A stretch of DNA of 60,897 nucleotides, counting the filler, from Gonapodya sp. JEL0774 (Eukaryota), in NCBI GenBank assembly GCA_027604505.1. It is 7 parts of 7 records of this genome, joined end to end, with 100 filler letters (N's around TTAATTAATTAA, not from the genome) between each part and the next. Parts side by side here need not be neighbours in the genome. Positions count along the whole stretch, not along the records: positions 52,322 to 60,897 come from JADIIX010000448.1; 6 more parts are not named here. One strand, given 5' to 3'. The notes under the pieces were generated by a model that had not been told where the DNA came from, searched no databases, and saw nothing but the letters and a program-made list of their open reading frames with translations. How positions within the stretch are numbered: position 1 is the first letter of the stretch; each line of letters starts with the position of its first letter. Below are positions 1 to 60,897 of this stretch, in pieces. The position numbers were made by a program, and so were the translations under genes.

Positions 1-3000
1 TCTTGTGGCTGACCGACAGGTTCTTCATCCAATTTCACTGGTCCAAGCGTGATCGAGATTGTTGGCACATCCTGATCGTCCTCTTCCGGGTCGAGGTCAG
101 AGGTGAGGTTACCGCGCGAGCTGTTTACGTTCGTAGCCCCTCCACTCTCCGCGTGCATCGAGTTGTTGTCGATGCTTTTGTTTCGCAAGACGGCGAGACC
201 GCCAGGAACGGCAAGGTTCCCGCGTGAGCCTGAAGCTTCCGAAAGACTTTGGTGGCTACCGGAGACCGTTCCGCCCCCAATATGAATTTGAGCAATAGCA
301 GATTTATCGCCGCCCAATGCTACAACGAGCTTGTCTCGAGAGTTGGAGTTCGACCGGAGACCCGTGGACGTCGTCTCATTTTTCTCCAAGGAGTCGGCAG
401 ATGTAGATGATGCTTCCACCGGCACCAAAGCAGCCGCTACCGATTCAGATGCTTTGAATGTGGGAAGAGGAGGCTTACCCGATGCGAAACTCTCTCCCAC
501 GACAGAAGGTGTGTCGGTACGTTCCGCTTCGACAGTTCGGGGATCCTGCTTGGTCTGTTGACTATTACTCTCCAAAGACTCTTTGGATTTGCCAATGGAG
601 TGCGCGCTTGGGTTTTTCTTTAGACTCGCGTTGCGGAACAGTTTGAGTGGGTTGAAACCGCTGCCTTTCTTAGAATCCTTCCGATCCACGTTGGACGACG
701 AAAGCTCCGATTTGGAGTGCGACTTCTGCAATTGCGCTACCAATGGCGTTTCATGAGGTGAACTGATAGTTTCGCCGGCGGTAGAAGACGGAACTCTCCC
801 ATGTGAGAGGAGTTTCTCCGAGCTGGCTGCTGGAGCTTGCTGACCGTATTCCTTCGATGCAGCCTGAGCTGCAGTGAGTTCTTGGGCCAATGATGCTGTG
901 ATTTTCTTACTCTCTTCCAGTTGACTTTCTAGTTCAGCTACTCTCTTCCACGCGCTGTCACTGAGACCGAGTTGCGCCGTTTGAGAGTCACGGGCCGCCG
1001 TTAGTTCCTTTTGCAATTGAGAGATAGTCCGACGAGATTCCGAAATTTCTGCTTCAAGAGCTTTGTTCTTTCCTGCAAGTGTCGCGATTTTACCCTCGGC
1101 AAGGGCAAGTTCACCTTTTATAGTCGCTAACTGGATTTTTGCCTCCGAGCTTGCCAAGTTTTCTTCCATCTCCGATGCGAGTTGAGCGGAAAGTGTGGTG
1201 ATTTCCTTAGAGCGCTTGTCGAGCGTTAAAGTCATGGATTGGATCTCTGCACGAGCTTGTTCCAGTTCGGCTGTGAGACGATCCGTCTCGTTCTGAGATG
1301 TGATCAGTGATTCTTCAACCTAAAAGACGTTTGGTAACAGTAATTTTTAACATCCATTCATGTCTTGCAGAAACTGCGGTTGCGACGCTTGAATACCCAC
1401 GTTGGGAGGAGTCTCGAGTACTCTCTTTTCCCTCTCTATGCTCTCCTTCAAGTCCAACAGGTCGTTTTCTGCGCTTCTACGCGCCATCTCAGCTTCGGTG
1501 AGACGGAGTTGGTAGTCTTGCCCAGCATCCGCGAGCGTCCGAACCTTTTCAAACGAAGTTATGAAGAAGCTCTCTGTTAGAGGAGCAGAAGAAGCACAAA
1601 CTGACCTCTTCGGCGAGCTGCTCTGTCCTCAGTTCTGCACTTGCAAGGACACATCGCAGGTTCGCGAGGTCAGCCAACAACTCATTGTCGTATTTCTCGA
1701 ACCAGTCGTTCATCTCCGTGGCTTCCTTCGCCTCTTGTCCAATTTCGCCCTGCGACTCAACAAACAACTCGTCGACCGAAGGCGGCCTCGCCGACTCGAG
1801 CCTGTTGTACGCGTCCTGTAGCTGTGCTTCCAACGTCTTGCGCTCCCTTTCCTCGACTTCGAGCTTCCGCTGTAAACCGGTAACCCTACTCTGCAACTCA
1901 ACCGTCGAGTCATTCTTCTCCCGATCACGTTGGCTCTCCCTCTCGAGGTTGGTGTACGCATCCCTCAACTGTTGCACCTCTTCCTCCAACTTCATACCCG
2001 CCGCTCGCTCCTCTTCGAGTGATTTCTGCATTGCTCCAATTTCCGTTTCGAGTTGGCGTTTCTCCGTCGCCGCCTTGTCTGCCTGCCGTTGCGCGAGCTC
2101 GAGCGTTCCCACAAGCTTCTTGCGCTCCCGGTCCACGCGATCAAGGTCTGCGGAGAGTTTGGCGAGCTGGGACTCGGAGGCGAGGAGAGCAGGGGATGCC
2201 TGATCTGCCTGAGTTGTCGTCGGCGAGGTAGTGGTGGATCCGGCCGAGGGTGAGTCTGATAACTCGCGCTCTTTTCTCAAGTCGAGGAGCTCCCTTACAG
2301 CACCGCGTGCTGCAACTTCCGCCACAGCCAGGCGAACTTTCAACTCCTCGAGCTCTCCGGAGGCCATTCCAGAAGAACGGAGCTGAGCGATACTGGCATC
2401 TCTGGCTGCAAGTTTAGCCTCGAGTTGACGAACGACGTGTTCAAGTTCTCGGGCGGACATGCTGCTACTTTCGCCATTGGTTGTGATGACAAGTGGTGAA
2501 GTAACGACCGAGGACTTGCGGGACCTGGACCGCGCGACCTCCACGACTTCGGCTCGGTCTGATTCCAGCGCCTGTACTCTGGCACGCATGGAATTCCGTT
2601 CGGCCTCGAGTTGCTCCACTTGTCTGGTGAGTTCAGACACACGCAGTGTTGAGACGGATTTCTCCGCCACGATCTGGGCGAGCTTTGCATTCTCGGCTTC
2701 GAGTTGGACAATTCGCTCCTGCATGTGCTGATCAGACCCCGCAGAAGTGGATCGGCCTCGATTACTTTGCAGTTGAGCACGAGCGAGTTGCGCGCGTGCT
2801 TCGTCGCGGTCCTTGATGGCTTGGGCAAACTCTTCGGGGTTGACGCCAGGGGAGGAACGAAGGAGAGACAGCTGGTTTGTGCGGTCTGCGAGGTCAGCGG
2901 TGAGAGTGTCGATACGTGCTTTGGATTTGGACTTCAGCAGTGGTAACACGGAGGAGGGCATTGGTGGAGATTCGACAAGGTCAGCAACGATCAATAAGAC

Positions 3001-3734
3001 ACAAGGAGTACAGAAATTTCGTTTGATCATCGGTGGAAATGTTTCCGCGATTTCTTTTGCGATAAGAAATTCGATATCGTGCATTGTCGACCCGCAGTAT
3101 CGCACATTGACAGTCCCAAAACCGCAATCCACTTGAACTTACTTTTATTCTCTCAAGCATATCAACAAGCTCATTGTTCTTGGCTAGAGCTTCGTGGAGG
3201 CGAGTGACTTCTCCAACGCGGGAAGATGCAGAGATTGGCTCCGAGGAGAGAGGCTGCAGCAGTAGGGTTCAGAGGAGGACGAGGGATCGGTAAGGTGCAA
3301 GACGTCGTTTGGAAGGTTCCATCTCTTATAGTTGTCCATAGCTTCGACCAAACGGACACCCCTTGTGGTGCAGCTTCGTCTCCTCTTCCTGGGATCCTCA
3401 ATGAAAAACTCACCTTGACAGTAAATTCATCCCAGTTGATGTTCGAATCAAGTCTTTGTAGGTTTGTCTTCTTCTTTCCCTCCGACCATGTACTCTGCCT
3501 CGACAATCCTGGTCGAATGAGGTCCTTCGAAGTCTGGTTGCCCGATCCGGCGAGAAGGCTCGATGTGGCCGATCTGACCTTCTCGGACTCGGAGGTTTTG
3601 CGACTGAGAGGCGGTTGTTGCACCGTGGAGAGTTGTGCGCTGAGTGAGGTGGAGTCGGAAAGAGCTACCACCGGCTTGAGCAGAGATGGAGTTGGTGGCG
3701 ACACGATTGTCGATGGACTCTCAGATGAATCCAT
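1..3734 (-). CDS. Large coiled-coil protein of unknown function, multi-exon, 3' end cut by window/contig start
   Basis: ATG at 3734 (MDSSESPST...). Donor GTGAGT after DEFTVK. 527-aa ORF 1549-3132 is rich in E/L/A/R/Q heptads. After a short intron near 1550-1605 a minus-strand coiled-coil-like frame appears to continue toward position 1. Confidence 0.7.
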
Positions 3735-4257
3735 TTCGTCTTTTTGATGCCGTCCCTGGCTTGATCGCTGGTTTTTGGATGATCAGATAAGGTTTGACAG
3801 ACTGGTTCAAGTTGAAGTCTCGAGGAGTGAGGATATCACAAGGACTAAGAAACCCGTATGATAGACGATCTCCGAATTTGGATTCCGATGGTAGTGTTCA
3901 CAAACTAGATCGATGGCAGTAAATTCCGACGTTTTGGTGAATTTCTGGATGATCGACGCTTTGCCTTCGCTGAGCTGCCTTCGCTGGCCCTCCGACAAAC
4001 GCTCGCTCTGCCACGCGCGCAGTCAAGGGGGGTCCAACCAAATTTATCAATACAATCAGTACATTTCTACTGGACGCTTGGACTTCGATCTGATGGGTGA
4101 AATTCACTGAAGGCCGGACCGTGTTCGCATGTACAACTGGCAGTACACTAAACAACAAAGCGCATACGCGCTGAGGCGCACGAGATCTGCGCGAGAAATA
4201 ATCGAAGTAACAAGTTACCAGACAGATACTAACAATAAGAAGAGAGTCGGTGCATTG

Positions 4258-6668
4258 TCATGCTCGTCCCGACCACTTGCCACCAGCCACCACAGCACCA
4301 CCAACTACAGCTGCCGCAACCGCCGCATACGTCCACACGCTCCATGGCCCCTGTGTCACAACCACCTCCTTCCCGTCCCGTCCGACCAGGTTGAAATCCC
4401 GGAGGTCAACCGAGCGAAGATCTAAATACAGCGATGTCGCGCTGTACGGGTACATAGTGGAGATCTTGCCATCTGTACGGCCGGTGGGATTGTACTGGAT
4501 GATGGTCAGATCACAGTACAGTATGAGAAACAACTCCCGACTGGATTGAGAAAAGCAAATACGAACCCAGCTCGTCCCCGAACCCCCACACCACACCGTC
4601 TTCTGCAAATCTTTCCATATCCGTTGCGTGAACTCAATTTGCTTCTCTTCTTTGGGGTCCACAACTTTCAGGTTCCGCCGAATGCACTCCTTGATGACCG
4701 CAAGCGCGTAGTCCACTTGAACTTCAATCATGTACACGGCGGAGATGTGACCGATCCCAGAATTGGGTCCGAGGCTCATGAAGAAGCTGGGGAAAGTGTG
4801 GATCCCTTTTATTTGCCAAAGTTCCCTGTAGTCTTGTCGAGAGTACCACAGAGACTCACTTTGGGAAACCGCTCGTCATTGCCGTCTTGTATGTCATGGC
4901 CAGATCTTTTTCTCCCGTGAGCTGGAACCACTTATCTCCACGTTCTATGCCTCCACGGCCGTAGATTTTGACTGGAGAAGCCCCAAAGGAGACTTCGAAC
5001 CCTGAAAGGAGAAGGAGCAGTTTTCAACCCGCTGTCCATTACTATGTGCACATGTCTCGAGCAACTGATTCACACTCACCGGTAGCAGCAATAATCACAT
5101 CGTGATTCCGGTGTTTCTTCTGCGGTCCTACCTCATGGCCGTTTCCCTGCCCATTCGCCACACCATTCACGGCACCCTTCTTGCTCTCCGTCCATATCCC
5201 CTTCTCATCCACTTCCACGATGGCCTCGTCGTACACCAACTCCACGTTCGGCCTCTGCAGATCCTTGAGGTATGTCACCTGCGGTAAGATCCTCTTGGTT
5301 CCCACGTCGTAACTTGGAGTCAGCGCCTTCCGCAGCCGCTCGTCCGCTATTTCTTTTTTGTAGTAGTTGAGAATCATTCGGGAGACGAAACGGTTCATGA
5401 AGCTTCCAGTGAGGAGGAAGGGGAAGCTCAGGTCTGCCGAGAGGAATATGAGGATGCGGTAGAAGAGTGTGAGACCGGGTACATGACGGAAGAGGAATTT
5501 GGTGAGCCACGAGAACCGGCGCATGTCTTTGGGTGGGTGATAGCCGGGGGTTCGCTGGATTTGTTGGTCTTAGGTGAGACGAGACTACAACAGCAAGCGC
5601 GATAGCATTTGCGATAGGTTCATGCCAACACAACATACCTGATATACTGTCAACTTCCCCACCGAAGGAGCAATCGTCTCCACAATCTGCACCCCACTCG
5701 CACCAGTTCCAATCACCGCAACATCTTTTCCTGCAACATCTACGTCTTTCTTGGGCCAATTGCCCGAGTGAGCAATCACGCCAGAAAATCTTTCCCAGCC
5801 GGGGTAGGAGGGGAGTTTAGGGTAGTGGAGACCGCCACCGCCAAAGACGAGGAAGTGGTGGCGAGAAGTTGTCCGTGTGGGTGCATGTGGTGGGGTGTTG
5901 ACTGTATCGTGAACCAAGAAGTGCTGTACAGCGGGAGTTCGGCAACATGTTTTGGCAAATGTAGCAACCGGCCAACGCCGTTGTCCACCAGTTTGTAATG
6001 TACTTACGAGCTCCCACATCCCTTGCTCCTCCAACCATCTAGCCTCCACCAGCTGATGCCCGAATCGAATGCGTTCAAGTAAGTTGTATTTTTTGGCCAC
6101 GTTCTCGCAGTAGCGTTGAATTTCGTCGCCGGGAGAGTGAGTCGTTGACCAGTCTAGTAGTCACACGTGCAAGTGGAACTTGTTCCCGTTAGAGCTTTAT
6201 CCCGACAGATTTAAGACTCTGAAGCGAGCCACGAATTGTGAAAACTGACCAGGATTTCTCTCGAAGGAGAAGGAATACAAGTGTGATGGGACATCACAAG
6301 CAACGCCTGCATTCGAGGTACATTCGTATTACACTCTTGTGAGCACTATAGTTCAACAAGCCCACGACCCCGAGAACGCATTGGCACTTACCTGGATATC
6401 TGTTAACCCACCACGTCCCACCCACTCCGGTTTCCTTTTCGTAGATGGTGAAGTTGCGAGACTTGAGTTGCTTCTGTGCTTGGACACCAACGACGATACC
6501 CGACATTCTAGAAGATCACAAGGAAGGACATTATTCATTCGTTTACCCAAATAAAAGGATGAACATTTGACAGAGTTCATCCCGATTCTCAATCGTTAGG
6601 AACACGCCGAGAACGCACCCAGCACCTATGACCCCGATGCTCGGATCAAACTTGGCGGCTTTGGACAT
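4258..6668 (-). CDS. Flavin-dependent monooxygenase (Baeyer-Villiger/FMO family), multi-exon, C-terminal membrane anchor
   Basis: Exons give IGVIGAG-MSG (FAD Rossmann), GGTWWVNRYPG, CDVPSHLYSFS, the BVMO fingerprint FSGVIAHSGNWP, VIGTGASG (NADP), KRIL, DVIIAATG and GPNS. Confidence 0.93.
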
Positions 6669-6991
6669 CGTCAGCGGTGCTTCCAGGAGTATTAGAAGCG
6701 TTTAGAAACAACCAAAGCATTGTCAGCGTTGGGTTCCCATTTATTGGAAGGTCTCCCGACGGCAACCGTGTAAATGCACTTTTGGCGGCGCGCCGAAACA
6801 CATAATCACATCGGGAGACGGGTACGTACAGGGCGCCACGGCCTGAAGTCATCCCCGCCCAAGGCTGCACCGCCCAAACCTGTCTCCTCCACAGACCATA
6901 TAAACTAGCAGTCTGAAATGTACGGAAGCATAGAAAAATAGAAATTTACGTCTCAACTCACTCAATGCATCTATTACAGTGCCAATGCATC

Positions 6992-7075
6992 CATAACAGA
7001 GTGTGCCGCAGCAGACACTTGTGCATGAGTACACATAACAGGGTGAGCCGCAGCAAATACTTGTGCATGAGTGCA
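6992..7075. repeat. Two-copy 42-bp tandem repeat
   Basis: cataacagagtgtgccgcagcagacacttgtgcatgagtaca is followed by cataacagggtgagccgcagcaaatacttgtgcatgagtgca. Confidence 0.8.
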
Positions 7076-7267
7076 CTAGAGTGGAAATACATCCCAGTTT
7101 CACATCAAACGGCCCACACTCAACCCTCCCCAATTAACCAAACCCCTATTTTGCTCAGAAATTGCAGTTAAGCTCGGAATTAACTCACAGCAGTATTTCT
7201 TTGACGGTACCAGACAGATTTTGTCCCCCGTGCATGTTCGTTGATCGGCCCCCCGGCGCCTCAGTCG

Positions 7268-8133
7268 GACCGTCTACACTTTTATTGTGGAATCTGGTAT
7301 CTGGAATTTTGAATGAGACACTCAAATAATAGAAACACATTCTGAAAATTTGAATCTGATCTTCAAGTGGTACCGGTCCACCGCAACTTGATCACAAGTG
7401 AATGTGTGGAACTACGTCACATAGGGATGGAATCGGTCACTGGTACATACGGCACGACAAGCCAGCACCTCCAAATAGTACAAATGGCCAATCGTTGTAT
7501 GAATCGGTCGAGACCAAATGCGTTGCTGGGCAGACTCATAATGGATGTATTTTCGCGAGCGGTTGTTGCAGTTTGAATATATCCCTGCATTTCCCGCTCT
7601 GTTTTCGTCCGACCGCTCTTTTCAATGCCCGTGAATGAAGGACCTTACCAGGGATTTCAATGAATTTCTCTCAGTAAAGCTTTGACTTTGAATCTCTTCA
7701 CAAACAAGAGCAGCAGGTCAAAAGTTCCCCGATTCAGCAAAGGCCCCTTGCCGAAATCCATTTGCGGTGTTGGTGACGATCTTTCCTGAATCAGGATGCC
7801 ATATTTGAGTCGCTGATTCACTGCCGTTTGGCTGTGGTCAACTCTGATTCATCTCTCAAACACTTTTTCTTCGGCGCGGTTATAGTGAATACCATTACAT
7901 CCATGAAACAGTGAAACATACTGATTATTGTGTGAGCCCGGGCGAGTGTGGTGGTAGCTTTACTTTGGGTGTCACCCACTGAACGCCACAGACAATGACC
8001 GCACGCAGTCAACATTAGCAGGGAACCCAGTCAGCTTGTGTTTCACTGAGTTGAAACCTTATCATGGTATAAATGATTGCGTCTTTCCGAGTTCCAGATT
8101 CCAGATTCCAATCGATAGTATGTTTAGACGATC
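7268..8133. mobile_element. Possible degenerate non-autonomous DNA transposon (MITE-like) with imperfect ~50-bp terminal inverted repeats
   Basis: Left end gaccgtctacacttttattgtggaatctggtatctggaa resembles the reverse complement of the right end, gatcgtctaaacatactatcgattggaatctggaatctggaa. No recognisable transposase or TSD. Confidence 0.35.
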
Positions 8134-8400
8134 GCGAGAATTCCGTGCGACGTGCTCGTCGCTTGTCGCCCGGACAACGGGGCAGTACGCACTAATGAGG
8201 GGCTAGAAAGGGATTTTATGGAGGGAGAGAGAGGAATAGAGTGTCGGAGAGAGGTTCACTCCAACCTCTAGCTTCTTTAATGTTCAGCGTCCAATATATA
8301 TCCCGTATACGTGCTCAGGTGCACGAGATCTATGTGAGAAATAATCGAACTAACAAGTTACCAGACAGATACAATCAATAACGAGAGAGTTGGTGCATTG

Positions 8401-8679
8401 TCATGCTCGTCCCGACCACTTCGCACCAGCCACCACTGCCCCACCAACTACGGCTGCCGCAACCGCCGCATACGTCCACACGCTCCATGGCCCCTGTGTC
8501 ACAACCACCTCTTTCCCGTCCCGTCCGACAAGGTTGAAATCCCGGAGGTCAACGGAGCGAAGATCTAAATACAGCGATGTCGCGTTGTAAGGGTACATAG
8601 TGGAGATCTTGCCATCTGTACGGCCGGTGGGATTGTACTGGATGATGGTCAGATCACAGTACAGTATGAGAAACAACTC
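8401..8679 (-). CDS. 3' end (last exon) of a second, near-identical BVMO paralog, truncated by contig end
   Basis: 8300-8679 nearly duplicates 4165-4539, including the last intron end, the last exon (YNPTGRTDGKISTMYPY...KWSGRA) and the 3'UTR. Confidence 0.85.
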   Translation of the reverse strand, partial: ELFLILYCDLTIIQYNPTGRTDGKISTMYPYNATSLYLDLRSVDLRDFNLVGRDGKEVVVTQGPWSVWTYAAVAAAVVGGAVVAGAKWSGRA

Positions 8680-8779
8680 NNNNNNNNNNNNNNNNNNNNN
8701 NNNNNNNNNNNNNNNNNNNNNNNTTAATTAATTAANNNNNNNNNNNNNNNNNNNNNNNNNNNNNNNNNNNNNNNNNNNN
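8680..8779. other. Artificial contig spacer
   Basis: 44 N + TTAATTAATTAA (stops in all six frames) + 44 N. Confidence 0.99.
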
Positions 8780-9311
8780 TCCCTCCTCGAAAGCTACCTC
8801 CACCACCTCGTCTACACCGCCATCTCGCTCCACGTCATCTACCACGGCTTGCCCTGTCTCTGGTTCCCCTATGGCCTCCTCGAGCTCCCCATGGTAGTCA
8901 TGGGGCTGGGCCAGCTGCACCCGGGGTGGCGAACCGACACGGGGTACGGTATCTCGTACGCAGCGACGAGGATCGTAATGCATGTGTGGGTCGGGTGGAG
9001 TTTGTGGGCCGAGTGTGGGAGGGATGTAGCGGGGCAACGTGGGTATATTATGAAGGATCGATCGCCAGTGAAGGAGGCAGGTGCTGATGTATACTCGGAC
9101 TGTCCACTCGCACACCACTCCCTCCTCCCTCCCCCATCCACCGGGACACACTCATGACCTCCCCTTGCCCTCCCTTGCCCTCCCTTGCCCTCCCTTGCCC
9201 TCCCTTGCCCCAGTCTGGCTTCTCCCGGTCCTCACGTTTCCCCTCCACGCCTATTGGTTCACGAAATGGGTCGTGTCATACACGAGGCGGGGGCGGATGG
9301 GGGCGAAATAA
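8780..9311 (+). CDS. 3' part of a TLC (TRAM/LAG1/CLN8) domain membrane protein, 5' truncated
   Basis: Reads LLESYLHHLVY...LLELPMVV...YAATRIVMH, with last exon FPLHAYWFTKW. The HH, E-P, R and H-x-x-WF pattern is typical of TLC domains. Confidence 0.6.
9161..9210. repeat. 10-bp minisatellite (tcccttgccc)x5
   Basis: Direct tandem copies are visible. Confidence 0.85.
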
Positions 9312-9848
9312 GGGTCCGGGCGAAGTGAAGGGAGACGGGGAGGTGCTCTGGTTACCAGGAGTTGAGTACATAGTTGAGTCGTATTGCTTCAGGCTGCAGG
9401 CGCCCAACGTGTACTCTGCAAACGGAAGTGTCGTCGTTCGGCGTACTTCAGACAGTACTTAATTTGAGATTACAAGCTCGAATCTCGACGATCCCACAAC
9501 GTGCGGTGAAACGGGCCGACACACCCCAACTTTGCGTGCTTTTAACTTTGTCAAGAAGAGGCACTCGAGACCACAAAGTTCATCTCACTGCGTCGATTCA
9601 GGTTGCGGATCGTATCTGAAGGAGTCCAAGGAAGAGCTGGATGAGGAATGCTGTCACACAGATACTATTCAGTCCTTGGCATGTGTAGAAATTTTATACA
9701 GCCGAAGAATGAATGGTGTTGGGGCATCCGCACACCGGCGGTTGCCTGGCGACGATCAGCGAATGCACTCTTCGCACCGACGCCGCCAGTCATGACCCTG
9801 CTCAGATGATCCAACCACACCTCCTCATAGCCCCGACTCCACAGAAAC

Positions 9849-12452
9849 TTGATGGTGGATGCGATCGATCGAAATACAGATTCGTTCGACAACGCTGGCC
9901 GCACCAACCGGCAGCTGCAACGTCCTCTACCGCTCCGCAACGACATGTCGGTGAGCGACGGCACTCCAAACAAGGAGAAGCCTCCAGAGAGTCCACCCAG
10001 CAAGCCCGCGCCGTTTACTCTGCGAACGTTGATTGTGATTTTGGTCGTATTCAAGTTCGTAGGCAGTTTGCTCTTGCCCTTCGTCAGGGAATTGAATCGC
10101 TCGACGACGCACTGATTTTCTCATCTACCGGGTCGCGGGGCCTGAATTCACCAATGATAACTTTCACATGATCATCGTACGACAGTGTCTTTTCGGTGGC
10201 GATCGTGACCGTTTGGCTGGGTATCGACACGAACCAACGGTCCATTTCGAGATCAGCAGATGCAGGTACATGATATCTCGGCTTATTTGGGTTCAGGTTT
10301 CCGCATCGCTGACGATGAGTTCTTAAAATAATCACAATTCAAGCGTTTGAGGGAATCGCCTCGCTTGGTCGTGCTCGTCTGGTGGATGCAGGCGAGAAGA
10401 TTTCCAATGCCCTCGGTAAGTTCATTTGCTTGGTGTCGCGGAATTCTTTTACTCTGACGAGTGGGCTTTATCACCATAGAATCTTATCTCTTCCAGGTAG
10501 GTGGTGGCGTGTGAACTCGTGCTTGTCCTCTAATAACTTGCCCATCACCGCTACGCCGTGAATCCAGATTTTCTCCGCACAAAAGAGTATCGTTCAAGTA
10601 ACAGAGAGTGGGCTCGTTGATGTCAGTGACTGGGAGTGAGTTGCGATGCGCTTTTTGCACCCGAACGTGACCAACCGAGTAGGAATCTCTGAAGCTTTGT
10701 TTTTCAAAAAACACCAGCCGTCTGGTGCCATATGTCAATAGTACTATCCGCGACTACGAGCTGTGGAGTGAGTGGACTTTCTCAATTTCAATAAATGTTC
10801 TCCCCCGATCACCTACTCGTAATGATAAACTCACATGTTTTTGGCCCTACTAGGGACAATTGGATTCGCAGGATTCATAGGTGACCCCACCAACACTCAA
10901 TACAGCTCGTTTGCGCTTACCACCGACGAGTATCTCGGTGGAACTGGGACAGGCACTACAATCTTTCTGAGATACTGGAACATGTCGTGTCATCGGTTTT
11001 GTCCAGTTTTGAGCACACAGGGATACGTATCGTTTTACTTATGGGATTCAGTCACTCTCGATATCAAAAGCAAAGCGTTCGATGTACAGAGCCCGCCGTA
11101 TCCTGATTCTTTGGTGCCGCATCCACGAGGCACCGCAAAGATATCGGACCCGATGATCACACCAACAGGATCGTTTTTCCAAGGAATGACGTTGAGCATA
11201 TACAATTCGACAGGAGGTTTTATAGCATCGAGTTTCTGGACCTTCACCCTTCAAAATCTGTGTTCGGTTTTGGATACGGTCCAAACGAATCTGACACCTG
11301 GGACGTTGTTGTACATCGTGATCCCTGCCAATGGGGGCCAAGTGATTGCAATTTCTGGACTTGGCAATTCGACAGCTCAGAAGAAGGTGACCTCGGCAGT
11401 TCTCACGCACTTCCTACTTGTCATTGTATACTGATGGATCCAAAGGCCTTGAGTCAGGTTTCCGCTTCAGGAGTGGTCACGATGCGCTCCATTTTCGACT
11501 TTCCAAAAGGTCAATATCCCCTTTTGAATGAGTCCATTGCCACGGTCTACAACTTTTCAGGGAACGACTTGTCGGTGCCGTTTCCTGACACAAGCTGGCT
11601 TCGTGACGGCTACATGATTCATGTAACCACGCAAACGTTCTTTGACTACCGCTACATTATTGTGGCTGCTGTGTGAGTTTTTTGTCTTGATCTCAGACGC
11701 GTGTATACAGGTTGATGCAAATGTCACTTCATAATCGGGTCCTTCATATCCATGATTTTTAGCCCAGCAAACGATTACCTGGGTGAAACAGAATATCTAG
11801 CTCTCAAACTTCAAGATTACGCAAAGCAATCTGTGCTAATTGTGATCTTCTCAGGCTTGTGTCGTTTGCACTATTCGTTGAGGTACAAAAGGTTGACCTG
11901 TTATGTCAAAATCAACAGCAGCGGCAATAACAATTGGAATGAGCTTTATTTCACTGATATTCACCTGGATCTTTATAGCTTCCCCGCTGCGACGGTGAGT
12001 CTGAATGCTTGATAACACGGGAGTACTCTGCACGCGTCAGAAACCATGTCCTTTCGCTCTGTTCCGACCAAACTGCACCACCAACACAACATTTGTTGTA
12101 ATTTTAGACTTCTCACGGCAATGCAAAAGGCGACCAACTTCGACTTTACTGACATCCAGGTTGGCAACTTCAAGAACGATCTTTCGATTGTGTACGAGGT
12201 TCACAAAACTCAAGAACATTTTCTGCACTTGCTCCACATATTTGCTGATGCACTCAAAGGTGAGTTAGTCAAAGGTACAAAATTTTCGATCCTCTCACTG
12301 CTATTTCGGACTCGAGTAATGCTGATCTTCTGATAACAATAGAAAACGCTGAGCTGAATCGCGGCAACCGATCGTCATATTTCGAACAGCGCACAGTCAG
12401 CAAAAGAGACAGCAACATCGCGTCGTCTCGTGGTCATGAGCGATGACATTAG
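9849..12452 (+). pseudogene. Probable disrupted two-TM membrane sensor-like gene (periplasmic-type domain followed by HAMP-like segment)
   Basis: N-terminal TM appears split between ~10020-10052 (RTLIVILVVF) and 10835 onward (MFLALLGTIGFAG). Later pieces lie in several frames. Second TM is followed by MQKATNFDF...E...FADALK. Frame breaks suggest decay. Confidence 0.4.
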
Positions 12453-12538
12453 CAGGTCCCAGCAGCATCCTCTGGGACTAACTCATCTCGCAATTGCACT
12501 GTGAATTATATATTTATACATAAACACAATTATACTGT

Positions 12539-14996
12539 CTACGCATCCCCCGTTTTGCTCTGTTCTTTTTCTTTTTCCCTCTCCTCTTCCCCTTTCCATG
12601 GCTCATACCTCGTCCGGTACGCTGTTCCGTAGTACACGATCCACGCCACCCCCGACGCACCAGCAAGGTGCAGCACGGCGTAAGCCGAGTATAGCGGACC
12701 GGCACCCAAGCTATCTTCCAAGGAGGTGATGAAAAGGGGGGTTACGGCGGCTGCGTGCAGGGGAGGAAAACAGAGTGCGGAGAGTGGTCGATGAAAAGGT
12801 GCGAGCTGTGGAGGAGAACACAATTCACGGGAGAGCGTACCAGCCATGTACCGCCAAAAATTGTTGACGCTCATCGTGGATGCTGACTCATCTGCGATGA
12901 CGGTAAAAAGTTAGCCGGCCAGATGTGTGTCTCGTCGCGTCCGATCTAGTAGTACTCACTCGGCCACAGCTCCACAAGATATGCGTTCGCAGAGGTGGAT
13001 ATCGAGAGCATGCCGTATCCAAGTAGGTACTGTCCGAAGGTTGGTATCATGAAATGGAGGTGTTGTTGGATACCCCATCCACTAATAAGACGACATCCAA
13101 GTGATCGCAAGCGAAATTGGTCAATCATCTCACTTGGGAGATGTGATCAAGTAGCATCTCCCGCAGTTACTCACTAGATCAATAATCCCAGTGGCAGCGA
13201 CACTGCCGAGACCCAGGTCGCCCTGAGTCGATCTTCAGGTACGTAGCGCCCGCCCACCCGACCTTGCTGGCCCCACTTCACGGCTCTATCGGCGTACCAT
13301 CCACCGATGAGCGAGCCGGTGATATTTCCGGAGGCGGTAGCAAGGACAACGAGACTGATTGAGCGGTGCCATGGAGGATGGTCACGGTGGAATGGTCGAA
13401 AGGACAGAAGGGTACGTTATATGCAAGTACGGGAGGTCAATCTGAGCCACGCCACTCACCCGATTTGAACCTCTGTGAAGCCGTACACCCGAGTATACTG
13501 ACGGGCAATTTGCGTGGAGACACCAAAGTTGGACGAGAAGAGTATGCAGACCCAAAAGGTTACGAGGGACACGAATGGAAATCGGAGCTTCCACATGGAG
13601 CTGAAGGCGTCTGAGATTCATATGCCGGAGTGAAGATTACAGTAAGTGGTGCGGCGACAGTGCTCGGGAATCTCACAAACGACTCACTCGGTTTCTTCTT
13701 GGCGACGGCTCCCTTGTTCAACGTCTCGGGCAAGAAGAAGTAAATGAACACGAGCAAGATGGCGCCGATAGCTGCCAGAAAGATAAAGCACCACCGCCAC
13801 CCGACGGTACTGGCGATGAGTCCGCCCAGCGGACCACCTACGTGAAAAGGAGGAACGATCATGTTGTTCCTTCGTTTTGTTCTACGGCAGTGAGCAGGAG
13901 GAAGTTACCTATGAATGGACCGATCATAGGTCCGAGATAGAACCATCCGACTTGGGATCAAAAGTAAGTTGGCGACCGTGAGAGTGGATCCACAGACAAG
14001 TCCCAGATCGCTGCTTCCAAGCTCGCCACTCACGAGCTTTACTTCTCTCCTCCTTTGGGAAAATGTCTGCGATCGTACCAACGCCAGTGGTGTTTACGGC
14101 AGATGCCCCAAATGACTGTAGGATTTTACAGCAAAGAATCGTGTGCGATTGCGGTAACGTAAGGAATCCGAGGGGATTGAGGACAGGAGTTGGAAAACAA
14201 CTTCACCGGAGGAAAAAATCACTTCTCTACGTACGGTGAAAAGCCGGCATACAAAGAGAAACCAGACGTTGGGTCTGGCGATGATATGTAATATGTGTCA
14301 GGGCCAAGATGTAAACACGACCGAGAAATCCTGTGAAGAGAAGTCCGACCGACTCACGAGAAGTACGATGCGATCGAAGCCAGGATGAAAATGATGAAAG
14401 AGATCAGGTACACTGGACGTCGTCCTGGTGCCCGGAAACGCATGGAGTCAGGGGCACAACCAACCGTCAACGGAGAGCACCGGAATGCACCCACCGTACA
14501 CATCCCCGACCGGCCCCCACACAATGAGCGGTGCAAAGCCCTGAAACAACACGTACACCGTCAGCGTCGCGTTGATTTCCACGTCGGAGCAGTTGAGCGC
14601 TTCTTGCAGTGTGACCAGTAAAGGGTTGTAGATGGACCCGCCGATGGGGCCGATGAGCATGCCGGTGGAGACGAGGATGAGGATCAAGGTGCGGTGGCGG
14701 GGTGTGAATTGAGGTGCGGTGGGGGTGGTGGTGGTCACTCCGGTGGATGACGATGTGGAGTGAGAGTCCTTGCTGGGCGGAACGTCATCTTTCGTGGCGG
14801 ACTCGGAAGAGAGCGTAAGCTCCTCTGGGAGATTCAGTACTGTGTTTTTCTCCGCTGGTGGCATATTGGAGCCACCGTCTCCCACTGGCGGCTTTGTCTC
14901 CACCGTCGATTCGATCCCGTCCACCACCGCCAGCCGTGGTTCCGAGTTCCCAAGCAACGGCTCGTCATCAGATCTGTGTGCCTTTGAAATCGACAT
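12539..14996 (-). CDS. MFS drug:H+ antiporter (DHA1-like), multi-exon
   Basis: SIYNPLL...INATLTVYVLFQGFAPLIVWGPVGDVY, GRRPVYLISF, GTIADIFPKEERSKA, GPMIGP and GWRWCFIFL..FFLPETL motifs. Confidence 0.9.
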
Positions 14997-15595
14997 TTTT
15001 TCGATGTCCGAGGGCGAGCAGGGAATCGGTGGAATGGGACGAGAAAGAATAATGTGGGGGAAGTGGGTCCATAGTGGTTTTGCTTCCGACAGGTTGCCGA
15101 CGGCCAAACACCGACAAACCACCCCACTCAAAACATGCAAAGTGCAACGCAACCGACCGGCCGTGCATGTGCAAGTGTGTGGAAGTCTAGTCTGAAATCC
15201 AGTTGGCAAATCCACGCAACCTCATGACGGTCCATTCCATCCTCCGGCGAATAGGTACACTACCAGGGACAAAGAAAACGCATGTTTACAGTAGCAACAA
15301 CAACCACGCGCTACCGCAATTTGGAAATTCATTCAACGGAGAGATGAAGTGGCTGCCACCCGGGATATTATTTGTATGCACGGTGGATTGAGTGACCAAA
15401 ACTTGCGAGTGCTGGATCGACGGTCAGAGTGTGGCCGCGTGGGGAAGGCTATGCGGCAGTGGGCAACAACGACCGGATCACGAATAAGTGCGCTCGTATT
15501 TCATCTCCACACGCTTTACACGGACCCTATCCCACCAGATCACCCATATCACCATCACCACGTCCACCCCCGTAACCCCCCAACCCCCCTTCCCT

Positions 15596-16534
15596 CTACT
15601 CATCCTCCGCGGTCCTCAGCTTCGCCCCCCCATTGATCACCCTGACGCCCAACTGCGCCGCCCGCTCGACAATCTTGACCCTGGTCCTTGCCGACACCGC
15701 GTGGGCGATCTCGGCGCAGTAGGACCGGTTGTGCATGAGCAAGAGGTCGATTTCTTGTGGGGATGTGACGGAGAATTTGTGGAAGCCGTTGGGGAGGAGG
15801 TGGCGGGTTTTGGAGTTGGAAGCGTAACTTTGGGGTTGGAGAGGGGGGGGGTTGGTAGGGGGGTTGCGCGGTGCGGGGTGGCGGTGAACGGTGGGGATGA
15901 GGAGGTGGAGGTGAAGTTAAGCGAAGACGAAGAGTGCGGCGTGGGGAAGGTGACGAATGGGAACACAGGACATGAACGTATTGAACGTACCCGATCTTGG
16001 GCAGAGGGATGTTGCCCCTGAAGCGACGGCGGGCGCGGTTATCGATACCGCGGGGACGGCGCCATGAGGTCTGTTTTGGGAGGGAGAGACGTGAAGGGGT
16101 GTGAAATGTTTGAGGGTGTTTACGAGACGGTACGGTACGGTAGCAAAACATGGATTTGGCAATTCCACGTAGCCGACAAAGAGTGACAGTGATGGATGGT
16201 CGGTAGTGCGTCGGTCGCAAGCACGGTGTCCCGAGTGTGTCCGTCGGACAAACAGACGGGTCCCAGCGCAATGGTTCGTTGCGCATGCCACCGTTACCAG
16301 CCGAATTGAGCAATTTGCGAACCAATATCCTCCCGTTCTGAGCACTATTCTGTCGAATGTCTCTTGAACACACTGCAGTCCATGTGCCGTAACCTCTTCC
16401 AACCCCAGTGCCGCCACTCTCCGTCGCATTAAACAACTTACAGGAACCCTCATGAACCGGTCCGAGTGGAACCGGTTGAACTTGCCGGTCCTCTTCTTGA
16501 CGATTTTCGTCTTGTTGATGGAAGTGACGGTCAT
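15596..16534 (-). CDS. RPL32: 60S ribosomal protein L32 (eL32), 3 coding exons
   Basis: [27 protein letters not shown] / [23 protein letters not shown] / [10 protein letters not shown]...[17 protein letters not shown]...AKLRTAEDE*. Confidence 0.95.
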
Positions 16535-17408
16535 TCTGGAGGATGGAGGGGTCGAGGGGATTGTCAGCCGGTGTGGGGTGAGGGATAACGAGGAGGAAGG
16601 TCCACGACCACCACAAGTCCCATCCATGCAGTTCAATCTATGCTTTGCGTGGTGATTCTGTCGTGGTCCTTCGAAGCCTTCCTGTCTGTCCCAGTCGTCT
16701 CCTCTGTCTATCTCGGTCTGTCTCTCCGGTTCACGCCGTCCCTGTGATTCTTCTTTCATCTGCGTATTCGTTTTCTTTCTTCTTCACCGTCGTGCATTGT
16801 CGCCATAGTCGCCTTTGTCTGCCGTGTGTGCGTCCGTGTCTGTTTTCGTCCATTTGCTCTCCCTCAGTGTTCCCTTCGCCATTCCCTCCCTTTGCCCACA
16901 TCCATCCACCGCTTGTCCCCCACCACACTGCCCATCCACCCATCCTGTGTACTCCTGCTCCCCTGCTCTCCCTCCGCTCCCACTCTGTTCCCCTTCTCAC
17001 CTCGCGTCGCTGTCCTGCTTCCTTCCGTCTGCCCGACCCCTCTTCAATCGGTGCACACCCCATCTGCCACATTCTTTGTGTCTCCGATTCCACCCACGTG
17101 GAGCGCATTCTCCTCAAAAGGCGCCTGGCAGTTGCTGAATCAATGCCTATGAATCCATATATGTAGCTCTGGGGCGAGTACCATCCCTCATCCGCTGGTG
17201 TCAATTCCACCGCCCCCCCACCCCCCCCTTCCCCCCGCGTGCCTCGAGATCCAAAAAATACATCCAAAATTTACTTTTGTCCAACGCAAATCCCGGGAAA
17301 GGCGGCAACAGTAGACCGAACGGAAAAAATTGCAAAACTACAGCACCCAGTATTCCCAGCTGATCTCTCACGCTAGTACTGACTGGGCTGTCACGGGCTT
17401 CGCTGCGC

Positions 17409-17508
17409 NNNNNNNNNNNNNNNNNNNNNNNNNNNNNNNNNNNNNNNNNNNNTTAATTAATTAANNNNNNNNNNNNNNNNNNNNNNNNNNNNNNNNNNNN
17501 NNNNNNNN
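17409..17508. other. Artificial contig spacer
   Basis: 44N-TTAATTAATTAA-44N. Confidence 0.99.
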
Positions 17509-18148
17509 GGTAGCATACCCCCGGGCATAATCGGGCTTATTGTTGCCGCAAGTGCGGTCGCATTATTGCTCGTGGTGGGATACTCATGGCGATGGGTTAA
17601 GCGAAAACCACGAACAGTGGAGAGCGATGTCGCCCCTGTAATGGAGAATCAACTCGGTGGAAGCCCAAAGGGCAGTCCCGTTCTTGTCGGCAAGCTGCCG
17701 CGGCCTGGTACGGGGACGAGCGCATATTCACTGTCGATTGCAGGAGAGCAGGCTCCACGGAGTATAGACGAACGAATGGTAATCCGAGCTGGTGAGTTCG
17801 TCTTCCTTGTGTTCATGCTGTGATCGGGAGCTCAACTGTCTGTCATAATCTCGAACTCATAAATTCTCCGACGCTCGTTCATGTGGTCTGATGTGTCCTT
17901 CTGCTGATCCCAACACCGAAGACCGCCCTTTTCCACGAGTGATACCTCGAAATTCATCCAACATATCACATGTGTCCGTACCCAGTCAGGCAAGCTCTCT
18001 CGCAACGACCAACGTGTCGGCCAACTCCCCGTCCACATCCTCCTCCGACAATTCAGCCTTTGCATTTCCTGGATCTCCTGTCCTCTCTGCGACTACGTCC
18101 CCACCGAATCCGCTCCCGGCACAAACCCCACCACCGCTTGGACAGTAG
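17509..18148 (+). CDS. Single-pass membrane protein, paralog 1 of 3 (5' truncated)
   Basis: TM GIIGLIVAASAVALLLVVGY followed by basic WRWVKRK. Intron donor GTGAGT at ~17792. Tail contains SSDNSAFAFPGSP. Confidence 0.65.
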
Positions 18149-18752
18149 GAGCAATTGACGTACTAATTTATTGTTACGATATCGATATGTACCACTCTGG
18201 TTACTTGCCAGAGCCTTACATACTTTTAGCAGTAGGGCAGGACCAATACGTGTTCTAATATGCGAACACGATCACTTATCAAGATATTTCCCTACATTGA
18301 ATATTTCATGAACGGAGTACGTCTGAGACCAGCCGGCTTTCTGCGCACAGAACATTCAGTGCAACTGACTTCACAAGGCGATACAAGAGCCACCATGCAG
18401 CTCACTTTCCACTTTTGTATTTTGAAAATTCGAACAAGGACAATGGTTTCATGGGCGCCACATGAGCCACTGGAGGCCACGGAACAAACATCGAAACCTC
18501 ACAGAGCCTCTGCTGGGAGGTCCCATCCAGCTTTGGAATCTCAATCATATTTCCGGGAGTCGGCGTGAATACATCTGCGTGCTCGGTGCTCGCGAATTGA
18601 TTCCAATCATCGCATCTGGCACCCTAGCGAACCTTGGTTGAGACGGTGCTGTCACTGTTCAACACCGTGCGATCGGTTGGGGCGGGCAAAGCTAGCAGTG
18701 CACTGCGAAGATCCGCGGAACGTCACCGCGTCAAAGGCGACACACAGATCCA

Positions 18753-19922
18753 ATGAATATCGAACGGCGCCAATATTGGTATCCTCCTCCGGGCGGCTGG
18801 CCGCCATATTATCCTTATCCACCTCCTCGAAGTCCACCACCCCCACCGCCCCACCCACCACCTCCACCACCTCCACCACCCCCGGCCCCATCTCCCCCAC
18901 CCCCGCCGCCGCCACCTCCGCCACCACCTCCCCCTCCTCCTCCCGCCCCTCCCCCCGCCCCTCCTCCCCCGCCTCCACCCTCGACTTCTCTCTCGCCTAC
19001 ACCTCCTCCATCCGTTCCACCTCCTGCATCAGTGACACTTCCACCTCCGTCAGCTAGCCCTCCGCCATCTTCTGCGTGGCAAGACCCTCTCACTCAAACT
19101 GGAGAATCCCGTCCAGATCAGACGACTACGACATATTCCTTCACCGTAACTGCAACTACTCCCATCAACGATTTGAGGGCGCACTCTGCGGCGGTCCTGA
19201 CTGTTTCCACGCCTTCCACAGTCGAGCTTCTACCAACTCTGGTGACCTTGTCCTCTGCAACAATCGATGGACAACAGCCGGTCACCTCTCCTCCTCTGTT
19301 GTTGAGCGCCGCACCTTCACCAGCGCCAGCAACGGGTGGCCTTCCCGGCGTGCTCATTGGAGTTATTGCCGGGGCATTGGCTATTGTGGCGTTATTGGCC
19401 GGGGCAATCGTTTGGAAGTTTAGCAGGCGGAAGCCAAAGAAAACTCGAGTTTCGGCGGTTACCAGAGGAAGCGGGAACGGCTCCGGAACTCTCAATCAGA
19501 ACACGGGATCCGCTTTATCCCTGCCTTCTGTTCCGGAGCAGCGGATGTCTCGTGCTTTTGTGCTGGGAGGTGAGTTGGGCACAGACCACGATGCAAAACC
19601 ATTAATTTTGCCCAGAGTGCAATTCACAAGCCATTCACAATGCTTCGTTGCTTTCTTGGTACTTCCGCTCTGCCCTGCTTGTTGCATTTATCCCACCTCA
19701 GATTTCCATCCTTTCGCACGCCTCGACCATGCGAGCCAATCTCATTTGGAGACTCGCGCGGCTGCAACCCACGGGCCAATCTCACTTGCAAAGTCTATCG
19801 TTTCAGTGGAGGCGCCTTCTGTGATCTCCTCGGACAACTCTTCCTTCGTCTTCCCCAACTCCCCTACTTTGGTTCCGACAAACGTAACGCCATCAATAAC
19901 TGTCCCAGCTCGGGTCTTGTAA
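18753..19922 (+). CDS. Poly-proline/Ser-Thr-rich single-pass membrane protein, paralog 2 of 3
   Basis: Extensin-like poly-Pro N-terminus, S/T stalk, TM GVLIGVIAGALAIVALLAGAIVW followed by KFSRRKPKK. Probable intron from 19570. Tail contains SSDNSSFVFPNSP. Confidence 0.7.
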   Translation: MNIERRQYWYPPPGGWPPYYPYPPPRSPPPPPPHPPPPPPPPPPAPSPPPPPPPPPPPPPPPPPAPPPAPPPPPPPSTSLSPTPPPSVPPPASVTLPPPSASPPPSSAWQDPLTQTGESRPDQTTTTYSFTVTATTPINDLRAHSAAVLTVSTPSTVELLPTLVTLSSATIDGQQPVTSPPLLLSAAPSPAPATGGLPGVLIGVIAGALAIVALLAGAIVWKFSRRKPKKTRVSAVTRGSGNGSGTLNQNTGSALSLPSVPEQRMSRAFVLGGELGTDHDAKPLILPRVQFTSHSQCFVAFLVLPLCPACCIYPTSDFHPFARLDHASQSHLETRAAATHGPISLAKSIVSVEAPSVISSDNSSFVFPNSPTLVPTNVTPSITVPARVL

Positions 19923-21042
19923 CAACTTGGGCGCGAGAAAAATTAATTGATTTTTCCTTGAACATGGTTTGGCGAGGACAGATGGAGCGATGGAAGGGGC
20001 GGGCCCTCTTCATGTAGTTTTTGACACCTTCATCTACGCTACTTCTGTCTATTATAATTGAAATTGAAAACAGTAGGTCACTCGAGAGAGTATATGACCA
20101 ATTGAAGGTAATATTGTACCTGCCCCACGATCGCCAAACTGTTCCGTTCTCCACATCCTTCAAGCATCAGGAAACGCGATTGACGTAACACGCATAAAAT
20201 ATGTGAAAGCGAATTGCCAGATTCAAAGTTTGAGCTCGGAGCTGGAGTCGGAGCCAATCACCCCTCACCACCTGAGATCACCCGACACAGTATGCACCAC
20301 TCCTGAACTAATGTCAACATTCGCTACTCCAAACGCAGCGACTACACAAGTATTGCACAGATACGGGGCCATTAACGCCAGATGCTCAAGCTCCGTGTAT
20401 GCGCGGGGACTTGCAAGGACATGCAATGACAAAGAACGAAGCCAAAGTCTCCGACTGATGTCCCCTCGAAACACCGCAAATCTCTTTTGTACACGCTGGA
20501 ATGAATGAATGAATTATGGGCTATCAAATATTTCAACATTTCCCATTTTTCCGAACTCACCAATCACATTCTTGCCTCATCATTCCGCCGTCTGTCCCTG
20601 GCCGAAGCGAACTCACTTTCTTCTGCCATCAAGCTCTCCGCAGACCAAACTGTGAGCCATCAGGGGTCGGATCGCCCTTGGACTTCTTTGATTCCCATCG
20701 TACAACGTGAACCGGGTTCGAGTGCTTCCCGATTTCGGCACTGGCGTAACTTTCTTGGCAGGCTCGTGCCCGGATTGACTGATAAACTTTTCCATCAAAA
20801 GCACATTTGATATGCCACGTCGACGTAGTGCGGATGTCGATGCATCTAGCACAGCTTTGTTTGGCACTGATGCCCCACTAGGGGACCTCGAATCTTCCTT
20901 GAGCACCCCTCTGGCCAGTGTTTACTTCAATGATGGAGGTGAGGTTCCAGAACAATACGAACCAGAAAACGCCTGCTCGTCGCCAAAGCTAACAGCGTCT
21001 CATCTCGTACGCATTCCCTTAGTTGCGACTGCAACGTCCGCC

Positions 21043-21978
21043 ATGGAAACACTGCTGTCGAACTTGATTGACAACACCTCCATTTCAACATCTCCTACAT
21101 CGACAACATTCTTTTCGGAATCTCCTATATCACGTCCAACATCATCACTCGCATCTACATCGCTGTACATGACGTCATCCACTTCCATCCCAGGCTCCGC
21201 ATCTCCAACAATTCAGACACTGGTGGCAATTTCTCACGTCTCTCTTTCCCCGATAGTAGTAGCGGCAATGGCAGCCAGCGCTGCCGTCCTCACACTGCTG
21301 GCTGGGATAGGGGTTTTCTGCGTCCTCCGGCGTACTCGATCGAGACCGAAAACAGAGCCATTTGAGATCGGTGGCTCATGGACAAAGCGGGAGACGTACA
21401 AGCGTGAGTGAACTTCGAGAGACGGGGGCAAACTCAGATGCCTGTTCATGGGTCAATGCGCTCAGCTCACATGTCTGGCATAATCTTGTTTGCATTCTTT
21501 AGCGGGAGATCCTCTAATCGTCCGAAACTTACCACCATCTCCTCCTCGTGCTTCACAACGCAGCCCTGGAGCTCTCATCGCTCATGTTCAAGCTCGGGCT
21601 CCAGCCACTCCACCCGAGCGTCTTCCGAATCGAATTCTTTCGGATCTCGCATCCACCAACTCGGACATGACTTCTCTGTCCTCTGACAACTCTTCATTTG
21701 TTTTCCCTATGTCCCCCACTTCCGAAACTCCCTCCCTTCCCGACAAATCCTGTGGAGCCGGCGACCCACAACAACTTCCGAATGGTCTTCTCGTCGAACC
21801 TCTCACCCGTCGTAAATCCAATCCACCAAGTACCCAGAGCAATCCAGAACCTCGTGTCAGGGTCTCCATGCAAGGTCCAGCTCTTGCGGTGGTGTTTCGA
21901 CTTGCAGAGCACCATACGCGATCAAAGCTGACGTGGAAGGTCCCGTCCCCACCAGTCAGGAAGGGAAGCGGGAGGTGA
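21043..21978 (+). CDS. Ser/Thr-rich single-pass membrane protein, paralog 3 of 3
   Basis: S/T stalk, TM IVVAAMAASAAVLTLLAGIGVFCVL followed by RRTR. Intron ~21404-21502. Tail contains SSDNSSFVFPMSP. An upstream start at 20812 is possible. Confidence 0.65.
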
Positions 21979-22538
21979 TTTGAACGTCAGGATGTGTAAT
22001 ATTTTAATGCGTGGGAGAGATGGTATTATGGAGTCACGGAGGCGTAATGGATGGCACGTATTTCGTTCCTCGTTATGAAATTGAGCACACATCACTTTGA
22101 GGGGTCAAGTCTAGTTCTCGTCACAATTCAAGTAATCGTAATCTGGCAACGAATCCTTGTAACAATACGTCTGTTGAAATAATTTTAACTCCGAGCCAAC
22201 GCTGAATTTGTTAAGACTGTTTATATGACGCAATCTCACTGCAGATGCGATGATTCCTTGGGTTCGAACTTTTCTTTCATCATCTCGTGTATAATTTCGG
22301 TCCCGCCGCGAGAAGACGGAAATGCACGCGAAAATTAACAGAGCACTCACCGAGGATTTGATTGACACGTTCTTCCCTGCCTCTCGTCACTTCCTCGTGT
22401 AAACAGTGAATCTCACGGGATACGCGCTGATAGGCGCCTGCCCACCCAATTGGAGTGGGTGCGAAGCACCGGTTGATTGTTTTACCGGGCTTGTCCGTGC
22501 CCCTCTGACACAGGACTGCTCGCATCCACCCACCTAAA

Positions 22539-23622
22539 ATGGGCCAGCTGTTCCCAGACATCACCGACACGCTCAAGGCATTCATTCTCAAGCAGAAACT
22601 GTTTTTCGTAGCATCAGCCCCTCTGAGCCGATCGGGGAAGGTCAATGTATCGCCGAAAGTTCGTATTTTCGAGTCCGGCACGTAAAACCTTGAATACACG
22701 CTTCTCAAATCTATTCTGGCCAGGGTTATGACACTCTTCGCATCCTCTCTGCTACGAAACTGTACTACCTTGATCTCACTGGCTCTGGGGTTGAAACTGT
22801 TGCTAACATGAAGGAAAACGGGCGAATCACACTCATGTGGATCTCTTTCGACAAGGCACCGCAAATCGTCCGGTGAGTACGATAGCCAATGATTGCTGTT
22901 GTTCACTGCATGATCATCAGGGTGATTTTGTGGCCAAATCGTGACAGAGTCTGGGGTCAAGGTCGCGCGGTCGAGGCAGGGACTCCTGAATATGAGGAGT
23001 TGGTTGAGTAAGTTGCATTGCTTTATTTTTGATGGTGTGCTCTACTGCTCACTTTGACCGAAGGCCGGCCCACAAGGCGTTACCCGGCGCTCGTGCAGCC
23101 ATCGTTGTGGATGTCTTGATGACGGGGAACTCGTGCGGATACTCGGTGCCATTCTTTGAATTCAAAGCTGAGCGGACCTTGCTGCTGGATCGCGCGTACA
23201 AGAGGGTGGAGAACGTTGGTAACGTGGTTTCGTTTTTGCATTTCCGATGAACGGAATGTTGCGAAACAACCATCTCTCCCTCAATTTTCGATGGAAATCT
23301 TTCTCCAGGACCCACACGACATAAAGTATCACACCATGGCTAACAGTGAGCTATCCATTGATATGCAAACTCAAATCATCTGACAGGGCGACCAAGCGCT
23401 ACTTTCCTTCCTCACTCGAATCTGCCAGTGTGGAGCCTCAACGACCTTGTTGGACTCGAGCATCTGCTTCCCAAGACGGCCGCTTGGTACGTGAGACGGT
23501 ACGCACTGTCCATTTTGGACCGTGAAACACTGTTGTGGGGTGCCGAACGGGTGGCGTGGATGGCACTGGGAGCTGTCGCGGCTGTTAGCATTGTGAGAAA
23601 AGTATCCAGGAGTGGTGCTTGA
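22539..23622 (+). CDS. Pyridoxamine 5'-phosphate oxidase-like FMN-binding split-barrel protein, multi-exon
   Basis: MGQLF...KQKLFFVASAPLSRSGKVNVSPK|G...YLDLTGSGVETVANMKENGRITLMWISFDKAPQIVR, SCGYSVPFFEF, plus a C-terminal hydrophobic anchor. Confidence 0.88.
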
Positions 23623-23902
23623 AGAAATGTTGGATGCTGTGCTCTGCTGTCACATTATGCCGAGATGGAATGTATTGGTACTAGTTATCATTTCTTTGCT
23701 CCGGTGCGTATTTTGGTATGCATGGGGGGCTTGGCCGACGAGGAAATACACCCAGTAAATAGTGCGGAAGCAGCATGCGGATGTGCTTGGATCACTCCGG
23801 AAAAATAGAAATTGAGCCGGTGCCGTGGAATATGATGAGCCGAACACCGAATACCGTGACGTGCAGCCGACAAACTCGCTCTTCCCAACTATTATCGACA
23901 AC

Positions 23903-26125
23903 ATGTCGACCCTCTGGGATCTGCTCACCTTGACAAATGTTTTCTCTGCACTCTGCATACTTTATGTTACACGCCGACTGCTATTTTTCTACGACAATTT
24001 CGTGGTGTCGCCGTTGCGAGTTTTGCCGGTTGAGTGGAAATACTGGCTATTTCCCCCGCTGGGGATCTTACTCGGCCTGAAGGGGAAAGGGTTTCTGATG
24101 CTCAACGAGATGCACAGAAGGGGTGGGAGTGTGGTCAGGTGAGTCAGCGAGTCACATCGTTGTTCGTTCCCTGTCTGATTCACTTAATTGCTGCCTGTAG
24201 GCTCGGAGCGAGTGTCATATCTGTCGCAGATCCGCAGATTGCACATCAAGTACGATTGAGTCTGCTCGGTGGTGGAACTGCAATCTGACCGTGCATGGGT
24301 TCAATATGGCAGATTCTCAAAATAGCGGACTTCCCAAAGCCCAAAATGGTTTATGAGCGATTTAAAAACTTCAAGTCGGTGCGTTGTCTTGATTTCTATT
24401 TCATTCGCATTTCGGCAGTGGGGGTACAAGGAAGACAATCAACGTTCATGCCCTATTCCGTTGATCTACATCTCCCTCACAGGACCCGGACAACATTTTC
24501 GTCACGACCTCCAAACCGTTTCACAAGCGAGCTCGTAGACTTGTCACACCAGCGTTCTCCATCAAGTACCTGAACAACCTGGAACCATTCATGTACCCGG
24601 CCTGGCAAACTTTTGAGAACAAGGTCAGGTCGATGCCGGCAAATGGCAACGGATGGGTGACAGTGGATGTTCAAGATTATTTTCAGGTGAGGGAAAGACT
24701 ATTGCGATCCCACAATATACAGGAAATACCGAGTTCATGCATCGTCTGGTCTGTATTTGGTACTTCCTCACTAGAACATGGCATTCGATATCATCGGAGA
24801 AACGGCATTTGGTGCATCCTTTGGAATGGTTGAGACAGGTATTTTCGAAAATTTGAGTTTGAGCGCACTCCGCGCATCGAGCACTACTCATTACGAATGA
24901 CCTTTTTGCGATAATTTATAGGTCATCACCCCCTCCTCGCCGCCCGTCGAGCCATCTTCCGCTTTGCCATCATGAAACTCATGTTTCCCATACTCAGTTT
25001 CATTGACTATCGCCTCCTACCTATAAGAAAATCGGTGGACCTTCAAAGAAGTTCACTCGAGAAAGTCTACACAGACCGTATCGCGCTCAATGGTCGTGGT
25101 GAACGCCGAGACGATATTTTGCAGATGTTGCTGGACTACAGGGATCCGGAAACGGGAGGGAAACTCACTCCACCCGAGATCGCCACCACCACGAGTATTT
25201 TCAACGCCGCTGGCAGTGAGACCACCGCCAACTCCATGACTTGGGTCACATACTTCCTCGTCAAGTATCCCTCCGTTATGGCAAAGCTTCAAAGAGAACT
25301 AGATGCAGCGTTTCCCGATGGACTCACCGAGCAACTCGAACTCGCGAAGCTCAAATCCTTGCCTTATTTGGACGCTGTCATCAAAGAGGCTATGAGGATG
25401 AGACCAGTGGCGCCGGGGATCGCGAGAGAGGCGCCCGAGGACACAGTGTTCACTGTGCATGGCCCGGATGGGAATCAGAGTCAGGTTTTTTTACCCGCTG
25501 GGACGTTGGTGGGTTATCCTGCTTGTTGATGTCACGGTTCGTGGACACACTAGTGAAAGTCCGTGAATCATGCAGATCGAAGTTTCGTTCTTTTCAATAC
25601 ATCGGAGTCCCCAGAGTGAGTCGGCGTCGGATCAACGATCCAAAGGTCTAAACCGTTCGCTTACCGGTCCTTCATTTCTGCACTAGTCTGGCTCCGTCCC
25701 GATGACTTTCTTCCTGAACGGTGGCTGGAAGGATCTGCCAACACCCAAGACGAGGAAGCATGGGGAGTTCAAGCCCAACATAAAGACGCAATCGTGGACA
25801 AATCTAGTGCCACATGGGGGAAACCTAAGATGGTCAATCGAGATGCTTTTTGGCCGTTTTCGGCTGGTTCGAGGTGTGTTCTTGGTGATGTGCTTGCAAT
25901 GGGTTGGGGCAAGTCTGCTCAACGTCCTATCGTTCACTCAGAGACTGCATCGGCAAGAACTTTGCACTCAACGAAATGCGCATCATACTGGGTCACCTTG
26001 TCCGAAGGTTCGATTTGGTCGCTGGGTTCGATACCGGGGAGGAGATTGAGGGGGCGACTTTCATCACCTTATCAGCAGATAAGAAGGGTGGCTTGCAAGT
26101 GAAGTTGAAGCCGAGGAAAGCGTAA
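23903..26125 (+). CDS. Cytochrome P450, multi-exon
   Basis: N-terminal anchor, I-helix AAGSETT, ExxR (EAMR), FLPERW and heme motif FSAGSR|DCIG. Confidence 0.95.
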
Positions 26126-26130
26126 CTTTG

Positions 26131-26230
26131 NNNNNNNNNNNNNNNNNNNNNNNNNNNNNNNNNNNNNNNNNNNNTTAATTAATTAANNNNNNNNNNNNNN
26201 NNNNNNNNNNNNNNNNNNNNNNNNNNNNNN
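26131..26230. other. Artificial contig spacer
   Basis: 44N-TTAATTAATTAA-44N. Confidence 0.99.
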
Positions 26231-29200
26231 ACATCTGCTCTCCTAGGTGGTTGCGCGGACATCCGTAACAAAGGTGGCATGATAATAGCTCCGCCAAGTT
26301 CTTTCCATGTATCCGGAGAGAGTGAAGCACGTTGCTACTCGTGGCTTGAAGGAAAGTCACCATGGGATCGTGAGCTTGTCGAAATGCCCGACTGGCTTGT
26401 GCGGGCACTTCGCGAAAGCGGAGGTCGAGCTGCTCACCACCATGGTGGTCAGCAGACACAGGTGCAGTTGGAAGGACCGGACATTGCTCCAACGCCAGAT
26501 GTGGTGAAGGAGTTTATTGGGCAGAACTTCGCGATTTTACCGGCCTACATTGGTGGGACAAAATGGCTGGGCGAAGGACTGGGTTATGCTATTTCGACCA
26601 CCGTGCAAGACTGTTTCTTCAAGATGGCTGTGCACCAGAGCAACCGGCAGTATTTGTATGTGAACGCTGGGGGGGAGATGACGCGTCGGTGCCATGACGG
26701 GGGGTGCCGCGATAAGATGTGGGGCCAGCGCAAAGTGCCCATCTCCGTGCTCCAGGCGCTTCGGTCGTTATTTCCGGTAGCTGGGGGTGGTAGTAGCCAG
26801 GAGGTGGAGATTGTGACTCTGCTGCCGTCTGGGAAGCGGGCGAGCAAGGCGCGGGGTGGAGTTGCTCCAACGACAATGGACGTGGCTGAGCTGAAGCGGG
26901 CAATTGGGGCGGGCATCTTTGATGCGCAGCCGGTGCTAAACCGGGCACTGAAAGCGCCTCAGGGCACGGCGTGGGACCAGGGTGGTGACAGTTGCCTGAT
27001 TCCGCGTTGTGTGCTTTGTCTCGTGGATAAGAGCCATGCCCACAAGCACGTAGGTGAAAGTTTTCTGCGCGTGAACTGTGACATGACTGTAGATGCCGTG
27101 TGCCGCGAGATGGGATCATTGCGTCTTCAAGGGCCTGTTGCAAGATCCGTGCAGGGTGCATTGCTGAACGTTTCTGTGCTCGTGCAGGAAGACACGAAGG
27201 AGTACGAGTCACTTCGGGACCACGTTGTGGCGTATGCACTGACGCGCGGGTTGCGGCGTGAGAAAGGGACGGGATGGGTGTACCGGCCTGTCGGGGGATT
27301 GAGCTATGCACTCGAGCGGTGGCTGGCGCCCGAGGACTATGTCAACGCAGTGTTTTGGGGTGACCGGGAGCAGGCTTTCACGAAGCGGGCCAACTACTTT
27401 GACAACCTTGTGAGCTATCTCTGCAAGGCTAACCACGAATGTTTTCCGTTTCTGGAGCGGAGCATGCGTTTCTATGGCTTCCGCAACGGAGTCTACGATA
27501 TCGAGAGTTGCGAGTTCACGCCTGCTTCAGAGGTGGCCAGCGATGTGGTGGTACGCAAGTACATTGAAGCCGAGTTCACGGGGTCTGTGGAGACGCCGGA
27601 GTTTGATTCGATATTGCGAACTCAGGGGTACAGTGAAGAGATGCAGACGTTCATGGACGCCTGCCTCGGCCGGCTTTTTGGCATCCGCGACAGCCTTGGA
27701 TTCATGGTGTACATCTATGGGAAGCCAGGAACAGGCAAATCGACTATCCTAAACGTCATGGCGGAGCTTTTCGTTGACGTCGGAGAATTCACGGAAAACT
27801 TTGAGAAAACATTTGGACTTCAACAATGGGCATCAAGCGAAATCGTCATGGGGGACGACGTACCAGCAAATATGGCGGCGCTACTCCCTCAGACGACATT
27901 GCAGTCAATGATCACTGGCGGCAGGGTGTCGATACCTGCCAAAAACAAGCAAGCAAGGGTGGAAAGGTGGAAGATTCCCATAATAATGGCGGGGAATCAC
28001 CCTTTCGGCTACAAGGACACTACAGGGAGTGTAGAGGGCGGTGCGATGGCGCGGAGGGTGCTGGTATTTCATTTTGGCACCGCTGTAGTCAAGGATACAG
28101 CCCTGTTGGACCGTATCATTGGGAGGGAGATTCCTGCCATTTTGCATCGCACGGCGATTGCATACAAACGTCTGCTGAAGGAAAGTGAGTACTGTGACGG
28201 AAATGGCGTATTGCGGAAAAGGGATATCTGGAATATTTGTCCCCCTGAACTACTGGAGTTCAGGGTGGCAGCAAAAATGGAGTCGGATCCTATCTACGCC
28301 TTTCTCAAGGAAAGGTGCGGATATGTTGATGGCGCCTGCAGTGTGACAATCCGGGCGCTTGAAGAATCATATGAGATGCACACGGGAGTAAGAGGCATTG
28401 GTGGTTTCACGAAAGAGGCTCTCCTGCAAGCAGATGAAAGATACGTCGTCAAGGCTCTTATGGTGTGCAAGTCCTGTCAGAGGCCACATAAAAAAGGATG
28501 TTGTGAGTCGTACAGGAGGGAGGAGAGGAGCACTGCCAGAGGTGTTCTGGGGATGACAATGTTGAACGACGGTCAACTCATGACTATTGAGTCCGGAGCA
28601 ACGCGGGCCAATGTGCGCAGGTTCTATGACGGACAGAATATGAGGAAACATGGGTATGGTGGATGGAGTTTGTTGGACTGCCAGCCATCCGCACCTCACA
28701 CTGTCACATCACTCGCTGGACGGAACGGCGCATGTGCTGTGTGGAAGGTTGAGAGCCGAATGTGTCTGCCTCCTGGAAGGCGTGATATTGGCTGGATGAC
28801 AAACAAAGAGGCATCTATTCTCGCTGGTGACGTGGCAGAAGCCCAGGTCAAACACTACCTGTGCAGTGGGGTGGAAATTGACTGGCGCAGAGTTATGAGG
28901 GAGTGTATGGATGTCACTTTGGAGACTCAGCGAGAGATGAACGCATACTTTACAGAGCGTGAGGCTTCTGTGCGGGATGCTGTGCATCTGATCAAGGGTC
29001 TGACTAACGTCATATCCTGGGTATCCCCTTCTGAAAACTTCAGGATAGAGACATCAAACCATGGACCAGTTACCGGCCGGGTTGATTTCTTTGGTACCTG
29101 CGACAGGACGTTCTACATCCTTGAGACGAAGTTCTCTATAAGTGACGTGTCCCCTGGTAACCGGCACTGTCGGCAGATGGAGCTGTATTCGCGCTGGGGT

Positions 29201-29293
29201 TTATCCCAACCAGGGGTAGAGAAATGCATTATGGTATTTTACAATATTCGGACGGGAACTTTAGAAATGGGGAGTTTTCATATGAAGAATTGA
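26231..29293 (+). CDS. Intronless primase-helicase-nuclease: Prim-Pol C-terminal part, Zn fingers, D5-type SF3 helicase, Cys-rich Zn module, PD-(D/E)XK nuclease; 5' truncated by contig start
   Basis: Frame is open from 26231 (DIRNKGGMIIAPPS). Contains CFFKMAVHQSN...CHDGGC finger, GFRNGVYD (D5_N), Walker A GKPGTGKST, Walker B IVMGDD, motif C MAGN, ARR, CKSC..H..GCC, then GRVDFF...ILETK...QMELY. Confidence 0.88.
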   Translation, partial: TSALLGGCADIRNKGGMIIAPPSSFHVSGESEARCYSWLEGKSPWDRELVEMPDWLVRALRESGGRAAHHHGGQQTQVQLEGPDIAPTPDVVKEFIGQNFAILPAYIGGTKWLGEGLGYAISTTVQDCFFKMAVHQSNRQYLYVNAGGEMTRRCHDGGCRDKMWGQRKVPISVLQALRSLFPVAGGGSSQEVEIVTLLPSGKRASKARGGVAPTTMDVAELKRAIGAGIFDAQPVLNRALKAPQGTAWDQGGDSCLIPRCVLCLVDKSHAHKHVGESFLRVNCDMTVDAVCREMGSLRLQGPVARSVQGALLNVSVLVQEDTKEYESLRDHVVAYALTRGLRREKGTGWVYRPVGGLSYALERWLAPEDYVNAVFWGDREQAFTKRANYFDNLVSYLCKANHECFPFLERSMRFYGFRNGVYDIESCEFTPASEVASDVVVRKYIEAEFTGSVETPEFDSILRTQGYSEEMQTFMDACLGRLFGIRDSLGFMVYIYGKPGTGKSTILNVMAELFVDVGEFTENFEKTFGLQQWASSEIVMGDDVPANMAALLPQTTLQSMITGGRVSIPAKNKQARVERWKIPIIMAGNHPFGYKDTTGSVEGGAMARRVLVFHFGTAVVKDTALLDRIIGREIPAILHRTAIAYKRLLKESEYCDGNGVLRKRDIWNICPPELLEFRVAAKMESDPIYAFLKERCGYVDGACSVTIRALEESYEMHTGVRGIGGFTKEALLQADERYVVKALMVCKSCQRPHKKGCCESYRREERSTARGVLGMTMLNDGQLMTIESGATRANVRRFYDGQNMRKHGYGGWSLLDCQPSAPHTVTSLAGRNGACAVWKVESRMCLPPGRRDIGWMTNKEASILAGDVAEAQVKHYLCSGVEIDWRRVMRECMDVTLETQREMNAYFTEREASVRDAVHLIKGLTNVISWVSPSENFRIETSNHGPVTGRVDFFGTCDRTFYILETKFSISDVSPGNRHCRQMELYSRWGLSQPGVEKCIMVFYNIRTGTLEMGSFHMKN

Positions 29294-29500
29294 ACTTCAG
29301 CGAAACATTTGTAGAATGACTAAAACTCCAAATCGGATTGATTCAGAATCACATCGAAAGAAAAACTGATCCCAGAGAACAGATGCGATTGATTGGTAAT
29401 CGCGAGGATCCATCCCATTAGGAGATTATAAAATGAATCCTTCCATACCCTTCTCCCACAACTTTCTCAAACTTTTATTTTCTGTTCGCTTCCTCCCATC

Positions 29501-32500
29501 ATGACGAACAAGGAACAACTCTCAAAGTACTGGGAACTAGGCTGGATAGCCTTCCCTATCTCGCTCACCTGGAATGCGCAGCGCGAGAAGAAGGAGCTAC
29601 AGGCTCCAAAAGGATGGCAGAATCTCGATATCGAAGCGGCCAAGGCCCTTCCACTCAGGTCCGCGATCGCCATTCAGACTGGCTCTGCATCAGGAATCAT
29701 CGTCCTGGACATTGACGATGTCGACGGGTGGCAGCGCTTTCTCGACGATAAGGGTAGGGAAGCTCCTGAAACCGTCACCGCGCGTTCTCAGAGCGGCGGT
29801 CTTCACTACTACATGGAGTGGACCGACTCAATTGCAGATCTCAAATCGACATCTGCTCTCTTAGGTGGTTGTGCGGACATCCGTAACAAAGGTGGCATGA
29901 TAATAGCTCCACCAAGTTCTTTCCACGTATCCGGAGAGAGTGAAGCGCGTTGCTACTCGTGGCTTGAAGGAAAGTCACCATGGGATCGTGAGCTTGTCGA
30001 AGTGCCCGACTGGCTTGTGCGGGCACTTCGCGAAAGCGGAGGTCGAGCTGCTCACCACCATGGTGGTCAGCAGACACAGTTGCAGTTGGAAGGACCGGAC
30101 ATTGTTCCAACGCCAGATGTGGTGAAGGAGTTTATTGGGCAGAACTTTGCGATTTTACCGCCCTACGTTGGTGGGACTAAATGGCTGGGCGAAGGATTGG
30201 GTTATGCTATTTCGACCACCGTGCAAGACTGTTTCTTCAAGATGGCTGTGCACCAGAGCAATCGGCAGTATCTATACGTGAACGCTGGCGGAGAGATGAC
30301 GCGTCGGTGCCATGACGGGGAGTGCCGCGATAAGTTGTGGGGCCAGCGCAAAGTGCCCAGCAATGTGATGCAGGTCATTGAAGAACTATTTCCTTCCCAC
30401 AACTGGGAGAATACGCTGGACGATGAGGAGCTCACAGGAAAGAGCAGGAGTGAGTTGGCGTGTCAATCCGGTGGAGTTCAACAGCGCTGCACAGGGACTG
30501 TCGAAATGCGGACGACCCCTCTGGAGGTGCAGAAACTTATCGCCAAAGCGTACGGTATGGAGATGGAGAGTGTTGGAAGGACCAAGCTTGCAACGAGCGG
30601 CAAGGGGTACATAGTTGCGACAAACCAGCGTTTCTGCCCATTCGCTGGGGCTTCCCACGACCGCGGCATGCAATACATCTTCGTCGGCACGAAAGGTGAT
30701 ATGACGCGACGGTGTCAGGCGGCTGAGTGTAGAGAGAGTCGGCGTGGAAAGGGGGGTTGTCCAAAGAAGGTGCCGCCGGCTACAATGCAGACGTTGAGAT
30801 TGCTATTTCCTGAAGATATGAAGGCACCCACAGAGAGCAAGGTTGATGGCGAGCTATCGTCGTCACCTGCCATGGACGACGATATCGTCGGAGTGATTAC
30901 ATCGAATATTGCGAGCGCACAGCCATCACTCAATCGCGCATTGGGGATCGCATCTGGGACCAACTGGTCGCACTTGAGCGGCGAGCTTATCCCGCATTGC
31001 CTTCAGTGCCTCGTGGATAACACCCACCTGCACGAATGCGTCGGTCAAAGTCGCCTGAGAATCTGCGCCGCTGACAAGAGCGTGGTAGCAACTTGCCAAA
31101 CACTCCCTAACACAAGGCTTTACAACAAATCGACCAGCGACTGCGTCTTCTTTGCTCTAAATCTGGTGAAAATCACGATTCAGGAAGATACGAGTCAACA
31201 TGTGGCTCTGCGCGATCACATTCTCACTTTCGCGAAAACGCGCGGATTACGGCGCGAGAAGGGAACTGGATTCGTCTTCCAGCCGACCAACGATTTGTCG
31301 TACGCCCCTAGTCGTTGGCTGCCGGTGGAGCAGTTTGTCAATGAGGTCATGGTTCTACCTGAGCTCCAGAAATTGATGACGAGCAAGCCCGGACTGTACC
31401 GGGATCTCGTTGCGCTCGTGAAAAATGAGCGCGACGACGACTTCCCATTTTTAGAGGTAGATCGGTGCCTCATCGGATTCCGCAACGGCGTGTTCAATGT
31501 GGAGACGTGTGAATTCACCATGGCTGTGGATGTGCCCAATGAATGGGTCGCGCGGATCTATTTGGACAAGGTATTTACCGCCTCGACCGAAACCCCACTT
31601 TTTGACAGTATCCTTGAAATGCAACAATGGGGACAAGACGTGAAGGACTTCTTCTATATGTGCCTTGGCCGCACTTTGAGTCTGCGTGACAATTGGCAGT
31701 TCATCTTGCTCCTTCGCGGGGTCAGTGGGACTGGAAAATCAACCATTATCAACATATGGAAAAAGTTTTTCAGCAATATAGGTACCTTCAGCAAAACAAC
31801 GAGCTCGAATTTCAGCCTTGCGGCGTGGTACGACAAGGAGATCGTCATTTCAGATGAATTGCCCAGGGATATGAAGACCGCTCTCGGAGAACAGATCCTG
31901 AAATCGATGGCGTCCAACGGTGAAGTGGAGATTGAGCCAAAGCACCAAACGGGCTTCTCTGTGGAATTCAGAGTGCCTGCCGCCTGGGCGACAAATCACG
32001 GTCTGAACTACGTCGATGCCAATGGGGAGATCGCGAGACGGTTTTTGACCTTCATGTTCTTGTTCGCAATACCCCCCGGGTCTGGGAATGCGAACCTCGA
32101 CGCTCAAATCATTGAGGGCGAACTCCCCGCGTTGTTAAAGCGATGCGCTGTCGCGTACAAAGAGGCTCTCGAACGCTACTCACCGTCCAACAACGGTGGC
32201 AGGGGGAGATTGATTTGGGATTTTGCCCCCCCAACGCTCCAGGGATGGCGAGACCAAGCACGAGCTAGCAACGACTCTATGTTTGAGTTTCTTCGTGAGC
32301 ACTGCGAGTATGCTATAGGCGAGAGGATGTCCGTCCACGACCTCAAGGTTGGTTTTGAGGAGCGCATGGGTAGTCCTTTCCCGATGCGAGGTGGGGTCAA
32401 GAGGATAGTTGAACTGGATCCGCGTTACACGGAAACACGTGTCAACGCGTGCAGCACCTGCGACTCCATCGCTAGTGGAGGGAAGTGTTGTGAGGCGTAT

Positions 32501-32554
32501 GATAAGGCCAGTAGAAAGAAAATACCGTCAGTGTGTAACTTAAAATTCAAATAA
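29501..32554 (+). CDS. Intronless bifunctional primase-polymerase (Prim-Pol) fused to Zn fingers and a D5-type SF3 helicase (1017 aa)
   Basis: Prim-Pol motifs GWIAFPI, IQTG..GIIVLDIDD, SQSGGLHYY and DIRNKGGMIIAPPS. Two C-x6-H...C-x4-C fingers. GFRNGVFN, Walker A GVSGTGKST, Walker B IVISDE, motif C WATN, ARRF, and C-terminal CSTC...KCC. Confidence 0.93.
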   Translation: MTNKEQLSKYWELGWIAFPISLTWNAQREKKELQAPKGWQNLDIEAAKALPLRSAIAIQTGSASGIIVLDIDDVDGWQRFLDDKGREAPETVTARSQSGGLHYYMEWTDSIADLKSTSALLGGCADIRNKGGMIIAPPSSFHVSGESEARCYSWLEGKSPWDRELVEVPDWLVRALRESGGRAAHHHGGQQTQLQLEGPDIVPTPDVVKEFIGQNFAILPPYVGGTKWLGEGLGYAISTTVQDCFFKMAVHQSNRQYLYVNAGGEMTRRCHDGECRDKLWGQRKVPSNVMQVIEELFPSHNWENTLDDEELTGKSRSELACQSGGVQQRCTGTVEMRTTPLEVQKLIAKAYGMEMESVGRTKLATSGKGYIVATNQRFCPFAGASHDRGMQYIFVGTKGDMTRRCQAAECRESRRGKGGCPKKVPPATMQTLRLLFPEDMKAPTESKVDGELSSSPAMDDDIVGVITSNIASAQPSLNRALGIASGTNWSHLSGELIPHCLQCLVDNTHLHECVGQSRLRICAADKSVVATCQTLPNTRLYNKSTSDCVFFALNLVKITIQEDTSQHVALRDHILTFAKTRGLRREKGTGFVFQPTNDLSYAPSRWLPVEQFVNEVMVLPELQKLMTSKPGLYRDLVALVKNERDDDFPFLEVDRCLIGFRNGVFNVETCEFTMAVDVPNEWVARIYLDKVFTASTETPLFDSILEMQQWGQDVKDFFYMCLGRTLSLRDNWQFILLLRGVSGTGKSTIINIWKKFFSNIGTFSKTTSSNFSLAAWYDKEIVISDELPRDMKTALGEQILKSMASNGEVEIEPKHQTGFSVEFRVPAAWATNHGLNYVDANGEIARRFLTFMFLFAIPPGSGNANLDAQIIEGELPALLKRCAVAYKEALERYSPSNNGGRGRLIWDFAPPTLQGWRDQARASNDSMFEFLREHCEYAIGERMSVHDLKVGFEERMGSPFPMRGGVKRIVELDPRYTETRVNACSTCDSIASGGKCCEAYDKASRKKIPSVCNLKFK

Positions 32555-32574
32555 GGCCGGTTGGCGAGAGAACT

Positions 32575-32870
32575 TGTCTCACTTGTCTCATTGTTGTCTC
32601 ACCTTTTCCTGTTAGTTAACGGTAACTACCCTATAATATGACTGTGAGACAGGTGAGATAGGTGAGACATACCCTTTTTAGTTCTATGAGCTCCAAAAAG
32701 AGGAAAACAAGAAAATGAAAAATGAACAGTATATACGAGTATATGGAGAAGTATTATGAGATTTAGCTGTCTCACTTATCTCACAGGTCATTTTGCCGTT
32801 AACAAGCGGTGCTTACTGACAAGCTGCACTGTCTCATTTGTGTCTCATTTGTGTCTCACTTTGTGTCTCA
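32575..32870. repeat. Iteron-like array of 12 TGTCTCA/TATCTCA heptamers in both orientations around an AT-rich core; candidate replication origin
   Basis: Forward copies at 32575, 32584, 32595, 32768, 32777, 32830, 32841, 32852, 32864. Reverse copies at 32645, 32654, 32663. Imperfect inverted repeat 32625-32661 vs 32767-32803. Confidence 0.8.
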
Positions 32871-33607
32871 CCTGAAGACAATCGACAGAGCCTCTATAAC
32901 AGAGGGAAGGCGAGAGAGAATCGGCATCACTGCAAGCTGCTTTGATCTTCGCCCACGTCCGGGTTGATTGACGTCTACTGCATGTAGCATCTGAAGATGT
33001 TGTGGAAATGTCCGCTCCGAGCACCTCTGCCCCACTCTTGAACTTTTTACGCATTTTTTCGACGTCGTCGTCCCTGACATCCCGTGGAGCATCGTGGCGA
33101 ACGACAAAGTGACCACCCACGAGGAAACCGGCTGGCGAAGACCGCAGCCGCTCGTTGAACGCGGTGGGGGAGGGTGCAGCAGCTACATGCATTGTATGAC
33201 AATGTCGATCAATGCTCTCCAACGTGTTGAATCTCGAAAGAGAAGAAAACTTATGGCTGCGCCACTGCATGCACCCGTCATGTACGACATTCGTGTGGTG
33301 CACTTACTGTCCACATTTTCCGTCAAAACCAATAGCATTTCGAAAAAACGCCACTTTTTTGCACTTTTGATGTGACTCCGTGAATGGTCGGTGTAGGACT
33401 TTCTCTATGAGTTGATTCCTGGAGCAACTGGAGCAGCTGTATTCTCAAACCAGGGCCGGGCTGGACTGGTATTATCTTTCATGACTATGTATTCTACTCA
33501 GATAATGGGGACAGATCTCCGGAAGGTCGTTCAACGGCGACCACAGCACATATACATGCAGTGATCCCATTTCGAAAATCCACGAAGTGTCTCTGAAAAC
33601 AGGCAGG

Positions 33608-34399
33608 ATGCAGGCTCGTGGAGGCTTATTCAAAACAATCGAGCCACCTCTCGCTGGAAAACTGCTCGATGGGGCGGCCGCTGGCCTGGACGGACTGAAG
33701 CTCCTGGAAGATATCCCTGTGTTTGGAGTCTGTGCAAAGGCTCTCACTGTCCTCATTACAGTGGCAAAAGACTTCAAAGACAACGAAGAGCTTGTAGTCC
33801 GTCTAACCAGTCGCTGCTCACTGCTTGCCAGGAAGATTGCAGACCGCGTGGTTAAGGAAAACATGGGGCTTCGGGAAGGCCATGCAATCAAGCTTACCGG
33901 GTTCGTAACCTCTCCTGAATCCACTTGCAGGCTCTGGCAATAAAACTTGTTTTGCCGTCCTTAAGGTTTTCTTGAGGAGACTGTCCAGTTCCTCGAGACG
34001 GTCAAGGGAAAAAACAAGTGGTACCGCGTACTGAAGAGCAGTGGGACAAGGACAGAACTCAAAGAGTGCGACAACAGACTCCAAACCATGGTACAAGACT
34101 TCCAGGTGAGTGTGGATAGCATTTGTGCGATCTAAAGTCCCTGAAGAACCGACACCACGATTGAATGATAGCTTGCAGCTGTCCTGAATCTCGACAAGTG
34201 GGCCACTGAGAACGACATTGACCGTCAGGCCGCCGAAACTACTGCGCAACATGCACTCAAGCAACTGCTCAAGAACGACACTACCATCCTTGCGACGCTG
34301 GAGCTGGGGAATGCCCAATTAATGGATGTCTTGCGAACGATTCGTGGCGACGCGTCGGCAGAGTGCTTGCTGAGGCCCCCAAGATCAACTCCACCTTGA
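33608..34399 (+). pseudogene. MLKL/HeLo-like N-terminal four-helix-bundle gene fragment without a downstream kinase/NLR domain
   Basis: IPVFGVCAKALTVLITVAKDFKDNEELVVRLTSRC | FLEETVQFLETVKGKNKWYRVLKSSGTRTELKECDNRLQTMVQDFQ | LAAVLNL... The first intron cannot be joined in phase with GT-AG, and the frame stops at ~34399. Confidence 0.6.
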
Positions 34400-34846
34400 C
34401 GTTGCTTGATGTCGGGGTTTCTTTTGTACATGGGACCAACTTCCCTCTTCTCGACGGACATTCTACGAAAATGAATGTGTTGAGCGATGACTTGAGTGAT
34501 ATTGTTGTTGGTCAGACGCTGGGCTAGTCCTAGTCGAGATCAATGATGTAAAATACACCGTAGCATTCTCTATTCAAAGCAAGAGATTTCCGCAGTCATC
34601 GTGAACAAGCTCAACACTTTCATGATTAGTTTTGAGTGCTATACCGTGAGTCCGGGAAACTGCAAATTCCGGTAAACTCTTTGCAGATGGATCATGGAAT
34701 ACTCGCTACATTTAGAAGAACTACGGCTAGATTGTTCTGACCTTGATAGTGAAGAGTCAATGTCAGCAGGCGCTAAGGACGCTTGCCACCCCGCAGACCT
34801 CGTCGTCGATCTACCATCTCTTACTGTCTTAACTCAAAGGAATTAC

Positions 34847-34946
34847 NNNNNNNNNNNNNNNNNNNNNNNNNNNNNNNNNNNNNNNNNNNNTTAATTAATT
34901 AANNNNNNNNNNNNNNNNNNNNNNNNNNNNNNNNNNNNNNNNNNNN
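34847..34946. other. Artificial contig spacer
   Basis: 44N-TTAATTAATTAA-44N. Confidence 0.99.
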
Positions 34947-35204
34947 AACCCGCAAAAAGTGGTCGACATCGTAACTGGTCAGGTGAAAGCTTCCACCATC
35001 TCCGACCGTACAGTAGTGGGTTCCACGGCGGAGAAGACCTTCTTGTGGGCTTTTGAAAACATATCGGAACGGTGGATTGACTGGGCGCTGTTTGAGCTGC
35101 AATCACAACGGAGGGAGAAGGAATGGCAACAGGAAGTGGAGGCGAGGGAGAGGGCGGCGGCACGGGTGGTGTCTACCACTGTGAAAGCGCCGGTGATGGC
35201 ATAA
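34947..35204 (+). CDS. 3' end of a short-chain dehydrogenase paralog (5' truncated)
   Basis: NPQKVVDIVTGQVKASTISDRTVVGS..EKTFLWAFENISERWID closely matches the last exon of the adjacent SDR. Confidence 0.8.
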   Translation, partial: NPQKVVDIVTGQVKASTISDRTVVGSTAEKTFLWAFENISERWIDWALFELQSQRREKEWQQEVEARERAAARVVSTTVKAPVMA

Positions 35205-35496
35205 CGGACCTCAAATTTAACTGAATGGCTTTATGCGATTATTCGGGATGTGCTTCATAATTGTGTAATCATTCTGGAAGCAGCAGTAAACTACACCAGC
35301 AAGCAAGTACTCCCAAAATATCATGCTGCATGCAATGATGCAAATCTTCCGCAGGTTCCATGCACGAGCGAATATGTTTCCTTTCGTTCTTTTGCTCTCC
35401 GACAGCACCAAGTGTCCGCGGTGGATATATGTGTTGCACCAACAATAATACATACACAACGGTTTCATCACCGAACTCAGATTGCATTCCGCATCC

Positions 35497-36947
35497 ATGG
35501 GCAACTTCACGAGCTCGGCATCTGCTCCCAAGGGATCTGCTGTGGTTGTGACTGTGAGGGTCGTCACAAAATGCGTACAAATCGTATCTTGACCGATGAC
35601 CCTACCGGTAACCGCCTCAACTTTGGTACCAAACGATGTCATCGCGATTCGTAGGGATGTGACTCTGGTTTTGGACATCTCACTGCCTTGGACCTTGCTC
35701 GGGACGGGTTCCGCGTCTACGCAGGGTGCCTGACCGATAACGGCATCGAGACACTCAACACAACGGCTGTGCAACGAGGAATCGACGAAAAGAACCTGGT
35801 AGCGTTTCGTCTCGATGTCACGAAGGATGAAGATGCCAAACGATGCTGGAGTCTGGTCTCCAAAGAGGAGGGTGGGCTCTACGCACTGGTCAACAATGTG
35901 AGTGCGTTTCACATCGACTTTGATGCAGTCAAAAGCGCGGTCAATCATGACCTGCATTTTTTTCTAGGCTGGAATCGCAGATGGCGGTCTCCTTGAGACT
36001 TCATCCATGGAAGTGTTCGAGAGAGTGTTTCAAGTGAACACGTTCGGCGCCGTTCGGTTAGTTTGGACGTCACAAACGGAAGATTTCTTCCACGCAAAGG
36101 AAGGGATGCGAAATTTGCAATGACCAAAGTTCTGTTGGTTATAGAATGACTCGCTGGCTGCTCCCTTCGCTAAGGCTGTACAGCAAGAAGAACCCTAGTC
36201 TCCCCCCGTCTCGGATTGTCATGATCACTTCTGCCGCCGGACGTGTGGCAGGCCCGGGAATGAGCGTATATGGTGGGTCGTATGCATCCACAGTCTGATA
36301 TATTGGATTCCACATATTTGAGAAATTGTATATTAACGATCCTCCCCAATGCACCCCGTCACAGAAAGTTTGCACTCGAGGCCATCTCCGATTCTCTCAG
36401 ACGTGAGATGAAGCTCAATGGCCACCGCGTCGATGTGGCAGTAGTGGAGCCGTTTTTCGCCCAAACACCCATCCTTTCGTTCTTTGATTGGTCCGTGGAA
36501 AAACAAGTTCGAGTTTTCAAAGAAGGCATCATTCCCGAGCTGAGGGAACAGGTGATCGAAGACTTTGGCGGTGAGGAATTCGTACGATGGAGTATTGAGC
36601 AGGAGAGCACCTTCCGACCACCGAGTGAGTTTCATGAGGTCTTGCCCAGCGACATCGTGACACCACCCACATCCACTGTCACACATATAGTGATGAATCC
36701 CCAGAAGGTTGTTGATGTTATCACTGGTCAGGTGAAAGCAGTTGCAACAACTGACCGTTCCGTTGTGGGTTCGCTGATGGAGAAGACAGTCTTATGGACG
36801 GTTGAGAACATTTCCGAACGATGGATCAACTTGGCGCTGGATCTAGGAGCTCAGCAAAAACAGAAGCAGTGGCAGTTGGAACTGTCATCGCGGGAGAGGA
36901 CAGGGTGTCTTGCTTCAAGCACTCTGCAGGCTGCAGTTCCCGAGTGA
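35497..36947 (+). CDS. Short-chain dehydrogenase/reductase (retinol/hydroxysteroid dehydrogenase-like), multi-exon
   Basis: VVVT|GCDSGFG, LDVT, LVNN|AG, VNTFG, ITSAAG, Y...K-FALEAISDSLRRE and VEP motifs. Confidence 0.9.
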
Positions 36948-37243
36948 TAGACTGAAGTTCAGAGTCATCGAGGTTATGATCAGATACTGCAAGTGAATTA
37001 CAAACGCTGATCGGGATTTGAAGAAGGCGAAAGGAACTTATTTGTGTTACATTATCTTATTGTAAAAATGTTGTCACGTGTGGATGTCAGTGGTCTGAGT
37101 CATCGTCTTCACAAATTCTGCCTCGATGCGAGGATCTCACTCCAAGACCATCACGGATATGAAGACGCAGCAAGTAAGTCGCAAGTTTTTGACGGTCCCG
37201 CATCCGACCTGGGTGGCGGTAACTCCTGTTCCTTCGCTCGAAA

Positions 37244-40200
37244 GTGAGAGCAGCCTCTTCAACACTCACCAGAGCAACCTCTGACTGCGGGGTTGCCATC
37301 TCTCTGCAGCCATCTCTATCCGCCCTCTTGCTTTTTGACGTCTCTTCTAATCGTGATGGATCTTCAGTGGACGTTGGCGGGTGTGTCAAAAGTTCTGCTC
37401 GGGAGCGTGCACGCTTCGGTGGCTCGCGATCGGATTGGTTGCATCGCCAATCTTCAGCCGGCGTTCCAAAGCTACAGTCAATGACATTGCCGCGGGGACA
37501 GTCTGTGCGACTGCTCGAGAGTGTAGCATCGATTCACGGCAGTGGTTTAGATTTTCTTCACCCCCCATCAACACACCCCTCATTCATGCTGCATTCTCCC
37601 ACCCACCATCCGAAACTGTCATTGAGCATTAACCCGTCAGCTGGATCGAGTCCTCGTTCACGGGCTTCGCGGTCGACGAACTCTTCTATCACTTCTGCGC
37701 ATTCCGTCGAAACCGAACGACGTGCCTTCGTTACTTCTAATGGAGCGTTCTCAGGTACCGATTCGATCAAGCAACTTGAACTATTGATTCTGCAGGCTGG
37801 GAATTTGATTCGTGCGGAGTCCACTGAAGGTGTCTTTCGTGATTCCACAACTGAAAGTGAAGATGACTCGCTCCCCATCATCCTCTCGGACCTTATTGCT
37901 ACATATAACGCTATTAGGTCCTTGCAACTCCATACGCTCTCTGGCCGCCATTTAATATCTATACTGTCTCTGTTGGTACCGGACAGTTCCCCATCGATGG
38001 ATATATACAGCCGTTCAAATTCCGTACCGACCCTCCCATTCCTCTCGATCACGTCCCCATCACCAGGCCTCATGCTTAAATTTCTTCAAACTCTCTTATC
38101 GGATATGCAGAAGGCTTCTCTCCTGCCATCAATCAGCCAACTGTCAGCCATTGAAAGTATGGCCACCACCCTTCATGCAGTGGCCACCTTGGAATGGGTC
38201 GGCAAGCTCAAGTACGAGATGATGGTTGATCGATTCGACGACAGTGTGGCCAGAGAATATCTGCTACACCATCTTCTCGCTCTCCTCGACATTTTCACCG
38301 TCTCCCAGAATGTACCTAGTGGCCTTCGCGTGTTTGAGCAAATTAAAACCACCTTGGGCCCAATCACATCTTCCAACTATCAACGCCGAAACGAAATGGA
38401 AGCCATTTTGATCCCTTCCTTCGCCAAAATGATGGGAATGTATCGGGCCACACACGACGACAAGGCTGGATGGAGAGTATGGAAACGTCTGGTGCAGATA
38501 GTAGAAAATTGGAATACGGGACTAGCGGATGGTGAGTAGTGGGGTCTTAGCTAAGCATAAGGCTGATACTCATTGACCGAGTCGTGCCACTGCTTCTACA
38601 TGTCTCCAGAATCAGATCATCTGACGATTCCGAGCTCTGTATTCTCCACTGCACTCCTTATCGCATCTCGCATACCATCTGCGGAATGTGTGCGGCAAGT
38701 CCACGGTCAGTTCCTTGACAGCCACTCCCCCAGCATTCCCCACCAAATAGTGTCGATTCTCATCACTGCGTATTCAAGAGTGGGCGAACCGTCCGCCATT
38801 CTGGACATTCTATCTTCTACTGAAACTCGACCTAGTGCAAAACATCTGACAGCTTTAGTCACTGCCTATCAACGCTCCGGTGATGTGACCACAGCTAAGC
38901 GTGTCTGGACGGAGCATTTACGTGTCCACCCCGATGCAGACACCTATGCAGCCGTCATCGTGGCAGCAGGCTTTGCGAGACTCGGGAAGAGGAAAGAGGT
39001 GCGAGATGTTGAGGAATGGGTAAGGTCGAGGAGGGAGTTTGTCCCGAGCGGAAAGCCGCGCTTATTACCCACAGAGGTGGTGACAAGTTCGGCGATCCGT
39101 ACACTACGATCCAGTTCCAAGAACGGCAGAAAGGCAGCGCGACAATCTTTGGAGTCGCTCACAGCGACCCTTCTGAATATGATGGACAATAGTGAGCTTC
39201 GAGTGGACGAGTTCTTGTGTGGCGAAATTGCATTGGCCTGGTTTTCTCAGGAGGATGCAGAGGGCTTGTGGAACTGGTTGACGGCGGTGGAAAAGGCATC
39301 GGAAAGGCATGAGCGGTGGAAGGAGGAACAGAGGGCCAGAAAACTCTCGAGGAACAGTAATGCTGATGGTGCATCCCATCGGCACCATCCCAGCTCCGAC
39401 GCTCAGGATACCACGACCTCTCAACCAGTGCCTCCGGCGACTGCAGCCCCTTCTTTTTTTGCCTACGACCTCCTGTTACGCCTCTGCATCCGCACCCACT
39501 CTCTCTCTCTGTTCGACAATGTCGTCCGCCATATGAAGTCACGTCGTCCGAGCCCAGTACCAATGTATCGACCCACGATCGACGCTCTGATATCCTTCCA
39601 CTGGCGCGCACGTGACGTGAGTTCTATGCGCCATGTGTACGAAACAGCGGTAAGAAGTGATAGGTGGCAGAGTGTTCCCGGCTATCGGTCTGCTAGAAAA
39701 ATGGTGGATAGTGCGGCTGTGGAGGCGTGGAGGGAAGGTGGTGCGTGGGGATATGAAAGGATGGGCAGTTGGTGGAGAGAAGTTCATCGAGAGGGAAATG
39801 TTGGGGACGTGGAGGGATTCGAAGCATTGGTTGAAGGGGTGAGCGCTGTTCTGATGGGAAGAGGCGACGAGTTGGAGAACACACAAAGCAAATTCGAGAC
39901 TTCCAGGAATTCGAAAGAGGTTGTTGACGAATTGTTGGACATGATGGAGGATCCCAAAGTCTACGATAAGGGTGACCACGAAGACGTAGCAGTGAATGAT
40001 GCTCGGTCAGGAGTATCTACTCGTGCGACCACAACCAGCGTATTTCGAAAAGACAGCGCTGAAGTACAAGATCACACCACCTTGGCTCGTCCCATGACGG
40101 TCCTCGAGACGACTTACTTCAGTTTGTTGAGCCTCTTCCCCCCAAAGGTCACAGATTCTCTACCAGTCGTGGTCACTGCTCTGAGGGATCTTTTGAAGGA

Positions 40201-41092
40201 GCTGGGGGACTCGTCTGAGACTTCGGAGCTGCTTTTCTTGGCAAATGCAAACAGCCATCTTACTCGCATAATAACGTGGATTGAAACGGGACCAAAGGTT
40301 GGGGATCTAAGTCAGATTCGCGCCGAAGCGTGGAAGCGAGATTTAGTCGTTCGCACCGTAATTCCCGCAATCTTAGACATGCTATCCACACGTAGACGGG
40401 GAGATTTGCTGGGACGGGCTATGGGCATTTTGATGCGTGAAGGAGCGGGTGTGGTTTTGGGGTGGGATGTTGCCGACTTTTACAAGGACGATCTGGGGGA
40501 ATGGCGGAAAGCAATCAGAAGGCGCATTTCGGATGACTTACGAGAGACAGCGATGGATCGGTGTTGGGAGGCGTACGTTCGAGGTCTAGTGTGGTGTGGT
40601 GATTTGGGGGCAGTACGCAAATTGCTGTCATCTGATCTTTCGAAACACTCGCTCATTCTCTTGTGGCACCTTCTCCTCCGCTTGCAACATCAACTTTTGC
40701 ACTTTCGCGTCAGCCGCAGAGCAGCAGTGGCAAACAGAGGCACTTACCTCGCTCCAAAGAGGTTCCAAGGCACCCGGGACAAACGAGAACGGGCACCCAA
40801 GAGTGTAGCTGCAACTTTGCGCAGACAAGGATCAGGGCAGGTGTTGAATGTGCCGGGAGATGAGGGCGGTGGAAGTGCGGAAGCCGATGCGTACGATCCC
40901 TTGGCAGTCGCGTTTGTGGAACGCTCTGAGTGGAAAAATGGGACTGAACAGGCTCAGCTTTTGCAAAAGCTGTTTAGAGACCTCACGGTCATGCTGGGAG
41001 AGGGGACAACAGTTGTGGGTGTGCTGGCTGGGGGTAAAGTGTCAGCAGCTCGCGAAGAACCAACCAGTTGGTTCACACTTCAAGACGATTAG
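37244..41092 (+). CDS. Large pentatricopeptide-repeat-like helical protein (start uncertain, one apparent intron ~38532-38615)
   Basis: 431-aa and 839-aa ORFs with PPR-like units such as ILITAYSRVGEPSAILDIL and HLTALVTAYQRSGDVTTAKRVW. Confidence 0.65.
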
Positions 41093-41263
41093 AGCGCAAG
41101 TGGTCCATGTAAAAAGGTAATTTATTTTGCTCTCATGTACATAGGTTGTCACTAGTGAGCACAGTGTGGGTAAGCAAAAACACGCATGGGACCTGAAAGA
41201 AAGTCCGAGCAAGTAGTGATCGGGGAAACTTGCATTTCAGGAGTTCACCCAACACCTTCCGCG

Positions 41264-42965
41264 ATGTCTTCCTACTCTCTCCCCAAACTTGCGTCCACGT
41301 CTGTCACCATGACCACTGATCGCTCGTCTGGTACGGTACGAGTTGGTGAAGGGCGCGGGACGGAACCGGTAGACATATATTATGAGCTTCACGGTGTGGG
41401 AAAGAGTAAAATCGTGATAATACGTGAGTAGGCAAATATTTTTCCATTTGACAGCGTGCATTTGGCTCTATTGCCTGGCAATCAGTGAAGTTTCACGATG
41501 GGCAGTCGACTGAGCAACGATAACTTCACACACCTTCGGCACCCATAAGCTGGATTTAATGGCACTGTTCAAGCATTTGACTTACAGACAAAGTTTTTCG
41601 GAGAAATGCCGGAGTATCAGGTGTTGGTTATGGATAATCGCGGAGGTATGTTTGTAATTCTCGAGTGCGCGCGTCGCCGACAATACTTCACTAATTTGTA
41701 TCGCTTTACTCGTCAACGTACTTTGGTTCCTGGGTTCCTCCATCCTTCGATGAATTCAAATATTCGCGGATACCTGCGCTTTTTGTTTTCCTCGGAGCTC
41801 AGTTGGTTTCACATCGTGCCCGCCTGGACCATACTCCACCTCACAAATGGCGCTGGATGTGTGGGAGCTAATGCAAGCGCTTGGACCTGAGTGGCTTCAG
41901 GGCGTCCATGGAGTGGGAAGCTGCATGGGGGGTGAGGTACGCCTCATGGAAGACCATTACCCGAGTTGAATGTTGTTCATCATTGACGGTGTCACCATCG
42001 ACGGCAAAGATTCTTCAAGAACTCGCACTCGTTGCACCCGCCAATACGTTCTTGTCTCTATCTTTTATCGGGAGCTCGGCTGGCCACTGGCCAACGTTAA
42101 GTCAGTTTATGGGCTTGTACAGGATGCTATCGGAGAAGGACGCCGAGTAAGTATGCGGTCGCTCTCTCCAGCGAACTTTCACGCCGCGCTTGAGCATGAG
42201 GTAACTCGACGAGATCTCACAAGCTGTGGCACCGGTCCGTCTATCCTCCCAATGCAACCCCACGAAGACGTCGCATCCACGCCCACATTAGTTCTCTTTC
42301 CTCTGCTGAGTGGCTCGCACTACCACCGACTTGCACATACGCTATCAAGGCAATGAAAGAGGATGGGAAAGATTTCAAAACGAACAGGGACTGGGTATTT
42401 GATGTGAGTTGATTAAGTCGAACAAGAATGCTTTGAGCACTCCGTTCCGTTCTTGATTCCGAGCCGCCACTGACACTCACTGACAACTCATCTGACTTTT
42501 TTTTCCTGTTCGCTAATAAATGGCTGCACTCTCACGCACCCCAGCTCACCCTCCAACGCCGTGCCCGATCGCCGGCTGGTGATCCCAAAGGGCTTTTATC
42601 CCAACTGCGAGCGTACCTCACCCACTCTGTGAATCGCGAGCGACTGCACCGAATACGTGACATGGGTATCAAAACACTGGTGGTGGCCGGAGAGAAGGAT
42701 GAGGTGGTTGCGGTGCGGCATGGGGTAAGTGATCAACGGACGAATGCATCGATCCGCGACACGAGCACTCGTGCTGATAAGTCTTGGTAATCATCATTCA
42801 CTCGCGCTCTACCACATTCAGGAATACCTCGCTGCTGAGCTAGGAGCTACTTTTCTCAAATTCGACGGATGCGGTCATTTGCCAATCCTCGAGCGATGCG
42901 ATGAAACCAACGAAGCATTGAAAAGGCATTTCGAGAGCATCTCTGAGATCAATGCTCAGGGATGA
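41264..42965 (+). CDS. Alpha/beta-fold hydrolase, multi-exon, with Cys at the nucleophile elbow
   Basis: IYYELHG, VLVMDNRG|VG, YSTSQMALD, VHGVGSCMGG, AGEKDEVV and GCGHLP. Confidence 0.88.
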
Positions 42966-43214
42966 CCGGCAATAAGCGCGTTAAGTGTGAGAAAGCTATG
43001 ATCCAATCAAAGTTTACAACTCGGGTATGTAAGGGCAGTGTGTATGGAGTCGGTTGGGGAAAACGCGAAATGCGCGAACAATGTTATTGTAACTCAGTGT
43101 TCGCGTTGATAACGCTATAATGCTACTTTGATAATGTTAATCCACGCTTGTATGCCTTATACTCAGTGTCCGAGCCCTTCTGTCACACTGTCCCAATCGA
43201 GGGGTGTTCGAAAC

Positions 43215-43540
43215 TCAAGCGACTCTTAGTGTCCTTTTCAACGCCGCCAGCATACTCGCCTCAAAATCCTTCGCCACTTGCTCCCCCTCCGCTATCCCAT
43301 CGAACCCGTGGAAAGCCCCCGGCACTTGCACCAGCTCCACCTGGACGCCGGCCTCCTCGAGTCTCTTTGCGTAGAGCACGTCCTCCCCGTAGAACAGATC
43401 CTGCACTCCAACGCCGATCCAAGCTGGCGCAAGTCCTCTCAGATCCTCACGACGTCCCGGAACGACGTACGGCGGGGCGAGGTCGGGCGCTTTGACGTGG
43501 TCGCCCAGGTACGAGGTCCACCCGTAGACGTTGTCCTCCC
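43215..43540 (-). CDS. 3' end of an HSL-family esterase/lipase (abhydrolase_3), 5' truncated
   Basis: PGRREDLRGLAPAWIGVGVQDLFYGEDVLYAKRLEEAGVQVELVQVPGAFHGFD. Confidence 0.85.
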
Positions 43541-43640
43541 NNNNNNNNNNNNNNNNNNNNNNNNNNNNNNNNNNNNNNNNNNNNTTAATTAATTAANNNN
43601 NNNNNNNNNNNNNNNNNNNNNNNNNNNNNNNNNNNNNNNN
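43541..43640. other. Artificial contig spacer
   Basis: 44N-TTAATTAATTAA-44N. Confidence 0.99.
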
Positions 43641-43912
43641 CAGCCAGACGAGATCCAATCCATTTGTACTAAAACATGAGGGATCAAAAGCCAAAGGTCA
43701 GTTCACATATGGTTTGACACCCACTGTCCGGAAACATTCGCGCCCACGCTCGCAATTGCGCGGATTGCAAGGGGTATTGTGGGTCATGGTGCGTAAATCG
43801 AGGTGGTCGAGGGTGGATAAGAGAACGGAAATGTGAAGATCTTGCGTGAAGATTGCGTACAAAGCTGGCCGCCGGAACTGTTGTGCCATAAGAAGTATAA
43901 GGCGCTTGCGTT

Positions 43913-45120
43913 CTACTCCTTGACACGTTCTGTCCTCCACCGCACCCTCACCCCGCTCGCCAAGCATATTGGCTCTACAACCCGGGAAAACCCCATCCCC
44001 TTTTCAGGCCACGCATGGTCCAAGTCATGTTCGATCAGGGAAGACCACGCAGTCCCCACAAGAGAGACGTTTTTGGTACCACTGTCCACGAACACTTTCG
44101 CCCATGCCTGCGCAAAGTGCAGGGAAAACTGTGCGGCGCGGCACTCGAGTTGTTCGAGGTTGGGGAGGAGGGCGGAGACGCAGAATGACATTTGTGATGA
44201 GTGCATCCAACGTCGTGCGCGCATGTGGAGGGATCGAAGTCGAGTATCAGAATTTGAGTCGAAACCAGATGGGTGATGAGCCGGGGAATGTCGGATCTGG
44301 CGGTCGGCCCATCGATACCAACGGGATTTGGAAGAGAATTCGGTTTCGAACAACCTTGCGGGCAGGCGGAGTCGCTCTATGCTTTCTGCGAGCTGCTCTA
44401 GGACGTGTTCTGGTGCCGCGGCACATCCACGAACACTATGAAAGTTCAGAGTCACACAAAGCGCGTAATCCATCAGCCAGACACATGAGCAGGGATCCAC
44501 CATCCGTTCCACCGTATTCAAGGGTGTCTCTCTGGCAGGTGGGAGAAAGCAGAATGTAACAGAACCCAAAGCCCCCAAAGTGCCGCCCTGACTGAGGGCG
44601 GTCAGTCCGTCGGCGGACCTCAGGTCCTCCCTACTGCCAGACAGATCAACTCGGAATATCCACAGACCAGCCATGAGGTTGGGTCATGAGGTTGGGTCCT
44701 GGCGCTTGGAGCACCAAAACACACACCAGGTGATCCACGATGACGGTAGAGCGAGTCCCGGATATCCCGGTGGAGGGAAGCGGCGACCATTCGTGCTCCC
44801 ACTGCGTCCAAAGTTAGCTGGAGGGCACGTATTTCACGAATACCGAACCGAATACCGATGGCGTGGAAGCCCGGATGCTTACCATTGGCCTGCTCGACCA
44901 GAACAGAGTCCAGAAGACGGAGAGCAGACGGTTCTCCCTCAAAGATGCCAAACCACGAAGTACGTTCCCACCGGGCGGTTGGTTGACTCTCTCGAACGAA
45001 TCGAGCCAACGAGAAGTAATGTGACAGGTCGCGTGGACGAAGGGAATGATGTGTATGTCTACGACAAGAAAGGGCCGACCGTCCGGCGATGCGAGGGCAA
45101 AGATTGCTTCTCGCAGGCAA
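43913..45120 (-). CDS. Hypothetical protein (two adjacent ORFs, probably spliced; weak LRR-like segments)
   Basis: 166-aa and 253-aa minus ORFs with RLRSLHM and LPNLEQLEC segments. Boundaries uncertain. Confidence 0.35.
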
Positions 45121-46145
45121 AGTAAAGCTGACGCAACAGAGAGAAAGGCATCCCGCGGTGGCGTGAAGAGAAGGATTGTGGCAGGAAGTGTATCGTCGGA
45201 GAGGATGTCTAGCGGCCTGTGAGGAGGGACAGATGATTAATTTTGGATATCTTCATACTCAGAAGTCTCTCGACCGTCGTTTGCATTTCTGTTAGAACCG
45301 CTGGAGCCAGGCGCCAGAGCCGGTGTCGCCATTGTGGTGAGGGGTAAGAAGTCCCTCCAGAACAAGAAGTTGTGGGAGAAATTTGCCAGCATCAAGAAAC
45401 GTGAGGGCTTGAAGAAGGACAGGCAAAGAGGGACTGTCACATGTTTGGACCAGCTTCCAACTTCCATTTCTTTGCCGACGGCCTCTCCTTCTTCTGCTTT
45501 TGATATCCAGGCAGATGGCAGGGTACATAACTGTGTTCGACACTGAGTCTGACGATCAGGAAACATGGTGGGGGTGATGCGGAGGTTGGATGTTGACGTG
45601 ATGAGGAAACATGGCGTGGGCGATGGGGAGTTTGGGGAGTTTGTGAGTTGATGCGGGCCAATTTTCTGTGGGAAACATGTGATATGAGGGTTACGTAAAC
45701 AGTATGTACAGTGAGGAAACTCGAATGTGTTTGGAGGCTGTACACATAAATCAGAGGAGATGGCTGCCTCCTGGACCTGTCTCCCCCCCGCCTGTCCAGG
45801 TCCCAGGTCCCTTGAGAGGAATGAATCTTGTCTGTCATAGGTGTTGTATAGTTTTTGGTTCAAAATTTTCACATCCACGCCCACCGGGAATCAGAATGTG
45901 GATACGATTTATTCGTTCAGAATCTCTGCCATGGAGGATTACAATTGGTTTTCAAGGTTCAGGCACTGCACTCAGCACAAGGCACACTCATCTCGCACAA
46001 CACCGCAGGTAACCCGCTAACAAACGAGTCATTGAAGTCATCAATCTTTTGACGGTAAGAGCGCTGAGAACTGTCGGCCCCATGTTCACCAATTCGAATC
46101 ATCTCACTGGTCTTAACTGTGTCCAAACTCTCAGCTCTCAGCAAG

Positions 46146-48580
46146 ATGACGGGAACTGAACCGACTCACAAACCTGGAGCATCCGCTTCCGCAAACAAAC
46201 CGTCCGGACGGTCTGCTGCGCCCATACCAACAACAAGACTGGGTAAGATCGCTGCGACCATCCGAGATCTCTTTGGAGAAGGGAAAGTGCAAGACCTCGG
46301 CGAAGATTATGTCGCAAAGAGAAGACTTGGAAGCAAAGTCGCTTCTGCGTACTCAATTTACTCTCTTGTGGGTGAGCTTAACGTCCTCTCCATTGCCGGT
46401 GTCTCACTATCCTATCCCCGAAACACCAGCCTTTCTCCATGTACTTCATTGGATGCATCGTCAGTTGGACCGATGTGAGTCACTCGTGATCAGTGAAGCA
46501 TTCGAAACCTCATGTGTTCCTATTAATTCCCATCAATATTCGTATAAGGCACTCGCTTACGGCTGGGGATCTTTTCTCGTGAGACATGTCATAAAGTCTA
46601 TACACGTGAATGCTCCAACTTGAAAGCCGTCCATCCATATCTCAGATATCTTTCTTTATTGGTGCCATTGGGGTGTGGCTACAGGCCCTCGCGAATGCGG
46701 AGATGACAGCCGCGTTTCCATTCACGGGCGGTCAAACTGTGGGTGTTCGGGTACATGAGAGGTTTGAAACATGGCTATCAAGTTAACACCACGGTGTCTA
46801 CAGACTTGGGGAACCGCGGCGTTTGGCTCAGTTGGAGGTGTGGTGATGGGACAAATCGTGAGCGGTGAACACACTCTTTTCGATTGCGACACACACCTTC
46901 ACATGTACGACTTTTACGCTTGAAGGATATGGTGTTCTGGATTCTTAACTCGGCCGCTTGCATGGGAGGCTGTGGACGCTACGCTGCGCGGCTCTTTGGC
47001 TTTTCCACAGCAGCCGACTTCATGCCCGCTGTCTGGACTGTCTTCCTCGTGATCATCAATGTGATCTTGAGTTTCGACGTGAAGATTTCAATGCGCATCT
47101 TTATCGCCTTTGCGATCTGGGCGATGGCGTTTTACGTTGTGTGGTTCTTTTCAGTGAGTCGGGAGACTATACTTTTTCAAACATGCATCATTTCTCTTCA
47201 TACATTTTCTTCACAACTAAGGCCGTGCCATCTGCAAACTACACTGCGAACATTGCCAATGGTGGACTCTCAGCCTCAGAGCTCGTCATGGGCGACAATA
47301 AAGCGCTTGTGAACACCCTTTCGGGCATCTCGTTCGTGGGAGTTTTTCAAGTACTTCCTTACATCGTATGGATGTTTGGTGGTTACGAAGCAACCCCGCT
47401 TATGGCCGAGGAAGCTGTCGACATACGTACAGATATTGCAAAAGTCACATACTGGACTCTTGGATCGTCCTCCGTACTTGGATTGCTGTCGCTTGTGGTG
47501 TAGGTTCCGAGCGAGTTGAGCATTTCCAACTTGGATAATAGAGCCCTTTGTATTTCTCGGCTTCACCAAGTGCTCCAGTTGCAGCTCCAGGATTAGTAGC
47601 AATTTCTCAAACTCCACGTCCCAACGCGTTGAACATGCTAACAGCCTGGGGCTCCACTGGCCCAGATGCCAAGTTCAAAGTGCTTGCGTTCCTCATGATG
47701 CCGATAGAGATCAACGGTTTAATGGCCTCATTATTTGCGTGCAGTCGCTCGGTGAGTCTGACTATATATGTGGGAACATCGTGAATCTCTTCGGAGCGCC
47801 TGTTCTCCCCGTTTCAAGTTCTACGCAAATTCTCGAGCTGGCTACCTGCCCACGTTCATTTCACTCACTTCGAAATCGGGATCACCTTACGTCTCCATGA
47901 TAACCGTCAGCATCGTGACCCTTGTTGTTAACATCGGAATGAGCTACGCTGGCGACGATGATATTTCCAAGCAGCTCGCGGTGTTCTTGATTTTGATTTA
48001 TGAATGCATGGGGAACCTCTTCAAGCAGTTCATTTATTTGCGCTTGCACTACGCAATGCCCAGACTTCCGCGACCATTCAAGGTGAAGTGATGTGGCCCT
48101 TTGCTGTTCAACCCACGTGGATCACTTACATGACATCTTCTCCCTTCAGGCTCCGTTTACAGTGACTGGGGCAATTGCGGCAGCAGTGATTTTGATAATC
48201 ACGACAATCTCGATCATCGTTTATCAGAAGTACACGTGGCTCCTCATGATCATTCTCGGTAGCCACATGGGCTTTGCCTCCATTCTCTACGTGGTATACA
48301 TCAAAAACAAGCTTTTGATGACTCCAGAGAAGTTATTCATTAAGGAGCAATTGAATTACAGTGAGAATATTGCAGCTTCGACCTGGGAAAGCGTGCATTG
48401 AGAAAACTCTTCGACGTCCCAGTGTTTCACCATGCCACCGGCTCGAGTATTCAAGCCACTAGCACTGGCACTAAAGGCGCTGCAGTCATCTCGAAGGCTG
48501 TTTCAAACTCTGCTGGTAACGACTTGAACCCATCTGGAACCGCACCCAGGGTGATGAACTCTTCGTCAGCAAACGTCTGA
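46146..48580 (+). CDS. Amino-acid permease (APC superfamily, ethanolamine-permease-like), multi-exon
   Basis: DYVAKRRLG, ALAYGWGSF, AEMTAAFPFTGG, VWMFGGYEATPLMAEE, SRAGYLP and MPRLPRPFK, with many TM helices. Confidence 0.9.
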
Positions 48581-48871
48581 TCACCAAGTCTAAATGAAAA
48601 GAGAAGAACACTCAAAGATATGGAAATATCTTTAATGAACTTAACTTGACGTAAGAAATACAAGAAAATGAAAATTTTGGGTACTTTGATCTGTTCCCCT
48701 TGGATCTTGTATCTGCCGTGCTTGCCTTTCGCTCTTCGGCGCTTCTCCTTGTCCTGCTTTCTTCTTGTTCTATTTCGATATTTTGTCCTTACTTTTGTTT
48801 GCCTCTGTATCTGACTGTGGAGGGGCATATCAGATCCAATGACTGTAAACCATCATCATTGAATAAGCTAA

Positions 48872-50542
48872 TTATCCTAAATGCACTCCACCAGTCGCCC
48901 CTATTGCTTCAACTTCTGATTCGTCCATGTTCAACCATTCCTTCAACACCTCCCGTCCATGCTCACCAACTCTCGGTCGCCTCCGCGCAACCTCAACCCC
49001 GGGCGTCCTCTCCAATCTCGGTGCAGGTGCTGGCTCATAGTCCCCTGTATTGGAACCGTCGCTCCCTTCTCTCGGAATGAGCACTCCGCGCGCTCGGCCA
49101 TGTGAGGAACCGGGAGGTCCGTCCGAAGTTGGAGGTCCTGCCAGCTCGCTCATATCAGTTACCGGTGTAACGCACGCGTCCGTGCCGTCAAATATGACAG
49201 ACCACTCGGCAAGCGTTTTTAATTTGAAGGTGGCTTCAAATGTGCTGCGTGTGTGGGCGTAGTGGGACGGGCTTTGGGGGTGATCCGAGAGGGAAAGGTC
49301 CAGACCCTTCAAGAGGGCAGCGTAGAATTGGGGCTCGAGAGCACCACTTACGTTTGAAGATCGCGTTGATGAAGAGAGTGTGTGTGAGTGCGGCACTGAA
49401 AAATTTACCATTTACCACTCGCATGTGATGGAGCTTACACAGAAACGTAACGGCCATCCTTGGTTTCGTACACGCCATAGCAAGGGGCGCCTGTGTATGG
49501 TCCAATGAGTATGGCACAATCAGTTAATTGAAAATTATTGGGGATGGAAAGAATCCGTCCCCACCTCCGTCCAACATATTGGTACCGCGTGCCCCCTTGA
49601 ACCAGTCCGAGCCGGACAGCTTGAAATTATAGACAAAAGAAGCGATATAGGCGGCGCCGTCCACCATTGCTGCGTCGACGACTTGTCCCTTTCCGCTCGT
49701 ATGTCGCTCCAACAGAGCAAGTAGTACACCCGTGGCACACACCATACCACCACCCGCAAAGTCTCCCAAGTAGTTTATTGGTGGCGTGGGAGGCAATCCC
49801 GTTGTTCCAAGGGACTTGAGCGTGCGGGACAGATGAGAAGCAAGGACGGGGCCAAGTGTGAGAGGAACTATCACTCACGGACAGAACACCAGAGGATGCA
49901 ACATAGTTGATGTCGTGACCAGCCATTTTAGCGTAGGGACCTCGACGCTTTGGATGTCAATACCACACATTACCGCAGATTGCCATCGTCACAGTTACTC
50001 ACCAGTCTGTCCAAACCCTGTCATCCTTGCATACACGATCCGGGGGTTCCGTTCACACACCACGTCCGGCCCGAAACCGAGCTTTTCCATTACACCCGGT
50101 CGAAATGGCTCTATGACAACGTCTGCGGTTTCGAGCAGACGGAAGAGAGTCGTTCGGCCGGTGGGATGTTTCATGTCGAGCGCTATAGAGCGCTTCCCTC
50201 TCGCCAACACGTCCTCTACCCACTGCCCTTCCTTCCTGTCCACCCGAACCACATCAGCACCGAAATCCGCCAATACCATTCCCGCAAACGGGGCCGGACT
50301 TCGTTGGAACATTAGCGAGAGTTTGAGCGATCATTTTACGGCATATCCCAGAAGCCAATACCGATCAATGCAAATGGTGGCGGCGAATTGTAGATCGTGG
50401 AACGAGAATTCAATGGAAAGCGCAAGTTGAAAGTGAAGCGAAGCTCTTGTGGGGTGATGCGTCGGAGCACTCACGCTAGTCCAGCGATCTCAACCACACG
50501 AGTCCCGGTCAAGGGGCGATGGCGTGCAGACTGTGACGACAT
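48872..50542 (-). CDS. AMACR: Alpha-methylacyl-CoA racemase (CoA-transferase family III), multi-exon
   Basis: PLTGTRVVEIAGLA|PAPFAGMVLADFGADVVRVDR, GKRSIALD, EPFRPGVMEKLG, AGHDINY, NYLGDFAGGG, GALEPQFY and PAPAPRL. Confidence 0.92.
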
Positions 50543-50770
50543 TGTGCGTGAAAATGAGATTGCCCGTGAGACCGAGTGGTAGGTCCGATATTCGCGCAGT
50601 TGCAACATATCCTCGCTTTCCTCAGTGGGACTAAAGAGAGGAAATCTATTGCCCCCAGTGTTTGCCACCAGAAGATACTCTCGATACGGGAAATACAGCA
50701 GAATAAGCAGGGCGTGCTCAAAACCCAAATTAATTGCTTCCAGCGTACCAATGTCCTCCGATCCTCCATC

Positions 50771-51501
50771 TTATCGCTCGTCGTCCTCTCCGAACATTGT
50801 ACCACTCCCGTCCGAGTGATATCCGTCCGCGCTAGGTCTCTCTCTCAATCCCATCCTTCCTGCAAATCTTGCCCCTGCCATGAATCCACCCTCCACCACA
50901 ACCGGCTGCTGTATGGCCTGCACCCTCTTGCGAGCCTCGGCTGGTGACATATTGAAGTTCGGCGGCGTCGAATACCGCGACGTACGTGTTCCAACAGAGC
51001 CCACGTCGGACGCATCGTCAGACATGGTAGCCCAGTTCCCACCATACCCTTGCGGCACACCAAGAGTGGTGTCGGAGTTGAGGTGGTTGACTGAAGGGGG
51101 TGGACCCCGTGGGCCACCTTGAGCTGCAACTTGCTGTGCAGTGCGCTCACGACGAGCAGCGATGGACTTCTCGCGCTTGGTGGTCATGATGTATCGAGCG
51201 GGGAACGTGAGGGAAAGGATAAGCAGGATGAGGGCTACAGCACCGCCCATGGCAATGAGGGCGTACTTGGCAGTGTCTTGATAGGGATCGCGATGAATAA
51301 GTGGCAACATGTGGGCAGGTGAGGGTTTGAATCGGGGATTCGTCAGCTCATGAGAACCGTGCACCCCCCCCGCGTTATACCAGGGCTAAGGCCCGCCGCG
51401 GGCGGCACGGCCCCCCCCGCCCCGGCCGCGGGCGCGGCGCCGCCCCCGCCCCCCCCCCCCCCCACTGTGGCTGGTGAACGATTGTCAGCATTAGGGAACA
51501 T
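50771..51501 (-). CDS. Small single-pass membrane protein of unknown function
   Basis: TM YALIAMGGAVALILLILSLTF followed by a basic segment. Gly/Ala-rich N-terminal exon. Start uncertain. Confidence 0.45.
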
Positions 51502-51751
51502 AAAATTCCCAGCAGATCAATTTCTCCTTGGTGACTAGCATCGTTGAATGGGCATATAGACTCTCGACATCCTTTCGCTGGACGAGGGAACAGTCAATAA
51601 AGTTACAGTCAGCATCATCAGGCCGCTTCCGTGCTCCTCATCACCCTTTGCTGCCTCAGCATCCAGTCATCATGTGACAAACCATGTATCCGCTTTCGTT
51701 GCACTCCACAGGTCCTTCTTCACTCTCATCATATTCTTGTCGTGTTCCATC

Positions 51752-52221
51752 ATGTCGGCCGCCACAGTCACGAAGCGTCATTTCAAAACCGATGATGATC
51801 TACTGGTAAACAACCCGAAACCCGATGCTCAGCCAAACATGGCACCCGCGAGATCTTCTCGTGTAGCCGGTTCCGTTCCCGTCTTCCTGTGAGCTCCTGG
51901 ATATCGGTGCTGTATTGAGACCGATCTGACAAGTGACATTTCCACCTTGTGCTTCAATCTGACACCGGGCGATCACAGGAGGGGATTTGAGGGGTGAGTT
52001 AGCCAGCATGCACACCTTTATGCGATAGTCAACAGTTGAGACGCCTTTTCGGAAAGGCTTCCGTCTGTCAAGATCATCGGGAACAGTCTTCTAGGATTCG
52101 GATTCGGGATCGCGCTCCAGAAGGGTAAGCTGTTCGAGCCTCTCGTCATTCAAGGTGAGTAACAAATTTGTCTATGACTGTTCAATATCTTTATCCCTCG
52201 TTTCTCTGTCGTAGGCCAGTT
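51752..52221 (+). CDS. 5' part of a probable YeeE/YedE (sulfur transport) family membrane protein, 3' truncated
   Basis: An exon reads IIGNSLLGFGFGIALQKGKLFEPLVIQ|GQ, matching the G-x-x-FG-x-AL-x-K...P-x-x-I-x-x-Q pattern of this family. Confidence 0.5.
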
Positions 52222-52321
52222 NNNNNNNNNNNNNNNNNNNNNNNNNNNNNNNNNNNNNNNNNNNNTTAATTAATTAANNNNNNNNNNNNNNNNNNNNNNN
52301 NNNNNNNNNNNNNNNNNNNNN
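52222..52321. other. Artificial contig spacer
   Basis: 44N-TTAATTAATTAA-44N. Confidence 0.99.
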
Positions 52322-52441
52322 TGATCCCGGCTCTCGCAGATCCTACCGCCAAGTCCCCCCCAGAAGTCATCGTTGCTCCCTGGTTGGTCGGCGGAGCGGG
52401 CGCGCGAGAGCCTCGGAGCAGATCGAGGCACCAGTCCACAT
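52322..52441. repeat. Left arm of a ~120-bp inverted repeat at the ends of contig 7
   Basis: Reverse complement of 60777-60897 with about 4 differences. Confidence 0.95.
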
Positions 52442-53459
52442 CCATGGGCGAGGGCCGCCGATGCGGTGCCATCCTCCCCATGCCCAACGCCAAGTGGCTC
52501 CCCGTCCCCCCAGGACCCCCGGCACCCTCCGCAGCCCTGGCAGCACCGGCACCACCGGCACCACTGCCCCCACCGCCACCACCAGCACCACCAGCACCAC
52601 TACCCCCACCGCCACCACCGCCATCCCCTGCAACCCCCGCAAGCAACCTCGTAAGGGAGTCCCCTTTAGGCGTTGAGGGGGGTGCACGAGTCCCCGGGGC
52701 CAGTCCCGCCGTCCGGTCAAGGTCCATCGGGGAGGGAGTCAGACCAGGAATATCTGACTCCGGCTCCGACCCCAGCGAATCCGGCTCCTTCCTTTCGCTC
52801 CCACGTTGCCTCTCCCTCCACTCCTTCGCTCTCCTTCGCCGGCGGGATCGTCCGGGATTCGGACCATACACAACCGTTTCCATCTGCTCGTCCAACCCCA
52901 CAACCACCTCCGCGACCCAGTCCAGTGTCTCCAAGATCGCTTGAAGTGGCGTTTCCGGCTCATGTGCACCAGAATCAACTTCTTGCGGAGGTGGTGGTTT
53001 GGGGATGGGAGGTGGTGGGAGAGGGTGAGCTTCCACCGGACCTGCCTCAATCAGGTGGAAGGTGGGAGGAAGAGGTTTGGGGCGTGGGGTGTATTGTGAG
53101 GGGTCGCTGTGGAAGAGGATGGACAGCGAGTGGACGAGGGGCGGTGGGGTGGGAGAAGGGAGCGGTGGCTCGGGAGGGTTTGATGGGGGGGGAGGGGTCG
53201 ATGGCGGTCGAGGGGGCGATGGCGGGGGGGCCGGAGTCGGCAATGGCGATGGAGCGGGCGATGGCGGTGGAGGGGTCGGTGGCCGGGGAGGGGGCGATCG
53301 CGGGGGGGTTGGGGCGGCCGCTGGCGGGAGGGTCGGAGTAGCCGCTGGCCGGGGTGATCGGGGTGATCGCGGGCATTGACGGGAGAGTGGCAATGCGTGC
53401 CAACGCTCCCGCCGGTTGTTCGAGACGCCGTTTGGGGACTGACAATGTGAAAGCGGCAA
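52322..53459 (-). mobile_element. GC-rich Pro/Gly-rich open frame running off the contig end, probably part of a repeated element
   Basis: Frame is open for >370 codons into the gap, and its distal 120 bp are duplicated at the other contig end. No catalytic domain recognised. Confidence 0.4.
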
Positions 53460-53462
53460 AGG

Positions 53463-54047
53463 TCACCGTTGACAAAGGTGAGACAAATTGCACAACGGAG
53501 CTGAATAGACTCTGTCTCCACTCTCCCGCATGAATCTCGCTGTGCTGTTACATGTGCATAGCATTGTCTTCTGCTGTTTCCCTAACTCTGCAGAGTCGCC
53601 GACACAAGCCTGCCCATCTGCCCAACGTGTAATGTACGTACCGGTCAGGTGACCGTCAAGGCCGTCTGGTTTTTTCGGCCCAATGGCCCTCCTCCATTGC
53701 TTGCAGCGTCCCAAGTAGGCCGCTTGGGACGTTTTGAACCAATTGATGTCCGTCAAGTCCCCTTCCGCTGCTCCCCTGGCCACCCCGATAGCGAGGAAAC
53801 GGCGGAGAGTTCGCACGTCTTCCGCGGTGGTCTCAACGACCTGGGGGTCCAAATGTGCCTTGTAATACGCTTTCCCCATTACGCTCCCCGCTCGTGAAAG
53901 TCCTGCACGCGCCCATTCTTTGTCGCGCCGTTGTGCTTTCGTTTCGCGGATTTGTTGGAGACGATTGAAATGGACGTCGCCCATGACTTTTTCGTTCGCG
54001 TTCTCGATTTGGAGTAAGGCGGACGCTTCCAGTTTCTCTCCCCCCAA
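53463..54047 (-). pseudogene. Degenerate GIY-YIG-like nuclease ORF
   Basis: TGTYITRWADGQACVGDSAELGKQ resembles the G-x-Y-x9-11-Y-V-G-x-S-x-x-L-x-x-R motif with Y>C and R>Q changes. Confidence 0.35.
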
Positions 54048-57000
54048 TAAATGAAAGAGAGGCTCCCGCGATTCAGGCCCAACCCAAATTCCCGGTTTGG
54101 AACAACTTCATTTCACTTGACAGTTTTACTTTGCATTTGAAAACCAGGTTACTCTGTGCTTCAATCGCGCTCAAAATCAACGTTCTGCATGTTCCATCGT
54201 TCCACTCCCCCAAAACGGACTCTACATGGTGATACAGTGAGACCCAGAGAGAACAGCACTTTGCATTCCTTCTTTCGGAATATTCACACTCAGACTTTCT
54301 AGTAGATGCTCTTTCATTGTTAAGAGTCAAAAACGGTGCAAACGGTCCCCGGTCCCCAGATGGGATTCCCCGACTGCCAGTCTTGGGTCTCAAAGTCTCG
54401 CGGCCATATCAGCCGCGTTAACCTGCACATGGACTTTATTTCTGAGTCACAGGTCGATTGCTGATACTGATTTTGTATTGTGTTCATTTTCACGACGAAT
54501 ACTCCTTTCCTATTCTGCTCATTCCTAAGAGGGCGCTTTGGTAATCCATCACCAACTCGAAACTCGCGGTTCTTTTCCAAAACTCCAATTTCGCAGCAGC
54601 AGGAGAACGGCCCATAGTCAAGCGCTTGCCGTGTCACAAGAAAACAATAAGGCAAACCACATCGCAACAAGAGGTAAGACAGGAACACAGACGATCGACC
54701 CCGGGCAAACAGTCTTATAAAATTAAATAGTTCTTCCGAGAACATAATTTGGAGATGCATTCTATCGGTGTAATAGCGCTGCACACAAACTGGACGAGCG
54801 AACTGCCCATCTCATTCGGTGTAGCTGCACCTTACGTTTCGGGAGCATGCAAACTCCACGTCCTTTCGTTTCCTACACGATACCTCAAAATGAAAAGCGA
54901 TCTGTCAATTAGAGCTTTCGAAATCGTAGAGCTCTATTAGCCAACAATCTCCGCGACAAATGAGTGGAGTTCACAAGTCAGGAGTCGGTCATTCAAAGAG
55001 TCCCCATCCGAGCGTGCGTCTAATGTGTTGAAAATATTGTACAGACAATTTTTCATTTATTTTTGTCGCGATTGCCAGTTTTTGCTCTGTCGTTCCAAAG
55101 TACGTATGCAACATCACCCCTGAACACACACTGAGCGAAACAGAGCCAAGCAAGGGGGCGGGGGGGTTTCCACAAGTATCCCGTTTCTCTCTAGCTGCAC
55201 CAAATGCTTCCTCGCACAAGCCACTGATGGTCACCAGAGAACTTTTTGTTTTTCTTGTGGGCATCAGTATGTGAGCCCTGCACGCCACTCGCCGATTGAG
55301 ACAGAAAATGGTCATCAGACGGAACACAAGTAAAGAAAGATCCTATTCATTGGAATCATCAAGGTTATGGGGCTCCGCCGGTCATCTGGTATCTGTTTCG
55401 GACAGACATATTTAGTGTGATCCATTCCACATGAGGGCTTGGCCGCGGCACGGATCCTACCAGGCTGGTGCACCGTCGACGCAAACACAACGGCAAAGGA
55501 ACATTATCTTCGGATTTGGTGCTTTCACAAATGAAATTTACATAGGCTCCGTCATGGTTGTTATTTGTTATTACGACAACGCATTTCGAACATATTTCGA
55601 CGCTCAAGGAAACGTACATAGAACCTCCACTTGTTTGAATTACAACGCAAGCATTTGTTAAATCGATCAACAATGGGCGCGGAGTTATCAGGTGGCCCTT
55701 CCTTAATGGAGAAAATAACTTGAGATGCTTGCACGAGATGTGAAGGTGGGCTTATGTCGATTTCGAGTCAAGTAACAAGTTACTCGAGTTGAGTCAAGCA
55801 CGATTTGAGCGAGCTCAATCAAGCCACAAGTCGAGTTAGGGGGAGCCGCTTGTTCGAATCTCGACTCCAGTCGAGCATCACTCCTGTATGGAAAATGCTC
55901 CTCGTACATAGGCAAGTTGAATTCGAGTCGATTCCGATTCCAAAATACACCATTTGCTCTAAAGTATAAAACATCGAAATGATCTATGCTGTGGGGATTC
56001 GGCTCGCAAACAGGGGAAAGAGGACGAAGAAAGACAGAGAGCAGAGAAGGTGATATCCTAGCATCCAGTCAACACAAAAATCAAAGGACTTAATCTGTTA
56101 CGAGGCAATCCTCGCAGCAATCCTACGTCAGGTTGTTCACATTGTCTGGGGTCTCAACCGTCGCCCAACGTAAAACAGAGTGTCCATTTGCAGCCGCAAT
56201 GAGACCGACCATTGTGCAATTTTTCCTTGCGTCTGGTACTGGGACTCTCACCCGCCCGTCATCTCCGCTGATGAACGCACCTTGACACCGTCCAACAGCC
56301 ATTTCCTCAGGATGGCAGGCTTGTGCTTCTTGTGATTACCGAGTTCATTCGATAAACATTGTTCCTTTGCCCTTCGGTCACCGATTCGTCGATAAATTCG
56401 GGGTATTTTGCGTATAACGGGAGTTGGCGGTGGAGACGTGACTAAAACAGCACTGCAGCCAACCCCGTGTCGGCAAACTTCGAGTACATGGACACCTGTA
56501 ATGCTAATTTGAGTGGATTTCTCTAGAGTAGAATACATGTAGATACTCGTGATCTCGCTTGTATGGAGGATGCAATGGCGCTTTGAGACCGTCTAATTCA
56601 TGCAAGTGTTTCATAAGCACTATATCACGGTCTCGCTGACCAATTTGGAACCAGAACATGGTCTTGTGTTACATTTCAGTGCAGGACAGCGAAAGAGAAG
56701 AGAAGTCCCATAAGCTACCCGCAGGTAGAAGTTGCTGGCCCACCATTTGTGCAGCACGCTCGTGGCTGCGTCGTGATCAAAGATGTAACACATAACTGGG
56801 GTGAGAAGTTTGAGGGGTCTGGATACAGCAACTCAATGTAACGCACAGTTCAGAGCAAGTTTGGTTGATCGCTGACTTTCAGCACAGGCGATTTAATGTA
56901 GCCATTAGAAACTTCAAGAAACCCCGAGAAGTGCCGTTTCAAAGCTGTTCCAGCGCAACCAAGGACGCCTGGAGCATCAGGATAGCGGGAAATCATTTTC

Positions 57001-58209
57001 TTATATATTTATGTTGTCGTTCGGGTCTTGGAATATTGTTCATTGCTCTACTCGGTCGTGAAATCGGTTTTGTCTGCATAATTTTATGGGCGACCCTGGT
57101 ACCTGTGGCCACGCTGAACAAAATGGCGGCTCGTCCAGCTCCAGGAAGTTCCCCAACTTCATACAACTCGAACTCAAAATCGACAACCAACGACCGCAAA
57201 CCCGCAAAGGTCAGCGGAAACTTCATTTACTTGAAAGATACGCGCATTGTGACTCCTCTTCCATGGTCCTTGTCTCTAAATTCGCGTTCTTCTTCGCCGC
57301 CGCTCATCAAGTTGAACAGCCTTCTCCGCCTTCTCCGCAGAGCAGCGGCCCAAATTCCATCGCCAAGACTCTTTCAATAGATGAAATGGACTGTGGTGAG
57401 TCTCTGTCAACGCCCGAGGCTGTTGGGAAGACGGAAGCCTGTTGTGGGTGACGGTGTCAGCAGGACGCACTTCTTGCTTCCGCCGAGATAAGTACTGACT
57501 ATTCCGACTTGCTCTCCCAACATTTGCCTCCCTTTCATGCCAGATATATATTGACTGCGCACGTGAAAGATCTTCCAACATGGCGTTGACGTCTCAAGTA
57601 GCTTCGTAACTCGACAACTTGTAACCAAGATCTCTGCGAGTATGAATATCTAACGTAAGTCTCTTTGATGTTCTGCAATTGTGAGCGTGAGTTTGAAACC
57701 CCATATGCTATTGTTGCGCCTCTGGTCGTATCGGTACCGCGAACATCGAACTGACTCAACCGTCCATACATGACCTTCATAAAATGACAAGACACAGACT
57801 GTAAGGTAACATCCTTGCGTGCTCCACTCGCATTACCTTTCTTCGTTGATGCATAGTCCTACATCTGAATATAATCATTCGCAGAACGCATCAAGCAAGA
57901 GCACCAAACACAACATCCGATCCAACCCTCCACTCGAGAAAACGTTGGACAAGGATTTGATTTTGTGTTGTTGTATTCATCCTTGCTCGGTTGGTTGTTA
58001 ACTGTTAACAACATCCCTTGAAGGCCTCGCAATAATCTCTGGTTCTCGGGCTCGGTCCACAACGCCTCTCCGCCTCTTGATCAGCACGAAATAAGCCCAA
58101 CCATCGAATCTCGGACGAAGTGTGAGTACATTAATTAGATCTGATCCAGGCACACAAATTCAACGTGCAATTGTTCCAACGGATGCTATCTCTCCGCACA
58201 CCACTACAG

Positions 58210-58411
58210 CTACCGCGAGGTCTCCAACCCAGCTTTTGGTCCAAGATCCTGCAGTTCGTCTCGATTAGGAACTCGCACTTAACGGTCAAGAGAGCCGGTA
58301 CCGCGGCAGAGGTTGCTTTGTCGTAACACCGCGGGGCTCCGAACGGACGCGACTGCAGGGAGGAGGTCAATGGGTTTGGGAGCACCTGGAAAGCGGGACC
58401 CAGTTGATGAG
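58210..58411 (+). ncRNA. Structured RNA repeat, copy 1 (unknown family)
   Basis: Nested stems aggtctccaaccca/tgggtttgggagcacct, cctgcagt/actgcagg, cgtc/gacg, gga/tcc, ctcgc/gcggg, cggt/gccg and gcggcagag/ctttgtcgt. Flanked by CAG and GTACGT. Confidence 0.65.
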
Positions 58412-58637
58412 GTACGTCCATGGCCCAGCGTACAGACATTGGGTCTTGGTCTCACATCATTGCTGTTCTCCGTTCTCCAAGGATCCTCGAGGATCGTCTA
58501 GAATGGATACAATACAAAGACAACAAGATAGATGGCTGTTGGCGCGAGCACAGCGATGCTTGGGTGAGTCGAGTCCCACCGTTTCACTCCTGATTGTGTG
58601 TATTGAAATTGCAATGTTTGTCTCCTTGTTGATACAG

Positions 58638-58830
58638 GCTCGCACTCAGGCCCTCTCGCCGAATCCTCGAGGCGCGTCTCGATTAGGAACCTGTGTTTTA
58701 CGGCCAAGCGAGCCGGTACCGCGGCGGGGGTTGCTCCGTCGTGCCACCGCGGGTATCCGAACGGACGTGACCAAAGGGACGAGGATCAAGGGTTCTGGGA
58801 GGGCCCGTGAGGAACATTCTAGTAATAAAG
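58638..58830 (+). ncRNA. Structured RNA repeat, copy 2 (unknown family)
   Basis: Stems cgcgtc/gacgtg, gga/tcc, acctgtg/cgcgggt, cggc/gccg and gcggcgggg/ctccgtcgt. Flanked by CAG and GTACGG. Confidence 0.65.
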
Positions 58831-59031
58831 GTACGGACACAATTCAAGCTCTCATTGAGACTGCAGTGTTCACGAACTCTCAACGTGATTGGCCTCCCAG
58901 GTTTTACGCTCGAGAGCAGCACGGCTGAGAGACACTCTATTTCTGTACACACTCTGCTGCTTGGGTAGGTACTTCAGTTCAGTTGCGTCCGGCTTTTCCC
59001 GTTGTCATTTAAGTCACTTTTGTATCCTCAG

Positions 59032-59223
59032 GCTCGTGCTTATGCCCTGGCCGCCGAATCCTTTGGTCCGCCACGAATAAGATCCTGCGTTTGACAGTCA
59101 AGCGAGCTGGTACCGCTACGGGGGAAGCTCCGTCGCAACACCGCGGGTGTCTGAACGGACGGACCAGATGGACAAGGTCACGGGGCATCAAGAGGGCCCT
59201 TGAAGGGCTTATTGTACTCGAAG
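59032..59223 (+). ncRNA. Structured RNA repeat, copy 3 (unknown family)
   Basis: Stems atgccc/gggcat, tggcc/ggtca, tggtccg/cggacca, aga/tct, cctgcg/cgcggg, cagt/gctg and gctacgggg/ctccgtcgc. Flanked by CAG and GTAAGG. Confidence 0.65.
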
Positions 59224-60776
59224 GTAAGGTTTCGCGATCGCCCACCTTTGGACCTTTCAACCGTGCAAGCGTACGCATTGAAGTTATTTCGCTACAACAG
59301 TTTGTCTGCACTTGAAGACGCCAACTTAAAAGCCGAAATCCAAGGTGGTGTGGAGATGAGAGTGGCTGTCATGGAAGTTGGGTGGTTTTGATCAAACATG
59401 CTGCAGGTACGTTTCGAAGATTTGCTTCGGAAACCGCAACTTGTGATAATCATTTGCCCGGCCGGGTTCTTTGTGAACTAATCGCTGCTGACTTTGATCG
59501 GTGGCTTGCTGATCACCTTGATGTAGATTCAAATGGGTAGGTTGTGGTTCCGTTTAGAGTATTTTTCATGATTTTTCCACCCCCACAGGGCCTCATCAGT
59601 AATTTTTTTGGAGTGATATTTTCAAAATCCTGTGTATTGTTGGACGGTAGATCGCCTTCAATGTGGGAAACCTGAATCTCCAATCATCCAATGACCCACT
59701 ATTCCCCCAGACCTCGTGAATATATTTCCAGATATGGAGTTGTTTCAATTTGTCAACAATGATGTGTATTCTTTTATGTAAAGAATACAAATGCAATTAC
59801 GATATCTTTAGTTACTCGTAACTTCTCTCCTCGACTTGCAAGTACCGGCTAGTTGATCACCGATCTCCACACGGATCTTATTTTCTACATTTGCATCTCC
59901 GCACCGAAGGAGAGAGGCTATCGCAGTTGCTGGTAAGTTTGCACTTTTGGGGTGTTGTAAGAAGAACCTGCTCCAAGATGCCAAGTGAGGTGAGATGGCC
60001 TCCAAGAAGAGGCTTGGGAACAGCGGTTCGGTATCCTCATCAAGAGGTTTGGGAAGGAGACATAATTCCCTAAACAGCCACGAGACACGTGAGTGCAGTA
60101 GAGGGTGGACCCGCAGATCCTCCACACGAGGAGTACGACCGCCATTGAGTGCGGGGGCGGCTGGTGGAGCTTGATCCGCCAACACAGCTATCATATTTAG
60201 TAGCGGTGTCTTTTTGTCAACAACTGACGTGTTGGTAAGGTTTAAAATGAATTTTGCTGTATTAAGTTGGGCCAGTCATGATCGTATTGGGAAACTGTAC
60301 ATACCAGCAGGATTTCGGAGAAGTTCGCATACAAGCACACTTCCCTTTGTTGTCCGAACAACCTCATTTAAACCAGAGGGACCTCCAGCAACTGCTCCAT
60401 GAACAAGGGTTGGGGCCAGATCCAGAACAATTTTATTTGAGCGAGACCGGCGGCCTTGCATACTGCGGGCCTTCAAATGCGAGTCTTGCCAGTCCAGGAA
60501 TTGGAGTGGGGGAACGATTGCATGGTTTTTCCCTGGATAGATCGAAGGCCCGGACATTAAGATCTGTAGGGCAATGTTTCGCGCTGGTGGGTGCCTAATG
60601 AAGTTCCAAGGATTCGGAAACTCTGTCGCCAATAGTACCCTGCAGGACCACATCATAAGCCTTGGATGTGTGGCCGATCACGTGAGACTTGCAGCACTCA
60701 CGACCGAATATCATCCCAGATATCACACATTTGCATAATGACACGCGATCCGTACTCATTCACCCACATACCCTGA

Positions 60777-60897
60777 ATGTGGACTGGTGCCTCGATCTGC
60801 TCCCAGGCTCTCACGCGCCCGCTCCGCCGACCAACCAGGGAGCAACGATGACTTCTGGGGGGGGACTTGGCGGTAGGATCTGCGAGAGCCGGGATCG
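60777..60897. repeat. Right arm of the ~120-bp inverted repeat at the ends of contig 7
   Basis: Reverse complement of 52322-52441. Confidence 0.95.

Follow-up and report, generated by a model that had tools for sequence, protein, structure and literature searches.

The window analysed here, a stretch of 60,897 nt, consists of seven pieces of about 8.6 kb each joined by N spacers, and the structured region described below lies on the last piece, at 52322-60897. Between 8680 and 52321 the same spacer (N run, TTAATTAATTAA, N run) occurs six times, which indicates that the window is a concatenation of contigs of similar length. Gene order across the pieces is therefore meaningless and genes located further left are not neighbours of the modules at 58210..59223. 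The source genome is eukaryotic and has short GT-AG introns.

Several other features were recognised in the window. A ribosomal protein L32 gene with three exons and donors GTAAGT and GTACGT lies on the - strand at 15599-16534. For its last exon the match is 92 bits to a chain that we take, from its entry code, to be that of Toxoplasma, 85-88 bits to plant and animal chains and at most 77 bits to ascomycete chains. The source is thus not clearly a fungus of the Dikarya, and might be an early-branching fungus or a protist. Two long intronless tandem ORFs (1004 and 1017 aa) at 26279-32554 both carry DUF5906 and have a 511-bp stretch in common (96%); the second one has an N-terminal Prim-Pol domain. 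The pair has the look of a mobile or endogenous viral element of the primase-helicase kind. A direct repeat of 376 bp with 94% identity occupies 4161-4536 and 8304-8679. The contig carrying the structured region has the same 126-bp repeat at both ends, inverted and 96% identical (52323-52447 and 60771-60896), its left-end copy lying within a proline-rich open frame without Pfam match. A homologue search with the neighbouring ORF 53466-54107 found no longer homologue. Five long ORFs have no identical entry in the protein collection searched.

Three cores and their predicted fold

Three cores of 93 nt are found on the + strand of this contig, with start-to-start spacings of 418 and 394 nt. Their positions and those of their predicted elements are as follows.

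58257..58349, + strand: core 1, with AUUA at 58264-58267, hairpin A at 58283-58297, GUACC at 58298-58302, hairpin B at 58303-58324 and GAA at 58341-58343
58675..58767, + strand: core 2, with AUUA at 58682-58685, hairpin A at 58701-58715, hairpin B at 58721-58742 and GAA at 58759-58761
59069..59161, + strand: core 3, with AAUA at 59076-59079, hairpin A at 59095-59109, hairpin B at 59115-59136 and GAA at 59153-59155

The cores align without gaps at pairwise identities of 83, 73 and 80%, and RNAalifold returns for them the same fold that an earlier note on this DNA had drawn for three diverged copies of about 93 nt. The consensus energy is -35.1 kcal/mol on the + strand and -19.9 on the - strand. 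No column shuffle out of 200, with conservation kept, reaches the core consensus energy (z -3.5, and z -6.3 when 14-nt flanks are included). When each 136-nt copy is folded by itself, its energy is not out of the ordinary compared to shuffles (z -1.5 to -1.7), and the exon-like blocks that hold the cores give z values of -1.2, -1.9 and -2.5. The predicted fold shared on the + strand comprises a loop-E-like A-N-U-A/G-A-A internal loop, a three-way junction and two hairpins, with loops CAAG(A/C)GA in hairpin A and GUUG, GUUG and GAAG in hairpin B. G-U pairs, described before as frequent on this strand, number 5, 5 and 3 in the stems of copies 1-3.

Some details of the fold need qualification. 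Hairpin A is predicted in copies 1 and 2 (pair probability 0.65 and 0.94) but not in copy 3 (0.04), where, when this copy is folded alone, the bases preceding the hairpin pair with its loop. The corresponding YUU/AAG match is present in all three copies and could act as a switch or form a small pseudoknot. Hairpin B holds in all three cores, with one mismatch in copy 3. The invariant GUACC and the NNCAC linker of the earlier drawing are both present, but the GU of the first pairs with the AC of the second in the three copies (probability 0.63-0.90); they are thus not plain linkers and the junction is tighter than first drawn.

The standard loop E motif has a bulged G, according to PMC6633198. 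In all three copies A-X-U-A is opposite G-A-A between two helices whose flanking pairs have a probability of 0.65-0.99, so that the signature proposed earlier is there in sequence, but the bulge base is U, U and A in copies 1-3 and the bulged G is absent. A non-G bulge has precedent: the loop E variant of PSTVd is reported to carry an extrahelical C in place of the G (PMC6633198) and to tolerate substitutions within the loop (PMC5823408). The internal loop of the cores fits this PSTVd type of loop E/sarcin-ricin motif, a 4x3 internal loop between helices, and may adopt the S-turn geometry. Unlike PSTVd, the RNA is here genomic and has no viroid match, and loop E itself is a motif, not a family. 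Such loops are described as known interaction sites (PMC6633198).

Two resemblances of the invariant run of the cores were set aside. Its 10-mer CGGTACCGCG recurs at 57732-57741, inside an upstream intron-like span, likely by chance; a fourth copy is not detected at that site by the covariance model. The run may also have an antisense match to helix 18 of small-subunit rRNA. This pairing was treated as chance, the run being already paired in the predicted fold.

Selection on pairing and coding potential

The strongest signal comes from the kind of substitution: variable columns are transitions at 16/17 paired positions and at 2/12 unpaired positions (Fisher P 3e-5, three copies), a count that is biased toward the fold, like that of the pairs, by the derivation of the consensus structure from the same three paralogues. 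The three double compensatory changes listed in the earlier note are all present, at columns 26/98, 42/54 and 66/77; taken alone, as many are reached in 18/500 shuffles, which is borderline. A less circular test takes the structure from one copy and redistributes the substitutions of another copy randomly, with base and CpG class kept. Under this CpG-aware null, the number of broken pairs is lower than expected in 5/6 pairings (P 0.001-0.04; P 0.21 for the sixth) and double changes alone are significant in 1/6, the six pairings being drawn from three paralogues and hence not independent. Decay of CpG faking compensation was rejected, no CpG depletion being found (observed/expected 0.91-0.98).

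The distribution of conservation differs along the modules. Between units, the cores align at z 15-20 and the introns and spacer exons do not align (z <2). The long basal stem was described as differing in sequence between copies and still pairing, and it does: the identity of its arms from copy to copy is 35-51%, the best partner of every 5' arm is in the three rows the 3' arm of the same copy, and this pairing beats shuffled arms (z -2.5 to -3.1). For arm 2, the longer 5' arm of copy 1 is a slightly better partner than its own.

Long stems with different sequences and pairing kept would also suit a polycistronic small-RNA precursor, in which RNase III would cut the lower stems to release three different small RNAs while the tip would be a processing signal. 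MicroRNAs provide the layout, clusters of exon-borne hairpins in spliced hosts being known. However, the best 21-nt windows of the stems, although 17-19/21 paired, are interrupted by large loops with an asymmetry of at least 5 nt, and conservation peaks at the tip and not in the stem, the opposite of usual microRNA families where the stem is conserved over the tip. We regard this precursor as improbable.

The copies could instead be a repeat that codes for protein on the - strand, or duplicates in decay whose pairing is chance. As previously noted, no + frame stays free of stops through all the cores, whereas one - frame does, and by eye a 9-codon stretch read in one + frame shows silent changes only between copies 1 and 3. 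Against these hints, variable core columns are distributed 8/8/13 by codon position, with no clear three-base period, and none of the six frames has a better ratio of silent to replacement codon differences than 12/35. In copy 2 the open - frame meets a stop 6 codons ahead of the core with no AG between, so that it cannot be entered by splicing there, and the - strand has no donor words in 57600-59600. The codon-type conservation on the minus strand that the earlier note had singled out as speaking against a structured RNA is thus not found in the cores, and there is no CpG depletion that could mimic compensation in decaying duplicates. These alternatives are already largely refuted and we leave them very little weight.

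The region displays copies, a common pairing pattern, pair-sparing substitutions, in-register GT/AG words and no shared reading frame. Judged from these sequence features, the three exon-sized copies are a real, selected RNA fold without a known family.

Exon-like blocks and the host transcript

Each core is the tip of a predicted rod, about 170-190 nt long, which occupies the whole of an exon-like block bounded by AG and GT. This exon-sized rod between splice signals is new relative to the earlier note. The rod begins at the first bases of the block and leaves a tail of 15-26 nt, which brings the block ends close, and the donor is positioned 62, 63 and 62 nt after the core end. The blocks alternate with intron-like spacers and shorter spacer exons.

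57396..59800, + strand: putative multi-intron host transcript, ends uncertain, with further donors at 57396, 57655, 57687, 57801, 59407 and 59537
58122-58209 (88 nt), 58412-58481 (70 nt) and 58564-58637 (74 nt), + strand: intron-like spacers 1-3, from splice words
58210..58411, + strand: exon-like block E1, 202 nt, acceptor CAG ending at 58209 and donor GTACGT at 58412; predicted rod with conserved tip
58482..58563, + strand: putative spacer exon S1, 82 nt, ending in TGCTTGG followed by donor GTGAGT
58638..58830, + strand: exon-like block E2, 193 nt, acceptor CAG ending at 58637 and donor GTACGG at 58831; predicted rod from the first bases
58831-58900 (70 nt), 58965-59031 (67 nt) and 59224-59300 (77 nt), + strand: intron-like spacers 4-6, from splice words
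58901..58964, + strand: putative spacer exon S2, 64 nt, ending in TGCTTGG followed by donor GTAGGT
59032..59223, + strand: exon-like block E3, 192 nt, acceptor CAG ending at 59031 and donor GTAAGG at 59224; predicted rod from the first bases

S1 and S2 cannot be aligned as wholes, and neither can the paralogous introns. Between 57600 and 59600 there are 11 donor words on the + strand and 0 on the - strand (mean 2.9 and maximum 8 in 300 shuffles), the eight words counted having been picked after the region had been inspected; the same interval holds 7 intron-like spans compared to a shuffle mean of 1.2 and a maximum of 4. The same words occur 14 times sense and 18 times antisense in four control gene regions. 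Donor-word counts alone consequently do not fix the strand, and we infer splicing from the arrangement of the words. Transcription of the + strand and splicing at the listed sites are both probable on this reading. A further intron-like span of 120 nt at 59407-59526 contains one C-box-like word and two CTGA words, and has no Rfam snoRNA match.

The coding capacity of this host appears poor. A Pfam search with 30 frames of the contig gave no match at E<0.05. E1 has stop codons in all three + frames while E2 and E3 have one open frame each, and the open runs of 108-193 codons obtained across inclusion patterns pass through the paralogous cores in different frames. Skipping all three blocks leaves one ATG frame of 114 codons. 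Its coding score of -0.14 is close to the non-coding mean of -0.13 and below all 25 coding chunks, on a rough scale that rises with GC and for which 2/14 training pieces were probably out of frame. This frame needs a weak donor and possibly an intronic ATG, and its pieces have no Pfam match. No inclusion pattern thus seems to yield a convincing protein from the host region 57396..59800.

These data bear on the possibility that the blocks are cis-acting poison exons, in which a protein would bind the structure and switch exon inclusion in a coding host. The precedent is P5SM in the plant TFIIIA pre-mRNA, a structured cassette exon of 175 nt whose neighbouring introns are short (PMC3378873). The stops of E1 in all frames and the 114-codon frame of the all-skip product would suit such a role. 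However, that frame scores as non-coding with the defects mentioned, a single poison exon would suffice, and the frames that remain open in E2 and E3 do not fit. We hold this explanation to be clearly improbable. As with P5SM, which works by binding a protein, the predicted folded element would fill an exon between short introns; P5SM is described as occurring once, within a coding gene, and as a homologue of 5S rRNA, whereas here there are three copies and no coding host was found. The Rfam search of the window gave no match to 5S rRNA or P5SM.

Another reading keeps the tip as the working part and is a narrower form of the explanation that we favour below: each structured exon would be released as its own circle of about 195 nt, the spacer exons being joined, the skipped exon remaining in the lariat and then being back-spliced. 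It uses every signal that is kept. It explains why splice sites are retained on neutral spacer exons between the modules, and the rod starting at the first exon bases, with its 15-26-nt tail, would place the ends to be joined close together. The modules have kept their own splice sites as well, as back-splicing driven by the lariat needs, and this route, which favours longer exons, was demonstrated in fission yeast (mrps16), according to PMC4479058. As for mrps16, the route would be open to an internal exon of medium size flanked by short introns; unlike here, mrps16 is described as a coding gene. The same signals, however, serve plain linear splicing, the folds lose 3-6 kcal/mol of stability when closed into circles, and occlusion of donors by structure, which would favour skipping, was checked across the three blocks and is not conserved. 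Circle formation is therefore rather unlikely in our view. A nuclear gene making three viroid-like-shaped loop-E circles of about 195 nt, genome-encoded, selected for their fold and with throw-away spacer exons, has the same modest chance. If true, selection would act here on a structured circular RNA as the product of a gene, which would be categorically new, and the modules would bear on whether cellular circular RNAs have evolved functions.

Known families and the role of the modules

A covariance-model search of the whole window against Rfam 15 gave 0 matches at gathering score. With E-value limits of 5-10 each search returned one weak match, the best with E 0.19 and all far below threshold. 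No clean match to an existing family was thus obtained in the Rfam check that the earlier note had proposed, and with none of 200 shuffles reaching the consensus energy its claim of a functional, structured + strand RNA outside Rfam is supported. One of the weak matches, SNORD46 on the - strand (18 bits versus 40), was discarded. C/D or H/ACA snoRNAs were rejected as inspection of the alignments by eye found no box common to the three copies, and a tRNA-derived element was dismissed with 0 genes detected by ARAGORN.

The covariance model built from the copies, R1, finds in the window only its three source copies (125-135 bits), the next match having 11 bits. Exact-match pattern scans returned 6 and 4 loci in viral contigs, 100 in metagenome contigs and 1 in prokaryote genomes; rescored with R1, the 100 metagenome loci reach at most 18.4 bits and the other 11 at most 8 bits, and all 111 are chance. 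Exact patterns may let diverged relatives escape, and the collections scanned were viral, metagenomic and prokaryotic, while relatives are expected in eukaryote genomes. BLASTN against phages gave no match. Six 16-nt core words had no occurrence in the literature searched, and no description of the motif was found among titles and abstract starts, while supplements of fungal RNA screens could list it. The fungal structured-RNA screen of PMC8216456 is presented as covering Ascomycota only.

A new tandem self-cleaving ribozyme, similar to a retrozyme, would be compatible with the compact junction, the invariant unpaired bases and the spacing of about 400 nt. There is nevertheless no Rfam match of any kind, including hammerhead, hairpin, HDV-like, twister, pistol and hatchet ribozymes. 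Core words of small ribozymes were looked for by eye in the cores and are absent, hammerhead words included, and a lone GUC before the hairpin A loop is missing in copy 2. The spacers, unalignable and carrying splice words, are unlike those of a replicating monomer. A ribozyme appears very improbable. Among the functions listed in the earlier note, no ribozyme feature was found and translation control has no coding frame adjoining the cores, while a protein-binding module would rank as the most likely of the three.

Non-coding snoRNA hosts and polycistronic clusters have many short introns, neutral exons keeping only their splice sites, and repeated paralogous RNAs each of which must be cut out alone. 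Here, unlike in those hosts, the conserved RNA is inside the exon-like blocks and no C/D or H/ACA boxes are common to the three. The modules also resemble the S domain of SRP RNA, in which a long stem with irregularities ends in a junction bearing two hairpins. SRP RNA was rejected, as there is no symmetric loop for SRP54 binding (helix 8), no GNRA tetraloop and no Rfam SRP match. The modules would function most like a protein-binding structured exon, yet outside P5SM, snoRNA, SRP and known ribozymes.

The retention of sequence at the tip, of pairing in the stem and of splice words in between points to a spliced non-coding host with three duplicated, paralogous rod modules whose conserved tip likely binds one protein or complex. 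This is our preferred explanation, held with middling confidence. The unit of intron, module, intron and spacer was likely duplicated twice, which would give three binding sites per transcript. The tip has its sequence conserved down to the unpaired bases, as expected of a surface that a partner recognises, and protein binding is its likely role. The lower stem, keeping pairing only, would be a scaffold that projects the tip outwards and shields it, and the introns and spacer exons keep their splice words only. The modules could then work in trans, as a multivalent decoy or scaffold, whether still within the spliced RNA or once each is excised.

The correspondence of exon and module in such a host would invert the usual design of snoRNA hosts. 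Since its three copies are kept although the DNA between them can no longer be aligned, and since it has no Rfam family, the motif is a strong candidate for a new structured RNA class, in a group of organisms, the intron-rich microbial eukaryotes, whose structured non-coding RNA classes are little sampled.
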